DNA from: Candidatus Bathyarchaeota archaeon
Lineage (GTDB): Archaea; Thermoproteota; Bathyarchaeia; Bathyarchaeales; Bathycorpusculaceae
Reading direction: 5' to 3'
NCBI GenBank assembly: GCA_963777155.1
Contig: CAVZPM010000039.1
Coordinates: forward strand, 96,001 to 160,000
Length of the DNA: 64,000 nucleotides
Position numbers and translations under genes: made by a program. Shown one piece after another: positions 1-64,000 of the stretch; positions within the stretch are counted from its first letter, which is position 1, and each line of letters starts with the position of its first letter. Under the pieces are notes generated by a model. The model saw only the letters and a list, made by a program, of their open reading frames with translations. It searched no databases and was not told the origin of the DNA.

Positions 1-664
1 GTCGTTCTAATCGCAATAAGCGCCACCATGTTCTATTTTCTGCTTAAACGGAAAAGCAAAAACATCATCAAAGGCTTAATCGTAGTGGCTTTGACTGCAG
101 CTTCTTTGTTGCTTGTCGGTGGTTTATCTGTCGGCGATTTTAGCGTTCTTCCCCATCATAGATAACCTTTGGGTCCTGATTGCACTATCCATAGTCGTAG
201 CGGTGCTCTTTGATCTCTCCATCTTCCGCTTCGGCAGTATAGCACGAAACGTAGCTGTGGTTGCCATAGGTGGCGCATTAGGCATCTTCTTTGGTTTCTC
301 CATCCCACTCTACAGTGCAGTCATAATACTTGCCTTCCTCGCCGTCTACGATGTTTTCGCTGTCTACAAGGGTCCTATGGGGAAAATTGCGGCTTCGGGA
401 CTTGATCAACTGCAGGGTTTGAGCTTCTCGTTTAAAGATATCCAGATGGGACTAGGTGATTTGGTGTTCTATTCGATGTTGATGGGTGTTGTGTTCTTCA
501 ACTTTACCCCCAACCTCCTTCCAACCGTCATGGCGATAGTCGGAATTCTTGCAGGCTCGATCGTCACCTTCTTTGCACTGGAGAAGAAAGGAATTTTTCC
601 AGGATTGCCTTTTCCTATCCTGCTTGGTCTAGCCTTCGGATTAGCCACAGGCTTCTTTTTGTAA
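1..664 (+). CDS. Presenilin/signal-peptide-peptidase family GxGD intramembrane aspartyl protease (5' partial, apparent frameshift near 113)
   Basis: Multi-TM protein with YD (LAVYDVF), GxGD (MGLGDL) and PAL-like (PGLPF) motifs; a hydrophobic frame-1 reading continues to the window edge. Confidence 0.88.
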
Positions 665-730
665 AAAACAAGCACATCGACTCAATGAACATTATAAACT
701 GACGAATGAGTTATAGTATCAGGGACAAGA

Positions 731-919
731 ATGATTAATGGTATAACCAAGCCTTTTGGCGAAAAAATTAGTACAACCGAACCTATTAGATGCCAAAAAT
801 GCAGAAACCCCATAGGATACATAACCGTGTTAGCTAAAGGATTAACCTCTTTTCAGCAGCCAATCCAGAACGTCAAGATAGTTGCTATCTGCATGGACTG
901 CGCTCAGAAGAAAAAATAG
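731..919 (+). CDS. Small zinc-ribbon protein
   Basis: 62 aa with CQKC...CMDC; TATA-like TTATAAA upstream. Confidence 0.6.
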   Translation: MINGITKPFGEKISTTEPIRCQKCRNPIGYITVLAKGLTSFQQPIQNVKIVAICMDCAQKKK

Positions 920-1055
920 TCAACAACTGCAACACTAAGATAAACGTTTAAAGGCAGTAAAAATCTCTAGAACAAAAGGTGTCTTTACGGAAAAAGCAAC
1001 TGTTGCGATTGTTAAAGGTGAGCGTGGGCTTGACCCTGTTTTTAAAGCGTTAGAT

Positions 1056-1820
1056 TTGATTGATTATGAGTCTGTTTTGGCTGGTTACAAGAAGGTTCTC
1101 ATAAAAGTCAACTTCATCACCACCATGACATGGGATACCGGCGCCACAACTGACCCCATCGTGGTTGAAGCATTAATTCAGCGGTTAAAGAAACTGCCAG
1201 TGGAAATTTATGTTGTGGAATCTGACGCAACCATGACAAACGCAGACAAAGCCTTCGAAGCTACAGGTATGAATGAAATGTGCAAGCAGTACGGCGTGGA
1301 ATGCCTCAATCTGCGACACGTTAAAGACAAAGTCAAAATCCCAATTCCCAAAGGTGAATGCCTAAAAGACATAACCGTGCCCCGCATAGTCACCGAATCC
1401 GCTATAATCAGCGCTGCAAAAATGAAAACCCACATGGCAACCAAGGTTACGTTGGGGATGAAGAACATGTTTGGGATGTTGCCCGATAAATTTAAGGCAA
1501 AGTACCACGCCCGCGGCATAAGTAAAGTCATAGTCGATATCAACACCGTAATCAAACCCAATCTAACAGTGATCGACGGCTTTGTTGCCATGGAAGGCAA
1601 AGGACCAACCGACGGCACCCCAGTAAAAATGGATCTAATCATCGCAGGTAAAGACCCGGTTGCTACCGACGCTACATGCGCACGTATAATGGGTTTAGAC
1701 CCATACGAAATCAGCCATATACGCACTGCTAGTGAGAAAGGCATAGGCGAAATTGATGAAATAAAAGTGGTGGGTTCAAGTATTGAGGATGTAAAACGCC
1801 CCTTCAAGAAGGGTTGGTAG
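1056..1820 (+). CDS. DUF362 family protein (true start probably about 985)
   Basis: KVLIKVN, ATTDP, KMKTH..VTLGMKN, IDGFVAMEGKGP, DPVATD motifs; frame stays open upstream (EKATVAIVKG). Confidence 0.85.
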   Translation: MIDYESVLAGYKKVLIKVNFITTMTWDTGATTDPIVVEALIQRLKKLPVEIYVVESDATMTNADKAFEATGMNEMCKQYGVECLNLRHVKDKVKIPIPKGECLKDITVPRIVTESAIISAAKMKTHMATKVTLGMKNMFGMLPDKFKAKYHARGISKVIVDINTVIKPNLTVIDGFVAMEGKGPTDGTPVKMDLIIAGKDPVATDATCARIMGLDPYEISHIRTASEKGIGEIDEIKVVGSSIEDVKRPFKKGW

Positions 1821-1985
1821 AGACCATTTTATTATTCGCCTAACCTTTGCCAACCTTAAAAATCTCTTAGAAATCAACTTTTAAGATTGGCTTCAAAAAG
1901 CTTAGGAATCAATAGACATATAGAAAATCATCTCCAATTTGCAGGTGAAAAGTCCTAATAAAGCATAAGAGCTCCGTTTCCGCTG

Positions 1986-1998
1986 GAAAGGTTTATCT
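1986..1998 (+). promoter_or_regulatory. BRE/TATA of the eL15 operon
   Basis: GAAAGG-TTTATCT about 30 nt upstream of a structured leader. Confidence 0.5.
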
Positions 1999-2029
1999 CA
2001 TTCAAGGGCACTATGATGTGAAATTGCAG

Positions 2030-2074
2030 GCGGACAACCGTGTCCGTTGGGATGTGGTCCTTCGGGACTGAACC
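2030..2074 (+). ncRNA. Structured 5' leader of rpl15e (candidate ribosomal-protein leader)
   Basis: Hairpin GCGGACA-ACCG-TGTCCGT, then GGGATGTG-GTCC-TTCG-GGAC-TGAACC (UUCG tetraloop plus internal loop). Confidence 0.55.
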
Positions 2075-2107
2075 GTAAGCAAACAATACAGATAGGATGA
2101 AAAACAT

Positions 2108-2717
2108 ATGGCATACAAATACATAGCCGAAGAATGGGCTCAGCCCGAAAAAAGCTTCGTTGAAGAACTCATGCGTCAACGCTTAGTGCAGTGGCGCAAA
2201 CAACCAACCGTATTACGCATCGAGCACCCTACAAGACTCGACCGCGCAAGAAAACTAGGCTACAAAGCCAAACAAGGCTTCGTAGTTGCCCGAGCAAAAG
2301 TCCGAAGAGGCAATTTAAGAAAATTGCGTCCCCGGTCAGGACGCACGACCCAAACGTATGGGTGTCGCCAAATTTAAACCAGGAAAAAGCATCCGATTAA
2401 TCGCAGAGGAACGAACCGCCAAAAAATTCCCCAACCTCGAAGTTCTAAACAGCTACTGGGTTGGCGAAGACGGCAAACACAAATGGTTCGAAGTCATCCT
2501 CCTTGACCCTAATGCACCAACCATAAAAACTGACAAAGACGTCAGTTGGATAACAGAACCACAGCACACTAGCAGAGTCTTCCGCAGCATGACCAGTGCA
2601 GGCAAAAACGTCCGAGGTCTCCATCACCGCGGCAGAGGCACAGAAAAACTGCGCCCAAGCCACAAGTTTGGCAATACAGGACGCCACGGCGACAAACAGC
2701 AAAAAGGAGGCAAATAG
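2108..2717 (+). CDS. rpl15e: 50S ribosomal protein eL15 (one apparent +1 indel near 2345)
   Basis: [21 protein letters not shown] and [22 protein letters not shown] lie in two frames; removing one base restores SGRRPKRMG. Confidence 0.95.
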
Positions 2718-2718
2718 A

Positions 2719-2922
2719 ATGCATCACATTAAAGCAGTCATAACCAAACAAAACGGCAAAAAAGCCACCAGCCAAAAAGGCTTCAGCCCAAACGAACTCA
2801 AAGAAGCAGGGATAAACAAGGAGCAAGCCCAGAAGCTTGGGATAAGAGTCGACGTTAAACGCAAATCGACCCACCAAGCCAACGTGGACTGCATAAAAGC
2901 CCACGCTAAACCAAAAAGCTAA
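2719..2922 (+). CDS. rpl13e: 50S ribosomal protein eL13
   Basis: KGFSPNELKEAGI...LGIRVDVKRKSTHQANV; GGAGG RBS upstream. Confidence 0.85.
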   Translation: MHHIKAVITKQNGKKATSQKGFSPNELKEAGINKEQAQKLGIRVDVKRKSTHQANVDCIKAHAKPKS

Positions 2923-2954
2923 AAGCAACCACAGCCAACACAAATCGGTGCCTA

Positions 2955-3401
2955 ATGTCAGCTAAACCGCCAATAGCCTACATAGAAATACGAGTCTTCG
3001 CACACGCAACCGAAGACCCAGACAAAGTCCAAACTGCTATCCGCAACCTATTTCCGATGGAGTTGGCGGAAACCCTTGTTTTCGAAAAAGCAAGTTGCAC
3101 AGGGCATCATGGGAACTCAATTATCCTTTTTACTGCCAAACTATGTGACAAAAAGCTGCTCCCAGCAGCCATCGAAAAAATTGGGTCAAGTCTAAGTGCA
3201 ATCGATAAGGAGGAGCTTAGCCGCGAATTCAAACTGCACTTGGAAAAGGGCAACTTGTATTTACGTTTTGATAAGCAATCCGCTTTTTTGGGCTCAACAA
3301 AGTTTACGCAAAATGACCCGATTCACCTAAAAATCCACTTCAAAAATAAAACTTCGCAGGAAATTTTGGATTTTTCAAAGCAAACTGGGTTGCTGATATG
3401 A
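2955..3401 (+). CDS. Archaeal RNA-binding protein (DUF54-type, exosome/RNase P superoperon)
   Basis: HATEDPDKV, GHHGN, LYLRFDKQ motifs; operon context. Confidence 0.88.
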   Translation: MSAKPPIAYIEIRVFAHATEDPDKVQTAIRNLFPMELAETLVFEKASCTGHHGNSIILFTAKLCDKKLLPAAIEKIGSSLSAIDKEELSREFKLHLEKGNLYLRFDKQSAFLGSTKFTQNDPIHLKIHFKNKTSQEILDFSKQTGLLI

Positions 3402-4132
3402 CCCGAACTTTCGCGGATCTGCATTTACGTATAAATCCCAAAGACCAGCAAACCGCTCAACGGTTAATCACCAAGGCGGCAAGGTTTGGCTACCGCTATA
3501 TCAGTATTCCATTCAACTCTTCACCCCAACAAGCTGAAGTTGACGCCCTAAAAGCCATGTGCACAAACGCAGGATTAGATTTTGTTTTACGTGCAGACTT
3601 TAAACCCCAAAGCCAAGAAGACCTAATGCGTTTTCTACGCAAATTCAGAAGACAATTCGAAATAATATGTATCGCATGTGACAGCAAAGAAATCGCTAGG
3701 CAAGCCGCCAAGGACAGACGGGTTGATTTGCTCAGTTTTCCAAGTCTAGATTACCGTAAACGGTTTTTTGACCGCGCTGAAGCCGAACTAGCAAGCTGTA
3801 GTTTGGCAGCTTTGGAAGTTGACATAAAATCTCTACTCGTTATGGAAGGGCCAGCACGGGTTAGGTTGCTTTCAAGTTTGCGCCGCGAGGTTGCGGTTGC
3901 GCTGGAGTTTCATGTACCTGTTGTGGTTTCAAGTGGCGTTGGCGAGGAGTCTTTGTTGCGTATGCCGCGGGATTTGGCAAGTTTGGCTTATCTGTTTGGG
4001 TTAGGTGAGGAGCAGGCTTTGGAAACGGTTTCTTCTAATCCAGTAGGGATTGTTCTGCGCAACCGAGAGAAACTGAGTTCACGTTTTGTTGCTCCTGGCA
4101 TAAGAGTTGTTAAGGAGGGCAAATCCAGTTGA
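3398..4132 (+). CDS. rnp3: Ribonuclease P protein component 3 (Rpp30)
   Basis: PHP-like FADLHL, RVDLLS, VVVSSG...LRMPRDL; upstream of Pop5. Confidence 0.9.
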   Translation: MTRTFADLHLRINPKDQQTAQRLITKAARFGYRYISIPFNSSPQQAEVDALKAMCTNAGLDFVLRADFKPQSQEDLMRFLRKFRRQFEIICIACDSKEIARQAAKDRRVDLLSFPSLDYRKRFFDRAEAELASCSLAALEVDIKSLLVMEGPARVRLLSSLRREVAVALEFHVPVVVSSGVGEESLLRMPRDLASLAYLFGLGEEQALETVSSNPVGIVLRNREKLSSRFVAPGIRVVKEGKSS

Positions 4133-4443
4133 AACGTGTTAAACGCCGTTACCTTGCTCTGCAACTGGAGTGCGAAGTTTTGCCTAGTGAACGGGATTTT
4201 ATGGATGCGGTTTGGTCTGCCGTCACCAAGTTGTATGGTGAGGTTGGGGCAAGTTTGACGGGGATGGCGTTAATTAATTTTGATGGGGAACGAAAAATTT
4301 TTGTGGTTCGTGTATCCCTTGCGTCTTTGCTTATGGTGAGAGCTTCGTTGGCTACTGTAACTAGTGTCGCTGGTAGGTGTGCGTCGGTGCATGTTTTAGC
4401 TGTTTCAGGTACGCTTAAAGCACTGTTCTCCAATATTTGCTAG
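4129..4443 (+). CDS. rnp2: Ribonuclease P protein component 2 (Pop5/Rpp14)
   Basis: KRRYL, LYGEVG, VSGTLK motifs. Confidence 0.9.
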   Translation: MKRVKRRYLALQLECEVLPSERDFMDAVWSAVTKLYGEVGASLTGMALINFDGERKIFVVRVSLASLLMVRASLATVTSVAGRCASVHVLAVSGTLKALFSNIC

Positions 4444-4620
4444 TTAGAATGTAAACTTTTTGTTTATCTAATGACAAGTAATTTTATTTTAAAGTCACGT
4501 ATGCCACTTGACAAATTTACAAAAAGTATGCAGAAACGTTTATCAATTACATTTAAGCGTTAGTTAGCATTACAAAACATACGTCTGAAGAATAAAAAAA
4601 TAGACAGAGTAGAACAATAA

Positions 4621-5850
4621 ATGGACATAAAAGACTTCTATTTCAAATTAAAACCCCTAAAAACGGACCCAATCATAGATGACACTACACTTCGCGACGG
4701 CATCCAAATGCCAGGCTTAGCAATAGGACCAAAAGACTCAGCAAAAATCGCACAGCTATTAGGCGAAATAGGAGCCGAAAGAATAGAATTATTCCATTAT
4801 CAAGAACCTGACAAAAAAGCAGCCAAACTAATCGGCAACTTAAACCTTGATTTGCGAGTTGCAGGCTGGTGCCGCGCTGTAAAAGAAGACATTGACAGCG
4901 CTGTAGCATGTGGACTCAAAGAAGTCGGTATTTCTCATCCTGTATCCGACATACATTTCTTGGCTAAATGGCCAGAAAAAACCCAAGAACAAATCTTGGC
5001 TAACGTCGTTGACGTAACTGAATACGCAGCTAAAACTTGCGGGTTAAGAACCTTTGTTCATGGCGAAGATAGCACACGTGCAGACTGGAACTTCGAGAAA
5101 CGCTTCATCAATGCAGTTGCAGATGCAGGTGCAGAATGTTACCGTATATGCGACACAGTCGGTATTGGGTTGTCGGATCCAGAAGCTCCATTGCCTCATG
5201 GCATTCCAGCCAAAGTGGTTGCGATCAAGAAAGAAACTCGTATAGGCGCTATAGAGATTCATGCGCATGACGATTTTGGTAACGCTGTTGAGAACACGAT
5301 GGCTGCGATTAAAGCTGCTTCAGGGGTTTGGGACAAAGTCTACGCTAGCACAACCTACCTTGGCATTGGGGAACGTGCAGGCAACGCCGAGACAGAAAAA
5401 GTCCTCCTAAACCTCTACCTTCACTATGGAGTGAAGAAGTATGCGGGTAAAACCGAGAAACTCAAGGCAACCGCAGACTACATCGGTAAAGCCACAGGCT
5501 ACATTGTGCCGCCTAACAAGGCAATAGTTGGCGACTACGGGTTCGCACATGAATCAGGCATCCACACCCATGGCGTCCTCAATGATCCATGGACCTATGA
5601 GCCTTATCCACCTGAACTGGTCGGCAACACAAGACGTTTAACCATAGGCAAACAATCAGGCAAAGGCATGATTAAACACAAAATCACTGAGCTATTAGGA
5701 AATGCTCCAGACGACCAAACAGTTGCTGCAGTCGTGGATACAGTCAAAGACATGTACGCCAACGGACGCAGGGCATCGCTTAAAGAGGAAGAATTCAAGA
5801 AAATCCTTCGCGTACTAAGAATCCTGCCAGAAAACAACAACTGCCACTAA
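4621..5850 (+). CDS. DRE-TIM acyltransferase (homocitrate/isopropylmalate/Re-citrate synthase family, no regulatory domain)
   Basis: DTTLRDG, HAHDDFG, GIGERAGN, AHESGIH, YEPYPPELVG. Confidence 0.88.
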   Translation: MDIKDFYFKLKPLKTDPIIDDTTLRDGIQMPGLAIGPKDSAKIAQLLGEIGAERIELFHYQEPDKKAAKLIGNLNLDLRVAGWCRAVKEDIDSAVACGLKEVGISHPVSDIHFLAKWPEKTQEQILANVVDVTEYAAKTCGLRTFVHGEDSTRADWNFEKRFINAVADAGAECYRICDTVGIGLSDPEAPLPHGIPAKVVAIKKETRIGAIEIHAHDDFGNAVENTMAAIKAASGVWDKVYASTTYLGIGERAGNAETEKVLLNLYLHYGVKKYAGKTEKLKATADYIGKATGYIVPPNKAIVGDYGFAHESGIHTHGVLNDPWTYEPYPPELVGNTRRLTIGKQSGKGMIKHKITELLGNAPDDQTVAAVVDTVKDMYANGRRASLKEEEFKKILRVLRILPENNNCH

Positions 5851-5905
5851 ACAACGAAAGGGAAAATAACCCTTCTCTTATTTTATCCACAGGGAAGAGT
5901 GACTG

Positions 5906-6157
5906 GTGATGGTTGATCTTTCGCTAATTGTCATAGTCAGCAATACTTTGGTTGTTTTTGCCACTTTCGTAGCTACACTTTACCGTATCAAGATTGAGCG
6001 AGACCAAGTACGAACTTTTAAGCAGAATGTTTCGTCCAGTCAATGTTTGGAATCTTTCCGCAAATACGTTAAAGCTGAGCGCGTCGAATTGGCGGATATG
6101 GATAAGGCTGAGCTGGAAAAGTTTCTAGACTACCTTGAGAAGTTAGGCGAAGGATAG
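5906..6157 (+). CDS. Hypothetical protein with N-terminal TM helix
   Basis: 83-aa ORF filling the intergenic gap. Confidence 0.5.
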   Translation: MMVDLSLIVIVSNTLVVFATFVATLYRIKIERDQVRTFKQNVSSSQCLESFRKYVKAERVELADMDKAELEKFLDYLEKLGEG

Positions 6158-6179
6158 TTAAAACTTAAATAATAATTTC

Positions 6180-6941
6180 TTGTTTTTCAAAAGCAAGAGA
6201 GTGGGAATCTTGAGCTTAGCCGTTGAAGCTATATCGTTAACTAAGCAGTTTGGTCAAGTGAAAGCGCTTGATGGTGTAAGTTTTAACATTAAACCTGGCG
6301 AAATCTACGGCTTAATCGGACCAAACGGAGCTGGGAAAACTACTACTCTACGTATTATCTGCACATTAATCAAGCCAACAACAGGCACCATAAACATCTT
6401 TGGTCAGGACGCAACACGTCAGCCTGAGAAGACAAGGCAAATCCTTAGTTACCTGCCCGAGGAATCTGGCGTTTACCCCAACCTTACAGGTTTAGAGTAC
6501 CTTCAGTTTATGGCTAAACTCCAAAGCAAACCTAACACGAATCTGAAAGCCACCGTAGAGGAAGCAGCGGAAATTTGCGGACTCGGCGACCGATTAAAGG
6601 ATAAAGCTAAAACCTACAGCAAAGGTATGAAGCGGCGGCTGCTTGTTGCAAGGGCTTTGATGACTAGACCAAAGTTGGCGGTTCTTGATGAACCTGCAAG
6701 CGGCTTAGACGTTTTGTATGCTTACCATATCCGTGAGATCATTAAACGCTACGTGAAAGAACATGGCGTGACGGTTCTGCTTAGCAGCCACAACATGCTA
6801 GAAGTAGAATATCTCTGCGACCGTGTGGCGCTAGTGCACAAGGGCAAACTGGTTGTTGAGGGCGAACCTAAAGTGCTTAAAGCCACATACAGAAGCGAGA
6901 ACTTGGAAGAGGTTTTTGCGAAGGTGGTTGGCTTTGCTTAA
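6180..6941 (+). CDS. ABC-2 exporter ATP-binding subunit (NatA-like)
   Basis: GPNGAGKTT, YSKGMKRR, LDEP, SSH motifs. Confidence 0.93.
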   Translation: MFFKSKRVGILSLAVEAISLTKQFGQVKALDGVSFNIKPGEIYGLIGPNGAGKTTTLRIICTLIKPTTGTINIFGQDATRQPEKTRQILSYLPEESGVYPNLTGLEYLQFMAKLQSKPNTNLKATVEEAAEICGLGDRLKDKAKTYSKGMKRRLLVARALMTRPKLAVLDEPASGLDVLYAYHIREIIKRYVKEHGVTVLLSSHNMLEVEYLCDRVALVHKGKLVVEGEPKVLKATYRSENLEEVFAKVVGFA

Positions 6942-8226
6942 AGGCTTCACAACAATACTTGTCAAAGAGCTAAAAGAGCTCATGCGCGACCCAAAAATCC
7001 TAGTCGGCATGATAGTGTTGCCATTGATTATGTTTCCGGTTCTGGGTTTAGTTATGGGTTTTGCGGTTCAGTCAGCGCAGGAGGAAGCTCAAAGGGCAAC
7101 CTTGCTTGTGGTTAACAATGACAATAACGGGACATGGAGTAATGCGCTTGTAACTTTCTTGAACAGTACTATGAACGTAGAAGTTGTCAGGGATCTTTCG
7201 CCACAGAACATCGTGGACCAGGGATTGCTTGGAAAATATAATAGTACTATGTTTCTGGAGATTCCTTCTGGGTTTAGCACTAACTTAACTATGCATGCCG
7301 ACGGCGCAAGAAATATTACGGGAATGGTTAATGTTTACGGCGTTTTCAACGGCGGAGGAGGAATTTTCAGCGGCATCGGCGGAACAACGGTCACTGCAGT
7401 TGTTGCGGGTTTTAACCGAGCAGTTGCTCCCGATGTAGTTGCGGTTTCCCAATCAAGCATTATTAAGGGTCAAATCGAGCAGGGCGTTGATGCCAGCACG
7501 CTTTCGAGTTTGATGCTGTCGCAGTCGATTGCTTTGCCAATCACAATTATGATTATGTTGACTTATGCGATGCAGATTGCTGCTACCAGCGTTGCGATGG
7601 AGAAAGAAGAGAAAACCTTGGAGACGCTGCTTACTACTCCTGTGGACAGGTTCGCAATTTTGATGGGTAAAGTCTCAAGCACTATAATTGTTGCTGGGGC
7701 TGCTTCGATAGCGGTTTTGGTTGGCTACAACTACATGATTGGCTCTATATCAAATGGTATTGCTGGAAATGTAGGTGGCAGTGTTGATTTGGTTGCTCTT
7801 GGTTTAGTACCTTCCTTTGGCGGATACGTCTTGTTGGGTATAAGCCTGTTTTTCACATTACTGTCGGCTTTAGCGTTAGCCGTCATTATGTCTGCGTTTA
7901 GCGAAAATGTCCGAGGTGCACAAGCGTTAGTCGGTTACATTTACCCGTTGATTTTCATACCTTCCTTAGCTCTGGTCTACTTAGATATGAATTCGCTGCC
8001 CCTTGCAATAAAAGCAATCTTCTATGCAATTCCATACAGCCACCCAATTATCGCTTCAAAAGCCGTAGTCACAGGCGATTATGGAACAGTTGTGTTTGGG
8101 ATTGTTTACGTTGCAATCTTCACAGTCGTAATAATGTACATTGCATCAAGGTTGTTTGCAACGGAGAAAATCTTGACGGCAAAGCTCAGGTTTGGCAGGG
8201 GCAAAACAAAGCAACATAGCGAATAG
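6934..8226 (+). CDS. ABC-2 exporter permease (NatB-like)
   Basis: KELKELMRD N-terminus, EKEEKTLETLLTTPV motif, multiple TM helices. Confidence 0.9.
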   Translation: MLKGFTTILVKELKELMRDPKILVGMIVLPLIMFPVLGLVMGFAVQSAQEEAQRATLLVVNNDNNGTWSNALVTFLNSTMNVEVVRDLSPQNIVDQGLLGKYNSTMFLEIPSGFSTNLTMHADGARNITGMVNVYGVFNGGGGIFSGIGGTTVTAVVAGFNRAVAPDVVAVSQSSIIKGQIEQGVDASTLSSLMLSQSIALPITIMIMLTYAMQIAATSVAMEKEEKTLETLLTTPVDRFAILMGKVSSTIIVAGAASIAVLVGYNYMIGSISNGIAGNVGGSVDLVALGLVPSFGGYVLLGISLFFTLLSALALAVIMSAFSENVRGAQALVGYIYPLIFIPSLALVYLDMNSLPLAIKAIFYAIPYSHPIIASKAVVTGDYGTVVFGIVYVAIFTVVIMYIASRLFATEKILTAKLRFGRGKTKQHSE

Positions 8227-8370
8227 ACATCTCCTTTTTTTCCTTCGCACCTTTGAGAAATAATAGTTTGTTTGATAAAACAACAACACCTTTTTTTCCA
8301 GAATCCACGTGTTTTTGTTCTTCCAGTAATCGGATTTTAGAAGGAATGTCGAATGCAGGTTTTTCTTCTA

Positions 8371-8595
8371 CTATTCCTCACGGAGCTTATCAATTTCTTT
8401 TTTCAGTTCCGCCACATCTGCATGCCCAGCAAAAATACCTGCGTAATCTTCTAATCTAGGAATGGGCTTAAAGATAACCTGTTGATCCCTTGTCTCGACG
8501 GCTAATTTATCGCCCTCTTTAATGCCGAGTTGTTTTCGGATTTGGACGGGGATGGTTGTTTGCCCTTTTCTCGTAACTTTAACTATTTTTTGCAA
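8371..8595 (-). CDS. AbrB/MazE/SpoVT family DNA-binding protein (VapB-like antitoxin)
   Basis: KVTRKGQTTIPVQIRKQLGIKEGD. Confidence 0.88.
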   Translation of the reverse strand: MQKIVKVTRKGQTTIPVQIRKQLGIKEGDKLAVETRDQQVIFKPIPRLEDYAGIFAGHADVAELKKEIDKLREE

Positions 8596-8925
8596 TAATA
8601 TCCCCCTTCTATAATGGTAATGAATATACCTGCTCTTTAAAATAAATCCTAATTGACGAATATGTACTACTTCATTTTTTGTAGTGCTGAATAAAAGGGA
8701 GAAGACCACATTCATGATATTTCTTATTCTGCTGGCGTTCTATTGGTTACTCTAGCGAGAACTTGATTGAAAGAAGAAGAAGGTTGCTGCACGGACGCTT
8801 CTTCTTCTACCCGTCAACTGATGTGTCTTCTCGTTAATCAGGTATCGTTTTGGTAAGAGGTCTTAGCTTTTCTGTGTCTGTATTCTTCTTTCGCCTCTCG
8901 GAACCAGATGGGTTCGTAGAGTGGA

Positions 8926-10531
8926 TTACCCTATGAAGGTAAGTATCAGGATTCTTCGGGGGTTTGCGCCGAATGTGGCTTCTTGAGTTATTTGGCTAAA
9001 GTTGCCTGAGGCATAGAGTTGTTCGTAAATCTGCTGCAGGTTGAGCGTCGTATTGTAGTAGGGCACTGTGCCGCCTTCTTCGTAGGTAAAGAGGAATTTT
9101 ACATTGTACTGTTTGCATTGGCTGATTAATTCAGTGATATTAAATGTGGGTGTGTATGTGTCGACTGGTAGGGTGGGGTATTGGTAGGTTTGGATTTGGT
9201 TGTTTCCGTTTTTCCAAAGATAAAATTTCACCATGTCTTGGCTGAAAAAATTGAAGGGAGCCAGAACCATTATTGTTTGATTGTTCTGCATGCGGTCCAT
9301 CGCGTAAGTGGTGGCTGGTTCCAGCTCTATTTTAATGTTGAAAAAAGCGGTTATTGAGTAAGCGTCGTATACACTGTAAGCCATTGCTCCAGCGGCTAAC
9401 GCGATTAATACACCAGCGGCAATCTTTGCATTCCGCTTCTTGCTTGCGGTCACTTGCCTCTTCCAAACCCCATCAACCTTGCCGTAAAGGAACAGAATTA
9501 GGACAGCAAAGGCGATGGCTAAGGCAGGAAACAGCGGCAGCACATACCGCCACTCCTTGTTATCGATGAAAGAGAAAAACACAAAGACGCTGACAAACCA
9601 GATGAAGCACAAACTGATCACTTTTACTGTGTCTCCACAAAAGAAAACCTAACCCTGCGAGAGCCAAGACGTAGATGAAGATGGAGATAGGGTGGAAGTT
9701 GCTGTAAGGCCAAACGACCTCTATCAGGTAAAATATGGGTGAGGGGTAACGGTCGCTGTAGACAGATTTTTCTGGGTTGCCTACTTGGAGAGCGTAGAGC
9801 CATTGGCTCAGGGTTTTTGATGCGTAAACTTGGTAGGCGATGATTATCCAGGGAACAGCCACCATCACGGCGGTGACGATTAGAAGCGTGAACCTTGAAA
9901 ACGTCCTCTTAAGTTGCCCCCTTGCCAAAAACAGAATGCTCAGAAGCATGATTACGCCTGCTACAATCGCTTGGTATTTGGTGAGGAATCCTAAACCCAC
10001 CGCTAAGCCACCTAAAACCAGATACTTGTCCTGCCTGTTTTGTTGCCACCGGAAGAAGCAAAAAAGCGCTGCCAAAACAAAGAACAAGAGCATAGTTTCC
10101 AGTAGTGCCAAGCGTGAGAGCCAAAAATAACCTGGCATAATTCCCAGCAAAATAGCCGAGAGTAATGCAGTTTTTCCGTCGTACAAGGTGTAGGCTAGCT
10201 CGAAGGCTGCCCAAAGCGAAAGAACCGAGAACATTGCCGAGACCAACCTAGCGGAAAACAAGCTTGTTCCGAGGGTTTGGAATGAGATGGCGGTTATTGT
10301 GTCGTATAGGGGTGGGTAGAAGGAGTTGGATATGAATTTGCTGTAGAGGCCGCTGTTCAGGTATAGGGCACCGTTTAGATGAGTTATTTCATCCCATTGC
10401 ATGGGCATGTTAGTCAAATTCAACAGCAGAATAACGGCGTATGCGAGGGCAAAAATCAAGAAAGCTACTCGCCACTTGTTTAAGGCTGCCCCCAATTTCC
10501 ATCGCGGTTGTGAACTTGACGGGTCAATCAT
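8926..10531 (-). CDS. GT-C glycosyltransferase (GT39/ArnT-like), frameshift near 9600
   Basis: WDE motif, YPPLY, ARL, GLGFLTKY, KEWRY.LP; many TM helices over two frames. Confidence 0.85.
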
Positions 10532-10648
10532 GTTCTCAACGATTTAAAACCAGCTCTTTCTATTGTGAGTTAGGGATATAAAATCTTGCAACCTCCCACC
10601 AACCACCTGCGCGGTTCTTAGAAATACTAAAATGCCAAAGCACCATTC

Positions 10649-11699
10649 TTGTTTTATATGCCTTATAATGAACTTAGAAAAGATTACTTACTTGATCGAT
10701 GGGTTGTAATCGCTACTGAACGGAGTCGTCGACCTACCGACCTCGCCAAACCAAAGCTTGAGGCCGCCAAAACCGCGATCTGTCCAATGTGCGTGGGCAA
10801 CGAAAACATGACACCGCCCGCAGTAATGCTCTATCAGAAAGAGAACGGCGAAATAAAGAAAAGCGTAGACCCTTTGACTGGAGAGCGAGCGAGAAACTGG
10901 CTTGTCCGCGTAATCCCAAACCTCTACCCTGCTTTCAGCACACCCAAACAACCTGAAGACGAAAAACAAATTCATTAGGGGTGAGTATTTGTGGAATGCA
11001 ATCGGGCACCATGAAGTTATAGTTGAATCGCCAAACCATGATGAGGGTCCAGCTGAGGCAGAGTTGCCACAGCTTGAACTGGTGATAAGAGCTTATGTTG
11101 ATAGGTTCAACGAGTTAAGCTTAAAGTCTTATGTCAAGTACGTTTCGATTTTTCGCAATCACGGCTTGGAGGCTGGAGCGTCACTTTCTCATGCACACAG
11201 TCAGGTAATCGCAGCCCCCATGGTTCCCTCGACCATTCAGGCAGAGCAAAAAGCCGGCAAAGCCTTCTACGAAGAACATGGCAAATGCATATTCTGTGAC
11301 ATTATTGAGGGAGAAACCAAAGGTCCTAGATTAATCTCTGAAAACGGTGATTTCGCGGTTTTTGCTCCGTATGCTAGCATTAACCCGATGGAGTTCTGGA
11401 TACTGCCCAAACGGCACGCCTCTAATATTCTAAACCTAACTGCAGGTGAGATTAGTTCTTTCGCAAGAACCCTCAAAGCAAGTCTCAAAGCCCTAAAAGA
11501 CATAGTTAACGACCCACCCTACAACTTCGGCATACATCAAGCCATAAACCCTGAAGCGCAAGACAGCTACCACTGGCACCTGGAAGTTTACCCAAAACTG
11601 GCAACTTGGGCTGGCTTTGAAAAAAGCACAGGCTGTTTCATCAACACTGTGACTCCTGAAACAGCGGCTGAGAGCTTTAGAAAAGCAATTAAATTCTAA
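10649..11699 (+). CDS. galT: Galactose-1-phosphate uridylyltransferase (frameshift near 10975)
   Basis: ELRKD..RWV, CPMC.GNE, RVIPNLYP, GASLSHAHSQ, YHWHLE. Confidence 0.92.
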
Positions 11700-13772
11700 A
11701 TTCCCAAAATTTCTTTTGCGTATTTTGGTTTAACCCGTAGAATGTCTTCCACGTAAGCGCGTAATGGTTCGGCGATGCTCCATGCTTGTGAGATGCAGCC
11801 GCGGGGTTCGTTTGGTGGGTCACAGTCGTAGATCTCGTTTATCGTTCCTAAGCCGCCCTGATGAATGCCGATGGCGAACAGGGGCAAGACAAGGTTTTCC
11901 ATTACCTGCTGTCGTGCTTCTACGTTGTAATCGTTTACTTTTAGGTACGCCGATACGTAGGGACCCAGAAGCCAAGGCCAAATTGTACCGTTATGGTAAG
12001 CAGCATCTCTGCTTCTTACGTCTCCATAGCATTTGCCCACGAACTTTGGGTCATTTATCGATAAGGTTCGTAAGCCATATGGCGTTGCAAGTTCCTGGCT
12101 GACTATGTCTACGACTTTTTGGCTTTTGTCTTTTTCTAGCATAGAAAAGTCTAGTGAAACAGCGAAAATTTGGTTGGGACGAAGCGAAGCATCAGAGTCT
12201 TTTGTATCCACGGCGTCGAAGAGGCAGTTTTTCTGGGTGTTCCAGAACTTTTTGTTAAAGCTTAGGCTGGCTTGGTTTGCCATTGAAGCATAAGTTGCGG
12301 CTAAATCTTTTTGTTCAAACTTGCTGGCTAGTGTCTCCATGGTCTTCAAAGCATTGTACCATAACGCTTGGATTTCCACTGCTTTGCCGCTTCGGGGCGT
12401 GATTTCCTGTGCCCCAACCTTTGCGTCCATCCAAGTGAGCCCCGCACCATGCATCAATAAGACCGTCGTCGTCTACATGTATGCCAAACATAGTGCCCCT
12501 CTTGTGGTACTCAATTATCGCCTGAAGGCTCTCCCACAGCTCATCCTTGACAAATCCGAAGTCGCCGGTATATTTGAGGTACTGAAGCACCGCGTTAATG
12601 TACCAGAGGGTTCCGTCAACTGTGTTGTAGAGTGGAACACCTGTTCTGTCGCCAACCAAATTCGGAATCAAACCTGCTTGACAGTACTGGATAAAGTTTT
12701 GAAGAATATCTTTAGCTTCTCTGAACCTTCCAGTTACCAGAAAGAGCCCCGGCATCGAAATGAAGGTGTCCCTGCCCCAGGATTCAAACCAGTGGTACCC
12801 TGCGATCACAGCTTTCCTTTCAGCGGTGGTTTTTACGACAAAGGAGTCGGCTGCGAGCAGAATCCAGTTTAGCCAATCTGTCATGGGCACATTGGGGCGG
12901 TCATGGTAAAAGCTTGCAAGCAAATTGCTTCGCAAACTAAGCTCTTGATTGAGCGCATCCCTCACGGCGGTGGTTGTGTTTCCAAGTGAATCTAAAACTT
13001 CCTGCGCATTTTGGCTTTCATGGCTCACAGCGCATGCGACTGCGAATTCTTTCTCCGTATTAGCAGGAACCTGCACTTCAAAATATCCCGGTTGGAAACA
13101 GTCGTCAACATCTGCTTCTCCCCGCTGAAGCTCGTCGCGGTAGTGAATGTGGGTTACCCAATTTAATTTTTGTTTGAATTCGCCGTCAGTTGCGTGGCAA
13201 ACAATTGTGGCTTGGGGTCCCTGAAAAATTGCTTGGAATTGTGTAGCGGTGCTTTTTAGGTTGAAATTCAGCGGGATTTTCGCTTGGTAAACCACGGTGT
13301 GGTAGTATCTGCATGTTAAAAGCGGATAAAGCCGAATTTTAACGTCTGAATCGTTATTATTTATGATTCTATAGGTTACTGCGACGGCGTTCTTGTTTTT
13401 TGGCATAAAAACCGATTTGTTAACATGGACACTGCTCACGTTATAGCTGTAAGTGGGAAAGGGAGCTAGCGAAAACTGGCTAATCAAATTGTAGCCTTTA
13501 GGATAAATAGTGTCATGGAACTCGTTTGCACCCAACCTGTAAACATCGTTGCCTACGATTATGTCTTCATCAAGTTTTGACACGCAGACAGTGCGGTTTC
13601 CAGGAGGATTCAATGCAGCCACGAGCAAACCATGATATTTGCGAGTGTTTATTCCCAGAACCGTTGAGGAACCGTAGCTGCCTAAGCCATTGGTTATCAG
13701 CCATTCCTTCTCGATTAAGTCGCCAAAATGCGAAAGAGCATCTTTTGGAAAAGTTAAAGCGGGCAAATTCAT
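11696..13772 (-). CDS. Glycogen debranching enzyme / amylo-alpha-1,6-glucosidase (frameshift near 12457)
   Basis: EWLITNGLG, TRKYHGLL, AGYHWF..WGRD, TWMDAK, YHNGTIWPWL, QAWS. Confidence 0.92.
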
Positions 13773-13773
13773 T

Positions 13774-14655
13774 TTACGGCATCAACTTGGCTATGTTCTT
13801 ATCGCGTGGAACACAGAAATAGTTTGCGACAGGCACACATTTGGTGCGGAACATCAGCAAGTGAGGCTTGGTCAACTTGTACTCAGTAAGCGTTTCAGCG
13901 TACCCCATGCCCTTAGCAAAAACCAGTTCCGCAGCTTCGTACACTTTAAGGAACTCCGGGGAAGCTTCTTTTTTCTGTAAGCCAACTGCATCGCAGCCTG
14001 TTGTTATGACTTCATCGGCGAGTTTGTCGATATTAGAAATCTCCACGTCTTCCATCGTGGCATCATTGATTACAGGTGCGCCTTTCACAACATAGGTGAC
14101 CTTTAAGCCCATGTTCTTAAGCTGCTCAACCAATAGCGCGTCGAAAACAATTTCGCCCGCGTTATCAGCCAGAAACAGAACGCTCTGAGCTTTCTTAGCC
14201 AACTCGTAAGCCTTGTCTATATCGTCAATAACAAGGTCTTTGGAGGCTTCGCGAAGAACACCTGCTAGGCTCTTCAGGGTGAACTTGTGTCCTGGAATAT
14301 CAAACTCCATGATGTTGCCAACAATCGCGCAAAGACAGGCTTTTTTGAACCGTTCCTGCTGATTATAGCCTGATTCAACATATTTCTTTGCGTGGGGACG
14401 CATCTTCAGGGCTTTTTCGTTTGCGGCTTTTTTGTTGTACTTGTACGGGTCATTGTTGCTTGTTAGTTGCCTGATTATGCGGTCTCTCTTGGTGCCGATG
14501 TCTGCCGCTACTGAGGTTGGTTTGAACTCGCGATTTAGCAGCTTCACGATTTCAGCAAGGCACCTGAATCGCAATGCAGGGTTAGTGGTGGCTTGATAAG
14601 TTTGGGTTTGTGCTCTAGAAAGCAGGCAGGATTCGCATTCAGGTTCAACCTTCAA
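13774..14655 (-). CDS. DUF89/ARMT1-like damage-control phosphatase
   Basis: N-terminal CxxC, DPY, DNAGE, INDAT, KGMG. Confidence 0.9.
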   Translation of the reverse strand: MKVEPECESCLLSRAQTQTYQATTNPALRFRCLAEIVKLLNREFKPTSVAADIGTKRDRIIRQLTSNNDPYKYNKKAANEKALKMRPHAKKYVESGYNQQERFKKACLCAIVGNIMEFDIPGHKFTLKSLAGVLREASKDLVIDDIDKAYELAKKAQSVLFLADNAGEIVFDALLVEQLKNMGLKVTYVVKGAPVINDATMEDVEISNIDKLADEVITTGCDAVGLQKKEASPEFLKVYEAAELVFAKGMGYAETLTEYKLTKPHLLMFRTKCVPVANYFCVPRDKNIAKLMP

Positions 14656-14671
14656 GGAGCTTCACACGCAT

Positions 14672-15427
<756 letters not shown>

Positions 15428-15442
15428 TTAGGGGTAGGCAGT

Positions 15443-17125
15443 CTATGGAATTGAAGTTTTAACCTTCAATGTCTTTTTGGTTGTCTCTTCAGTTAGCATG
15501 CCAATTAATTGCCCGTTTTTAACCATGGCTGCGCGTTTGTAGCCTTTTTCACTCATAGTTTTCATGGCGGTAATCATTGATTGGTCGCCTTCTAGGATGA
15601 TGAGGGGTGTATAATTGATGTCTTTTGCAAGCGTCTTAATCGGGTCTTTTTGTGCGTTAACGATTTCTCTTAGCAGTTCCCGGTCGTTTATAACTCCAAT
15701 GGGTTTATGTTCCTCAGTGATCAAGACTGAAGTGACGTTGTTCTGAAGCATTTTAGCAACGGTTTTAGCCACGGTTTCCATAGGCGAAATTTCAACGGTT
15801 GGAAGCTTGGTTCCTGCTTGGCTGCTGATTTCTGTTATGTCTATGCCGCGTTTCCAGATGTCGTCTAGCATTTCGCTTACACGTTCAATTTGGCTGGGGT
15901 CGCTGGAGTAGAAGGTGTCAGGTAAATAGAAAGCTGATTCTGCGCCTAAATCGGCTAGTGGTGGCGTTTTGAACATGAACAGGTGCTTGCCGTCTACAAC
16001 CATCATAGTTAGGTAGCTTATGGGGACGTGTTTTATTTCGTAGTTTTTTGCGAGTTTCTGGGCTGGTTCCAAGTTATCTAAGTCGATGGATGCCATTATG
16101 CGGGTTTTGATGCCTTTTTTGAAGTATTTGACGATTGGGTCGTCTTCGGCAAGTCTGTTGATGCTCTGTGAGGAAGTGATTACTACGATGTCTTTTTTGG
16201 CTGACTCAAGAATCTTGGTTACTTTGCTCCATGCTTCTTCGCCGCCTTTGATGACGAGGGTTTCTCCGATGGGTATGCCGCTTTTTAGCTCATCTATGCG
16301 TCTTGAAGCATCGACGCCGCTCTGCCACATTTGCACAAAAAATGCTTTCAAGACAGAGATGAACATTTTATCGTTAATCCATAAGCCTTCATCTTCAAGG
16401 TTAAGCACAGATGCTTCGTTGCCGAAGGGTGCATATAGGATCGCTTCTTCTTCGTCTTTAATTAGGAAGCGTGGGAAAAACTTTGAGCTCATGTTGACAT
16501 GGCGAAGTTTTATGTTGAGTTTATCTTCTGCGATATTGCGGTCTATTCTTTCGACGGCTTTTAGGTTTTCTGGGGCAATTTCAGTGATTATCTGAGTTTG
16601 AACTTTGCTTTCTTTAGGTGGTGCGAGAACTGCATCGTAGATTCCTGCGATGTCTTCCTGAATAATTCCTAAGGCAGTTGTTAGAACAGTTACTTCGGAT
16701 TTTGCTTCCTCAATCATGTTGATCATTTTTGAATGAATCTTTTTCTTGCCTGTGATGATTGAGAATTTTGCAACTGGATATTGTGATTCGGGTGCGCTTA
16801 TCGATTGCCAAGCGGTTAGTAGATTTTGCTTTTGGTCGTTAAGGTTGACGACCTCGACCTTTTTTGCATTAATAAAATTATCAACTAAGGCTTCAAAAGG
16901 AACAATCGTAAACCTGGTTGGCCGTTCCAATGTGGCTTCTATGAAACCTTTTTCTTGGAGTTTCTTGAAGGTGCGGTATGCTTGGACACGTTCCATTTTG
17001 AGCCGTTTAGCAACGAAGCTGGTTGATTGGACACCGCTTTTGGCCAGGAACATGTAGACTTGGATTTCTCTTTTTGATAGACATAGGTTCTGTAAAAATT
17101 TAGTTACGTCTTTTTCGCTCATCAA
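15443..17125 (-). CDS. TrmB-family regulator with tandem effector domains and C-terminal CBS pair
   Basis: N-terminal wHTH (LSKREIQVY...LQEKGFIE), two TrmB-like sensor repeats (FLIKDEEE / MMVVDGKH), CBS motifs (IGVINDREL, IGMLT). Confidence 0.8.
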   Translation of the reverse strand: MMSEKDVTKFLQNLCLSKREIQVYMFLAKSGVQSTSFVAKRLKMERVQAYRTFKKLQEKGFIEATLERPTRFTIVPFEALVDNFINAKKVEVVNLNDQKQNLLTAWQSISAPESQYPVAKFSIITGKKKIHSKMINMIEEAKSEVTVLTTALGIIQEDIAGIYDAVLAPPKESKVQTQIITEIAPENLKAVERIDRNIAEDKLNIKLRHVNMSSKFFPRFLIKDEEEAILYAPFGNEASVLNLEDEGLWINDKMFISVLKAFFVQMWQSGVDASRRIDELKSGIPIGETLVIKGGEEAWSKVTKILESAKKDIVVITSSQSINRLAEDDPIVKYFKKGIKTRIMASIDLDNLEPAQKLAKNYEIKHVPISYLTMMVVDGKHLFMFKTPPLADLGAESAFYLPDTFYSSDPSQIERVSEMLDDIWKRGIDITEISSQAGTKLPTVEISPMETVAKTVAKMLQNNVTSVLITEEHKPIGVINDRELLREIVNAQKDPIKTLAKDINYTPLIILEGDQSMITAMKTMSEKGYKRAAMVKNGQLIGMLTEETTKKTLKVKTSIP

Positions 17126-17224
17126 GTTACCGCCATATAAAACCCGATTGTTAATAATTACGTATGTTTGTTGGTGTTTATAAATTGTATCTTATTAGAC
17201 GCAACAAAACACAATAACTCAAAG

Positions 17225-17887
17225 TTAAATTAGTGTCTTCTGCGTGGTTCCCAGTTCGCTTTTGGCTTTTTGGGCAGGCTTCCAAGACTTCCTAATGCAA
17301 CTTGGGAAGTCACCATCCCTCTCAAGCAGCCGCTTCAAGAAAACCATGGTTTTATCGTCAGTTAAGTATCCAGTGCCGAAGTCGCCGTATTTTACCTTCA
17401 GCTTCGCAATCTCCCCATCCCGCTCCACCTTAGCTATTATAGAGGCTGCGGAGACAACGGGGTAAGTTCGGTCGGCTTTGTGCTCCGACACAATCTTCGT
17501 CTTGAACCTGAGGCACTCGCTGATATGGCTGCCGAACCGCCGCTCAAGCACGTCCGCGGCGTCAACGTAAGCTTCGTCGGGTTTTAAGGCATCAATTATC
17601 TTGGCCATGGTTTGGGCTTCGAGGCGGTTGAGTTTGTGGAGTACTCTGCTGCTTCGAACGACTTTGTCAATTTGGGCAGGTGGAACCTTTATGATATGGT
17701 GGTTTTGGGTTAATTTTATGATTTCAGGATACAAAGCTTCGCGTTTCTTGGCTGTTAAAAGTTTGGAGTCTTTCACACCTAACTCTGCTAGCAACTGCAA
17801 GTTCTCAGTTTGTACAGCTACGCCAGCAACCACTAATGGACCGATAACGCATCCACGCCCAGCTTCGTCAACACCAGCAATCAACAT
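17225..17887 (-). CDS. rnhB: Ribonuclease HII
   Basis: GVDEAGRG, DSKLL, VSAASIIAKVERD. Confidence 0.97.
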   Translation of the reverse strand: MLIAGVDEAGRGCVIGPLVVAGVAVQTENLQLLAELGVKDSKLLTAKKREALYPEIIKLTQNHHIIKVPPAQIDKVVRSSRVLHKLNRLEAQTMAKIIDALKPDEAYVDAADVLERRFGSHISECLRFKTKIVSEHKADRTYPVVSAASIIAKVERDGEIAKLKVKYGDFGTGYLTDDKTMVFLKRLLERDGDFPSCIRKSWKPAQKAKSELGTTQKTLI

Positions 17888-17994
17888 GTCTGCTCTTCTT
17901 CCTAAACAGTGAAGGCTTTAGTTTTCTAAGCTATAATGCTTTTCTAAAACAACAATCAACACAAAGAAAATGAGGCAAAGCAGAAAAAATAGGT

Positions 17995-18348
17995 ATACAG
18001 TGGTTTGGAAAATCAAGTTTAGTATTGCGATTTCCAAGAACTATATGTTATTTAATTGATGACTTCTTGATTGAAAGACGCCAGAAACTCAGAAAGAAAG
18101 ACTTTGTGCTTGTAACCGATTTCATGATGCACCTCAAGATGGGAAAGAAAATTCACTTGAAAGAGTATGAGACTGACAGTTTAGCTGAGGCTTTGAACGC
18201 ATTGTTTGACCGAATGGTTAAAGTTAACCGAATTAAAGTTGGCAAAAGACAAACTATTGACACGTTGATTAGCGAAGAGGCTCTTTTGTTTGCTAAATAT
18301 CTGAAAAATGAAAAGAAAGAATGGGTTCCAAGAATAGCTAATTTGTAG
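17995..18348 (+). pseudogene. cas1: Truncated C-terminal fragment of a solo/casposon-type Cas1
   Basis: Correcting compensating indels at about 18025-18048 gives FGKSSLV-CDFQELY(R)YLIDDFL, matching the Cas1 'SLVxDLxExyRxxxD' catalytic helix, then G(K)RQTIDTLISEEALLFAKYL; there is no room for the N-terminus. Confidence 0.7.
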
Positions 18349-18412
18349 GTTTGCTCAAGTTAGTGGTTTTTCGATGCCTAACAATGACAGCAACTTAAGA
18401 GGTTCTTTGCCT

Positions 18413-18808
18413 TCAGGTTGGGGGATTTGGATACTGAAAGTCTTCAGTTATTTCTTTTTGTCCAGCCGCTGCATTAACAGTAAAGGTTGTAATGAACTCT
18501 TTTTCTACTTCACCTTGAGGGTTCATGACTGAGAAGCTTATGTAAACGTTGTAGGTATGTCCATTCTTTAAAGTAACTGAATAGTTTCCAAAATTAACAG
18601 CACCTTGCGGAGCAGAAGCAAAGTGGAAAGTAATCATGGCGCCTGTTTGTGTGTCTTGAAATTCTATTGTTTTAATAAATGGCGCAAGAAAAGCAGCACC
18701 ACTAACTCCTGCGCTCCCTGATACCGTCACATTATCATATGTAAAGAGATAAAATAGTGCTCCAAACGATGAAACTACAAGCACCGCTACAATTATTGTG
18801 GCTTTCAT
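18413..18808 (-). CDS. Hypothetical exported/membrane-anchored beta-rich protein
   Basis: N-terminal hydrophobic helix; GNYSVTLKNGHTYNV. Confidence 0.6.
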   Translation of the reverse strand: MKATIIVAVLVVSSFGALFYLFTYDNVTVSGSAGVSGAAFLAPFIKTIEFQDTQTGAMITFHFASAPQGAVNFGNYSVTLKNGHTYNVYISFSVMNPQGEVEKEFITTFTVNAAAGQKEITEDFQYPNPPT

Positions 18809-18842
18809 GATGTTTCTGCGTTTGGTTGAAGTTTGAGCCGTG

Positions 18843-20141
18843 TTAATCAACCTGATGCCTCTTTTTGTTGTTGAAGCGGTATCTAACTGCAACTACACCA
18901 ACTATTGTAAAAACAAACAGTGGCAAAATCACCAACCAAGAAAACTCTGGAACAGTAGGAGTTGGCGTTAGGGCGGTTGTTGATAAAACAGCATATTTAA
19001 GGTCGTGGCTCTGGGGGTCTATGTAGCTTACATGCGGTCGATCGTTTTTATCTAACGCTAAAGAGAAATCGCCGAAACCAGAATCAATTGCCGTTGTTTT
19101 CCAAACGGTTCCTGAAAGCCAAGCGTACTTGAGCATGCCACGTGAAGTGTCGTATTTGATACCATTCCCTGCATCATAGGTACTATTTGTAATGTCACAG
19201 TATACTATGTGAGGTTGGTCATTACTGTCAAGAGCCAGAGACGAGAATGTACCAACAAGGGTTGTTGGGTCGATCTTTGTAATTCTCCATAGACCCTCTT
19301 CCAAAATAGCATACTTTAGACTATAAGGTGCATACTTGTTGCTGTAGCTTATATGCGGTTGATTAGAGTGGTCAAGCACTAAATTCATGTCCAAACCATC
19401 CACTTCATTATCAACCGTGGTTGTTTGCCATTCTGTCCCTGAAAACCAAGAATACTTGAGAGAGCCATCAGTGAAGTTCTCGGTATTCTTATATTCAAAG
19501 TAGCATATGTGGGGTTGATCGTTAGTGTCCAGAGCTAAAGATAAGTATTGACCAACATGATCTTTTGTAACTGAAGTCTCATTGATCCAAGAGTTGCCGT
19601 TCCAAAAAATATACCAAAGAGAATCACCAGTGCTATAGCCTATATGCGGTTGATTATTGCTGTCCAGCTTCATAACCGACGAAACAGCATTACCAACCGT
19701 TGTTATCGTCCATGAATTGCCTTCTAGAACTGCAATTTTGACATAATCTGTTTCCATATTGAAATGGGTGGAATCAAAACCATGTATCCAACGAACACCA
19801 TAGCTTATGAGTGGTTGATTGTTGCCGTCAAGCTTTAGGGATGGGTTATAACCAGCATAGTAAGTTGAATCAACCGTTGTGGTTACCCAAGAGTTGCCAT
19901 CCCAAAAAGCATAATTAAGATCAAAATTCTCGGAACCAAGATCTTGGTAGCTTACGTAGGGTTGTCCATTGCTATCCAACGCCAAAGAGGGATCATAACT
20001 GCGGGAATCCACAGTCGATACGATCCATGTTGATGAAGTCACCGTTGACCAAGTTGAGGCGTTCAGGGGCAAAGCAAAACCTGCTATAAACAAGAAGAAC
20101 AACGTAAGCAGTAAAGCAGAGCTCTTTCTTTTATTGCCCAT
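18843..20141 (-). CDS. Secreted beta-propeller repeat protein with PEF-CTERM-like anchor
   Basis: Signal peptide, about six SLALDSNxQPHISY...LKYA...W repeats, TPTPT-VPEF-TM-basic tail. Confidence 0.8.
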   Translation of the reverse strand: MGNKRKSSALLLTLFFLFIAGFALPLNASTWSTVTSSTWIVSTVDSRSYDPSLALDSNGQPYVSYQDLGSENFDLNYAFWDGNSWVTTTVDSTYYAGYNPSLKLDGNNQPLISYGVRWIHGFDSTHFNMETDYVKIAVLEGNSWTITTVGNAVSSVMKLDSNNQPHIGYSTGDSLWYIFWNGNSWINETSVTKDHVGQYLSLALDTNDQPHICYFEYKNTENFTDGSLKYSWFSGTEWQTTTVDNEVDGLDMNLVLDHSNQPHISYSNKYAPYSLKYAILEEGLWRITKIDPTTLVGTFSSLALDSNDQPHIVYCDITNSTYDAGNGIKYDTSRGMLKYAWLSGTVWKTTAIDSGFGDFSLALDKNDRPHVSYIDPQSHDLKYAVLSTTALTPTPTVPEFSWLVILPLFVFTIVGVVAVRYRFNNKKRHQVD

Positions 20142-20197
20142 AGTCAGTATAGGAGTATGTTTTTGTTAAAAGGTTATTCGTAAAGCTTCCTTAACTA

Positions 20198-20225
20198 AGC
20201 TAAGTCAACGTTTCTTGACCTACTT
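20198..20225. other. dif-like tyrosine-recombinase site candidate
   Basis: AGCTAAGTCAA-CGTTTC-TTGACCTACTT: imperfect inverted arms around a 6-bp spacer. Confidence 0.35.
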
Positions 20226-20227
20226 AT

Positions 20228-20400
20228 TTCTTGTCTGTCTGTGTCTGTTTGTCTTTGGTTGTTTGTTTGTCTGTGTGTGATATCTGTCTCTGTGTGTTAC
20301 GACTAAAATGTTTTTTTTATAAGAGAGAATATAGGAAAGGGAAAAGGTATACGTAATCGTAAGCAGTCGTATATGCGTAGATTTGAAAAAACGAAGAGAG
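20228..20400. repeat. Low-complexity TGTC/TGTT tract plus inverted CGTA iterons flanking an AT/purine-rich core (origin-like)
   Basis: Nearly A-free TG tract 20228-20297; TACGACT 20298-20304 is the inverse of AGTCGTA 20365-20371; CGTA at 20352, 20358, 20368, 20376. Confidence 0.5.
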
Positions 20401-20493
20401 AGAAAATTAAATTTTAATCCACCATTTAGTCATTGGTGGCGTCCTAACAGTAAATTCAGAGAAGAGGGCTCATCAACTATTTACTATGATTAG

Positions 20494-20643
20494 TTAGTTT
20501 TTGGGTTTCTCTTCATTTGAAATGGGTAAAAATGTCTCGATTCTTTTGTTGGTGTTTTGATTTTTCTTTTGGACCTCTTTGAGTCTATATTTGAAGTCTG
20601 TTTTGTGTGTTAAGTCATATGTTTTGGATTTTTTCGTTGTCAT
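20494..20643 (-). CDS. Small basic hypothetical protein (49 aa)
   Basis: MTTKKSKTYDLTHKTDFKYRLKEVQKK...; GAGG RBS-like motif upstream; below the ORF-track size. Confidence 0.4.
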   Translation of the reverse strand: MTTKKSKTYDLTHKTDFKYRLKEVQKKNQNTNKRIETFLPISNEEKPKN

Positions 20644-20821
20644 TTCTTTTCTGCCTCTAAAAACTTTTAATTCGAAGAATTTGATTTCTCATCGGGCATG
20701 GAAACATTGTTTCCATTTATCACTCATATGAGGTGGTAGTGTATAAGCAGGTTTCGGTTTCGTATATTTCGCAGTGAAGAGGAAGATGGAGGATTAATTT
20801 TTTAATTCACAGATCGTTGAC

Positions 20822-21277
20822 CTAAGTTACGCTTTCATTTTCACTCTCTTCAGTTAAGCTATGGTTCAATTCCTTGTTCCTTAACTCAGCGAATAATAAA
20901 GCTGTCACAGCAGGAAGAAAAAACTCGGAAATACTATAAGGTAGAGCATTCAAGAGAAAAGCCTAGGATAATCCAAAGGGTGCCGTTCCCCATGTGAGAA
21001 AAACATAAACCATGGAACCCAATAAAACCCCAAAAAATAGGGCTAAAGTTGTCGATTTCCCGGCTGTAATTTTGCTTGTATTTGCTAAAAGATAGAATGC
21101 TGCAAAGAATAATCCAATTTCTACTAAGCTAAGAGCAAAGTTTGAAAAGGCAGAATATGAGAAGCTGGCTGGGATTGCTAAAGAGAGAAACGAAAATCCC
21201 ACTGTTAATCCAAAAGCAATTAGAAAGGATATCAAAGGTTTTTTCAAATTTATTCGCCCTTTAGCCGTGTTAGCCAT
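20822..21277 (-). CDS. Hypothetical multi-pass membrane protein (frameshifted near 20965)
   Basis: Hydrophobic ORF 20963-21277 continues in another frame as LNALPYSISEFFLPAVTALLFAELRNK to TAG at 20822. Confidence 0.55.
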
Positions 21278-21364
21278 TGGATTATTAACGGATAAAAGGT
21301 TTTCTTGACTTCTCCCTAACAGGCATAGTAATATTTAATTTCAGGTTTTAAATACCCTAATTCC

Positions 21365-22114
21365 GTGCGAGGAATCCCACTTCTTATTCTAATATCTTCT
21401 GTTTTTTTCTTATTCATAAGTTACTTGCTTATAGCTCCCAGTTCTGAACAAATGATGATGAGTCCCACCCCTACCCCCACTTCCACGGTAAATAACTCGG
21501 GAGTCTCCTTTGTCTTAATTGGGATAACAATAGTTGTTTCCATTGCAATTGTTGCCCTTTACTTTTTCTATTCAAAAAATAAAACCAAAAAAAGAGAAGT
21601 ATCTCCTGAATCAAAACCTGCAACAATCGCAGGAAGACAACCAGTCGGTTATTCAAGAATAGATGCCAGCGACAAAGTCTTAAGACCTTTCGATGTCTTC
21701 TTGTGCTATAAAAAGAGTTCAGGAAAAGACTACGCTGACCATCTAAAAACAGGCTTAGAAGAGCTTGGTTTACACACGTTCGAGGACTGCAAAGACATCC
21801 CTCAGACCGTCGACACTGAAGAAGGCTGGGCATGTTCTCGCGATAAAGCGTTGGAGGAAAGCAAGTATTTTGTCCTCATTATGACTCCTGGCTTTGATTT
21901 ATCACGTGAGGTGACTAACGAAATTGGAATGGCTAGAAAGCAAACCAATAAAACATTTATTTATTTTAGACATCGGAGCATGGGAAGAAACATAGTAGTT
22001 AATTTGGAAAATGATTCTTTAGACATTGGAAAACTCGAACAAGTATCTTTTGAAACAAAAGAGGAGCTACTACGGCTTGCACATAACATCCTTTTGAAAG
22101 CCAAGACTCCTTAG
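21365..22114 (+). CDS. Membrane-anchored TIR-domain protein
   Basis: Two N-terminal hydrophobic helices, then FDVFLCY...ADHLKTGLEELGLHTFED...ALEESKYFVLIMTPGF...VTNEIGMA (TIR fold, catalytic Glu position retained). Confidence 0.8.
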   Translation: MRGIPLLILISSVFFLFISYLLIAPSSEQMMMSPTPTPTSTVNNSGVSFVLIGITIVVSIAIVALYFFYSKNKTKKREVSPESKPATIAGRQPVGYSRIDASDKVLRPFDVFLCYKKSSGKDYADHLKTGLEELGLHTFEDCKDIPQTVDTEEGWACSRDKALEESKYFVLIMTPGFDLSREVTNEIGMARKQTNKTFIYFRHRSMGRNIVVNLENDSLDIGKLEQVSFETKEELLRLAHNILLKAKTP

Positions 22115-22123
22115 TTCCAGCTT

Positions 22124-22762
22124 CTATTCTGAGCTTCTAACCCAATCGGAAACAATTATTTCGTTAGTATTCCCAAATTCCTTAACAGTGACGATGCCGC
22201 GTTGGGCAAAACGAGCTACGATTCGATGTGTCTTGAGCCTGCTAAGCCCGGCTTCTTTTCCAACATACTTTTGAAGGTACTTTCCTTGATGCGTAACCAA
22301 AACATTCAGAACTTTCTGTTCTTCAGGCGTCATAGTCCTTAACAACACACCACAGGTATTAGATGCAATTTCTGAATTAGCGACAGGTCCCGAATCACTT
22401 TTGTTAGTTTCCATAGAAACGTTGTTTGTATTTGGCATTTCACAGGTTCTTTTAACGTATCTAAGTTGAGGATATGCTAAGTAAAAAGCAACTCCAATTA
22501 CCGATACTGCGACTATGGCAATTAATGCTGTTGGGATTAGCCACAGATAAGAAGTTGATGTTCCATTGCCGTCGCCCATCATTCCGCCCATTCCTCCATA
22601 GTTTCCATTAGTACCCAAATGGGAACCCCACATTTGGCTCATCCAACTTGACCCGTAATAAGACGGGGAAGTAGCAGCTAAATACCAACCCACCAAGGCA
22701 AGAGACAGAAAAACGCTGAGTGTAATTATGAAAATAGTGAGAAAGATGTACAATTTTCGCAT
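22124..22762 (-). CDS. Membrane-anchored winged-HTH regulator with Met/Gly-rich loop
   Basis: Two TM helices around GGMGGMMG; C-terminal MTPEEQKVL...QKYVGKEAGLSRLKTHRIVARFAQRGIV...GNTN. Confidence 0.75.
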   Translation of the reverse strand: MRKLYIFLTIFIITLSVFLSLALVGWYLAATSPSYYGSSWMSQMWGSHLGTNGNYGGMGGMMGDGNGTSTSYLWLIPTALIAIVAVSVIGVAFYLAYPQLRYVKRTCEMPNTNNVSMETNKSDSGPVANSEIASNTCGVLLRTMTPEEQKVLNVLVTHQGKYLQKYVGKEAGLSRLKTHRIVARFAQRGIVTVKEFGNTNEIIVSDWVRSSE

Positions 22763-22839
22763 AATAAAGAAGACTTCATGGCTGAACATTAAGTTTTACC
22801 CAATAAACCATTCATCCACTATATTTCTCCATCTTGGAC

Positions 22840-22868
22840 TGTTTCAGAACTGTTTCATGTTTGTTTCA
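22840..22868. promoter_or_regulatory. Three TGTTTCA direct repeats at 11-bp spacing between divergent genes
   Basis: TGTTTCA at 22840, 22851 and 22862. Confidence 0.6.
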
Positions 22869-22904
22869 GCCAACTGCCATAAGCCTCTATTCACATATTG
22901 TAAT

Positions 22905-23213
22905 ATGGTGATAAATCAAATGCAAAAAACAAAAGTAATAATTGCCTTGGTCGCCGTTGCAGTATTAACGTTGACCATAGTGGGATTAGCCACAGCCCAA
23001 ATAACCGCCAATCAACCCTACACTGCCACAGGCTCCAACAATGGTTTCTGGGGATGGATGGGAAGATGCTTTGGATTCACAACCAACCAACCTTACAACA
23101 ATCCATATGTCGCTCCACCAACCGCAAACAGTCCAATTCCCACCCCAAGTCAAGGCAACGGCAACTACTATGGATTTGGACCGTGCTGGGCACGACTTAA
23201 TCCAATACCATAA
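22905..23213 (+). CDS. Small secreted Gly/Tyr/Cys-rich protein
   Basis: Signal peptide; GFWGWMGRCFG and YYGFGPCW motifs; T-tract after the stop. Confidence 0.65.
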   Translation: MVINQMQKTKVIIALVAVAVLTLTIVGLATAQITANQPYTATGSNNGFWGWMGRCFGFTTNQPYNNPYVAPPTANSPIPTPSQGNGNYYGFGPCWARLNPIP

Positions 23214-23349
23214 TTTTTTTGTGCACAAGAATCTAATCTTTCTCTCTCTGATTCTTCAACAACTGCGAGTTCTTCTTATTCTTCTATCTTCTCACTTACA
23301 GCACTTACTCTACTCACTCACTCGCATCTAAGGACTGTGTTTTTGCAGC

Positions 23350-24264
23350 CTATTTTACCACAGCATGTTTCTGTGATTTCCTCAAAAAGAGTACAGCTAC
23401 CACTACAATGACAAGAACTAACACTATTGCTACAACATAGATAAAGTATGGAAAGCTGTCTGGTTGAACAGGCACAACGGTCTCTTCTGGAGTTCCTAAC
23501 ACATAAACTACTTCGGGATTAATTAGCTGCCCATCGGCTGTCCAAAGGCTATTATCGTAACCTTCAGCTGTCACGTCATATCTGTAAATCTCTTCCAATC
23601 TGCCTCCTTCATTAAACCCGTTTAAAGAAACGGAAAAAGGACCAGTTTCATTAGGTGCTAAGCCTCTGCCTCCTTCCGCTGAGACAGCCAATACATCTCC
23701 ATTCTCTTTGTAATAGGTTACATAGACGCTAAGGCTGTCCATATTTGTTGAGCCCGTGTTTTCTACGTTACCTTCTACATATAATGTGCTGTCAGCTTCA
23801 TGGGAACTGTTTGATGCAATCACAAGGCTAGGGTAATACGTGTCAGCTGGCGAAACTGTCAATACCAAATCGTAGTGGTCAGCTACTCTGAAGTTGCCTT
23901 GGTCATCAAACCTAGAAAACCACATCAGAAAAGGGGATTTTTGACTTGAAAGCAAGGCATGAAGGTAACAAGCGGGAGCATCAGGTAAAGAATCAGACAG
24001 ATATGAGGCGCCAAGAATAGTTCCTGATGCATCGTAGAAGGTAGCGGTCAGATTGAATTTTTGTGCTTCTGACCCAAGATTCTCAACTTCACCAGCGACC
24101 AGGTAGTCGCCTTTGCTAACGGAAAAAGGTGCAGAACCATATGTTTGATAAATTGTTGAAGACAAAACTCTAACATTTTCTTCCCCACTTACTTCGCTAG
24201 AAAAACCGACATATAATAATGATGTTGCTATCAACCCCAACAAGATTAAAGCTCTAATTCTCAT
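23350..24264 (-). CDS. FxLYD-like Ig-domain surface protein with C-terminal TM anchor
   Basis: Two GEVENxG...(F/Y)Y(D/K)xxG repeats, signal peptide, C-terminal TM. Confidence 0.75.
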   Translation of the reverse strand: MRIRALILLGLIATSLLYVGFSSEVSGEENVRVLSSTIYQTYGSAPFSVSKGDYLVAGEVENLGSEAQKFNLTATFYDASGTILGASYLSDSLPDAPACYLHALLSSQKSPFLMWFSRFDDQGNFRVADHYDLVLTVSPADTYYPSLVIASNSSHEADSTLYVEGNVENTGSTNMDSLSVYVTYYKENGDVLAVSAEGGRGLAPNETGPFSVSLNGFNEGGRLEEIYRYDVTAEGYDNSLWTADGQLINPEVVYVLGTPEETVVPVQPDSFPYFIYVVAIVLVLVIVVVAVLFLRKSQKHAVVK

Positions 24265-24504
24265 TTTGGCACCGCTGCTTAATTTGGAGTTAATTCAGCA
24301 TATAACAATTTCGAGATACAATAGACTCTGTATTTACAAATTGCAGCTGTTAAATACAAAGAAAAGTGTTCATCGCTACCAGTTCCTTCTTACTTCGGGA
24401 ATTACCCCACCGCCTCTAAAGGATAATTGTAGTATATTTCACATCTTTTACCTCTAAATTCCCATTTCTCTATCTTAGAGAACACATGGGTTGATACCTC
24501 AATC

Positions 24505-24984
24505 TTAGGCATGATTAGCTCTTACCCCAACTACCACTCCAGCAACATCGGAATGTCCATAGGTTGCATAGATACCGAAACGGAACCCGCCGTAACGGGC
24601 GAAATCGTCTGTTTGCACGAGGAGAGATAATGGGTGACTACCTTTCAAAACAAAAACAATCTTCTCTAGATCTCCTTTTCCTTTTTTTAGGATAGCTGGT
24701 CCTGCGATTTTTGTAAGTTTTCCCTTCTCATTGAATGAGTAAAATCCTGACAATTCAGAACCTTTTTCTTCCAGATATAGCCATCTGCCTTTCAACCGCT
24801 CCTTTAATTCTGGGTTCTGGTCTATCTTTGTAAGTGCCTCTTGATAGGTTAGTGCTCTAAAACCGTTCTGTTTTAGTAGGTTCATCGAGTTTTCCTGATT
24901 GACTTGTGTGTAAGCCAGAAATACTCCAGTAGTGCCAACCTCTCTAAACTCTACTTGTATTGTTTCTTTTGTCATTAGAACCAC
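24505..24984 (-). CDS. Hypothetical protein
   Basis: 159-aa ORF. Confidence 0.6.
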   Translation of the reverse strand: MVLMTKETIQVEFREVGTTGVFLAYTQVNQENSMNLLKQNGFRALTYQEALTKIDQNPELKERLKGRWLYLEEKGSELSGFYSFNEKGKLTKIAGPAILKKGKGDLEKIVFVLKGSHPLSLLVQTDDFARYGGFRFGIYATYGHSDVAGVVVGVRANHA

Positions 24985-25162
24985 AGAATAATTGTGAGCT
25001 TGCTTCCTATTTAGTTTGTTTCTGGGATTATTGGTGGTCTTTTTGCTGCATTTAGGATTTAGATAAGGCTTATAACTAGAAATATGCTTTCAATTTAGTC
25101 CCAGAAAATTACTTTGCCCTAAGGCTGAGACAGCGATATAATTCTCTTCCTGGCATCAAAAC

Positions 25163-25861
25163 TTAGAGGTGTTGTGCTACTATCATGGCGTGTGCTTTGT
25201 CGTAGGGTTCCAAATCGACGATTTCTTTAACGTCGAAACCCCTGTTTCTTAGGATGTTGGCTTCTTGGCGATAGACTGCGTTGGGGTCCATGGTTACGTC
25301 GATGCTTTGGGATTTGCAGGCTAGCATTACCCAGCCTTGGGATTTGAGGAAGACATCAGCGTTGTCCGCCAGCAATTTGGCCTGTTCAGGTTGTGCTACG
25401 TCGCAGTAGATTGTGTCTACTTTTCCTGAGATGAACATGGCATAGCGTTCGGGCATCCGCGCATCTTCCAACATTGGAGAGATGTTGGTTCGGTAAGCAG
25501 CAACGTTATTGACAAGGTCCCGAAGTGAGCGCTGCGCGAATTCAATGCAGTAAACATGTCCGCTGTCGCCTACGATGTCTGAGACGTGGCTGGGAGTGGT
25601 TCCCGAAGCAGCACCCAAATACAACACCTTAAAACCAGGCTCAATAGGAACGTTTTGCACGCCTTTAATGATGCCTCCAGCAAGTTTGCTACGGAAAGCG
25701 TCCCAAACACGGTATTCAACGTATTTGAATTTGAAAAGCCGTTCACCATAAACCCTTAAACCAGGGGTTAAGTTTTTTGTAGCGAGACGTTGTGCGCCGT
25801 CTTCAAGCATTACTTGGTAGATCTCTTTGAATTTTGGGTGCGGTTTAACTTTGAGGTGCAC
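25163..25861 (-). CDS. flpA: Fibrillarin-like rRNA/tRNA 2'-O-methyltransferase
   Basis: VYGE, YRVWDAFRSKL, VLYLGAASGTT.SHVSD, DVAQPEQA, LEPYDKAH. Confidence 0.97.
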   Translation of the reverse strand: MHLKVKPHPKFKEIYQVMLEDGAQRLATKNLTPGLRVYGERLFKFKYVEYRVWDAFRSKLAGGIIKGVQNVPIEPGFKVLYLGAASGTTPSHVSDIVGDSGHVYCIEFAQRSLRDLVNNVAAYRTNISPMLEDARMPERYAMFISGKVDTIYCDVAQPEQAKLLADNADVFLKSQGWVMLACKSQSIDVTMDPNAVYRQEANILRNRGFDVKEIVDLEPYDKAHAMIVAQHL

Positions 25862-27269
25862 GCCTGTCTGGTCCCCGGTTTTGACCGCCACCGCTACTGC
25901 CCCCGCGTCGCTCGCCTCTATCTCGCCCGCCGCCGTAACCAAAATTGCGGCCTCCACCTCCGCCGCCACCGTTTCGTGGTGGTCTTGGACCTCGATCCCC
26001 GCCGCCAAAGTTTTTACCGCCACCTCTGAATCCTCCTCGATCGTCTCTCCGTGGAGGTCGTTGTTCTCGGCGTTCAAATGACCCTTCAGGTCTCGGTTTA
26101 GCTTCTTTTGGTGCTGGCGGTTCCTTGTATTTTTCATGGATTTCTTCTATGCGTTTGTTAATGTCCGCTTTTAATTTGTCTCCGATGTAGTGTCCTCCTC
26201 CGAAGGCGTCTGCTCTGGCTGCGATGGCTAGTTTGCCTGCGATGACTCTAGCGATTTTTCCTCGTTGCCACCTTTTCGCGTCATGGAGCAGGGTGTGCTG
26301 GAAGATTAAGCCGTGTTTTGGTGGTCGGGCTCCTGTTTTTAGGCTACGGAAGAGAGCTTTTTCTGCGCCTATGACTTGGATGGTGCTTGCTGGTCTCATA
26401 GCCAGATTCTGTAAGCTTCCAGCCATAGCGATTAAACGTGCACCCAGAAGGGCACCTGCAACTGAGCGGACGTTAGGTGCCAGTTCCTCCATGGTGTGGT
26501 CAACGTAGTCTTCCATGTTCTTGCGTAACAAATAGAAATCAAGTACGTCCTTAGCTAAGGCTTGTATCATCTCAAGGTCGGCTTCTGCAATGTCTGCGCC
26601 CATGGATGATTCAGCTGCTTTGGCAACAAGTTCGCTTCGTTCTTTCGGAATATTCTCTTTTTCCAGATTGTCAACGGTAAAGTCTTCCCTATCACCCAAG
26701 TTCAAAACAAGCCGTGAATAAGTTTCATGTTTCTCAACTAAGCGGTCAAGTTCAGGGAAGTACACGCCATACCATTCACGGAGTCTACCCATGAATAGGT
26801 TAACGGTTTGGTCTAAACTATCGAGCGTTTGAATGCCTTGAGCAACAATTAGATCGCGCTTTCCAGAGGCACCTTTAATCCTTAGCTTAGCAAGTTCCAA
26901 GCTGACATTGCGATTCCACGTGTTTAGTTCTTGTTCGTCTTGGGCAAAACCTGTTTCGATTGCAACCTCTCCCATACGGGAATGCAACACTGCGGTTTCT
27001 GCTGGCTTGGCAACTTCGACTGCGATTTTCAGCTTCTTTTGAGCTTCCTCTGCCAATTTGGCGGATTCAAAAGCAAACGTGTCATAACCAACGCTTGCTA
27101 AAAGTGTGATTAGTGAAGAGACTTGGTCGGATATTTTTCCCGATTCGGTTCTAAGCAGGCTCTTTGCTGCCGCCTGCGCCTTTTTTGGAAACAATGCTTT
27201 TTCTACTAAGCCGTTATTTTCGTCAAAGGCTGCTACGCCGAAGGGAAATTGAACTATGAATAGTTTCAT
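25845..27269 (-). CDS. nop5: C/D box sRNP protein Nop5 (Nop56/58) with RGG-rich C-terminal tail
   Basis: RLREWYG..FPEL, PASTIQVIGAEKALF, PPKHGLIF, RGKIAR. Confidence 0.96.
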   Translation of the reverse strand: MKLFIVQFPFGVAAFDENNGLVEKALFPKKAQAAAKSLLRTESGKISDQVSSLITLLASVGYDTFAFESAKLAEEAQKKLKIAVEVAKPAETAVLHSRMGEVAIETGFAQDEQELNTWNRNVSLELAKLRIKGASGKRDLIVAQGIQTLDSLDQTVNLFMGRLREWYGVYFPELDRLVEKHETYSRLVLNLGDREDFTVDNLEKENIPKERSELVAKAAESSMGADIAEADLEMIQALAKDVLDFYLLRKNMEDYVDHTMEELAPNVRSVAGALLGARLIAMAGSLQNLAMRPASTIQVIGAEKALFRSLKTGARPPKHGLIFQHTLLHDAKRWQRGKIARVIAGKLAIAARADAFGGGHYIGDKLKADINKRIEEIHEKYKEPPAPKEAKPRPEGSFERREQRPPRRDDRGGFRGGGKNFGGGDRGPRPPRNGGGGGGGRNFGYGGGRDRGERRGGSSGGGQNRGPDRRAPQS

Positions 27270-27563
27270 TTTCTTGGCCCCGATAAACTATGTATTGTCA
27301 CTGCATTGTCTTAATAAATAGTTTCGCTACCCTAAACTTAAAAGAACCGTTTTCTCCATGTTAGGGCTCACGGCAGTTCAGGGAAACTCGCCCATTATTT
27401 AAGGACAAAAACACGATCGAGATTTACCCTTTTCTTTAGCGGCCATTTGAATCGCCATAACAGTTGAAAAATAAAAAAATTGGCAGCCACAGTTTTCGGG
27501 GTCTTAATGTTTTTTATCCTCAAAAAATTTAATAGAACAGCTATAAATTAAGTTCCAACAAGG

Positions 27564-28493
27564 ATGGGCAAACACATACCCGCTCAGAAAACAAAACAAA
27601 AAGCAGCTGAAGCCAAAAATAAAACAGTTACAATTGGGCTTATCCAAACCGTCGTTTCAGAAAACATAGCGGAAAACATGAAAAAAACTGCTGAAAAAAT
27701 TGAACAAGCCGCTAAATTGGGTGCCCAAATCGTGTGCCTCCAAGAACTCTACCGCACAACGTACTTTCCACAGCTGGAAAATCAGGATACAAAGGGCTTA
27801 GCTGAAACCATTCCCGGCAAATCTACAGAGATATTTTCTGGGTTAGCGAAAAAGCATGGAATAGTTATCGTTGCGCCCTTGTTTGAGAAAAGCAGAGAAG
27901 GAAAATTTTACAACACGGCAGTGGTGATTAACTGCGACGGCGAAATAATGGGCACCTACCGGAAAGCCCACATACCTTACGACCCCTACTTCTATGAGAA
28001 AAACTACTTTGAAGCAGGCGACACAGACTATCAGGTTTTTGATACAAGTTATGCTCGAATTGGGGTGCTCATCTGTTATGACCAATGGTTCCCCGAAGCA
28101 GCCCGCATCAATGCTTTGCGAGGTGCAGAAATCATCTTTTATCCAACCGCAATCGGTTACGTTAAAGGCTACACCTCCGCAGATGGAGACTGGCATGACG
28201 CCTGGAAAACCGTGCAGCGTGCCCACGCCATAGCAAACGGAATCCATGTCGCCTCAGTCAACCGAGTAGGCGAGGAGGGCGAGTTGGAGTTTTGGGGTGG
28301 CTCTTTTATCTGCGATAGTTTCGGCAAAGTTGTTGCTGAAGCCAGTACTTCAAAAGAAGAAGTGTTGATTGCAACGTTGGATTTGGGTAAGAACAAGAAA
28401 ATCCAAGAAGGCTGGGGGTTTCTGCGTAATCGACGCCCCGATACATACAAGCAGCTAACCATGGGCGGCAGGAAGGGTGCAGAAGATGAGTAA
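27564..28493 (+). CDS. aguB: N-carbamoylputrescine amidase (nitrilase family)
   Basis: CLQEL, YRKAHIP...FYEKNYF, ICYDQWFPEAAR, RNRRPDTY; adjacent to agmatine deiminase. Confidence 0.88.
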   Translation: MGKHIPAQKTKQKAAEAKNKTVTIGLIQTVVSENIAENMKKTAEKIEQAAKLGAQIVCLQELYRTTYFPQLENQDTKGLAETIPGKSTEIFSGLAKKHGIVIVAPLFEKSREGKFYNTAVVINCDGEIMGTYRKAHIPYDPYFYEKNYFEAGDTDYQVFDTSYARIGVLICYDQWFPEAARINALRGAEIIFYPTAIGYVKGYTSADGDWHDAWKTVQRAHAIANGIHVASVNRVGEEGELEFWGGSFICDSFGKVVAEASTSKEEVLIATLDLGKNKKIQEGWGFLRNRRPDTYKQLTMGGRKGAEDE

Positions 28494-29535
28494 CTCCGAA
28501 AAAAGCTGCCGTGAACAGGGCTTTTGTATGCCTGCAGAATGGGAAAAACACGACGCTATCTGGCTCGCGTGGCCGTATGACCCGACAACTTTTCCGGACC
28601 GGGTGCATCGCGTTGAAGCCGTTTACGTCCAAATAATCAAAGAGATCCATGAGGGTGAACAAGTAAACCTCTTTGTCATCGATCAGCCTACTAAACAGAA
28701 AGCAACAAAGTTGTTTAAAGAAGCGAACATCGACCTAAACAAAATCCATTTCTACGTTTCCGATTATGCTGACGTCTGGTTTAGGGATTATGGCCCCATA
28801 TTTGTTAGAAACCAGAACCACGAGCTTGCAATGGTTCACTGGGATTTTAATTCTTGGGGAGAAAAATACGAAACGCTCTTAAAAGACAAGCAAATCCCTG
28901 CCGTTATAAACCAAAAAATGTCCATTAAATGCTTTAAACCTGGCATCGTTCTGGAAGGTGGCTCAATAGATGTCAACGGCAAAGGAAGCTTGCTGACCAC
29001 AGAGCAATGCCTGCTTAATAAGAATCGTAACCCGCATCTTGGCAAAAAAGACATTGAAAAATTCCTATCCGAATACTTGGGAGTAACCAATTTTATTTGG
29101 CTCAAGAACGGCATTTTGGGCGATGACACCGATGGCCACATCGACGACCTAGCCCGATTCGTCGACCCAGCTACAATCGTTTGCGCTTATCAAGACAACG
29201 AAAACGACGTAGACTACGATGCTCTAAAAGAAAACTATGACATCCTGTGCCAATCGCACGATCAAGACGGCAAAAAATTCCGTATTATCAAGTTACCCAT
29301 GCCCAAAGTCGTCAGCGACGAAGATGAACGACTGCCTGCAAGCTACACAAACTTCTACATCGGCAACCAAAAAGTTCTGGTTCCAGTTTTCGATCACAAA
29401 AACGACTCAAAAGCTCTCTCGATTTTGCAAAAGCTGTTCCCAGCCCGTAAGGTGGTCGGCATCCGATGCGTTGACTTGGTTTACGGCTTTGGCACAATCC
29501 ACTGCATTAGTCAACAACAGCCCTGCGGTGTTTAA
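28486..29535 (+). CDS. aguA: Agmatine deiminase
   Basis: MPAEWE, WFRDYGP, LEGGSI, DTDGHID, GTIHCISQQQP. Confidence 0.93.
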   Translation: MSNSEKSCREQGFCMPAEWEKHDAIWLAWPYDPTTFPDRVHRVEAVYVQIIKEIHEGEQVNLFVIDQPTKQKATKLFKEANIDLNKIHFYVSDYADVWFRDYGPIFVRNQNHELAMVHWDFNSWGEKYETLLKDKQIPAVINQKMSIKCFKPGIVLEGGSIDVNGKGSLLTTEQCLLNKNRNPHLGKKDIEKFLSEYLGVTNFIWLKNGILGDDTDGHIDDLARFVDPATIVCAYQDNENDVDYDALKENYDILCQSHDQDGKKFRIIKLPMPKVVSDEDERLPASYTNFYIGNQKVLVPVFDHKNDSKALSILQKLFPARKVVGIRCVDLVYGFGTIHCISQQQPCGV

Positions 29536-29639
29536 GAGTCAAACATAACATGGCAAAGTCCATTTTTAGTTAAGTTTAAACCCTTAACCTCCATAATAGG
29601 TAAACCCCACAGTTTGAGGAGTTCTGGAGAGAATAGGGC

Positions 29640-31856
29640 ATGGTAAATCAACCACCGATTCGTGCACGCGGCGTCAAAGTGCTAAAAGCCGTTTCGTCAC
29701 CGCTTAGGCTGCAAATTCTCAATTTACTCTTCGACAAAAGCGCCCTTAGCTATACCGAACTTATGAACCAACTCAAAATGAACCCCAGCCGAGACGCAGG
29801 CAGATTCGCCTACCACCTAAAATTCATGCTTAAAGCTGACTTGGTTGAGGCAGATGTGGAAGCAAAAAAATATTACCTCACTGACCTCGGCAAGATGGTT
29901 TTGGATGTGGCTGACCGCGTGGAGAAAAAAGCAGTCAAGCCACGTGGCATGTTGGTTCGTACGTCACATTTGACGATGGAAGAGTTTGATGTTAATAAAA
30001 TCGCAAATTCACTAATCAAAGAGGCGAAGGTTCCAGCGGAGTTGGCTCAGAAAGCCGCTAAAGAAGCCGAGAAACGCCTTATCAAATCCAAAACAAAGTA
30101 CCTGACGGCAGCCTTGATCCGGGAAGTCGTGAACGGCATTTTGGTGGAGAAGGGCTATGAGGATTACCGTCATAAGCTTACCCGAGTCGGGATGCCAATC
30201 CACGAAGTAACTTCTCTAATCGAAACTAAAGAGGGCATGCAGGACTGTCAAGCTACAATTAGCAAAGCAGGACAAGCAGTCTTAGGTGAATACACACTCC
30301 TGAATATTTTTCCAAGAGACATCGCTGACGCCCACCTGTCAGGCGCTATCCACGTCGACAACTTAGGCACCTGGGTCCTAAAACCCAACGAAGTAATCCA
30401 TGACATACGATACTTCTTTCAACACGGTGTCAAACTTGACAACCTACTTCAAGTTGCAATGGAACCGCCAACTGACCTAAAATCCGCTCTATCTATCGCC
30501 TTTAACGTGCTTTTGCACGCCAGCAAAGAAACCAATCGGACTCAAAACTTCAACTACTTCAATGTATTCCTCGCGCCTTATATCAGAGGCAACGAAGTGG
30601 CAAAAATTAAGGAAAACCTGCGGTTATTCATACAGAGCCTTAACCAGCACGTAGATGCAACATTAGGTCTTGAGATTGCAGTTCCCACGTTGTTGTCGGA
30701 AAAAGAAGCTGTGGGGTCGGGAGGCAAACTAAACGGTAAGTACAGCGATTTCTCCCAAGAAAGCCAACTTGTAGCCTCACTTGTCATCGATGTCTTCACA
30801 GAAGAGAGTTCAGTTAAACCTCTTCTAAGCCCCAAACTAATAATAAAAATTAACAGTTTAGCTTTGGTTGATGAAAACGCCAAAGCGATTCTGCTTAAAG
30901 CTCACCAATTAGCTGTGAAAAGCGGTGTTCTATACTTTGCCAACATGACCAAAAAAGAAACCGAAAACATAGCATTTTCATCCTCAGGGGTCAAGCTAGC
31001 TGCGGATTTGATAGGCGACTGGGAAACGGATACATTGCGAACCGGTTGTTTGGGCTGTGTAACCATAAACATGCCTAGAATTACTCAGGAATGTGAGAAA
31101 GACAAGAACAAGTTCTTCGATTTGATGCGTGAACGCTTCGAACTCGCCGCTCGTGCGCTGGGCATAAAGAACAATGCACTCAAGCAATTCGGGAAGAACT
31201 CGCTTCCATTTCTGTTGCAGAAATCAGACCGCGACACTTATTTCCGTCTTGAAAACTGTAGCCGAATCGTAAACTTGGTCGGGTTCCGAGAAGCCATCGA
31301 AGCCTTCACAGAGAAAACTGTCAACTCAGAGGAGAGCCGTAAATTCACAGAAGAAATCATAAGCAACCTGATGGCTTTTAGGCAGAAAATCGGCAGAAAA
31401 TACGGGAAACGACTTTACCCCGTTATCCTCGGCAGTCCTGAAGCCTCTGAGCGGTTGGCACAACTGGACATTGAACGGTACGGTGTTGCTAAAGTGAAGT
31501 TTTCAGGAACAAGAGACAAACCCTACTATTCAACGGTCAAACGGTTCCAGCTGAAACCCTCTGATTTTCTAGCTTTGCAGACGGATGCATTGGAGACAGC
31601 GAAGAGACTTAAGGGATTAAGCGCAGGGGGAAACCTGAGCATCATTGAACTTGAAAACGTCGAGTACAAGCCGGAGGCGCTCATGGATCTGACGGTGCGT
31701 TTGATGGAGAACTACGCACTGGAGTTCTTTACGTACAACCGCCAAATCAGTGTCTGCGATAACTGCAAGAAGAATTGGTTTGGAACATTGCATAAGTGTC
31801 CTTCGTGCGGCTCTATGAGCAACCTGACAACGTTCGACCGGTTTACTTCGATTTGA
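29640..31856 (+). CDS. ArsR-type HTH - ATP-cone - class III RNR (NrdD)-like fusion, probably catalytically inactive
   Basis: SSPLRLQIL..LSYTELM..FAYHLK HTH; VRTS..EEFDVNKIANSLIKEA ATP cone; DAHLSGAIHV, VTINMPRI, terminal CxxC-CPxCGS; ends DRFTSI rather than RxxGY. Confidence 0.85.
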   Translation: MVNQPPIRARGVKVLKAVSSPLRLQILNLLFDKSALSYTELMNQLKMNPSRDAGRFAYHLKFMLKADLVEADVEAKKYYLTDLGKMVLDVADRVEKKAVKPRGMLVRTSHLTMEEFDVNKIANSLIKEAKVPAELAQKAAKEAEKRLIKSKTKYLTAALIREVVNGILVEKGYEDYRHKLTRVGMPIHEVTSLIETKEGMQDCQATISKAGQAVLGEYTLLNIFPRDIADAHLSGAIHVDNLGTWVLKPNEVIHDIRYFFQHGVKLDNLLQVAMEPPTDLKSALSIAFNVLLHASKETNRTQNFNYFNVFLAPYIRGNEVAKIKENLRLFIQSLNQHVDATLGLEIAVPTLLSEKEAVGSGGKLNGKYSDFSQESQLVASLVIDVFTEESSVKPLLSPKLIIKINSLALVDENAKAILLKAHQLAVKSGVLYFANMTKKETENIAFSSSGVKLAADLIGDWETDTLRTGCLGCVTINMPRITQECEKDKNKFFDLMRERFELAARALGIKNNALKQFGKNSLPFLLQKSDRDTYFRLENCSRIVNLVGFREAIEAFTEKTVNSEESRKFTEEIISNLMAFRQKIGRKYGKRLYPVILGSPEASERLAQLDIERYGVAKVKFSGTRDKPYYSTVKRFQLKPSDFLALQTDALETAKRLKGLSAGGNLSIIELENVEYKPEALMDLTVRLMENYALEFFTYNRQISVCDNCKKNWFGTLHKCPSCGSMSNLTTFDRFTSI

Positions 31857-32777
<921 letters not shown>

Positions 32778-33118
32778 TTAGGCACCCAAAACAACAAAGC
32801 CCAAAACTGCTAAATAACACTTTGTATGCATGATCTTTAGTCAAATGGCTCGAGTAGTTTTTTCTTTGAGTAAGGGACGAGGTTTTATGAGAAACTCTTT
32901 TTTTATGTAACGCTAACCTGACTTTTATTCACGGGGTTATCGGAAAAAGTCAACGACGCCAGCTTAAAAACAAAAATCGCCTTAAGAATTGTCTTTACGT
33001 AAACTTTTTTCTCTCACCCAGTTAGCGCTTATATGTGTTTGTTGTTGTGCAACGACTGTAACACATTTTTAATAATCGGAAGCAAGCAATAGTATTTTGA
33101 ATTCAAGCAAGCGAAAAC

Positions 33119-33331
33119 TTGAAGGTGTTTTTGAAAATGGAAGTAATGTTAGAAAAAGTCTCTAAACGAGCAGCCCCTCAACAAAGAGTCGTTTTACGCG
33201 GATACATGCCAAGAATCCATGAAGTTCAGGCGCCATGCCAATGGCTAAATAATTGCTATGATGGGAAATGCCCAAGCTTTGTGAGGCAGAACGGGAACTT
33301 TTACTGCGCTAAAATCAAAGCTCGAATATAG
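33119..33331 (+). CDS. Small Cys-rich hypothetical protein
   Basis: PC...CYDGKCPSF...FYC. Confidence 0.5.
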   Translation: MKVFLKMEVMLEKVSKRAAPQQRVVLRGYMPRIHEVQAPCQWLNNCYDGKCPSFVRQNGNFYCAKIKARI

Positions 33332-33350
33332 TCTTCCTTTAGGATTTTAG

Positions 33351-34262
33351 CTAACTCTTCAAAGCCGCTATCGCTTCTTTTAAGATAGCAACAGATTTCT
33401 CAAATTTCTCTTTTGTTTTCTCGGATAATTCTAATTCGATTATTTTTTCAACGCCATCTTTCCCTAAAACTACAGGAACTCCAATCGACAATCCAGAGGC
33501 ACCATACTCACCATCAAGTAGCGTGGAAACACTCATGACTCGATTTCGCCCAGTCAAAATCGCATCGGCCATAATCGCAATAACCGTTCCAGGTGCATAT
33601 ACTGTACTGCCTTTAAGTTGGATAACATCTGCACCAGAAGTCACAGTCTGATGCACGATTCGCTCAAGTTGCTCATTCGTAAGCAGACTCGTAACTGGAA
33701 TTCCAGAAACAGATGCATACTCAGTCAGCGGAACCATGCTATCCCCATGTTCTCCAATTACCAATGCACGTGTATCTTCACGAGACACGTTAAGCTCGTT
33801 TGCGAGGTAGGTTCTAAAACGCATCGTATCCAAGATGTTGCCCATACCAAAGAGGCAGCACCGCGGACGGCCTAGTTCCTTAAACGCAATGTAGGTCATG
33901 ATGTCCACTGGGTTTGTTACCATCATAAGTTTGGCTTTGGGCGCATATTTGGCAACTTCTCTAACGATGCCGCGTACGATTTGGGCGTTTGTATTCATGA
34001 GGTCAAAACGTGTCATGTCTGGTCGTCTCCCCAAACCAGCAGTCACAATAACGAGTTCAGAATCCTGCATTTCCCGGAAATCGCTGGTTCCGCGGATTTT
34101 GCCATCGAATTCGATGGCTGGCGCAGCCTGCATCATATCCAGGGCTTCTCCCTGCGCTGCCTTCTCGTTTGTGTCGATTAGAACGACATCACTTATTTTG
34201 TATCGTAAAATATCAAAAGCCGCCGCACTTCCAACTTTGCCTGCTCCAACAACAGTTATCAT
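33351..34262 (-). CDS. mdh: Malate dehydrogenase (LDH-like)
   Basis: GAGKVG, GLGRRPDMTR.DL, VTNPVD, LDTMR, IGEHGD. Confidence 0.92.
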   Translation of the reverse strand: MITVVGAGKVGSAAAFDILRYKISDVVLIDTNEKAAQGEALDMMQAAPAIEFDGKIRGTSDFREMQDSELVIVTAGLGRRPDMTRFDLMNTNAQIVRGIVREVAKYAPKAKLMMVTNPVDIMTYIAFKELGRPRCCLFGMGNILDTMRFRTYLANELNVSREDTRALVIGEHGDSMVPLTEYASVSGIPVTSLLTNEQLERIVHQTVTSGADVIQLKGSTVYAPGTVIAIMADAILTGRNRVMSVSTLLDGEYGASGLSIGVPVVLGKDGVEKIIELELSEKTKEKFEKSVAILKEAIAALKS

Positions 34263-34339
34263 ACCATAAAACCCAACTTAACTATGAGTTGAACGTTAAA
34301 TATAAAACTAAAGCACTTTAGATATTTTGGAAAGTCCAG

Positions 34340-34789
34340 TTATCTTACAATTACTACTGGGCAGGGCGCTAAATGAGAAACCTTTTCACTAATATTCCCC
34401 AAAAAAAGCTCCCGCATCCTACCCTCACCCCTATGCCCAACCACAACTATATCAAATGCAGATTCCTTCGCTTCAGCAACAATTTCAGAAGCAGGGTTCC
34501 CCTCACGCAACTTTGACAAAACCGCCACCTTAGGGTTTACCTCTTTTGTATGGGCAACAGCTTTGCTTAGAATATCTTCATGAAGTCTCTGCAAATCCTT
34601 AGCAAATAGGACCATGCTGTCTCCTGAAACAGTCGTTGGTTCCAAAGGAACCGTGCCCATTACTGGTGGCTCACTAACGTTCAAAACTGTGATGGCAGCA
34701 TTGTATTTTTCTGCCAAATCAATAGCAAAATCCAACGCTCTATTTGAATTTTCTGAGCCATCAACTGCCACTAAAATATTCTTAATCAC
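34340..34789 (-). CDS. uspA: Universal stress protein
   Basis: ILVAVDGS, VVGHRG...LGNISEKV..APCPV. Confidence 0.93.
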   Translation of the reverse strand: MIKNILVAVDGSENSNRALDFAIDLAEKYNAAITVLNVSEPPVMGTVPLEPTTVSGDSMVLFAKDLQRLHEDILSKAVAHTKEVNPKVAVLSKLREGNPASEIVAEAKESAFDIVVVGHRGEGRMRELFLGNISEKVSHLAPCPVVIVR

Positions 34790-34983
34790 AGAGGCGCTCT
34801 CCTTGAAAGAATTGTTTTAAGAGTCATTAAACTTTTCCTCAGAAATCCAAGATTCAGATACTGCTGAATAATTCGGGAATCTTCCCATTATCCTTTAACC
34901 ATATAAGCTTAAAGTGATATTTTATAGCAAAGAAAGCTCGCGAGGGACAATCGATACATAAGCATATTCAAATCTTAGTCATA

Positions 34984-36549
34984 ATGCTTATTGCATTAAC
35001 CCTTCTCCCAGCGCTTAATCTCAACTTACTCTCAGCTAGAGCGGCTACCACATCCTCATGGACCACCATGTCTCCTATGCCTACTGCGCGTGGAGGAGTT
35101 GGAATAGCGGTGGTAGATGGAAAAATTTATGCAATCGGTGGCTTAAACGGAAACAACCAGCCTGTTAGCACTACAGAAGAATATGATCCTCAGACAAACG
35201 GGTGGACCAGCAAAATGGCGATGCCTACCCCTAGAAGCGGTTTTGCCATCACTGTTTACCAGAACAAAATCTACTGCATAGGTGGAACTGTTGGTAATGG
35301 GTACGTTGGAAACAATGAGGTTTTTGATCCTGTAAGTAACATTTGGGAAACAAAAACATCGATGCCGACACCTAGGGCAGATTTAAGTGCGAATATTGTT
35401 GATGGTAACATCTATCTTATGGGCGGAAAAAGATACTCAAACATAAGTCCATTTTTCAACGAAACTAATATTAACGAAGCCTATGATCCCACAAATGACA
35501 GTTGGGCAACAAAAACACCCATTCTGACGGCAGTTCAGGGTTACGCGTCAGCCGTTGAAGACGGTAAAATCTATCTTATGGGTGGCTCTGTTGCATCCTT
35601 ATCGCTGCAAAATACCGTTACGACTGATGCAAACCAAGCGTATAATGCTCAGAATGACAGTTGGAGTTTAGCTGCAAATATGCCCAATGCTGACACCTAT
35701 TTTGCGGCAGCGGCAACTGAAGGCTTTATGGCTTTTGCAAGTATCTACTGTGTAGGCGGTTATTCGGGTGGAGACTTTTCTTCGAAGGTTCAAGCTTATA
35801 ATTGGATGAATAATTCGTGGAGCCTGGCTGAATCTATGCCTACTGCCCGTGCTTATTTGGGTGTAGCTGTAGTGGATGATGTTTTGTACGCCATCGGCGG
35901 ATTTGACGGAACCAATTGGTTGGATGTTAATGAGCAGTACAAACCAGTTGGTTACGGAACAGTTCCGCCCAGAATACAGATAACATCCCCTGAAAACGAG
36001 ACCTACTCTCAAGTGCAGTTAGCCTTTACCATTAATAGGGGTACTCAATGGATGGGTTATAGCTTGGATAATAAATCAAATATGACCATTGAGGCAGAAA
36101 CACGACTTTTGGATCTTTCACAGGGAATCCACAACGTAACAATGTATGCAAACGACACTTTTGGGAACATGGGCGTTTCCAACACCGCAGTCTTTTCTGT
36201 AGATACTCTTCCCCCCCACATTGAAATTTCGCTTCCACAAAACAAATCCTATGATACAGTCGACATTCAGTTGATCTTTACATTAAATGAAGCTGTCACC
36301 TATTTGGCTTACAGTTTAGATGGGCAACAGCCTGTAAAAATTAATGGGAACCTTACTTTACCAGCCTTAGCGAATGGGCCTCACAGTTTAACGGTCTACG
36401 CCACTGATGAAGTCGACAACTCCGCTCAAAAAATGATTTCGTTTGATATTGCGCCTTTCCCAATTGTTACATATGTTGCAGTCATCACGGTGACAACCAT
36501 TCTTTTGGCTACCTGTTATTTGCTTATTAAACAGAAAATGAAAAAATAG
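34984..36549 (+). CDS. Secreted kelch-repeat protein with Ig-like domains and C-terminal TM
   Basis: About six MPT(A/P)R...IYxxGG...YDP..W repeats; two I.SP.N.TY...YSLD Ig-like repeats. Confidence 0.88.
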   Translation: MLIALTLLPALNLNLLSARAATTSSWTTMSPMPTARGGVGIAVVDGKIYAIGGLNGNNQPVSTTEEYDPQTNGWTSKMAMPTPRSGFAITVYQNKIYCIGGTVGNGYVGNNEVFDPVSNIWETKTSMPTPRADLSANIVDGNIYLMGGKRYSNISPFFNETNINEAYDPTNDSWATKTPILTAVQGYASAVEDGKIYLMGGSVASLSLQNTVTTDANQAYNAQNDSWSLAANMPNADTYFAAAATEGFMAFASIYCVGGYSGGDFSSKVQAYNWMNNSWSLAESMPTARAYLGVAVVDDVLYAIGGFDGTNWLDVNEQYKPVGYGTVPPRIQITSPENETYSQVQLAFTINRGTQWMGYSLDNKSNMTIEAETRLLDLSQGIHNVTMYANDTFGNMGVSNTAVFSVDTLPPHIEISLPQNKSYDTVDIQLIFTLNEAVTYLAYSLDGQQPVKINGNLTLPALANGPHSLTVYATDEVDNSAQKMISFDIAPFPIVTYVAVITVTTILLATCYLLIKQKMKK

Positions 36550-36715
36550 GCCGCCTAACCCCATTTTACTCTTTTAAAATCAAGAGGCAATCGGCCCAGA
36601 GCGACTAAGGTTTAACTTGTTTTATGTATTCATCCGCTCAGAGGTATTTTTCTTGTTTTCGAATCAAAAATTTTAAGTAACGATTAACCTACGCATTCAT
36701 AGGGATCTCTAAATA

Positions 36716-36967
36716 ATGGTCTTTGAAATCGATTACAGTGCTGGCGAACAAGTAGGTTGTTCCTCCAAAATAATTATTGCCGACCGAATCTTCTACGTAA
36801 AACTATTTTCTAGTGGGCCTTCAAGGTTCTTCTCAGGAGACCAACAAGGCGTAATACAGAAGGAAATCTCAGAAGCTGAGTTTAACCTGTGGATTACCAT
36901 CTTGGCTGACTGCGAAGCAGATGTGGGAATGATACAAAAAAAACTCAACGTCGGAAAAAAATATTAA
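36716..36967 (+). CDS. Hypothetical protein
   Basis: 83-aa ORF. Confidence 0.55.
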   Translation: MVFEIDYSAGEQVGCSSKIIIADRIFYVKLFSSGPSRFFSGDQQGVIQKEISEAEFNLWITILADCEADVGMIQKKLNVGKKY

Positions 36968-37168
36968 CCCTTCAGATATTTCCGCCAAATCTCTATGATC
37001 TTTGGACCATTGTTAAGATTGTGGTATTCCAAGTTGCCAATTGATCAATCTGCTTGCAAACTGCATTAGTATTGTTTTACTGACTGAATTTTCTTCACTA
37101 AATATTAACCCAATCAACACCAAAGTTTATACCAACTTTTCAATACAACATGAGGTAGGAATAGGGTT

Positions 37169-38194
37169 ATGACTGTCCATTTAGTTCCATGGAATACTGA
37201 ACGCAATTTGCTTGAAGAAACTAATCGCCTCTATGAAGCAGCAGGAACCTTTGATTGTATACAGAAAGGTGACCTCGTCGCCGTTAAATTGCATGTGGGT
37301 GAATTGGGCAACCCCTACTATGTGCAACCATTCTTCGTTCATGATATTATTCGTCGAGTTAAGGAGGCAGGTGGCAAACCCTTCCTAACGGATTCAAATA
37401 CAGCCTACCAAGCGCATCGAAGCAACGCATATGATCATATGATTAATGCCTCATTAAACGGGTTCGGATCAGAGGTTTTCATCGTTGCAGACGGATTGAA
37501 AGGCGAAAACTATAGGCTTACAAAAACCAAGGGTATTCTCAAAGAAATAGAGGTTTCTGGCGCAATCGCCGAGGCAGACGCCATGATTGTAGTTACTCAC
37601 TGTAAGGGACATGAACTCAGCGGGTTTGGTGGTGCTATCAAGAACCTTGGTATGGGCTGCACGCCAAGCGACGGCAAAATTAGGCAACATCGAACTGTCG
37701 GCTTAGAAATCGATGCCTCCAAATGTGTGGGTTGCGGGAAATGCAAAGATGTTTGCCCCAAAAATCTGCCTAAAATAATTGAGGGGAAAGCGCACAATTC
37801 TTCACTGCAATGTATGCGGTGCCCAATATGTATTGGTGCCTGTCCCATGGACGCCATAAGATTCTTGGATAAAGAAAACCTCTGCAAAGCGCTTGCTTCA
37901 GCAGCCTATGGCGTACTGTCTACTTTCAAACCAGGTAAAGTTGCATTCGTAAGTTTTGCTAAAGATATCACCCAATACTGCGATTGCTTGCCTAATCCGG
38001 GTCAAATTCTCCTCAAAGACGTCGGTGTTTTCGCTGCGGATTCACCTGTTTCAATAGATGCCGCTTTTTTGCATTCGGTTGACTACAAAATATTAAACGA
38101 TGCGTCAGAGGTGGATTGCATGGCGCAAGTGAAAGAGGCAAAAGCTATAGGTATCACAGGTGAACTCAAGCCCAAAATAGAAGTTTTAAGTTAA
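37169..38194 (+). CDS. DUF362 protein with inserted 2x[4Fe-4S] ferredoxin domain
   Basis: VKLHVGE, KGH..GFGGAIKNLGMG, CVGCGKCKDVCP, CMRCPICIGACP. Confidence 0.9.
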   Translation: MTVHLVPWNTERNLLEETNRLYEAAGTFDCIQKGDLVAVKLHVGELGNPYYVQPFFVHDIIRRVKEAGGKPFLTDSNTAYQAHRSNAYDHMINASLNGFGSEVFIVADGLKGENYRLTKTKGILKEIEVSGAIAEADAMIVVTHCKGHELSGFGGAIKNLGMGCTPSDGKIRQHRTVGLEIDASKCVGCGKCKDVCPKNLPKIIEGKAHNSSLQCMRCPICIGACPMDAIRFLDKENLCKALASAAYGVLSTFKPGKVAFVSFAKDITQYCDCLPNPGQILLKDVGVFAADSPVSIDAAFLHSVDYKILNDASEVDCMAQVKEAKAIGITGELKPKIEVLS

Positions 38195-38943
38195 CTAGCT
38201 TGAATTGCTTGCCTTTGGGCTTTTTTTATTCTTTTTCTTCGCCTAATTAAGTAGACCGCAAATATTGCTACCAACGTTGCCGATACAGCTATGATAAGGT
38301 AGTGAGAGACACCTGCGACTTCTTCCCACTTGTTACCTAAATAGTAACCCACGTAGATGAGCAGACTATTCCAAAGGATGCAGCCAGCAACGGTAAAAGT
38401 CAGAAATTTTGCTAATGGCATCCTTACCGCACCAGCGGGGAATGAAATAAGTGTTCTAACTGCTGGAATTAGTCGTCCGACGAAAACCATGGCTGAGCCA
38501 TATTTGCTGAAATAACCAACTGCGATTTTTAGTTGGTTCTCTGAGAATATTACCCTGCCTAACAGACGGTATTTTGTTAGGACTTCAACACCCTTCAACC
38601 CTATGAAGTAGTCAATCAATGAACCTGCTACTGCAGCTGTGGTTGCAACGATGAGTGTTATCCAAAAGTCTAGGTGCCCCAAGGAGACGAGGTAGCCTGC
38701 GAAGGGTAGTATAACTTCGCTGGGTATGGGTAGTGAACTGGCTTCGAGTATCATCAAGCCGAAGACGCCGCCGTATCCCCATGAACTCACTGTACGGGTG
38801 AAGGATATAGGTTCACCTTTAATGAATGTGTCAGCTAAAACCTCAAGCAGCACATAGGTACACAGTATTATTGCGACTGCAACAACAATGATTTGCGGCG
38901 CTTTCTTTCGTATCTGCGCAAACTTTGAGTTAGGTGCATCCAA
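38191..38943 (-). CDS. DedA family membrane protein
   Basis: LE...PIPSEVILPFAG, GRLIPAVRTLISFPAG. Confidence 0.92.
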   Translation of the reverse strand: MDAPNSKFAQIRKKAPQIIVVAVAIILCTYVLLEVLADTFIKGEPISFTRTVSSWGYGGVFGLMILEASSLPIPSEVILPFAGYLVSLGHLDFWITLIVATTAAVAGSLIDYFIGLKGVEVLTKYRLLGRVIFSENQLKIAVGYFSKYGSAMVFVGRLIPAVRTLISFPAGAVRMPLAKFLTFTVAGCILWNSLLIYVGYYLGNKWEEVAGVSHYLIIAVSATLVAIFAVYLIRRRKRIKKAQRQAIQAS

Positions 38944-39164
38944 TCTAATCGGTTGAGTTTAATGTGTAACTTGAATTTATCTTAGCCTCTAGAAAATTGC
39001 AAAATAAAACGCAGTCAGTCTGAGCTTGCGAAAGGCTAAACTGTATAATTTGGGTTTAACCTTAAAAGCGTGTGATTGACGCAACTGGCTAATGAAACTT
39101 TCTACGGTTACACTTTTTATACTTGCTAACTCTAAGCCTTCTATGTTAGACTCGAGGCTGTTTT

Positions 39165-39851
39165 ATGGAAATCATCGAGGGAATCCACAGAGTAGACGAA
39201 GCCAGCGGCAACATAGCACACAGTAACGTATACCTCATAATTAACGGACAAGAACTGCTTATTGTTGACACCGGAACGCCTGGAAACGCAAAGAAAATCG
39301 TTGAGTACATCCAAAAAATTGGGCGACAACCCATCGAAGTCTCAACAATTATCTTGACGCATTACCACATGGACCACGCTGGCAGCGTTAAAGATCTAAA
39401 GGATTTAACAAACGCAAAGATCGCCGTAAGCGCAGAGGACAAGGACTATGTTTCAGGAGCTAAACCTTACCCAAAACCCAAAAATATTTTCGTGCGTGCA
39501 GCCTCATCATTCATCAAAGTATCACCCGCTAACGTTGACATAACGCTTAGAGATGGCGACAAAATAGGCGGCCTAACCGTTGTTGATGCTGCCGGTCACA
39601 CACCTGGAAGCATATTTCTCTATGACCCTCAAAGAAAGGTGCTTTTTGCAGGTGATACTTTGCGGTTGGATGGTCGCAAGGTTGTGGCTGGACCTAAACA
39701 ATATGTTTGGGATGAGAACAAAGAGAATCAATCTATCGCTAAACTCAAGGGTCTAGATTTCAACATTATGTTGCCTGGTCACGGCGACGTTTTGATGACA
39801 AACGCTTCGAACGCAGTAAAAGAGTATCTTAATTCATCTGCAAAAGCCTAA
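39165..39851 (+). CDS. Metallo-beta-lactamase fold hydrolase
   Basis: THYHMDHAG, GHTPGS, AGD, PGHG. Confidence 0.92.
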   Translation: MEIIEGIHRVDEASGNIAHSNVYLIINGQELLIVDTGTPGNAKKIVEYIQKIGRQPIEVSTIILTHYHMDHAGSVKDLKDLTNAKIAVSAEDKDYVSGAKPYPKPKNIFVRAASSFIKVSPANVDITLRDGDKIGGLTVVDAAGHTPGSIFLYDPQRKVLFAGDTLRLDGRKVVAGPKQYVWDENKENQSIAKLKGLDFNIMLPGHGDVLMTNASNAVKEYLNSSAKA

Positions 39852-39868
39852 AAAATCGATCCAGGGGT

Positions 39869-41239
39869 CTATGGACATTCTGGTTCCATATGAACGGTAA
39901 CCACCGAATTAGCAAAATGCTCCTTAGTTTCCTTTTCAATCTGAGAAGCTATCCTATGTGCATCTTTGACTTGAACCTGCTTGGTAAAACAGCAATCAAT
40001 GTTGATATAACGTTTTCCAGTTGCGGCGTAGGTCACTACTCGTTTAATCCGAAGGTTGTTGGCGATTTTTTTGGCGACTTCAGTTACAATTCTTCTTAGT
40101 TGTGCCTCAGTAACTTCGGTAGCTGGAATTGCGACTCCTGCAGGCTCTACGTGAACTGTAACGTTCTCAATCGCCTTTATGTCTGCTTTTATATTGCTTT
40201 CAATGGTTTCAGCGATTCTGTGCGCTTCTTCAACAGAAAGTTCTGGGTTAACGTATGCATGTAGGGTAATGTAGAGTTTGCCACCGAGAAAATTGGTGGA
40301 GATTTCATGGACTTCTTTGACGCCTTCAACTGTTGCCAATTTTTCAACTAATTTGTCCATTTTTCTCTCGGTGTCGGAGGGTTCAATGTGGATTGTGGCA
40401 TCTACGTTGCCCAAGTTTTCTTTTAAACAGGATTCAATCTTGGAAGCTAATGCGTGGGCTTCTTCTAGACTCATAAGGTTGGGTACCTGAACTGATGCTT
40501 CAACAAAAATCTTTGAACTAACCTTGCGGACTTTCAGATTCTCAGTTTTGAGAACACCTTCGCAGGAAAGAATAACTTTTCTTGTTTTTTCCACAAGATC
40601 CTTAGAAGCAGTATCGCTTAGCTCCATAACGCTAAACTTTACAAGTTTGAGACTCAAGTAAGTAAGCATGGCTCCAAGGAAGATGGAGGCGAAGGCGTCT
40701 CCTCCTGTGAACCCTAAAATTGCTAAGCCGAAACCCAAGAGGGCGATAAGGGTTGAGCTTAAATCTGAAATAGCATCATAAAATCCCGCCTTCATAGATG
40801 TGCTTTGAGTGTGCTGAAACTTCTTAAAAACTGTGACTCGTAATGAAGCGACGAAAAGAGCGTAGCCTATTGCAATGAAACCTGCGAGTTCTACTCCAGC
40901 GTTAAGTTGGGGAGGATTAAGAAGACGCATAGCAGCCTCGTAGAAAATTAAGACCGCAACAGCAATCAGGACTATGCCGCCGATTAGTCCTCCTATAGTT
41001 TCAAACTTTTCGTGTCCGTAAGTGTGGTCTTCGTCGGCTGGCTTCATCGCAGCTCGGACTGCAAAAAAAAGCATAACACTCGAAAGTGCATCGAGTAGGG
41101 CATGTAAACCGTCACTTATTATCGCTAAACTGTTAACCAGATAACCAACCGTAACCTCAGCTATCACAACGCTAAAGATTGCAACTGCTGAGATCTTTAA
41201 GGCCTTAAGCTTTAAGTTTCCAACTCGTGCATCTTGCAT
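39869..41239 (-). CDS. Cation diffusion facilitator transporter with three C-terminal dimerisation-type domains
   Basis: SDGLH..D, PADEDHTYGHEKFE; three AHxxAxxIE...H(I/V/M)EP repeats. Confidence 0.9.
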   Translation of the reverse strand: MQDARVGNLKLKALKISAVAIFSVVIAEVTVGYLVNSLAIISDGLHALLDALSSVMLFFAVRAAMKPADEDHTYGHEKFETIGGLIGGIVLIAVAVLIFYEAAMRLLNPPQLNAGVELAGFIAIGYALFVASLRVTVFKKFQHTQSTSMKAGFYDAISDLSSTLIALLGFGLAILGFTGGDAFASIFLGAMLTYLSLKLVKFSVMELSDTASKDLVEKTRKVILSCEGVLKTENLKVRKVSSKIFVEASVQVPNLMSLEEAHALASKIESCLKENLGNVDATIHIEPSDTERKMDKLVEKLATVEGVKEVHEISTNFLGGKLYITLHAYVNPELSVEEAHRIAETIESNIKADIKAIENVTVHVEPAGVAIPATEVTEAQLRRIVTEVAKKIANNLRIKRVVTYAATGKRYINIDCCFTKQVQVKDAHRIASQIEKETKEHFANSVVTVHMEPECP

Positions 41240-41398
41240 TTTATCTGGTCTACCTAAGCTCATAACTAGGGCGATTTAAGATTTGCGGGTTAGCATACAT
41301 AAATTGATTTTCTAAAAGTCTGTTTGGGGCACTTTTAATCGAAATAATTCTCAGCTGATTTTTGGAATAAAGATTTTCAGCTTCGCATTTGCAGGTGA

Positions 41399-42253
41399 CT
41401 AAGATAGTCCCATGAAAGATAAGTAGATGAGTGTTAGTGAGGAAAGGGTAACACCCATGGTTATTGCTGTTTTGGCTCGGTTCCAAGCATTTACAAAGTT
41501 TTCTTTGTACACTTCAATTATATTCTGGTCATTCGTGCAGAGCATGCATGGATGGCCTGTTTCAGTTATTTGTTGAGTAGCTATCCATATTTCTTTGTTA
41601 TCAATGATTTGGTAATTTTTACACGCTGTCTTATCTATAGATTTGGCAATAAATTGACCAGCAAATGGCGCTATCTTTTCTATGGCTTCCTTTGTTACCT
41701 CATCATCTTCTTTTGTGACTACTATTAGTCTCGTCGCGGCTTTAGTTTGAGCTATGGTTTGGAGGAAATCGCGGAAATTATTGGACCGCGTTTGGATATT
41801 CTCAAGGGAGGAGACTAACTGTGCTTCTTTTTCTATTTTCTTAAACGTTAGAGTTCTTCGGTTCTTTATCGCTTCATCGGTGGTCAAAAGACTGAATTGA
41901 GTTTCCTCTTTAATCTGCGGTTGGTTTTGAATGGAATCTACCATTTCTTTAAGATTGTTCTCTAAATGAAGAATCCTATCTTCGGATTTTTTTCTTTCTT
42001 TCAAAATCAACGTTTCAAAGGCTTCTTCTATCGGAATAGATTCAATCATGAAGGGTTTGTCAATGGTTCTAGTGATTAAACCCATTTTTTCAAGTTTAGG
42101 TAATAGCTTGTAAATGTCTTGTCTATGTAACTGGGTTGTCTTGGCGATTTGTCCCACCCGAGTTTTTCCAGATTGAACAATGCACAGATAGACTTTGGCC
42201 TGATTGACTGTGAAACCGAAGCTTTCTAATTTGACAACCAAGTCTTCTTCCAT
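41399..42253 (-). CDS. TrmB-family transcriptional regulator
   Basis: FGFTVNQAKVY..HRQDIYK.LPKLEKMGLI; C-terminal IIDNKE sensor domain. Confidence 0.85.
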   Translation of the reverse strand: MEEDLVVKLESFGFTVNQAKVYLCIVQSGKTRVGQIAKTTQLHRQDIYKLLPKLEKMGLITRTIDKPFMIESIPIEEAFETLILKERKKSEDRILHLENNLKEMVDSIQNQPQIKEETQFSLLTTDEAIKNRRTLTFKKIEKEAQLVSSLENIQTRSNNFRDFLQTIAQTKAATRLIVVTKEDDEVTKEAIEKIAPFAGQFIAKSIDKTACKNYQIIDNKEIWIATQQITETGHPCMLCTNDQNIIEVYKENFVNAWNRAKTAITMGVTLSSLTLIYLSFMGLS

Positions 42254-42561
42254 AGCTGCTTTTTCCTTTTTCTTCTTAAATGCCCTGCCAATTTTTCTAT
42301 TTGTCTCCGAAGTCTTTCATAAGACTTTCGGAATTCCCTCGAGTGTTTAGGCAAAGTCCAATTCCCCATCAGCTTTTTTAAGATTTGACCTAACAGAATC
42401 AACAAATATTGGGCAAAACACGTTTTCATTATCATATTGTGAGCAATTATTCTATTTTTGCCCAAACACAAGATTCTTCCTTACCCAGCTATGTTAAGAC
42501 AACAACAATCGATAGGCATTTAGGGTTGGAAACAAGTAATACAGGAAATAGTTGATGCTCG

Positions 42562-43845
42562 ATGGCTTTAGTTAAAATAAACGAAATATTAGAGGGCAAA
42601 CGTACTGACCAAAAAGTTACGGTTCGCGGTTGGGTTTACCGCAAACGTGAAGGCAAAGAACTCATCTTCATAGTTATTCGCGACTCCACAGGCGTTATCC
42701 AATGCACCTTGAAGAAAAACTGCCCCGGCTGGAGTGAAGCACAAAAACTAACAATAGAATCCTCGCTCTCGCTGGAAGGCATTGCAAAAGAGGATAAACG
42801 AGCTCCAGGTGGCTTCGAAATCAGCGCAGAGAACCTAAACACCATCGGTTTAGCAGAAACCTTCCCGATTTCAAAGGACAAAAGCGAAGAATTCATCCGT
42901 GACATGCGGCATCTTTGGCTAAGAAGTCGAAAAATGAACCTTGTTATGAAGGTTCGAGGCGATGTTTTAGAAGCCTCAAGGGAATACTTCAAAACCCAGG
43001 AGTTCACTGAGGTATCGCCTCCCATGTTTATTTCTGCAGCAGTTGAAGGCGGCTCAACGCTATTTGGCTTAAAATACTTCGACCAAGACCTATACCTAAC
43101 CCAGAGCAGCCAGCTTTACCTAGAAATACTGATTTACTCCTTAGAAAGAGTCTACTGCATCGCCCCCTCGTTCCGCGCGGAAAAAAGCCGAACAATTCGC
43201 CACTTAACTGAGTATTGGCACATGGAGGGAGAGTGGCCTTTTGCAGATATGAATGATTTGATGAAGTTTGAGGAAGGTTTGATGACGCATGTTTGCCACT
43301 CAATCGCGGACAAATGCCAAAAAGAATTCAAGGAACTGGGCGCAGACATAGAGAAATTAAAAGCAGTCAAGACGCCTTTCCCAAAAATAACCTACAAAGA
43401 AGCCATTGAACGCCTAAAACCCAAAAACCCAGCGTTGAATTGGGGCGCTGACCTTGGCTATGAGGACGAGAAGGTTTTAGCTGAAGACTTCGGCAAACCC
43501 TTCTTCGTTTACGATTACCCAACTGAAATCAAAGCCTTCTACTGCAAAACCTACAGCGACCACCCAGAAGTTGCCATGTCTGTGGACATGATGGTGCCCC
43601 GTATCGGCGAAATCAGCACAGGCGGCGCAAGAGAAGACAACAAAGACATACTCACCGAACGCATGAAGGCGCAGGGCCTCAAGCCTGAAGATTACGAGTG
43701 GTACCTTGACCTAAGACGCTACGGCACCGTACCCCACGTAGGCTTCGGCATGGGACTGGAGCGGCTGCTGGTTTGGATGCTTGACTTAGACAACATCATC
43801 GACGCTATCCCGTTTCCAAGAACCACCCGCAGGTTCTACCCTTAA
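42562..43845 (+). CDS. asnS: Asparagine--tRNA ligase
   Basis: OB fold (VRGWVYRKR), YLTQSSQLYLE, FRAEKSRTIRHLTEYWH, GFGMGLER. Confidence 0.9.
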   Translation: MALVKINEILEGKRTDQKVTVRGWVYRKREGKELIFIVIRDSTGVIQCTLKKNCPGWSEAQKLTIESSLSLEGIAKEDKRAPGGFEISAENLNTIGLAETFPISKDKSEEFIRDMRHLWLRSRKMNLVMKVRGDVLEASREYFKTQEFTEVSPPMFISAAVEGGSTLFGLKYFDQDLYLTQSSQLYLEILIYSLERVYCIAPSFRAEKSRTIRHLTEYWHMEGEWPFADMNDLMKFEEGLMTHVCHSIADKCQKEFKELGADIEKLKAVKTPFPKITYKEAIERLKPKNPALNWGADLGYEDEKVLAEDFGKPFFVYDYPTEIKAFYCKTYSDHPEVAMSVDMMVPRIGEISTGGAREDNKDILTERMKAQGLKPEDYEWYLDLRRYGTVPHVGFGMGLERLLVWMLDLDNIIDAIPFPRTTRRFYP

Positions 43846-43857
43846 ACCCTTTTTTTG

Positions 43858-44565
43858 TTAGTAGCCTGAAAAGTACTCGCGCTTCAATTTCTCTTTGGAC
43901 AAACCTAAACTCTCCACGAGTTTTTCCATAGCTTCAACCATCGGCGGTGGTCCACATGTATAGAACATGTTCTCTTGGTAGTTGGGTAATTGCTCCTTTA
44001 TCATGTCAGCGTTAATTATGCCTGTTGCTCCCTTCCAATCAGGGGTAGGTTGGTTAACTATGAAGACTAGCTTGATGTTCTTGTTTATTTGTGCTAAGTC
44101 CTCGAACTCCTTTTTGAAAGCTATATCTTCTGGTGTGCGGCAACCATAAAACAGAGTGATTTTGTTGCTTAGACCCTTGTCTGTAGCGTTTTTACAGTAA
44201 CTCATAAAAGGAGTTATCCCGATGCCTCCACCGAGCAAAGCGATTTGTGGATATTCGCCCTCGAAAATGAATTGTCCAAATGGTGCCTCTATTCGCGCCC
44301 AGTCGCCTACTTTTGCCGCTTTTAGAGCGAGTGAATATTCGTGGTCGGTGAATTTTTTAGTAAATTCGATGTGTTCTTTTTCTGTTGGGCTACTGCTGAA
44401 GCTGAAATGTTTCTTCAATTCTTTATCGCCTTGCTTTAGGGTGACAAAAAAGAATTGCCCTGGTTTATAAGCTAACTCAGCAGGTCGGGGAAATCTAAAG
44501 CTAACTACATCATGTGTTCGCTGAATTATTTCTTGGAAATTAGTTTCAAAAATCATTAGAGGCAC
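43858..44565 (-). CDS. FAD/NAD-binding oxidoreductase (FNR-like)
   Basis: PGQF, FSFSSSP, GGIGITP, CGPPPM. Confidence 0.9.
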   Translation of the reverse strand: MPLMIFETNFQEIIQRTHDVVSFRFPRPAELAYKPGQFFFVTLKQGDKELKKHFSFSSSPTEKEHIEFTKKFTDHEYSLALKAAKVGDWARIEAPFGQFIFEGEYPQIALLGGGIGITPFMSYCKNATDKGLSNKITLFYGCRTPEDIAFKKEFEDLAQINKNIKLVFIVNQPTPDWKGATGIINADMIKEQLPNYQENMFYTCGPPPMVEAMEKLVESLGLSKEKLKREYFSGY

Positions 44566-44704
44566 CTAAAAAGTACAGTTTGTTATATGTTTCTTTGTCA
44601 TTATAACTTTTTTGGCTAAAATAAATCTGAAGCAACCTTTCTATCTTTTGAAAACAGATATATCGTTTAGATGCACTAAATCAACGTAAAGCTAGGGCAC
44701 ATCA

Positions 44705-45223
44705 ATGAATGACAGCTGTCTAGAACAAACAAGTTACTCTAACAGGGTTTCCAGTTACGCTAAGAGCCATTGGGTGTCGCTTGGCTTGTTTTTATCAGCT
44801 TACGGAGCACTATACCTCTCCTCAGTAATTCTCAACCGCCACACTACAGCTGACTGGGAAAAAGCCATCGCAATTTATTCCCCAACATCCATTAACCCCG
44901 TGTTGCCTCGAAGTTTAATCGACCCATTATTCTTTGCCACAAGCTTCCCAGCCTTAATCATAGGCCTCAGTCTGCTATGCTATTACAGTATACACGGAAC
45001 AGAGCCCAAGACAGATGCCAATAAACAGTACGTCGCGATATTGCTGACCGTTTCGGGATTCACCTACCAAGTAATCGGGGCTTGGCCGCTTCAACATCAA
45101 ACAGATTTCCCCTGGCAATGGCAAAAACAAATCGTCAGCTTCGGACCAATTTTCGCTTGGGCCCTCTACATTTCTAAGTTTAACAACTCTGGTAATAGGC
45201 GCTTTTTCACTATACAAACATAG
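44705..45223 (+). CDS. Hypothetical membrane protein
   Basis: Several TM helices; 3' end possibly frameshifted. Confidence 0.6.
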   Translation: MNDSCLEQTSYSNRVSSYAKSHWVSLGLFLSAYGALYLSSVILNRHTTADWEKAIAIYSPTSINPVLPRSLIDPLFFATSFPALIIGLSLLCYYSIHGTEPKTDANKQYVAILLTVSGFTYQVIGAWPLQHQTDFPWQWQKQIVSFGPIFAWALYISKFNNSGNRRFFTIQT

Positions 45224-45264
45224 TGTGGTTTACCATCAAAAACACTCCTACGAGGAAAACCAAA

Positions 45265-48036
45265 ATGGCGAAACAGTGGCATAGCAAAACCGCTCAAGAA
45301 GCGATGAGCGAATTAAATATAACCAGCAAAGGATTAACTACCCAGCAAGCGCAAGAACGCCTTGCACAATATGGACTTAACGAACTCAAAAAAGAAAAAG
45401 GCAAATCACCCCTCAAACTTCTACTCGGCCAATTCACCGACATACTCATGATTATACTTCTCATCGCCATAGCGCTCTCGTTTGCGGTTGGGGAAGTCAC
45501 CGATGCAGCCATTATCTTAGCCATAGTCATCGCAAGTGCAACGTTGGGTTTCACACAAGAATACCGCAGCGAAAAAGCTGTAGAAGCCCTCAAAAAAATG
45601 ACAGCGCCCACCGCAAATGTCCTACGGGATGGAAAGGAAGTAAGAATCCCGGCCACTCAACTGGTTCCCGGAGACGTAATTCTTCTTTATACAGGTGACA
45701 AGATTCCTGCAGACGCCCGACTTCTAGAATCTTTCACCATGAAAACAGATGAAGCCTCCCTAACAGGCGAATCCTCACCAGTCAACAAATCAAGCGGTGA
45801 GCTGCCTGAACAAACCCAACTAAACGACCGCCGCAACATAGTTTATACAGGGACCGTTGTCGTTTATGGCAGAGGAAAAGCTGTAGTTACAACTTCAGGT
45901 ATGAATACTGAGTTTGGAAAAATTGCTCAGATGGTGCAAGCTGCCCCTGAAGCTCAAACGCCCCTGGAGAAGCGTTTGAGCGGGGTGGGTAAATGGATTG
46001 GCATTTTGGCTTTAGTGGTTGCAGTAAGCGTTGGTGTAGTTGGTATAGTCGTTGAACAACGCCCAGTTTTAGACATGGTCTTGTGGGCTATCAGTTTAGC
46101 TGTCGCAGCTGTGCCAGAAGCGTTGCCCGCTATCGTTACAGGTGCCCTCGCTATCGGTATGTACCGTATGGCTAAAGTCAGCGCCATCGTTAAACGTCTA
46201 CCCGCCGTGGAAACTCTTGGAAGCACCAGCGTCATCTGCAGCGACAAAACAGGCACTATGACCAAAGGCGAAATGACCGTCCAACGAATCTACGTAAATG
46301 AACAAGACATCAAAGTCACAGGCATAGGATACGCTCCAGAGGGCGAATTCCAAGATAAAGACAAAAAAGTAACCACTGACAAGAACCTCGCAACCCTTCT
46401 TAAAGTCGCAGTCCTATGCAACGACTCAGCCCTTGAACAAGACACCCAAACAGGCAAATGGATCATAAGAGGTGACCCAACCGAAGGCGCACTAGTTGTT
46501 GCCGCCGAGAAAGCAGGCATAAGTAAAGACGACCTCGAAGACCAAGAACCCCGTGTCTCTGAAGTTCCGTTCTCTTCTGAGCGAAAACGCATGACCACCA
46601 TCCATGCCAAAGATGGCAAAAAAATTGCCTACATGAAGGGTGCCCCAGAAATGGTCTTAGAACGATGCAGCAAAATCGTCTTAGACGGTAAAGTCCAGCC
46701 GTTTAGCAGAGAGAGCCAAGCTAAGCACTTCAAAGTCACCGAAGATTTAGCCCTGCAAGCTCTCCGTAACCTAGCTTTCGCATACAAGGAACTCCCCAGC
46801 GGAGCAGACGAGTTCAAGGAAGAGATGGAGGAAGGCTTCGTCTTTGTTGGTATCATGAGCATGATTGATCCACCGCGCCCCGAAGTTAAAGACGCCATAG
46901 CAATCTGTAAGAAGGCAGGCATACGTGTCGTCATGATTACAGGCGACCATAAACTCACAGCCACCGCCGTCGGCAAAGAGCTCAAGTTGCTTGAAGAAAA
47001 AGACATGGCAAGTCACGTATTAACCGGACAAGAACTCGAACAAATGACTGATGAACAACTTGCCGAGGTAGTGGAAAATGTGGTAATTTATGCGCGGGTC
47101 GCTCCAGAACATAAAGTTCGCATTGTGAAAGCTTGGAAACAAAAAGACCAAGTGGTCGCTATGACAGGTGACGGCGTTAACGATGCTCCAGCGCTCAAAA
47201 TGAGTGATATAGGAATAGCCATGGGCATCAGCGGCACCGAAGTCACCAAAGAAGCGGCGGATATGGTTTTAGCAGACGACAACTTTGCAAGCATCGTTAA
47301 AGCCGTTAGAGAAGGGCGTGAAATCTTTGATAACATCAAAAAATACCTCACCTATCTGCTTCAATGTAACATCATGGAAATTCTAGTAATGTTCATTGCT
47401 GTGGTGAGCGTGCCCTACATAGCCAGAGTCATCTCACCGGGCTCAAATGTTGATTTAATAAATGATGCAGCTATCGCTTTGACAGCTGTGCAGATTCTTT
47501 GGATGAACCTTGTTACCGATGGGCTGCCTGCCATCGCTTTAGGCGTAGACCCCGGCGACCCCGACTTGATGGCGCGTAAACCACGTAAACCCAACGAGAG
47601 CGTCTTTAGCAAGGATGTCAAGGTTTACCTTAGCACTATACCAATACTCATGACGATTTTGCTTTTAGTTGCGTTCTACTCACATCTGCCGTGGCTAAGC
47701 GAGTTCAGATTACTGGAAGCTAGAACACAATTGTTAACTGCAATGATAGCGATGGAATTAGTCATCGCCATATCGATGCGATCGTTGAAGTATCCAGTAT
47801 ACAAGGTTGGAGCGTTCAAGAACAAGTGGTTATGGTATGCAATCCTAGTGTCCTTCGCATTGCAATTGGTAATCCTATATGTGCCCAGCCTACAAACTCT
47901 CTTCGACGTGCACTCCCCAGAACTCATCGATTGGGCAATCGCTGCGTTGTATGCAGTTATAGTATTTTCATCTTTAGAAGTTGGTAAATATGTAGCTTCA
48001 AGAAAGCGAAACGTATCGGTCTCCAAAGCTTTATAA
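45265..48036 (+). CDS. P-type ATPase, type IIA (Ca2+-transporting-like)
   Basis: TGES, PEAL, DKTGT, KGAPE, TGD, GDGVND, NLVTDGLPA. Confidence 0.95.
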   Translation: MAKQWHSKTAQEAMSELNITSKGLTTQQAQERLAQYGLNELKKEKGKSPLKLLLGQFTDILMIILLIAIALSFAVGEVTDAAIILAIVIASATLGFTQEYRSEKAVEALKKMTAPTANVLRDGKEVRIPATQLVPGDVILLYTGDKIPADARLLESFTMKTDEASLTGESSPVNKSSGELPEQTQLNDRRNIVYTGTVVVYGRGKAVVTTSGMNTEFGKIAQMVQAAPEAQTPLEKRLSGVGKWIGILALVVAVSVGVVGIVVEQRPVLDMVLWAISLAVAAVPEALPAIVTGALAIGMYRMAKVSAIVKRLPAVETLGSTSVICSDKTGTMTKGEMTVQRIYVNEQDIKVTGIGYAPEGEFQDKDKKVTTDKNLATLLKVAVLCNDSALEQDTQTGKWIIRGDPTEGALVVAAEKAGISKDDLEDQEPRVSEVPFSSERKRMTTIHAKDGKKIAYMKGAPEMVLERCSKIVLDGKVQPFSRESQAKHFKVTEDLALQALRNLAFAYKELPSGADEFKEEMEEGFVFVGIMSMIDPPRPEVKDAIAICKKAGIRVVMITGDHKLTATAVGKELKLLEEKDMASHVLTGQELEQMTDEQLAEVVENVVIYARVAPEHKVRIVKAWKQKDQVVAMTGDGVNDAPALKMSDIGIAMGISGTEVTKEAADMVLADDNFASIVKAVREGREIFDNIKKYLTYLLQCNIMEILVMFIAVVSVPYIARVISPGSNVDLINDAAIALTAVQILWMNLVTDGLPAIALGVDPGDPDLMARKPRKPNESVFSKDVKVYLSTIPILMTILLLVAFYSHLPWLSEFRLLEARTQLLTAMIAMELVIAISMRSLKYPVYKVGAFKNKWLWYAILVSFALQLVILYVPSLQTLFDVHSPELIDWAIAALYAVIVFSSLEVGKYVASRKRNVSVSKAL

Positions 48037-48084
48037 AAAAGCACGCTGAATTCAGTTAAAACATTAAATCGGGGAAATATAGAA

Positions 48085-48665
48085 ATGAGCATAATACAGA
48101 AATTAGCTAATCCTGCTCCTCTAGGACTCTTGGGCTTCGGATTAACAACGGTACTTCTGAACTTACACAATGCAGGCTTATTTGGACTCAACGCCATGAT
48201 ACTTGCCATGGGCTTAGCGTACGGTGGTCTCGCACAAATCATCGTCGGCATTATGGAATTTAAAAAAGGTAACACTTTTGGCATGACCGCGTTTCTCAGC
48301 TACGGCTTCTTCTGGTGGTCTCTTGTCGCATCTGGTTTTGTTGCCTGGAACAACATTCTTCGGTAGTGTCCTTGCCGCTGACTCAACCGCGATGGCAGCA
48401 TACTTCATCATGTGGGGACTTTTCACGTTTGCAATGTTCTTTGGCACACTAAAAGCAAATCGTGCTCTTCAATTCGTCTTTGGCAGCCTATTCGATACTC
48501 TTCTTCATGCTCGCAGCAACACGACTAACAGGAAACGCAATGCTTGGACAAATCACAGGGATCGAGGGTATAATCTGCGGCGGCAGTGCAGTGTACCTTG
48601 GTCTTGCAGAAGTATTGAATGAAGCAAACGGAAAAACCGTTTTGCCAATACTACCAGTACAGTAA
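48085..48665 (+). CDS. satP: Acetate uptake transporter SatP (GPR1/FUN34/YaaH), two apparent frameshifts
   Basis: [35 protein letters not shown] over three frames. Confidence 0.9.
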
Positions 48666-48821
48666 AAACTTTACCTTCTTTTTTATATTATTTTTAGTTT
48701 AGTTTGAGTGCAGGGCACTTAGGCTTTAACGTAGAAGCGGATTAATTCGTTTTATTTTTGTTGAAAAAACTTATATTCTCTAGGGCTCACTGTTCCCAAC
48801 ATCTATAGGAAATGATAGCAT

Positions 48822-50783
48822 ATGGCAGAAGCTAGTTTACCTTTCAACGAGAAGTATAGTCCAAGTATTGCAAAGGTTTCTTCTGGAGAAATACGCAAAG
48901 CAGAATGGGAAAAATCCATTAAAAACCCCACCGAGTTCTGGGCAGAGAAAGCAAAAGCCATCGACTGGTTCAAAGCACCCACCAAAATCGTGGATGACTC
49001 GAACCCGCCGTTCTTCAAATGGTTCCCCGATGGAGAACTCAACATCTGCTACAACGCAGTTGACCGACACGTAAAAACCGCACGCAAAAACAAGCTTGCC
49101 TACATTTGGGAAGGCGAGATGGGTGAAGTAAAAACTTACACTTATTACCAATTATACCGTGAAATAAACAAACTTGCAAAAGCACTAAAGGACCTGGGCG
49201 TTAAAAAAGGCGACCGCGTCGCAGTTTTTCTCCCAGTCATCCCAGAGTTGCCAATCGCTTTGCTTGCAACCGCAAGAATCGGTGGAGTCCACACAGTTGT
49301 CTTTTCAGGATTCAGCGCTGAAGCATTAGCTGACAGAGTCAACGATTGCGGAGCAAAAATCCTCATTACAGCAGATGGCTCTTTCCGTCGTGGCAAACCA
49401 GTAGGAATCAAAGACAACGCAGACAAAGCATCACCCTTGATGCCGAACATCGAGAAAGTCCTCGTTGTCAAACGCACAGGTCAACCAATCCAAATGAAGG
49501 AAGGCAGAGACATTTGGTACCACGATGCATTGACAGCAGCAGGCGCAAGCGCTTACGTTGAACCAGAAAGCATGAAATCAACTGACCCACTGTTCATACT
49601 CTACACTTCAGGAACCACAGGTAAGCCAAAAGGCGTACAACACGGCACAGGCGGTTACCTGGTTTGGGCTTACTGGACTCTTAAATGGGCATTTAACCCC
49701 ACAGACGAAGACATCTACTGGTGCGTCGCAGACATCGGCTGGATCACCGGTCACACATACAACGTTTACGCACCCCTTAGCCACGGAATAACCGCGTTTC
49801 TCTTCGAAGGCACACCTGACTTCCCAGCTCAAGACCGCTGGTGGAGCATGATTGAAAACCACGGCGTCACCATACTCTACGGAACCCCAACCGCAGTCCG
49901 CATGTTCATGAAATTCGGCGAAGAATGGGTTAACAAACACGACCTAAGCACCCTGCGTGAACTCGGCTCAGTCGGCGAAGCCATAAATCCGGAAGCATGG
50001 AAATGGTATTACCGCGTCATCGGCAAAGAACGCTTACCAATCATCGACACTTGGTGGCAGACTGAAACAGGCGGCTTCATGATTTCACCCGCAGCAGGCA
50101 TCGAATTAACACCCCTAAAGCCAGGAAGCGCAACCCTTCCAATGCCTGGAGTGAACATAGACATCTTCGACGACGCAGGAAAACCACTCCCAGCAGAAAA
50201 CAAAGGCTACCTAGTAATAAAGTCCCCATGGCCAGGAATGTTGCAGACAGTCTGGAAAGACCCCGACCGTTACAAATCAGCATATTTCGGCAGATGGCCA
50301 GGAATCTACGTTACAGGCGACTACGCAATCCGCGACCAAGATGGGTACTTCTGGCTCTTAGGAAGAGCAGACGAAGTCCTCAAAGTAGCAGGCCACAGAA
50401 TCGGCACCGTCGAACTCGAAAGCGCACTTGTTTCGCATCCAGCAGTCTCTGAAGCCGCAGTCATGGGCAAAGAAGATGCAGTCAAAGGCGAAGTCCCAGT
50501 AGCATTCGTTGTGTTGCGCGGCGGATTTGTCGCATCAGACGAGCTACGAGCGGAACTAACAAAACACGTGCGAACAACCATCGGTCCAATCGCAACCCCA
50601 GATGCAGTCATTATCGTCAACAAACTACCAAAAACCAGAAGCGGCAAAATCATGCGTAGACTCCTCAAAGCAGTCCTCACAGGTGCACCACTAGGTGACA
50701 CATCCACCATCGAAGACGAAGGCAGCATCGAAGACATCAAAGCAACCTACGCAGAACTACGCAAGCAACTTGAGAAAAAATAA
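48822..50783 (+). CDS. acs: Acetyl-CoA synthetase (AMP-forming)
   Basis: YTSGTTGKPKG, DTWWQTETG, PKTRSGKIMRR. Confidence 0.96.
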   Translation: MAEASLPFNEKYSPSIAKVSSGEIRKAEWEKSIKNPTEFWAEKAKAIDWFKAPTKIVDDSNPPFFKWFPDGELNICYNAVDRHVKTARKNKLAYIWEGEMGEVKTYTYYQLYREINKLAKALKDLGVKKGDRVAVFLPVIPELPIALLATARIGGVHTVVFSGFSAEALADRVNDCGAKILITADGSFRRGKPVGIKDNADKASPLMPNIEKVLVVKRTGQPIQMKEGRDIWYHDALTAAGASAYVEPESMKSTDPLFILYTSGTTGKPKGVQHGTGGYLVWAYWTLKWAFNPTDEDIYWCVADIGWITGHTYNVYAPLSHGITAFLFEGTPDFPAQDRWWSMIENHGVTILYGTPTAVRMFMKFGEEWVNKHDLSTLRELGSVGEAINPEAWKWYYRVIGKERLPIIDTWWQTETGGFMISPAAGIELTPLKPGSATLPMPGVNIDIFDDAGKPLPAENKGYLVIKSPWPGMLQTVWKDPDRYKSAYFGRWPGIYVTGDYAIRDQDGYFWLLGRADEVLKVAGHRIGTVELESALVSHPAVSEAAVMGKEDAVKGEVPVAFVVLRGGFVASDELRAELTKHVRTTIGPIATPDAVIIVNKLPKTRSGKIMRRLLKAVLTGAPLGDTSTIEDEGSIEDIKATYAELRKQLEKK

Positions 50784-50794
50784 ACCAACCTAAC

Positions 50795-50820
50795 CTCTCT
50801 TTCTTTTTTTATCTTTTTGT
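50795..50820 (+). terminator. Oligo-T archaeal terminator after acs
   Basis: CTCTCTTTCTTTTTTTATCTTTTTG directly after the stop. Confidence 0.5.
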
Positions 50821-51289
50821 CAATAGTCTCTTCTTATTTTAAACTAAATATTCAATAATTTCTAGGATTCAATGAACGATAGAATTAAGACAGATATGTC
50901 TTAACTGCTACTCCAATTCAACAACATTACTTAAGATCTCACTATTCACTCTTCTTAACTTTTGACATTTTTTGGTTCATAAAATAAATGTAGATACCGC
51001 CGTGATAGCTTTGGTTTTTAAGAGCCGTTTTGGTATTGTTCATTTTCTATTCCTTGGTTGCACATAAGGTCCCAGAGCGTTGTTGTAATTTGGGGCTTGA
51101 TTTAATAGCTCAAAGTTGCTTTCCATTAACTCAACCTGATAGCAAGCTATCTTTAGGGTTAAATAATGATTCTTGAGAACGCTAGTTTGCCAACTCTGCA
51201 AAGCACACGTTGCTTTTTGAGAATTTGGCTTTTCAATTTTAGCAAACTTTTCTTGGCATTGAACTAGAGACTATAGACAAAGGATGTTT

Positions 51290-51700
51290 CTAGAAAGGGT
51301 TGGTTATAGGTATCAAACCTGCTCCGATGCCGATTAACGCTAGCACAAAGACTATGACGAATAGGATTATGATGGCGATGATTACGGTGATTATGGTTAT
51401 TGCCAAGGCTTTTGGCCACCCGCAGTCGAAGAAGTGCTTGATCAACGCAAGCCAAATAACGAACATTGCGATGTAGGCGATTATATTGGCGACCCCTGAG
51501 AGGGCATCCGTTAACAAGTAGTTGAAGAAGTAGAAAACCACGGTGCCTATTAATATGATCCATAGGGAATCAGTGAATTTAGCTTTCTGTTTACCAGCCA
51601 AGAGCCTGCCAGCAATCCAGAGAAATGGCGACACAAAAATCAGGTTCACCAAAATATTCACAATGAGCTGAATCAGTGCAGTCTCTATGTCGAATACCAT
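51290..51700 (-). CDS. Hypothetical 4-TM membrane protein
   Basis: Hydrophobic ORF; KHFFDCGW.KA motif. Confidence 0.7.
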   Translation of the reverse strand: MVFDIETALIQLIVNILVNLIFVSPFLWIAGRLLAGKQKAKFTDSLWIILIGTVVFYFFNYLLTDALSGVANIIAYIAMFVIWLALIKHFFDCGWPKALAITIITVIIAIIILFVIVFVLALIGIGAGLIPITNPF

Positions 51701-51771
51701 TTTATTTCTTCCTAAAATTTGTGATAACTAGTATCTCTGAGTTGATTTAAAAATTTTATGCAAATGCCAAC

Positions 51772-52890
51772 TTAGAGGTGGAACTTGCGGTTCTTCGCTG
51801 CAACGTCATTGCCGAACTCCTTAGCCAACTGTTCAATGAGAACCCGTTGTTGATTTGTAAGTTTTTCGGGAATAGAAAGGCCAATACGCACTAGCAAATC
51901 GCCTCTGCCGTAACCTCGGAAATGCGGCATCCCCCTGCCTCTCAAGGTTACAGTTTCCCCAGGTTGGGTACCAGGACGCACCCTAATGATTGTTGGGCCT
52001 TCCAAAGTTGGTATAGATATTTCTGCACCCAAGGCCGCTTGAGGATAAGTGATAAATGCAATGTGCCAGAGGTCGTCGCCTTCCCGCATGAATTGGGGGT
52101 TTGGCTTCACATGCACAATGACATAAAGGTCGCCTGCTTCGCCGTCAATAACTTCCATCTCGCCTTCACCGCGGAGCCGTAGCTGGTAGCCTTCGTCTAT
52201 ACCCATTGGGATTTTAACGGTGATTTTACGTCTACGCCGGAAGAGGCCTGCACCGTGGCAATTGGTGCAAGGCGAATCAATGAGTCTGCCTTTGCCTTTG
52301 CATGTTGGACAAGGTGCAACCTGAACGTACGTGGCAAAGCCGGCTTTGCGCATGTTCTGAATTTTTCCTGAGCCACCACAACGGGGACAGGTACGTGCTT
52401 GGGTACCTGGATTTGCTCCTGAGCCGCCGCAGACTTCGCAGCGTTCTGTTCTGGGTATTTCGACTTCTTTTTCGGTACCTTTAGCGGCTTCTTCTAAGGT
52501 GATTTCAAGGTTGTATGCGAGATCTTGTCCGCGGTTGCGTTCTTCGTAGCCGCTAAACCCACTTTGACCTCCAAATATGGTTCGAAACAGATCGCCGAAG
52601 CCCATGTCTCGGAAGACGGAGTCGAAGTCTGCTCCGCGGAAAATGTCTTCCGAAGTATAGCGTTGGTCAAATCCTTGGTGTCCAAGGTTATCGTATGTTT
52701 GACGTTTCTGGTCGTCGGATAAAACGGCATAGGCTTCTGAGATTTCCTTGAAACGTTCCTCGGCGCCAACGTCTTTATTACGATCTGGATGAAACTGCAT
52801 GGCAAGTTTCCTATACGCGTCCTTGATTTCGTCCTTGGAAGCACTTTTCTGAACGCCTAAAACCTCGTAGTAGTCTCTTTTTTCAGCCAT
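51772..52890 (-). CDS. dnaJ: Chaperone DnaJ
   Basis: J domain HPD; four CxxCxGxG repeats. Confidence 0.97.
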   Translation of the reverse strand: MAEKRDYYEVLGVQKSASKDEIKDAYRKLAMQFHPDRNKDVGAEERFKEISEAYAVLSDDQKRQTYDNLGHQGFDQRYTSEDIFRGADFDSVFRDMGFGDLFRTIFGGQSGFSGYEERNRGQDLAYNLEITLEEAAKGTEKEVEIPRTERCEVCGGSGANPGTQARTCPRCGGSGKIQNMRKAGFATYVQVAPCPTCKGKGRLIDSPCTNCHGAGLFRRRRKITVKIPMGIDEGYQLRLRGEGEMEVIDGEAGDLYVIVHVKPNPQFMREGDDLWHIAFITYPQAALGAEISIPTLEGPTIIRVRPGTQPGETVTLRGRGMPHFRGYGRGDLLVRIGLSIPEKLTNQQRVLIEQLAKEFGNDVAAKNRKFHL

Positions 52891-53237
52891 GTGACCTTAC
52901 CGTTAGGGTGATTTTTTGAACTTTGATACAATGCTTTAGACTGAGATTTAAGGTATTTCCCAGCTTCTACTGTTTTAGGGTGTTGAGCATTTAGACGCGA
53001 TTTCTTCTATAGCCTTTAAGATAGACGCGAATACAAATCGGTTTGCGTTTGTTAAGTTGCAGAACTTTTTGCTATGATTGGTATTCTGGAGACGCTGAAA
53101 AACCTTAATTGACCAAAGAGTAAATTCCCCCAGTTTCTACCACTTAAAATTGTACTATACACTAGTAAGTATCGAGTTGTAGTTAAAAAAACTGGAAATT
53201 AACTATTTTATGCAAGGAGAGGAAATTTAGCTTAGGA

Positions 53238-53885
53238 TTACTCTATAGAATTTGCCGCCGTCAAATTGGTCGAGAAGGTTTGAATTGTGGATCCCCGAAT
53301 CCATGCGTCCGGGTTTTGATATTTCACAACCGGAGTTATTTGTCTAAGTCTGTTTGCTTCAGTTTGTTCCAACGCAAAAATAATCTCAACCAACTCTTCT
53401 CTATGTCGCTCTTTTTCTTCAGCGATTTTTTCAAAGACCTTGGCAAAATTCTCAACGTTAGCATTTGAGTATTTGGTTACTTCTTGAGCTATAGCATTAG
53501 TTGCTGTTGAATGCGCGTAGCTGCTGTAGGCGTCTGTTAGGAACTTTTCGAGTTTGGTTAATTCTTTTAGTACTTCACAGCTTGATTGATAGTTTAGGCA
53601 GTTGATTCTTTGGATTTCTTTTGAGAAGATTGAAAGTTGCGTGGCCAAGTCGGTTAGGTCTTTTTTGGTTTTTACGTTTTCAGTATTAGTTTGATCAAAA
53701 CAATCGAGAATAGCTTGCATGATTTTCGAACATTTTAGGCTATCGTAAGCCATTCCTAAGACGAGGCTGCTTTCTGGATGATTTATTTTCTTTGATAATT
53801 TGTCGTAGATGTTGAAACACTCGTTTTCTATGAGTCCAAAACCTCGTAGGTATTGTGTACTTTCTTCTAACTTCATTTTACCCAC
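53238..53885 (-). CDS. Ferritin/rubrerythrin-like four-helix protein (degenerate ligands)
   Basis: IE...IY..L..K and FEKIAEEKERHREEL helices. Confidence 0.55.
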   Translation of the reverse strand: MGKMKLEESTQYLRGFGLIENECFNIYDKLSKKINHPESSLVLGMAYDSLKCSKIMQAILDCFDQTNTENVKTKKDLTDLATQLSIFSKEIQRINCLNYQSSCEVLKELTKLEKFLTDAYSSYAHSTATNAIAQEVTKYSNANVENFAKVFEKIAEEKERHREELVEIIFALEQTEANRLRQITPVVKYQNPDAWIRGSTIQTFSTNLTAANSIE

Positions 53886-54028
53886 AGAATAAGGTTCTAT
53901 CGTGAATATTAATAAACATTATTGTTCCGAGAAACAAACAAACACCTGTTCTACAAAGCAACTTACTGGACAAATTGCCTGTCAATATAAGGAGTATCTT
54001 AAAAAAAGGTAAGATTTGTAGCCTAGGG

Positions 54029-55939
54029 CTACTTTACCTTGTAGTCTTCTGAGTCAACTACGTGTTCGCCTTCGGGTCCTGCTTGGGGTGCCTCGCTTTG
54101 TTGTGGTTCTGGTCCTGCTCCAGGCTGCGGTCCCGCTTGCTGACCTCCTGGCTGTTGTTGAGCATATTGCTGGGCGGCTTGCTGATAGACTTTGGTTCCG
54201 ACTTCCTGCAGAACCTTCTGTAATGCATCGGATTTGGCTTTAACAGCTGCCATGTCGTTGCTGGCTAAGGCATTCTTAAGTTCAGTTACAGCTGCGTCGA
54301 TTTTGGCAACCTCTTCAGGGCTGATTTTGCCTGCAAGATCTGCTTTAGTTCGGTCAGCGGTATAGACAAGGCTGTCGGCGTTGTTGCGGGTTTCGGCTTC
54401 TTCTCTCTTTTGGCGGTCTTGTTCTTGGAATTGTTCGGCGTCTTTGATTAGGCGTTCCTTTTCTTCTTTGTTGAGCTTGGTTGAGGCGGTTATACGGATT
54501 TTGTTTTCTTTGCCTGTGCCGCGGTCTTTAGCGGTGACATTTAGGATGCCGTTGGCATCTATATCAAAGGTGACTTCGATCTGTGGGACGCCTCTTGGTG
54601 CAGGTGGCAAATCGACGAGGTTAAACATACCTAGTGAGACGTTGTCAGTTGACATGGCGCGTTCGCCTTGCAACACATGGATAGTGACTGCAGTTTGGAA
54701 GTCAGCGGCTGTAGTGAAGACTTGGCTGCGTTTGGTGGGGATGGTAGTGTTCTTTTCGAGGACTTTGGTCATGACGCCGCCCATGGTTTCAACACCGAGG
54801 CTTAGGGGGGTAACATCGAGGAGCAGTAGGTCTGTGACTTCTCCAGTGATGACGCCTGCTTGGATAGCTGCGCCGATGGCGACACATTCCATGGGGTCTA
54901 GTCCGCGTTCGGGAGCTTTTCCGAGGATTTGCTCTACGAAGCGTTGGACAAGGGGCATTCTGGTCATGCCGCCGATGAGGATGATTTTGTCAACTTGTGT
55001 TGGATTCAGTTTGGCGTCTTCTAAGGCTTTTAGCAGGGTGGGCCTTGTGCGCTCGACGACGGGTTGTGCAAGGGATTCTAGTTTAGTTCGAGTTAGGGTT
55101 AGGCGTAGGTGTTTGGGTCCCGAGGCGTCTGAGGTTAAGAATGGTAGATCGATGTCGGTGCTCATGAGAGTGGAGAGTTCGATTTTGGCTTTCTCTGCCG
55201 CTTCTTTTAGTCTGGACATGGCCATGCGGTCGCCTGATACATCCACTCCTGACTGGCGCTTGAATTCGTCGAGGATATAACCCACGACTGCTTTGTCCAC
55301 GTCGGTTCCACCCAACTGAGTATCGCCACTGGTGCTTAGAACCTGAAAAACGCCCTTGCCAAAGTCCATTAAGGTGACGTCGTGAGTTCCGCCTCCGAAA
55401 CTGAATACGAGAATTTTCATTTCGTGCTCCAGTTTGTCGATGCCGTATGCGAGGCAGGCTGCAGTGGGTTCGTTGATAATGCGCATGACTTCGAACCCAG
55501 CAATTTCGCCTGAATCTTTAGTGGCCTGTCGCTGGTTGTCGTTGAAGTGGGCGGGCACTGTGATGACGGCTTTGTTTATGTTTCCGCCAAGGTAGGTTTC
55601 GGCGTCTTTCTTTATCTTCTGCAGTATGAACGCTGAAATCTGTTGTGGGCTGTATTCTTTTCCATATGCGTTCACTTTCGCATCGCTGCCCATTTTGCGT
55701 TTTATCTCAAAGAAGGTGCCTTCGGGGTTGGTGGTTGCTTGGCGTTTGGCTGATTCTCCAACTAAAAGTTGCCCATCCTTTGTGAAGGCAACAACTGATG
55801 GAAACATTTTCCCAGCCATTGTGGGGCCTTCCGCACTCGGAATAACTGTTGCGTGTCCCCCCTCGTAGATGGCGGCTGCTGAATTGGTTGTTCCCAAATC
55901 GATACCTAATACTTTTTGATTTGTTTTTTGATTACTCAT
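54029..55939 (-). CDS. dnaK: Chaperone DnaK (Hsp70)
   Basis: [46 protein letters not shown]. Confidence 0.98.
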
Positions 55940-56478
55940 TCTTGTTTTTCCTCCATTTTGTTATTCTTATTACTCTGATTTTTTGGCTTGACTGCCACAC
56001 GTACAATACTGGGGCGAATTACTCTACCCCTTAAAGTATACCCTTTCCGTATCTGGTCGATTACGGTTGATTCTGCAACATCCTCTCGTTCCTCGGTTGC
56101 TATGGCGTTGTGTAATGAGGAGTCAAAAGGTTTGCCTTGTGGGTCGGGTATTTCACACACTCCTTCTTGCTCAAGAGCCTTTCTGAGCTTGTTTAGCGTC
56201 ATTTCTACCCCCTCCAGTAAGTTCTGGGTAGATTGGTTAGAGATTTCCCCATTCTTCACTGCAAGCTCCAATTCATCAACTACATCCAACAGCTGCATAA
56301 CAATACGTTCGTTGCAGTAGCATTTTATCTGCTCAGTCTCACGATCGAAGCGTTTTTTAACGTTTTCGAAATCTGCTTGCAAATATTTTAGTCTAGTCAG
56401 GTAGTCCTCGGATCGTTTCTTCTCGTTTTCTAGTAGTTGCTCAAAATTTTCAGGCTGAGACTCTTTGGCGTCGGTCAT
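55936..56478 (-). CDS. grpE: Nucleotide exchange factor GrpE
   Basis: [29 protein letters not shown]. Confidence 0.95.
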
Positions 56479-56504
56479 GATGGATTTGTCCCTCTTGGCT
56501 TATT

Positions 56505-56948
56505 CTATGCGATGTATTTTTCCTTTTTTGTGTCTCTTGGTTTTAGTTGTTCTGCAGGCAACGCCGGGATTTGTTCTTGTTGGATTTGATTGTATGATGC
56601 TTGGCTCGTTTGTTCTACGAATTTTTTGAATATTATTTCAGCGACTAGGTCTCCGACTGCTTCTTCTTTGAGTTCATTATTGAAGAAGTGTTTCTTGAAG
56701 GATTCTGTAATTTCGTTCTTGTCTACGATGACTTTTTGGTTTGCGCTGTCATTCCATGCTTGGGTCATTAGCTTGTAGCCTAATTCTATGAAGATGTTGA
56801 CCATCGTGGTGTAGTCTATATCGAACGGAGCGTCTCCAGTTAAGAAACGCCCTTTTGTGAGCAAGATTTTTTTGTCGTTTTCTGGGGTTACTGTTAAGCT
56901 TCTGCGCATTTTTTCACCAGTGTCATGGTGCATTTTGCACCGCTTCAC
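56505..56948 (-). CDS. Hypothetical protein leading the grpE-dnaK operon (possible RHH regulator)
   Basis: MRRSLTVTPENDKKI...IDYTTMVNIFIELG; TATA-like TATATAAG upstream. Confidence 0.6.
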   Translation of the reverse strand: MKRCKMHHDTGEKMRRSLTVTPENDKKILLTKGRFLTGDAPFDIDYTTMVNIFIELGYKLMTQAWNDSANQKVIVDKNEITESFKKHFFNNELKEEAVGDLVAEIIFKKFVEQTSQASYNQIQQEQIPALPAEQLKPRDTKKEKYIA

Positions 56949-57101
56949 CTAAAGCACACCTGTGCATGCTTGCTTATATATTTTCTGCCAAAAAACTCGA
57001 AAAAGAATCAAAGAGTGTCCAAATTACATCTCGTTACATCTAATGGATTCACTCGAGTCGCGAATCTCACTGACCAAAAACAAGTAACTAAAGAAAAGAG
57101 G

Positions 57102-58068
57102 CTAGGCTGACTCGCATTTCTGCAAGAGCCGACTCCAACGCTCATCAGTTGCATCGTTGCATCTCGTCTAGGATATGGCTATTCTGTGGTGTAAACAGGT
57201 GCCTGAACCTACCCTGCCCCTCCAAGTACGCTTTCACCGGCTTCTTTTTCTGCGGCGCCAAAGCAATCAGTTTACTTGGGGTTGAGAGTTGTCGTTTGCC
57301 GTTGACGGCTTCCCAAATCGGGAATACGCAGGATTCCACTGAGAGTTTGCTGTACTCCATTGTTTTTGCGGGTTCGCTTCTCCAACCTCGAGGGCATGGA
57401 GCAAATACATGCAAAAACGCTGGTCCCTCAACCTCTATGCCTTTGCGGACTTTGGTTAGCATGTCTTTCCAGTAGTAGGGTGTTGCTGTGGCGACATATT
57501 CCATTTCGTGAGCGAGCATGATTTCGGTTATGGGTTTTTTCTTCTCGAGTTTGCCTGGGTTTACTGAGCCTGCGGGGGTGGTTGTAGTTGCTGCACCTGT
57601 TGGGGTTCCGCCACTACGCTGGATTCCAGTATTCATGTAACCTTCATTATCGTAAAGTATGAAGAGGAAATCATGTCCACGTTCAACTGCACCCGAGAGA
57701 GCTTGTAAACCAATATCTATGGTTCCGCCGTCACCAGCCAACGCGATGACATCGACGTGCTCCTGCTTGATTTTGCCTTTCTTACGCATAATTTTCAGAG
57801 CAGCCTCAATGCCTGAAGCATTTGCCGCAGCGTTTTCAAAGGCGGTATGCAGCCAAGGGAGCGCCCAAGATGTGTACGGATAGATAGAGCCGACGATTTC
57901 CATACAGCCTGTTGCTTGGGTTACAATGGTTGGTCCGCGGGTTGCTTTCATTATTAGCCGTAACGCTGCAGCTGGTCCGCAGCCTGCACATGCACGGTGT
58001 CCTGAAAGGAACAGGTCGGGTTTTAGCGCGATGTCTTTTGCGGTAAATTTCCATTCTTGAGTGGTCAT
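57102..58068 (-). CDS. porB: Pyruvate/2-oxoacid:ferredoxin oxidoreductase beta subunit (3' frameshift)
   Basis: GHRACAGCG, GDGG..DIG, DNEGYMNTGIQRS, PCP.GW. Confidence 0.93.
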
Positions 58069-58079
58069 TTTCTTATCTC

Positions 58080-59318
58080 CTACTCCCTTAATCCAAAATA
58101 ATGCACGGTTTTCTCTACCTGTCCAGTTTTAGCTATGCGGATGAGGTCCTCAAATATGCGGCGTAGGTCACGTGGGCTACTGTCTCTACCACCAAGACCA
58201 AAAATGTAATCCACCATTATTGGGCGTTCTTTTAGATCGTAGAGTGCGTTTCGGACTTCATGGAAAACTGCGGCGCCTAAGCCACCGGGACTCATGCTCT
58301 TATCCATAACTGCAACAGCTTTAATGTTTTTTAGAGCATTTTTAAGATCTTCGACGGGTAGAGGCCGGAACGTTCGAAGTCTTAGAACACCTGCTTTGAT
58401 GCCTTCCTCTCTTAGTTTATCAACAATGACTTTCAGGGTTCCAGCGGTTGAGCCTATGCAAACAATAGCGATTTCGGCGTCGTCAAGCTTATATTCGTCG
58501 ATCAGTCCGTTGCCGTAACTCCTACCGCTGATGGTTGCGTATTCGCTGTTGACTTCTTGGATCTTTTTTAGGGCGTTTCTCATGCCTTCTTCCTGTTGCC
58601 GCTTGAACTCAAAATAGTAGTTTTGTAATGCATTGGGTCCCATGGTCATTGGATTTTCGGGGTCAAGCTTGAATGGAACTGTTTTTCCCTCGTGAGTCAG
58701 CACCAAAGGATATTGGCGTTCCCCGACGAATTTTTTGACGGCTGTCTTCGTTGAGCACGTCAACTCTTTCCAACGTGTGGCTGATAGTGAATCCGTCTAA
58801 ACCGACTATTATCGGCAGTGAAATCCCCAGTGTCTTCGGCAATCTTGAAGGCTTGAATTATGCAGTCGTAGGCTTCTTGGGCGTTTTCAACGTAAATTTG
58901 TAATCCACCCGCTGTCTCGTTCAGCCATGCTGTCTGAGTGGTCACCATGAATGTTCAGCGGTGCAGACAGATGCTCGGTTTGCAACAGCCATTACAACTG
59001 GTGCTCGTGAACCTGAAGTCACAAATAGCATTTCATGCATCAGCGCTAAGCCTGCTGATGCGCTGGCTGTGAAGGTGCGCGCTCCTGTGGCTGCCGCTGC
59101 AAGACAAGCCGTCATGGCGCTGTGCTCTGATTCAGTGCAGACAAATTCCGTTTGGACTTCTCCGTTTGCAACATATTCGCTGAATTTTTCGACGATGATT
59201 GTTTGCGGAGTAATGGGGTACGCTGCAACAACGTCAACGTTACATTGTTTAACGGCGAAGGCAACTGCTTCGTCTCCGTTCATAGCAATAGGTTCTTGTT
59301 TAGTTTGTTGAGTGTCAT
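58080..59318 (-). CDS. porA: Pyruvate/2-oxoacid:ferredoxin oxidoreductase alpha subunit (multiple frameshifts)
   Basis: [24 protein letters not shown] over several frames. Confidence 0.9.
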
Positions 59319-59320
59319 TT

Positions 59321-59605
59321 TTATTCCTCGGGCATTTTCATGGTTATTGCTTTGGTTGGGCATTCGTTGGCGCATATTCCACAACCTTTGCAGAAGCTGA
59401 AGTCAAACTCGATTTTACCCATTTCTGGACGCCATTTTATCGCGCCTTCTGGACACATCATCACGCATGTCAAGCATACAGTGCATTTTTCTAGGTCGCG
59501 TATTGGCATGTAGGTTTTCCAGTCGCCGGTCATAAATCCGATGCTTGATTTTGGAGGAACACCTGCTATCGAGATTTCTTTCCAAGTTTTTTCTTTGCTG
59601 CTCAT
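59321..59605 (-). CDS. porD: POR delta subunit (2x[4Fe-4S])
   Basis: [29 protein letters not shown]. Confidence 0.93.
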
Positions 59606-60166
59606 ATGACTTTTGCCTCTTTGTATGCTTCTTGGATAACTGCAAAGTTCTTCTCAGCTAAATCCGGTCGGAAACGTCCCTTGAGGGTTTTCTCGTATCC
59701 CTTTAAGCGTAACGATCTCGGTTGCTTTAGCTACAACACCTAGTAATGCAGTGTTGGTTATTGGGGCACCGAGGATTCGCAGGGCAATTTCGGTGGCGGG
59801 AACTGTCCACACCTTGCCTTTGGTCACACGCAGGTTTTCTTTAAGAACTGCTGGGTCCTCACTGGAATTAATGATTAAAGAGGCTTCATCTCGATTTAAT
59901 CCAGCGGTTACTGGGACAGTTTTCAACAATGTATTGTCTAGAACCACTACAACATCTGGGTCGTAGATTGCACAATGTAGCCGTATTGGTTCAGTGCTAA
60001 TTCTGGTGAAGGCAGTTACTGGTGCGCCCATTCTTTCGGGTCCAAACTCTGGAAAAGATTGGATGTACTTACCCTCGTCGAGGGCTGTTCTTGCCAAAAG
60101 TTCACTGGCTGTCCAAGCACCTTGCCCACCTCTACCATGCCATCTAAACTCTACCATAGTTTTCAA
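59602..60166 (-). CDS. porG: POR gamma subunit (3' frameshift)
   Basis: HGRGGQG, FPEFGPERMGAPV. Confidence 0.93.
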
Positions 60167-60552
60167 AGCATTCCCCTCACTAAAGTATGTTCTGAAGTAA
60201 ATTGACGATTACCTTGATATACATTTTTCTCTGAATTCTTGACATTTCTAAGTGTTTTGGGCTTTTTTCTTTCCAATCCTATTTCTTCTTCTTGAAAATC
60301 TTAACGCTTTCTCCGCCATTCGACATCTTGGAAGCCAAGTTCTGTAAACTTATTGACTACAAAATTGTTTGGGGTCAGGTGGTTGCGTAAACTGTCGGTT
60401 GGTCTTTTTCAGGCAGGTGATATTCCAGCTTCATGAAGGACCTTTAAAAGGTCTTCTAGGATTGACTGCAATGTACATAAGGTTAGAGGCGAAGGCTACG
60501 AGTAAGCTTAAATACTTTTGTGGAACTGAAAGTGGCAGAGCACTGATGGTTT

Positions 60553-60629
60553 GCCGCCGTTGCACAGCCCGGTAGTGCAACTGACTGTTAATCAGTAGGT
60601 CAAAGGTTCGAGTCCTTTCGGCGGCGCCA
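60553..60629 (+). tRNA. trnN: tRNA-Asn (GTT), intronless, CCA encoded
   Basis: Acceptor GCCGCCG/CGGCGGC-G-CCA; anticodon arm ACTGA-CTGTTAA-TCAGT; T-arm GGTTCGAGTCC; CTTAAATA TATA upstream. Confidence 0.97.
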
Positions 60630-61163
60630 CTTCCCAATTACATTTCAAAACGTTTTCTCTCTTCATTTCCAATCTTTGCCTTTTTAGGAGGTAGTACCTA
60701 AAATAGATAAATTGGTTTTTTAGTTTTTTTAGGGTTTACGGATAAGAACTGGCTTGTATCTCTTTTATGTGCTAACAAAGTAACAAATAAGGAGAAAAAG
60801 TATTACAATGTTTGAATCTATAAGGCATGCCAAAAATAATGACAAATCCCGCTTCTATGAAAAGAGAATTGCAAAAACGTGAGCTACTTTAGAAACTAAT
60901 TTTAGACAAAGTTTATCAAAACATGGCTTAATAAATATCATTTTCCACGCAGTGGATCAAACAGGTGCTTAAAGGTAAAAAACCCTTGACTTAGGTTTTT
61001 TTAACATAAACAATGTGCAAAAACGCCATTCAAAAATACATCTTATTATTAATTTTTATAGACAAAAACATTAATTAAATTTCACATATTTGCGCTCTTT
61101 ACAAAGTTTTATAAATTGAACTGTTGACTGTAGAGGCACCGAAAAAAGGAAGAGAAGAAAAAA

Positions 61164-63653
61164 ATGAATCAAAACCTAAAACAAATATTCGCAATATGTC
61201 TACTACTATCATTTGCAGTTTCAATAGTGGCAGCATTTCCACTAAGCAATGCGCAAACAACAGCTAAAAAAACCTACGCATTCATTAACGCTACACCCAA
61301 CCCCGTCGGTGTCGGCCAAGAAACGCTGCTTCACATCGGCATTTCAGAAGCCACCAACGGAACATACTTTGGCTGGACAGGCTTGACAGTAACAATGACC
61401 AAACCCGACGGCACTGTACAAACCTTGGGTCCTTTCAAAACAGATGCAACAGGAGGCACAGGCTACTCAATTACACCCGACCAAGTCGGAACATACACAC
61501 TTCAGACACACTTCCCAGAACAGAAAATGGTCCCAGGCTTTGCCTTCCCACCAGTTGAACGAACATACGCCGCCAGTGACAGCCCAGTGGTCAACCTCGT
61601 CGTACAACAAGATCCAATCGCCTACTTCCCAGCATTTCCCACTACCGACTGAATACTGGAACAGACCAATCAACGCACAATTCTACGAATGGGCTCCATT
61701 GACAGGTGACTGGCTAAGACCCGCTGGAAGCTACACTATGCCACCAATTGACAAGTACCATGATGGCAACGCAAACGCACCCGAAACAGCCCACATTCTC
61801 TGGACTACTCCGTATGCCGAAGGCGGCATGGCTGGAAGTGAACAGGGTGTAATGGGTTATGAAATGGGTGACGCATACGTTGGCAAATTCTTAGGAACAG
61901 TCGTAATCAACGGCGTAATGTACTACAACAGTTATCAAGCAACAGGCGGAACTGCGGTTGAACAAACCGTACATGCAGTAAATCTAAAGACTGGCGAAGA
62001 ACTCTGGGTTAAAAACTGGAACAATTCAAGACTAGCCTTTGGTCAAGTATACAACTTCCAAGGATTCAACTACTACGGCTGCTTCGCATACCTATGGACC
62101 GTATCAGGCACCACTTGGGATGCATACGACGCACTCACTGGACGCTGGGTATACGAAATAACAAACGTACCTGCAGCAAACCCCAACTATAACTACTATG
62201 GAGAAAGAGGCGAAATCATAAGATACACTGTTAACCAACAAGCCGGCTGGATGGCTATGTGGAACTCAAGCAGAGCTACTAACCCACAGATCGCACAAGG
62301 CGTTGCAGACGGCAGCTGGGATATACCTGGAAGCAAATTCGACGGTTCAAGAGGTATACAATGGAACGTAACCATACCCACAGGCTTACCGGGCGCTGTT
62401 TGCCACGCAGCAGTCAACGATTGCGTACTTGGATCACAATCATCAGCCTTCCCAAGCTTTAGCGGCGCAACAATCACGTCATGGGCAATAAGTACAAAGA
62501 ACGAAAACGCAGGAACACTGATTTTCAAGAACACTTGGACAGTACCATCAGGCGAAGAAGAGGCAACTTGGGTTTGGAGTGATGTAAGCTTTGATGACCG
62601 CGTCTTTATCATGTCATGCAAGGAGAATCTCAAATTCTACGGCTTTGACTTAAACACTGGAAACTATAAGTGGACAACAGAACCAGAAAGCTACCTACAA
62701 TACTACGACAAATGGTATGGACCAATGCACGCATACGGAATGTTCTACAGTGAACGCATGAGCGGACAGATAATTGCTTATGATATACAGACAGGTCAAA
62801 GAGTTTGGAACTTCAACGTTACTGATCCCTACTCCGAAATTCTGTGGAGTGAGAACTTCCCAACCGAATTCCACTTCGCTACAGACGGAAAAATCTACGC
62901 TTCCTACGCAGAGCACTCACCTAACCTCAGCTCACGAGGCGCACCTATGGTCTGCCTTAACGCAACAACCGGTGAAGAAATCTGGAGAATAAGCTGGTTT
63001 GGTAACTGGTGGGGCGGAACTAATGTTATCGGTGACAGTGTAATGGCAGGACTCAACGCAGGCTACGACAACCGTATATACTCTTTCGGTCAAGGACCAA
63101 GTGCAACATCCGTTGAAGCATCACCTAAAGTCTCAACCAACGGCGACAAAGTCTTAGTCGAAGGATACGTAACTGACATAGCTCCAGGCTTAAGCAAATA
63201 TGACATCGCTGCAAGATTCCCCAACGGAGTTCCAGCAGTCTCTGACGCAAGCATGACAGACTTTATGCAATACGTTTGGATGCAATACCCCACACGCCCA
63301 GCAAGCACAGGTGTCCCAGTTACTATATTCGTAACTGACCCCAACGGCAATAGTTACCAAGTAGCCACAGCGACAAGCGACGCAAACGGCTTCTACAGCA
63401 CTAACTTTGTACCCGAAGTTCCAGGTCAATACACAATCATGGCTGTATTCGAAGGCACTAAATCATTCTATGGTTCCAACGCAGTAACAGCCATAAACGT
63501 TGGCGATGCTCCAACAGCTACTCCACAACCAACACAAGCCAGCTACATCAATGGCTGACCAATACCTCTTACCGGGTATAGTTGGCATAATTGTCGCAAT
63601 CGCAGTCGTAGGCGCAATACTAGCATTCGCTAGTCACAAAGAAAAGACCATAA
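61164..63653 (+). CDS. Large secreted PQQ-like beta-propeller surface protein with C-terminal TM (several frameshifts)
   Basis: Signal peptide, PNPVGVGQ, repeated xNLKTGEELW/YDIQTGQRVW blades, PNGVPAVSD.SM, PT linker and TM anchor. Confidence 0.85.
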
Positions 63654-63885
63654 GAAAAACAACCAAACAACAAACACCTTTCCTTTTTTTATTTTCCAAG
63701 AAGCAATGCCTAATAAATGGCTCTAAGTGGGTTCTAATAATATTCTCAAATAGCTACTAACAAGAAGGACTTTTACATCTGCTCTTCTCCTTAAAAAGCC
63801 AGAACCTCAGTAAACCCCTAAAGATACTTGTGTTCGGAATCACAATTGTCATGTGCATAAGTCGCTGGGTTGTGGCTTCAGGTTC

Positions 63886-63999
63886 TTATTTTTGTGAGTC
63901 AATTTTGGCGTTGGCTATAGCCTGGCTTTTCTCGCTTAACATAGTTCTGTAGTTTGGGCTGACTGGAAAATCAACGTTGTTAACGCAGGAAAATTCAAC
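63886..63999 (-). CDS. Possible 3' end of a gene running off the window edge
   Basis: Open frame VEFSCVNNVDFPVSPNYRTMLSEK...QK*. Confidence 0.3.
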   Translation of the reverse strand, partial: VEFSCVNNVDFPVSPNYRTMLSEKSQAIANAKIDSQK

Positions 64000-64000
64000 C

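Follow-up and report, generated by a model that had tools for sequence, protein, structure and literature searches.

To our knowledge, the transcriptional control of ribonucleotide reductase (RNR) genes in most archaea is largely obscure. Regulators in which a helix-turn-helix (HTH) is coupled to an enzyme-derived sensor domain are exemplified by MocR/GabR, with an aminotransferase-like domain, and BirA. The bacterial RNR-operon repressor is NrdR, described as a nucleotide sensor (PMC9110341, PMC12176259) that occurs in most bacteria and in only some archaea (PMC9110341). In the ATP-cone, PMC12662201 assigns contacts with the nucleotide phosphates to a hairpin Lys-Arg pair, K9/R10 in the E. 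coli protein and K19/R20 in that of S. thermophilus. For substrate binding in the class III RNR, NrdD, PMC11226230 names an NxN flap and an HxHD triphosphate motif.

The window considered here is a stretch of 64,000 nucleotides from a Candidatus Bathyarchaeota archaeon (assembly GCA_963777155.1, contig CAVZPM010000039.1). It contains a single open reading frame without interruption, 29640..31856 on the + strand with a TGA stop at 31854-31856, which encodes 738 amino acids. We propose, with a probability of roughly 0.6, that the gene specifies a one-component regulator of transcription derived from a duplicated class III RNR.

Domains, fold and catalytic residues

The features of the locus are as follows.

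27564..28493, upstream of the gene: CN-hydrolase, aguB-like (Pfam)
28477..29535, upstream of the gene: PAD_porph, agmatine-deiminase-type, aguA-like (Pfam)
29567..29602, + strand: conserved promoter block, candidate promoter and possible autoregulatory operator (conservation, by eye)
29640..31856, + strand: whole gene, comprising winged HTH (wHTH), cone-like domain, dead NrdD core and zinc ribbon (profile, fold)
29679..29906, + strand: ArsR/DUF7347-type wHTH, aa 14-89 (Pfam DUF7347, HTH_5)
29952..30197, + strand: ATP-cone-like domain and linker, aa 105-186 (Pfam ATP-cone, invariant residues)
30249..31841, + strand: NrdD-like ten-stranded barrel core without catalytic residues, aa 204-734 (Pfam NRDD, Foldseek)
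31755..31808, + strand: Cys4 zinc ribbon, C706, C709, C720 and C723 (invariant Cys)
31836..31853, + strand: remnant of the glycyl-radical loop, D733-R-F-T-S-I738, with Ser at the Gly position, then stop (alignment to SRVVGY/SRITGY)
31857..32777, - strand: aspartate/ornithine carbamoyltransferase, pyrB-like, convergent with zero spacer (Pfam OTCace_N, OTCace)

All four modules named in the preliminary description, an ArsR-like wHTH, an ATP-cone, an NrdD barrel and a zinc site, are recovered by Pfam or as invariant cysteines. DUF7347 matches aa 14-89 with 31.5 bits (cut-off 27.6) and HTH_5 matches aa 20-70 with 27.2 bits (cut-off 22), placing an ArsR/SmtB winged-helix profile (HTH_5 / HTH_20) over the wHTH. 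The NCBIfam ArsR metalloregulator model NF033788 gives 31.5 bits, below its cut-off of 55, and the nearest solved sequences are the ArsR/SmtB-type HlyU and PagR (E 0.003-0.02). The ATP-cone is detected at aa 105-177 (28.8 bits, cut-off 25.8). In a set of 64 family members DUF7347 is present in all, HTH_20 in 45, HTH_5 in 30 and the ATP-cone in 63. An alignment of these 64 sequences has invariant L30, H59, Y78 and G84 in the wHTH, and V106, R107, I121, L125, E128, R161, L168, R182, G184 and P186 in the cone and linker, where a sequence of the type 'VRTS...YLTAPLIRE...YRHKLTRxGxP' forms the most conserved region of the family. Invariant and near-invariant columns are concentrated in the HTH and cone, and this N-terminal module appears to be under selection.

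Pfam NRDD covers aa 204-734 with 223.2 bits (cut-off 26.2), indicative of the class III RNR fold. The NCBIfam NrdD equivalog TIGR02487 scores 248.8 bits, short of the cut-off of 326.35; for comparison, the intact methanogen-type ('type-B') NrdD encoded beside the gene in genome G040 scores 514.3. An AlphaFold model (pLDDT 89.3, pTM 0.80) resembles class III RNR structures and a Foldseek search with it returns class III RNRs exclusively to rank 36 (9dca_A, E 4e-26; 8p2s_B, TM 0.63/0.71), so that structure prediction agrees with the fold first read from the letters. Features of the core kept in the 64-sequence alignment are the 'NLPR' strand, G548/E551, R605/D610, Y630 and G664. All 64 members keep the zinc cysteines C706, C709, C720 and C723, and 71 of the 81 HTH-bearing sequences show two CxxC motifs.

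The catalytic residues are a different matter. Motifs were counted in the 81 HTH-bearing family sequences and in 23 intact NrdDs. At the C-terminus, ...FDRFTSI*, MAFFT places R734-F-T-S737-I738 against R-V-V-G-Y / R-I-T-G-Y of the intact enzymes with Ser on the Gly column, in agreement with the earlier assignment of RFTSI to the RITGY position. RxxG[YFW] is found in none of the 81 sequences and in all 23 intact enzymes. The segment of the loop Cys reads 'KPNEVIH'; intact copies have 'YC' or 'NC' there and the T4 and S. thermophilus chains 'TNCC'. The loop Cys shows the same distribution (0/81 versus 23/23). The thiyl-Cys region reads 'FSSSGVKL' against 'SMCCRLRI' / 'MGCRTRL'; phmmer aligns the thiyl Cys with 'AADLI' instead, and neither alignment supplies a cysteine. 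Within a five-residue thiyl window a Cys occurs, at scattered positions, in nine of the 81 and in each of the 23 intact NrdDs. The two segments earlier read by eye at the Cys positions, 'PNEVIHD' and 'FSSSGV', agree with these alignments apart from the phmmer placement of the thiyl Cys. The NxN flap is deleted, the N.N found in 4/81 sequences (23/23 in intact enzymes) representing chance matches in the deleted flap. The HxHD position holds HVDN, and an exact HxHD is seen in 0/81 compared with 21/23. On these alignments the gene product is a class III RNR-derived pseudo-enzyme with a conserved winged-helix N-terminus. The survey of homologues, in which the HTH is kept while Gly and Cys are lost, makes that loss a family trait rather than an error.

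The unusual C-terminus, and nothing else, might suggest an error of assembly or sequencing, or else a pseudogene in decay, a reading that the comparative data refute. Contigs from two other metagenome runs cross the 3' end and the junction indel-free (X1 record 5, 29789-31919; X3 record 23, 30207-32060), so a read error does not account for the stop codon in the region 31825-31860, which had been singled out for inspection. In 75 related loci the frame is likewise open and RxxG[YFW] is missing from the final 60 residues; the clade-wide ending, by eye, is FDRF[TAN]ST*. The best 120 database relatives listed are all 75-100 % identical and 118 have the same four domains. The X6 and X23 contigs leave parts of the gene uncovered and are uninformative there. 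The X23 contigs, from an RNA library, match 29563-29880, 31342-31587 and 31672-31838, at most a weak hint of expression from which a transcript start is not derivable.

The preliminary description went further in supposing that allosteric nucleotide sites are retained and drive the HTH, which the residues do not support. The hairpin Lys-Arg positions hold T108-S109, the flap and HxHD motif are lost as described above, and with phmmer the S. thermophilus specificity-site residues Gln225 and Glu293 fall on N289 and A347. The 'VRTS' hairpin occurs in 65 of the 81 HTH-bearing sequences and also in six of 13 intact type-B NrdDs, and is therefore a subgroup trait and not by itself a sign of decay; type-A NrdDs have 'V[RL]KR'. 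We caution that profile alignments of the specificity site to the P. copri and S. thermophilus chains are shifted by about two residues and that E345 might be the equivalent of the Glu, so retention is not supported by the alignment, yet loss is not established. Since the cone, specificity site and active site have not kept their canonical contact residues, a sensing step lacks support from the sequence, which leaves a nucleotide ligand possible without pointing to one.

Origin of the family and the intact reductase

In a tree calculated without the HTH columns the 81 HTH rows and two HTH-less rows form one clade (SH-aLRT 100), placed within a 109-row clade (SH-aLRT 100) that also contains type-B enzymes, with type A as the outgroup. 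The dead family is thus a single clade of ancient origin that either is sister to the type-B NrdDs or lies within them. A Methanococcus vannielii NrdD falls in the cluster of representative P0183. Members occur in at least 599 species genomes, a lower bound, from Bathyarchaeia, Asgard and Nitrososphaerota-labelled archaea. Where source names are given they are almost always 'anaerobic ribonucleoside-triphosphate reductase', so metabolic reconstructions of these groups may count an anaerobic RNR that does not exist. Of the order's 41 genomes, 40 carry a low-scoring NRDD copy irrespective of the RNR set, the exception being 65 % complete. Genome G032 of this order (91 % complete) has the dead copy and a class II RNR; an intact NrdD was not found in it.

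Searches of the gene's own assembly, 90.6 % complete, with PF02867, PF13597, TIGR02495 and by tblastn with a same-genus NrdD gave no other RNR or activase, and the best radical-SAM match to NrdG reaches 50.2 bits (cut-off 131.15). An intact NrdD is present in 23 of the 24 genomes of the genus. A genome of this genus carries a bacterial-type nrdR-nrdD-nrdG operon, unlinked to the regulator gene, in which NrdR (152.6 bits, cut-off 124.65) and NrdG (185.8 bits, cut-off 131.15) accompany a type-A nrdD. The flank of this operon is syntenic with contig C34 of the present assembly to base 89916 of 89923. The syntenic place of the operon lies past the end of that contig, on which ground we reject the idea of an organism without RNR; the absence of a second RNR is most likely an assembly gap. 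The earlier remark that no nrdG is nearby therefore holds for this assembly, but the contig gap and the intact NrdD of related genomes tell against extending it to the organism.

These observations also bear on whether the protein is still an enzyme acting on nucleotides, by non-radical chemistry or with a radical supplied in trans. The barrel fold and core motifs are retained and the assembly offers no other RNR, as such a reading would have it. Against it, the known residues for making or carrying the radical and for holding substrate are absent over 81 sequences, a contig end accounts for the missing RNR, and 23 of 24 same-genus genomes have intact NrdD beside the dead copy. We consider an enzymatic role highly improbable.

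The only intact NrdD of the genus is type A and about 24 % identical to the dead copy (tblastn). As this nrdD lies apart from the gene and is accompanied by an NrdR of its own, context within the genus does not indicate regulation of RNR.

Gene order, candidate promoter and proposed mechanism

The convergent pyrB is the next open reading frame in 61 of 75 related loci, and is within the next two in 64; a linked nrdD is missing from all 75 neighbourhoods of the clade. The other families of the order present a different picture. In eight of their 16 genomes (G025, G026, G029, G030, G031, G037, G039 and G040) an intact nrdD follows directly downstream on the same strand with a spacing of 0.09-0.5 kb, which bears out the suspected link to RNR genes. 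At least two of these have a glutaredoxin/NrdH-like ORF between the regulator gene and nrdD. The sister-family nrdD is itself convergent with pyrB, giving the order regulator - nrdD - pyrB, so the contact with pyrB is secondary. By this comparison of gene orders the pyrB adjacency is a leftover of the older arrangement and no evidence for pyr regulation. Synteny conserved among relatives is, we note, non-independent evidence.

Might the protein be a DNA-binding regulator in which the NrdD body is a mere dimerization scaffold, with a regulon outside deoxyribonucleotide supply, for example pyrimidine synthesis (pyrB/pyrI) or housekeeping? Nucleotide-contact motifs are lost, the gene is kept though no linked nrdD accompanies it in the clade, pyrB is the usual convergent neighbour, and G032 combines the dead copy with a class II RNR. 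Convergent genes do not share a promoter, however, sister families have intact nrdD between regulator and pyrB, and conservation peaks in the cone-like domain and linker, beyond the needs of a scaffold. We regard this reading as doubtful.

The region upstream offers a candidate promoter and operator. The block consists of a BRE/TATA-like element, TAGTTAAGTTTAAAC (29567-29581), which contains the palindrome-like core GTTTAAAC, and a conserved box, ATAATAGGTA (29593-29602). Judged by eye, 19 of the 21 upstream regions aligned from the genus keep it about 70-30 nucleotides before the ATG, including those with a different gene upstream, and a related form, GCTAAGGTTTAAAC...AATA[GC][GC]TA, recurs in many of 74 wider loci (by eye, uncounted). 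At zero mismatches the block is unique in its own genome. Looser scans of that genome for a regulon or operator, using the block, its halves and an nrdH/nrdD-B motif, gave 7-81 scattered matches without pattern and defined neither. The nrdH/nrdD-B motif, ACAGAATTTTATAC...TTCTAAAAAATTAAA, seen by eye to recur before those genes in eight AT-rich intergenic regions of sister families without statistical control, was set aside.

A homodimer model of the core (two copies of aa 190-689) has an ipSAE of 0.57 against 0.00 for the best control. Among proteins solved as pairs 20 of 30 attain that mark, as does one of 23 solved as single chains, although solved NrdD dimers exist and the result may reflect likeness to them. 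The dimer runs have at least 88 % of contacts in common with a partner pLDDT of at least 85, and the interface is formed by helices 281-297 and 325-337. The protein is most likely an RNR-derived and putatively dimeric regulator.

In the mechanism that we envisage the NrdD body would keep an NrdD-like dimer interface and in so doing offer two winged helices to a dyad operator. The regulator would bind its own promoter and, where present, that of the downstream nrdH/nrdD. The cone-like domain and remodelled core would pass a metabolic signal to the HTH, the signal being perhaps a nucleotide bound in a non-canonical manner or a protein partner from the RNR system. The genus has lost the linked nrdD yet keeps the regulator at 75-100 % identity, so under this mechanism the regulon must include other genes.

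A protein partner is central to another explanation, in which the product is not a transcription factor but a component of the RNR system that pairs with NrdD or titrates NrdG or an NrdH-like reductant, using the winged helix for protein contacts. Dead paralogues often pair with active relatives, the gene adjoins nrdH-like and nrdD genes in sister lineages, and the NrdD-type dimer helices are kept in the model. A mixed dimer is unlikely because of the low identity to the type-A enzyme, the only intact NrdD in the genus. Moreover, the models that the HTH matches are of the DNA-binding ArsR type, and conserved columns (G54, F56, Y58, H59 and L60) fall in the region of its predicted recognition helix. 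Such a role is distinctly unlikely, more so than the scaffold considered above, and we retain the one-component regulator as the preferred reading.

Comparison with known systems

No title or abstract found in the open-access literature describes an HTH-fused or catalytically dead NrdD, and look-ups of terms in the main text of PMC9669993, PMC13450708 and PMC9531940 returned none.

The closest relatives are the methanogen-type class III NrdDs with a 'VRTS' inner cone, among which the dead family nests and with which it shares the fold, cone-like domain, zinc ribbon and predicted dimer helices. It differs in the absence of the radical Gly, the thiyl and loop Cys, the NxN flap and HxHD, in a score below the NCBIfam NrdD cut-off and in the addition of an N-terminal winged helix. 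That addition resembles the ArsR/SmtB proteins HlyU and PagR; the N-terminal 90 residues match HTH_5, HTH_20 and DUF7347, with HlyU aligned over aa 8-81. The matches to solved members are weak, and whereas those proteins are stand-alone dimers of about 100 residues, here the wHTH is fused to a 640-residue enzyme-derived body. In this respect the protein is like MocR/GabR and BirA, where an enzyme-derived domain attached to an HTH acts as sensor or scaffold. The enzyme ancestor in the present case is a glycyl-radical RNR, for which we found no earlier description in open-access literature; if the proposal is correct this would be, within the literature searched, the first glycyl-radical enzyme body reused as a regulator.

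NrdR provides the functional comparison. Both proteins combine a DNA-binding module with an RNR-derived cone, and both are nrd-adjacent in some lineages. The DNA-binding module is a wHTH here and a zinc ribbon in NrdR, the present protein includes a whole dead NrdD body, and the hairpin Lys-Arg is not kept. TIGR00244 (NrdR) is not among the 13 NCBIfam families listed for the 738-residue protein, and the order of domains differs. A true NrdR coexists in the same genus, beside the type-A nrdD. We advance only tentatively, at clearly less than even odds, the broader proposal that archaea have in this family their equivalent of NrdR, a master regulator of ancient origin that controls deoxyribonucleotide supply and derives from a whole RNR subunit devoid of catalysis. 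It would sense the nucleotide pool, or the condition of the RNR system, by way of the remodelled cone and core, and would act on nrd and other genes through the winged helix. An HTH-RNR pseudo-enzyme encoded next to nrdD is a concrete candidate for a regulator of archaeal RNR genes.

Domain organization, predicted fold and features of the window

The gene under study encodes P0001, whose four Pfam matches all lie above cut-off.

Features of the window and Pfam domains of P0001
25845-27269, reverse strand, an archaeal Nop5/56 homologue with a Gly/Arg-rich C-terminal tail of about 90 residues (RGG-like repeats)
29567-29602, candidate promoter block of about 36 nt, combining TATA-like GTTTAAAC with a further box, ATAATAGGTA
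29640-31856, forward strand, the gene for P0001, a single open frame of 738 codons with a TGA stop
31854-31859, touching stop codons (TGA/TTA) of this gene and a convergent pyrB
aa 14-89, DUF7347, 31.5 bits
aa 20-70, ArsR-type helix-turn-helix (HTH_5), 27.2 bits
aa 105-177, ATP-cone, 28.8 bits
aa 204-734, NRDD, 223.2 bits

P0001 reaches 248.8 bits with the curated NCBIfam NrdD model, under its cut-off of 326.35. The AlphaFold2 model, calculated from a family alignment of 64 sequences, is confident (mean pLDDT 89.3, pTM 0.80), with drops confined to residues 1-4 and to the hinge between HTH and cone (99-102). When this model is compared with the PDB using Foldseek, ranks 1-36 are exclusively class III ribonucleotide reductases (RNRs), led by S. 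thermophilus 9dca_A (E 4e-26) ahead of the NrdDs of P. copri, T. maritima and phage T4; enzymes of class I rank far lower. The winged helix is conserved and of ArsR type, the nearest solved sequences being HlyU and PagR (E 0.003-0.02). The cone-like domain and linker hold most invariant columns (V106, R107, I121, L125, E128, R161, L168, R182, G184 and P186), and the zinc ribbon of P0001 is invariant in the family.

A homodimer model of the P0001 core passes controls, with an ipSAE of 0.57 as opposed to 0.00 in the controls. Among proteins solved as pairs, 20 of 30 reach that mark, as does one of 23 solved as single chains; since NrdD dimers are solved, the pass marks a likeness to NrdD rather than proof that P0001 dimerizes. 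At least 88% of contacts are common to the runs, pLDDT is at least 85, and the predicted interface involves helices 281-297 and 325-337, counterparts of the NrdD dimer helices.

Loss of the catalytic residues

An all-against-library search returned 1722 proteins at E ≤ 0.001, 325 at E ≤ 1e-30. From 150 listed matches, 93 representatives of 600-820 aa were aligned with P0001 using MAFFT, together with 10 intact NrdDs translated out of relatives' genomes; 15 proteins were added later, from loci where an intact nrdD adjoins a dead copy, our term for the winged-helix, NrdD-fold homologues of P0001. Sorted by the presence of RxxG[YFW] and by an HMM built from the HTH region, the 119 rows comprise 81 with the HTH and no Gly motif, none with both, 13 intact enzymes of type B (methanogen-type, with a 'VRTS' inner cone), 10 of type A (the other intact group) and 15 with neither.

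Conservation of NrdD motifs (HTH family; intact NrdDs; aligned segment of P0001)
Loop Cys: 0/81; 23/23; KPNEVIH
Cys in the 5-residue thiyl window: 9/81, positions scattered; 23/23; FSSSGVKL (MAFFT) or AADLI (preferred by phmmer), no Cys either way
RxxG[YFW]: 0/81; 23/23; DRFTSI, then stop
HxHD triphosphate motif: 0/81; 21/23, the remaining two HIHN; HVDN
NxN flap: 4/81, chance N.N where 4-8 residues are deleted; 23/23
Two zinc-ribbon CxxC motifs: 71/81; type B 13/13, type A 0/10 by the regex used

The roles of NxN and HxHD follow passages of PMC11226230; passages of PMC12662201 give Cys400 of S. thermophilus NrdD, and Gln225 and Glu293 of its specificity site. The loop-Cys, thiyl-Cys and RxxGY segments had been placed by eye in the preliminary description, and the alignments bear this out. 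The stop is not artefactual: two further metagenome runs yield contigs that span the 3′ end and pyrB junction free of indels, and RxxG[YFW] is absent from all 75 related loci, where the typical ending, judged by eye, is FDRF[TAN]ST right before the convergent pyrB. By homology P0001 is an NrdD-fold protein, but it falls short of the enzyme family on every functional criterion; it should not be classed as an RNR.

A word-indexed search with P0001 gave 2484 relatives. The best 120 share 75-100% identity, all four Pfam domains recur in 118, and their names, where given, are 'anaerobic ribonucleoside-triphosphate reductase' or Bathyarchaeia, with one 'ArsR family transcriptional regulator'. Scanning one genome per species, at least 599 loci encode a relative, part of which may be HTH-only because the scan pattern sits in the HTH wing; the best 80 are labelled nearly all Bathyarchaeota/Bathyarchaeia. 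Distant representatives (approximately 30-38% identity) fall in clusters labelled Jordarchaeia/Freyarchaeota, Helarchaeota (Asgard) and Nitrososphaerales/Nitrososphaerota MAGs and are likewise named as active reductases. The P0001 family is a widespread, ancient and mislabelled pseudo-enzyme. JGI and NCBI use 'anaerobic ribonucleoside-triphosphate reductase', in some cases '(formate)', for family members including Nitrososphaerales, Jordarchaeia and Helarchaeota MAGs, likely a systematic mis-annotation.

At least two further NrdD-like clades lack the Gly motif (0 of the 15 rows without HTH); their members include P0198, P0200, P0247 and P0263, and P0244, P0223, P0252, P0253, P0246 and P0267. 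An extra N-terminal cone-like stretch replaces the HTH, the thiyl Cys is missing in most and the zinc ribbon in many, and HxHD is kept in 5 of 15. These look like independent dead-RNR lineages.

Ancestry, gene order and RNR repertoire

In a maximum-likelihood tree calculated with the HTH removed, the 81 HTH rows and two rows without HTH, possibly truncated gene calls, form one clade (SH-aLRT 100). With type A as outgroup, it sits within a clade of 109 rows (SH-aLRT 100) shared with the type-B enzymes, which include a cluster with Methanococcus vannielii NrdD; the deep branching is tentative because the search was quick, without bootstrap, and composition deviates in many rows. The unusual cone hairpin 'VRTS' is common to type-B enzymes and the dead family. 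The simplest history would be that a type-B nrdD duplicated once and that one copy became fused to a winged helix and lost its catalytic function.

Of 41 genomes in the order, counting that of P0001, 40 have an NRDD match, and the remaining one is 65% complete. Nearly all carry an intact NrdD (approximately 480-680 bits) and a low-scoring NRDD protein (approximately 160-320 bits, 740-780 aa). Among 16 genomes that belong to other families in this order, eight have the two side by side on one strand, arranged as dead copy, intact type-B nrdD (in G040, a relative's genome, TIGR02487 514 bits), convergent pyrB; at least two have a glutaredoxin/NrdH-like ORF between dead copy and nrdD. The genus of P0001 and its closer relatives lack type-B nrdD, and there pyrB directly adjoins the dead copy. 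An intact NrdD was found near the dead copy in none of the 75 related loci; opposite-strand pyrB is the next ORF in 61 and within the next two in 64. The upstream gene varies, being aguA-like in 14 of 75, and the promoter block stays with the gene even where that neighbour changes.

The neighbours are those originally described, CN-hydrolase and agmatine-deiminase-type genes upstream and a pyrB-like carbamoyltransferase tail to tail with zero spacer. The pyrB contact had been considered only circumstantial support for nucleotide regulation; we read it as a relic of an earlier arrangement, since type-B nrdD lies between in other families and is missing here. In a table of 80 loci, judged by eye, mostly 0-26 nt separate the gene from the ORF that follows and, the stops touching, the 3′ ends of the two transcripts probably overlap. 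In another relative, G004, contig C4 carries at 3686-5274 a second, decayed low-scoring NRDD copy (four TAA in one piece, three stops in another) some 2 kb away from the intact one (6975-8561); the decayed copy looks like a recent duplicate become pseudogene.

In the genus itself, type-A nrdD stands between nrdR and nrdG in an operon of bacterial style; NrdR (TIGR00244) scores 152.6 bits (cut-off 124.65) and NrdG2 185.8 (cut-off 131.15). No class I/II RNR core was found in any of the 24 same-genus genomes searched. A separate intact RNR was looked for and not found in the source assembly (90.6% complete). However, contig C34 is syntenic with the operon flank of relative G001 up to the contig end (base 89916 of 89923), and the operon has most likely fallen into a gap of the assembly. 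The operon is seen in relatives' loci L036-L051 (e.g. L036, oriented 1919-5438) with overlapping stop and start, and true NrdR coexists with the HTH-dead-NrdD protein in this archaeal lineage.

A candidate regulator and comparison with known systems

We put at roughly 60% the probability that P0001 is a DNA-binding regulator historically tied to nrdD. The predicted dimer would bring two winged helices onto promoter DNA, its own and, in genomes that have it, that of the downstream nrdH/nrdD, with cone and core relaying a signal. That signal is not readable from sequence because the canonical Lys-Arg hairpin of the cone is Thr-Ser, the active-site contact motifs are missing, and the best alignments preserve neither Gln nor Glu of the specificity site, although the helix concerned aligns ambiguously. 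The pseudo-enzyme regulator of the preliminary description is upheld in its observation, a dead NrdD body with a conserved winged helix, but not in its nucleotide-sensing sites; (d)NTP sensing by way of retained allosteric sites is no more than a possibility, as canonical contact residues are not kept. All but one of the 41 genomes in the order keep the dead copy whatever their RNR set, including one (G032) where only a class II RNR was found, and the gene is highly conserved in a genus whose intact nrdD has its own NrdR, which argues for putative targets beyond the linked nrdD.

Contig C6 of the source assembly encodes, beside a TFB-like gene, a stand-alone 164-aa protein (locus L002, 1201-1695, reverse strand) with an N-terminal ATP-cone (Pfam 39.4 bits) and a C-terminal half without NCBIfam match. 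It may be another cone-based sensor.

Joining an HTH to an enzyme-derived sensor or scaffold is a well-known principle. A full-text literature search found no description of a glycyl-radical RNR body in such a role and, as far as that search shows, this reuse is undescribed. P0001 has neither the architecture of NrdR nor a match to its profile, but functionally it resembles NrdR: a predicted DNA-binding module is combined with an RNR-derived cone, and in some lineages the family is encoded next to nrd genes.
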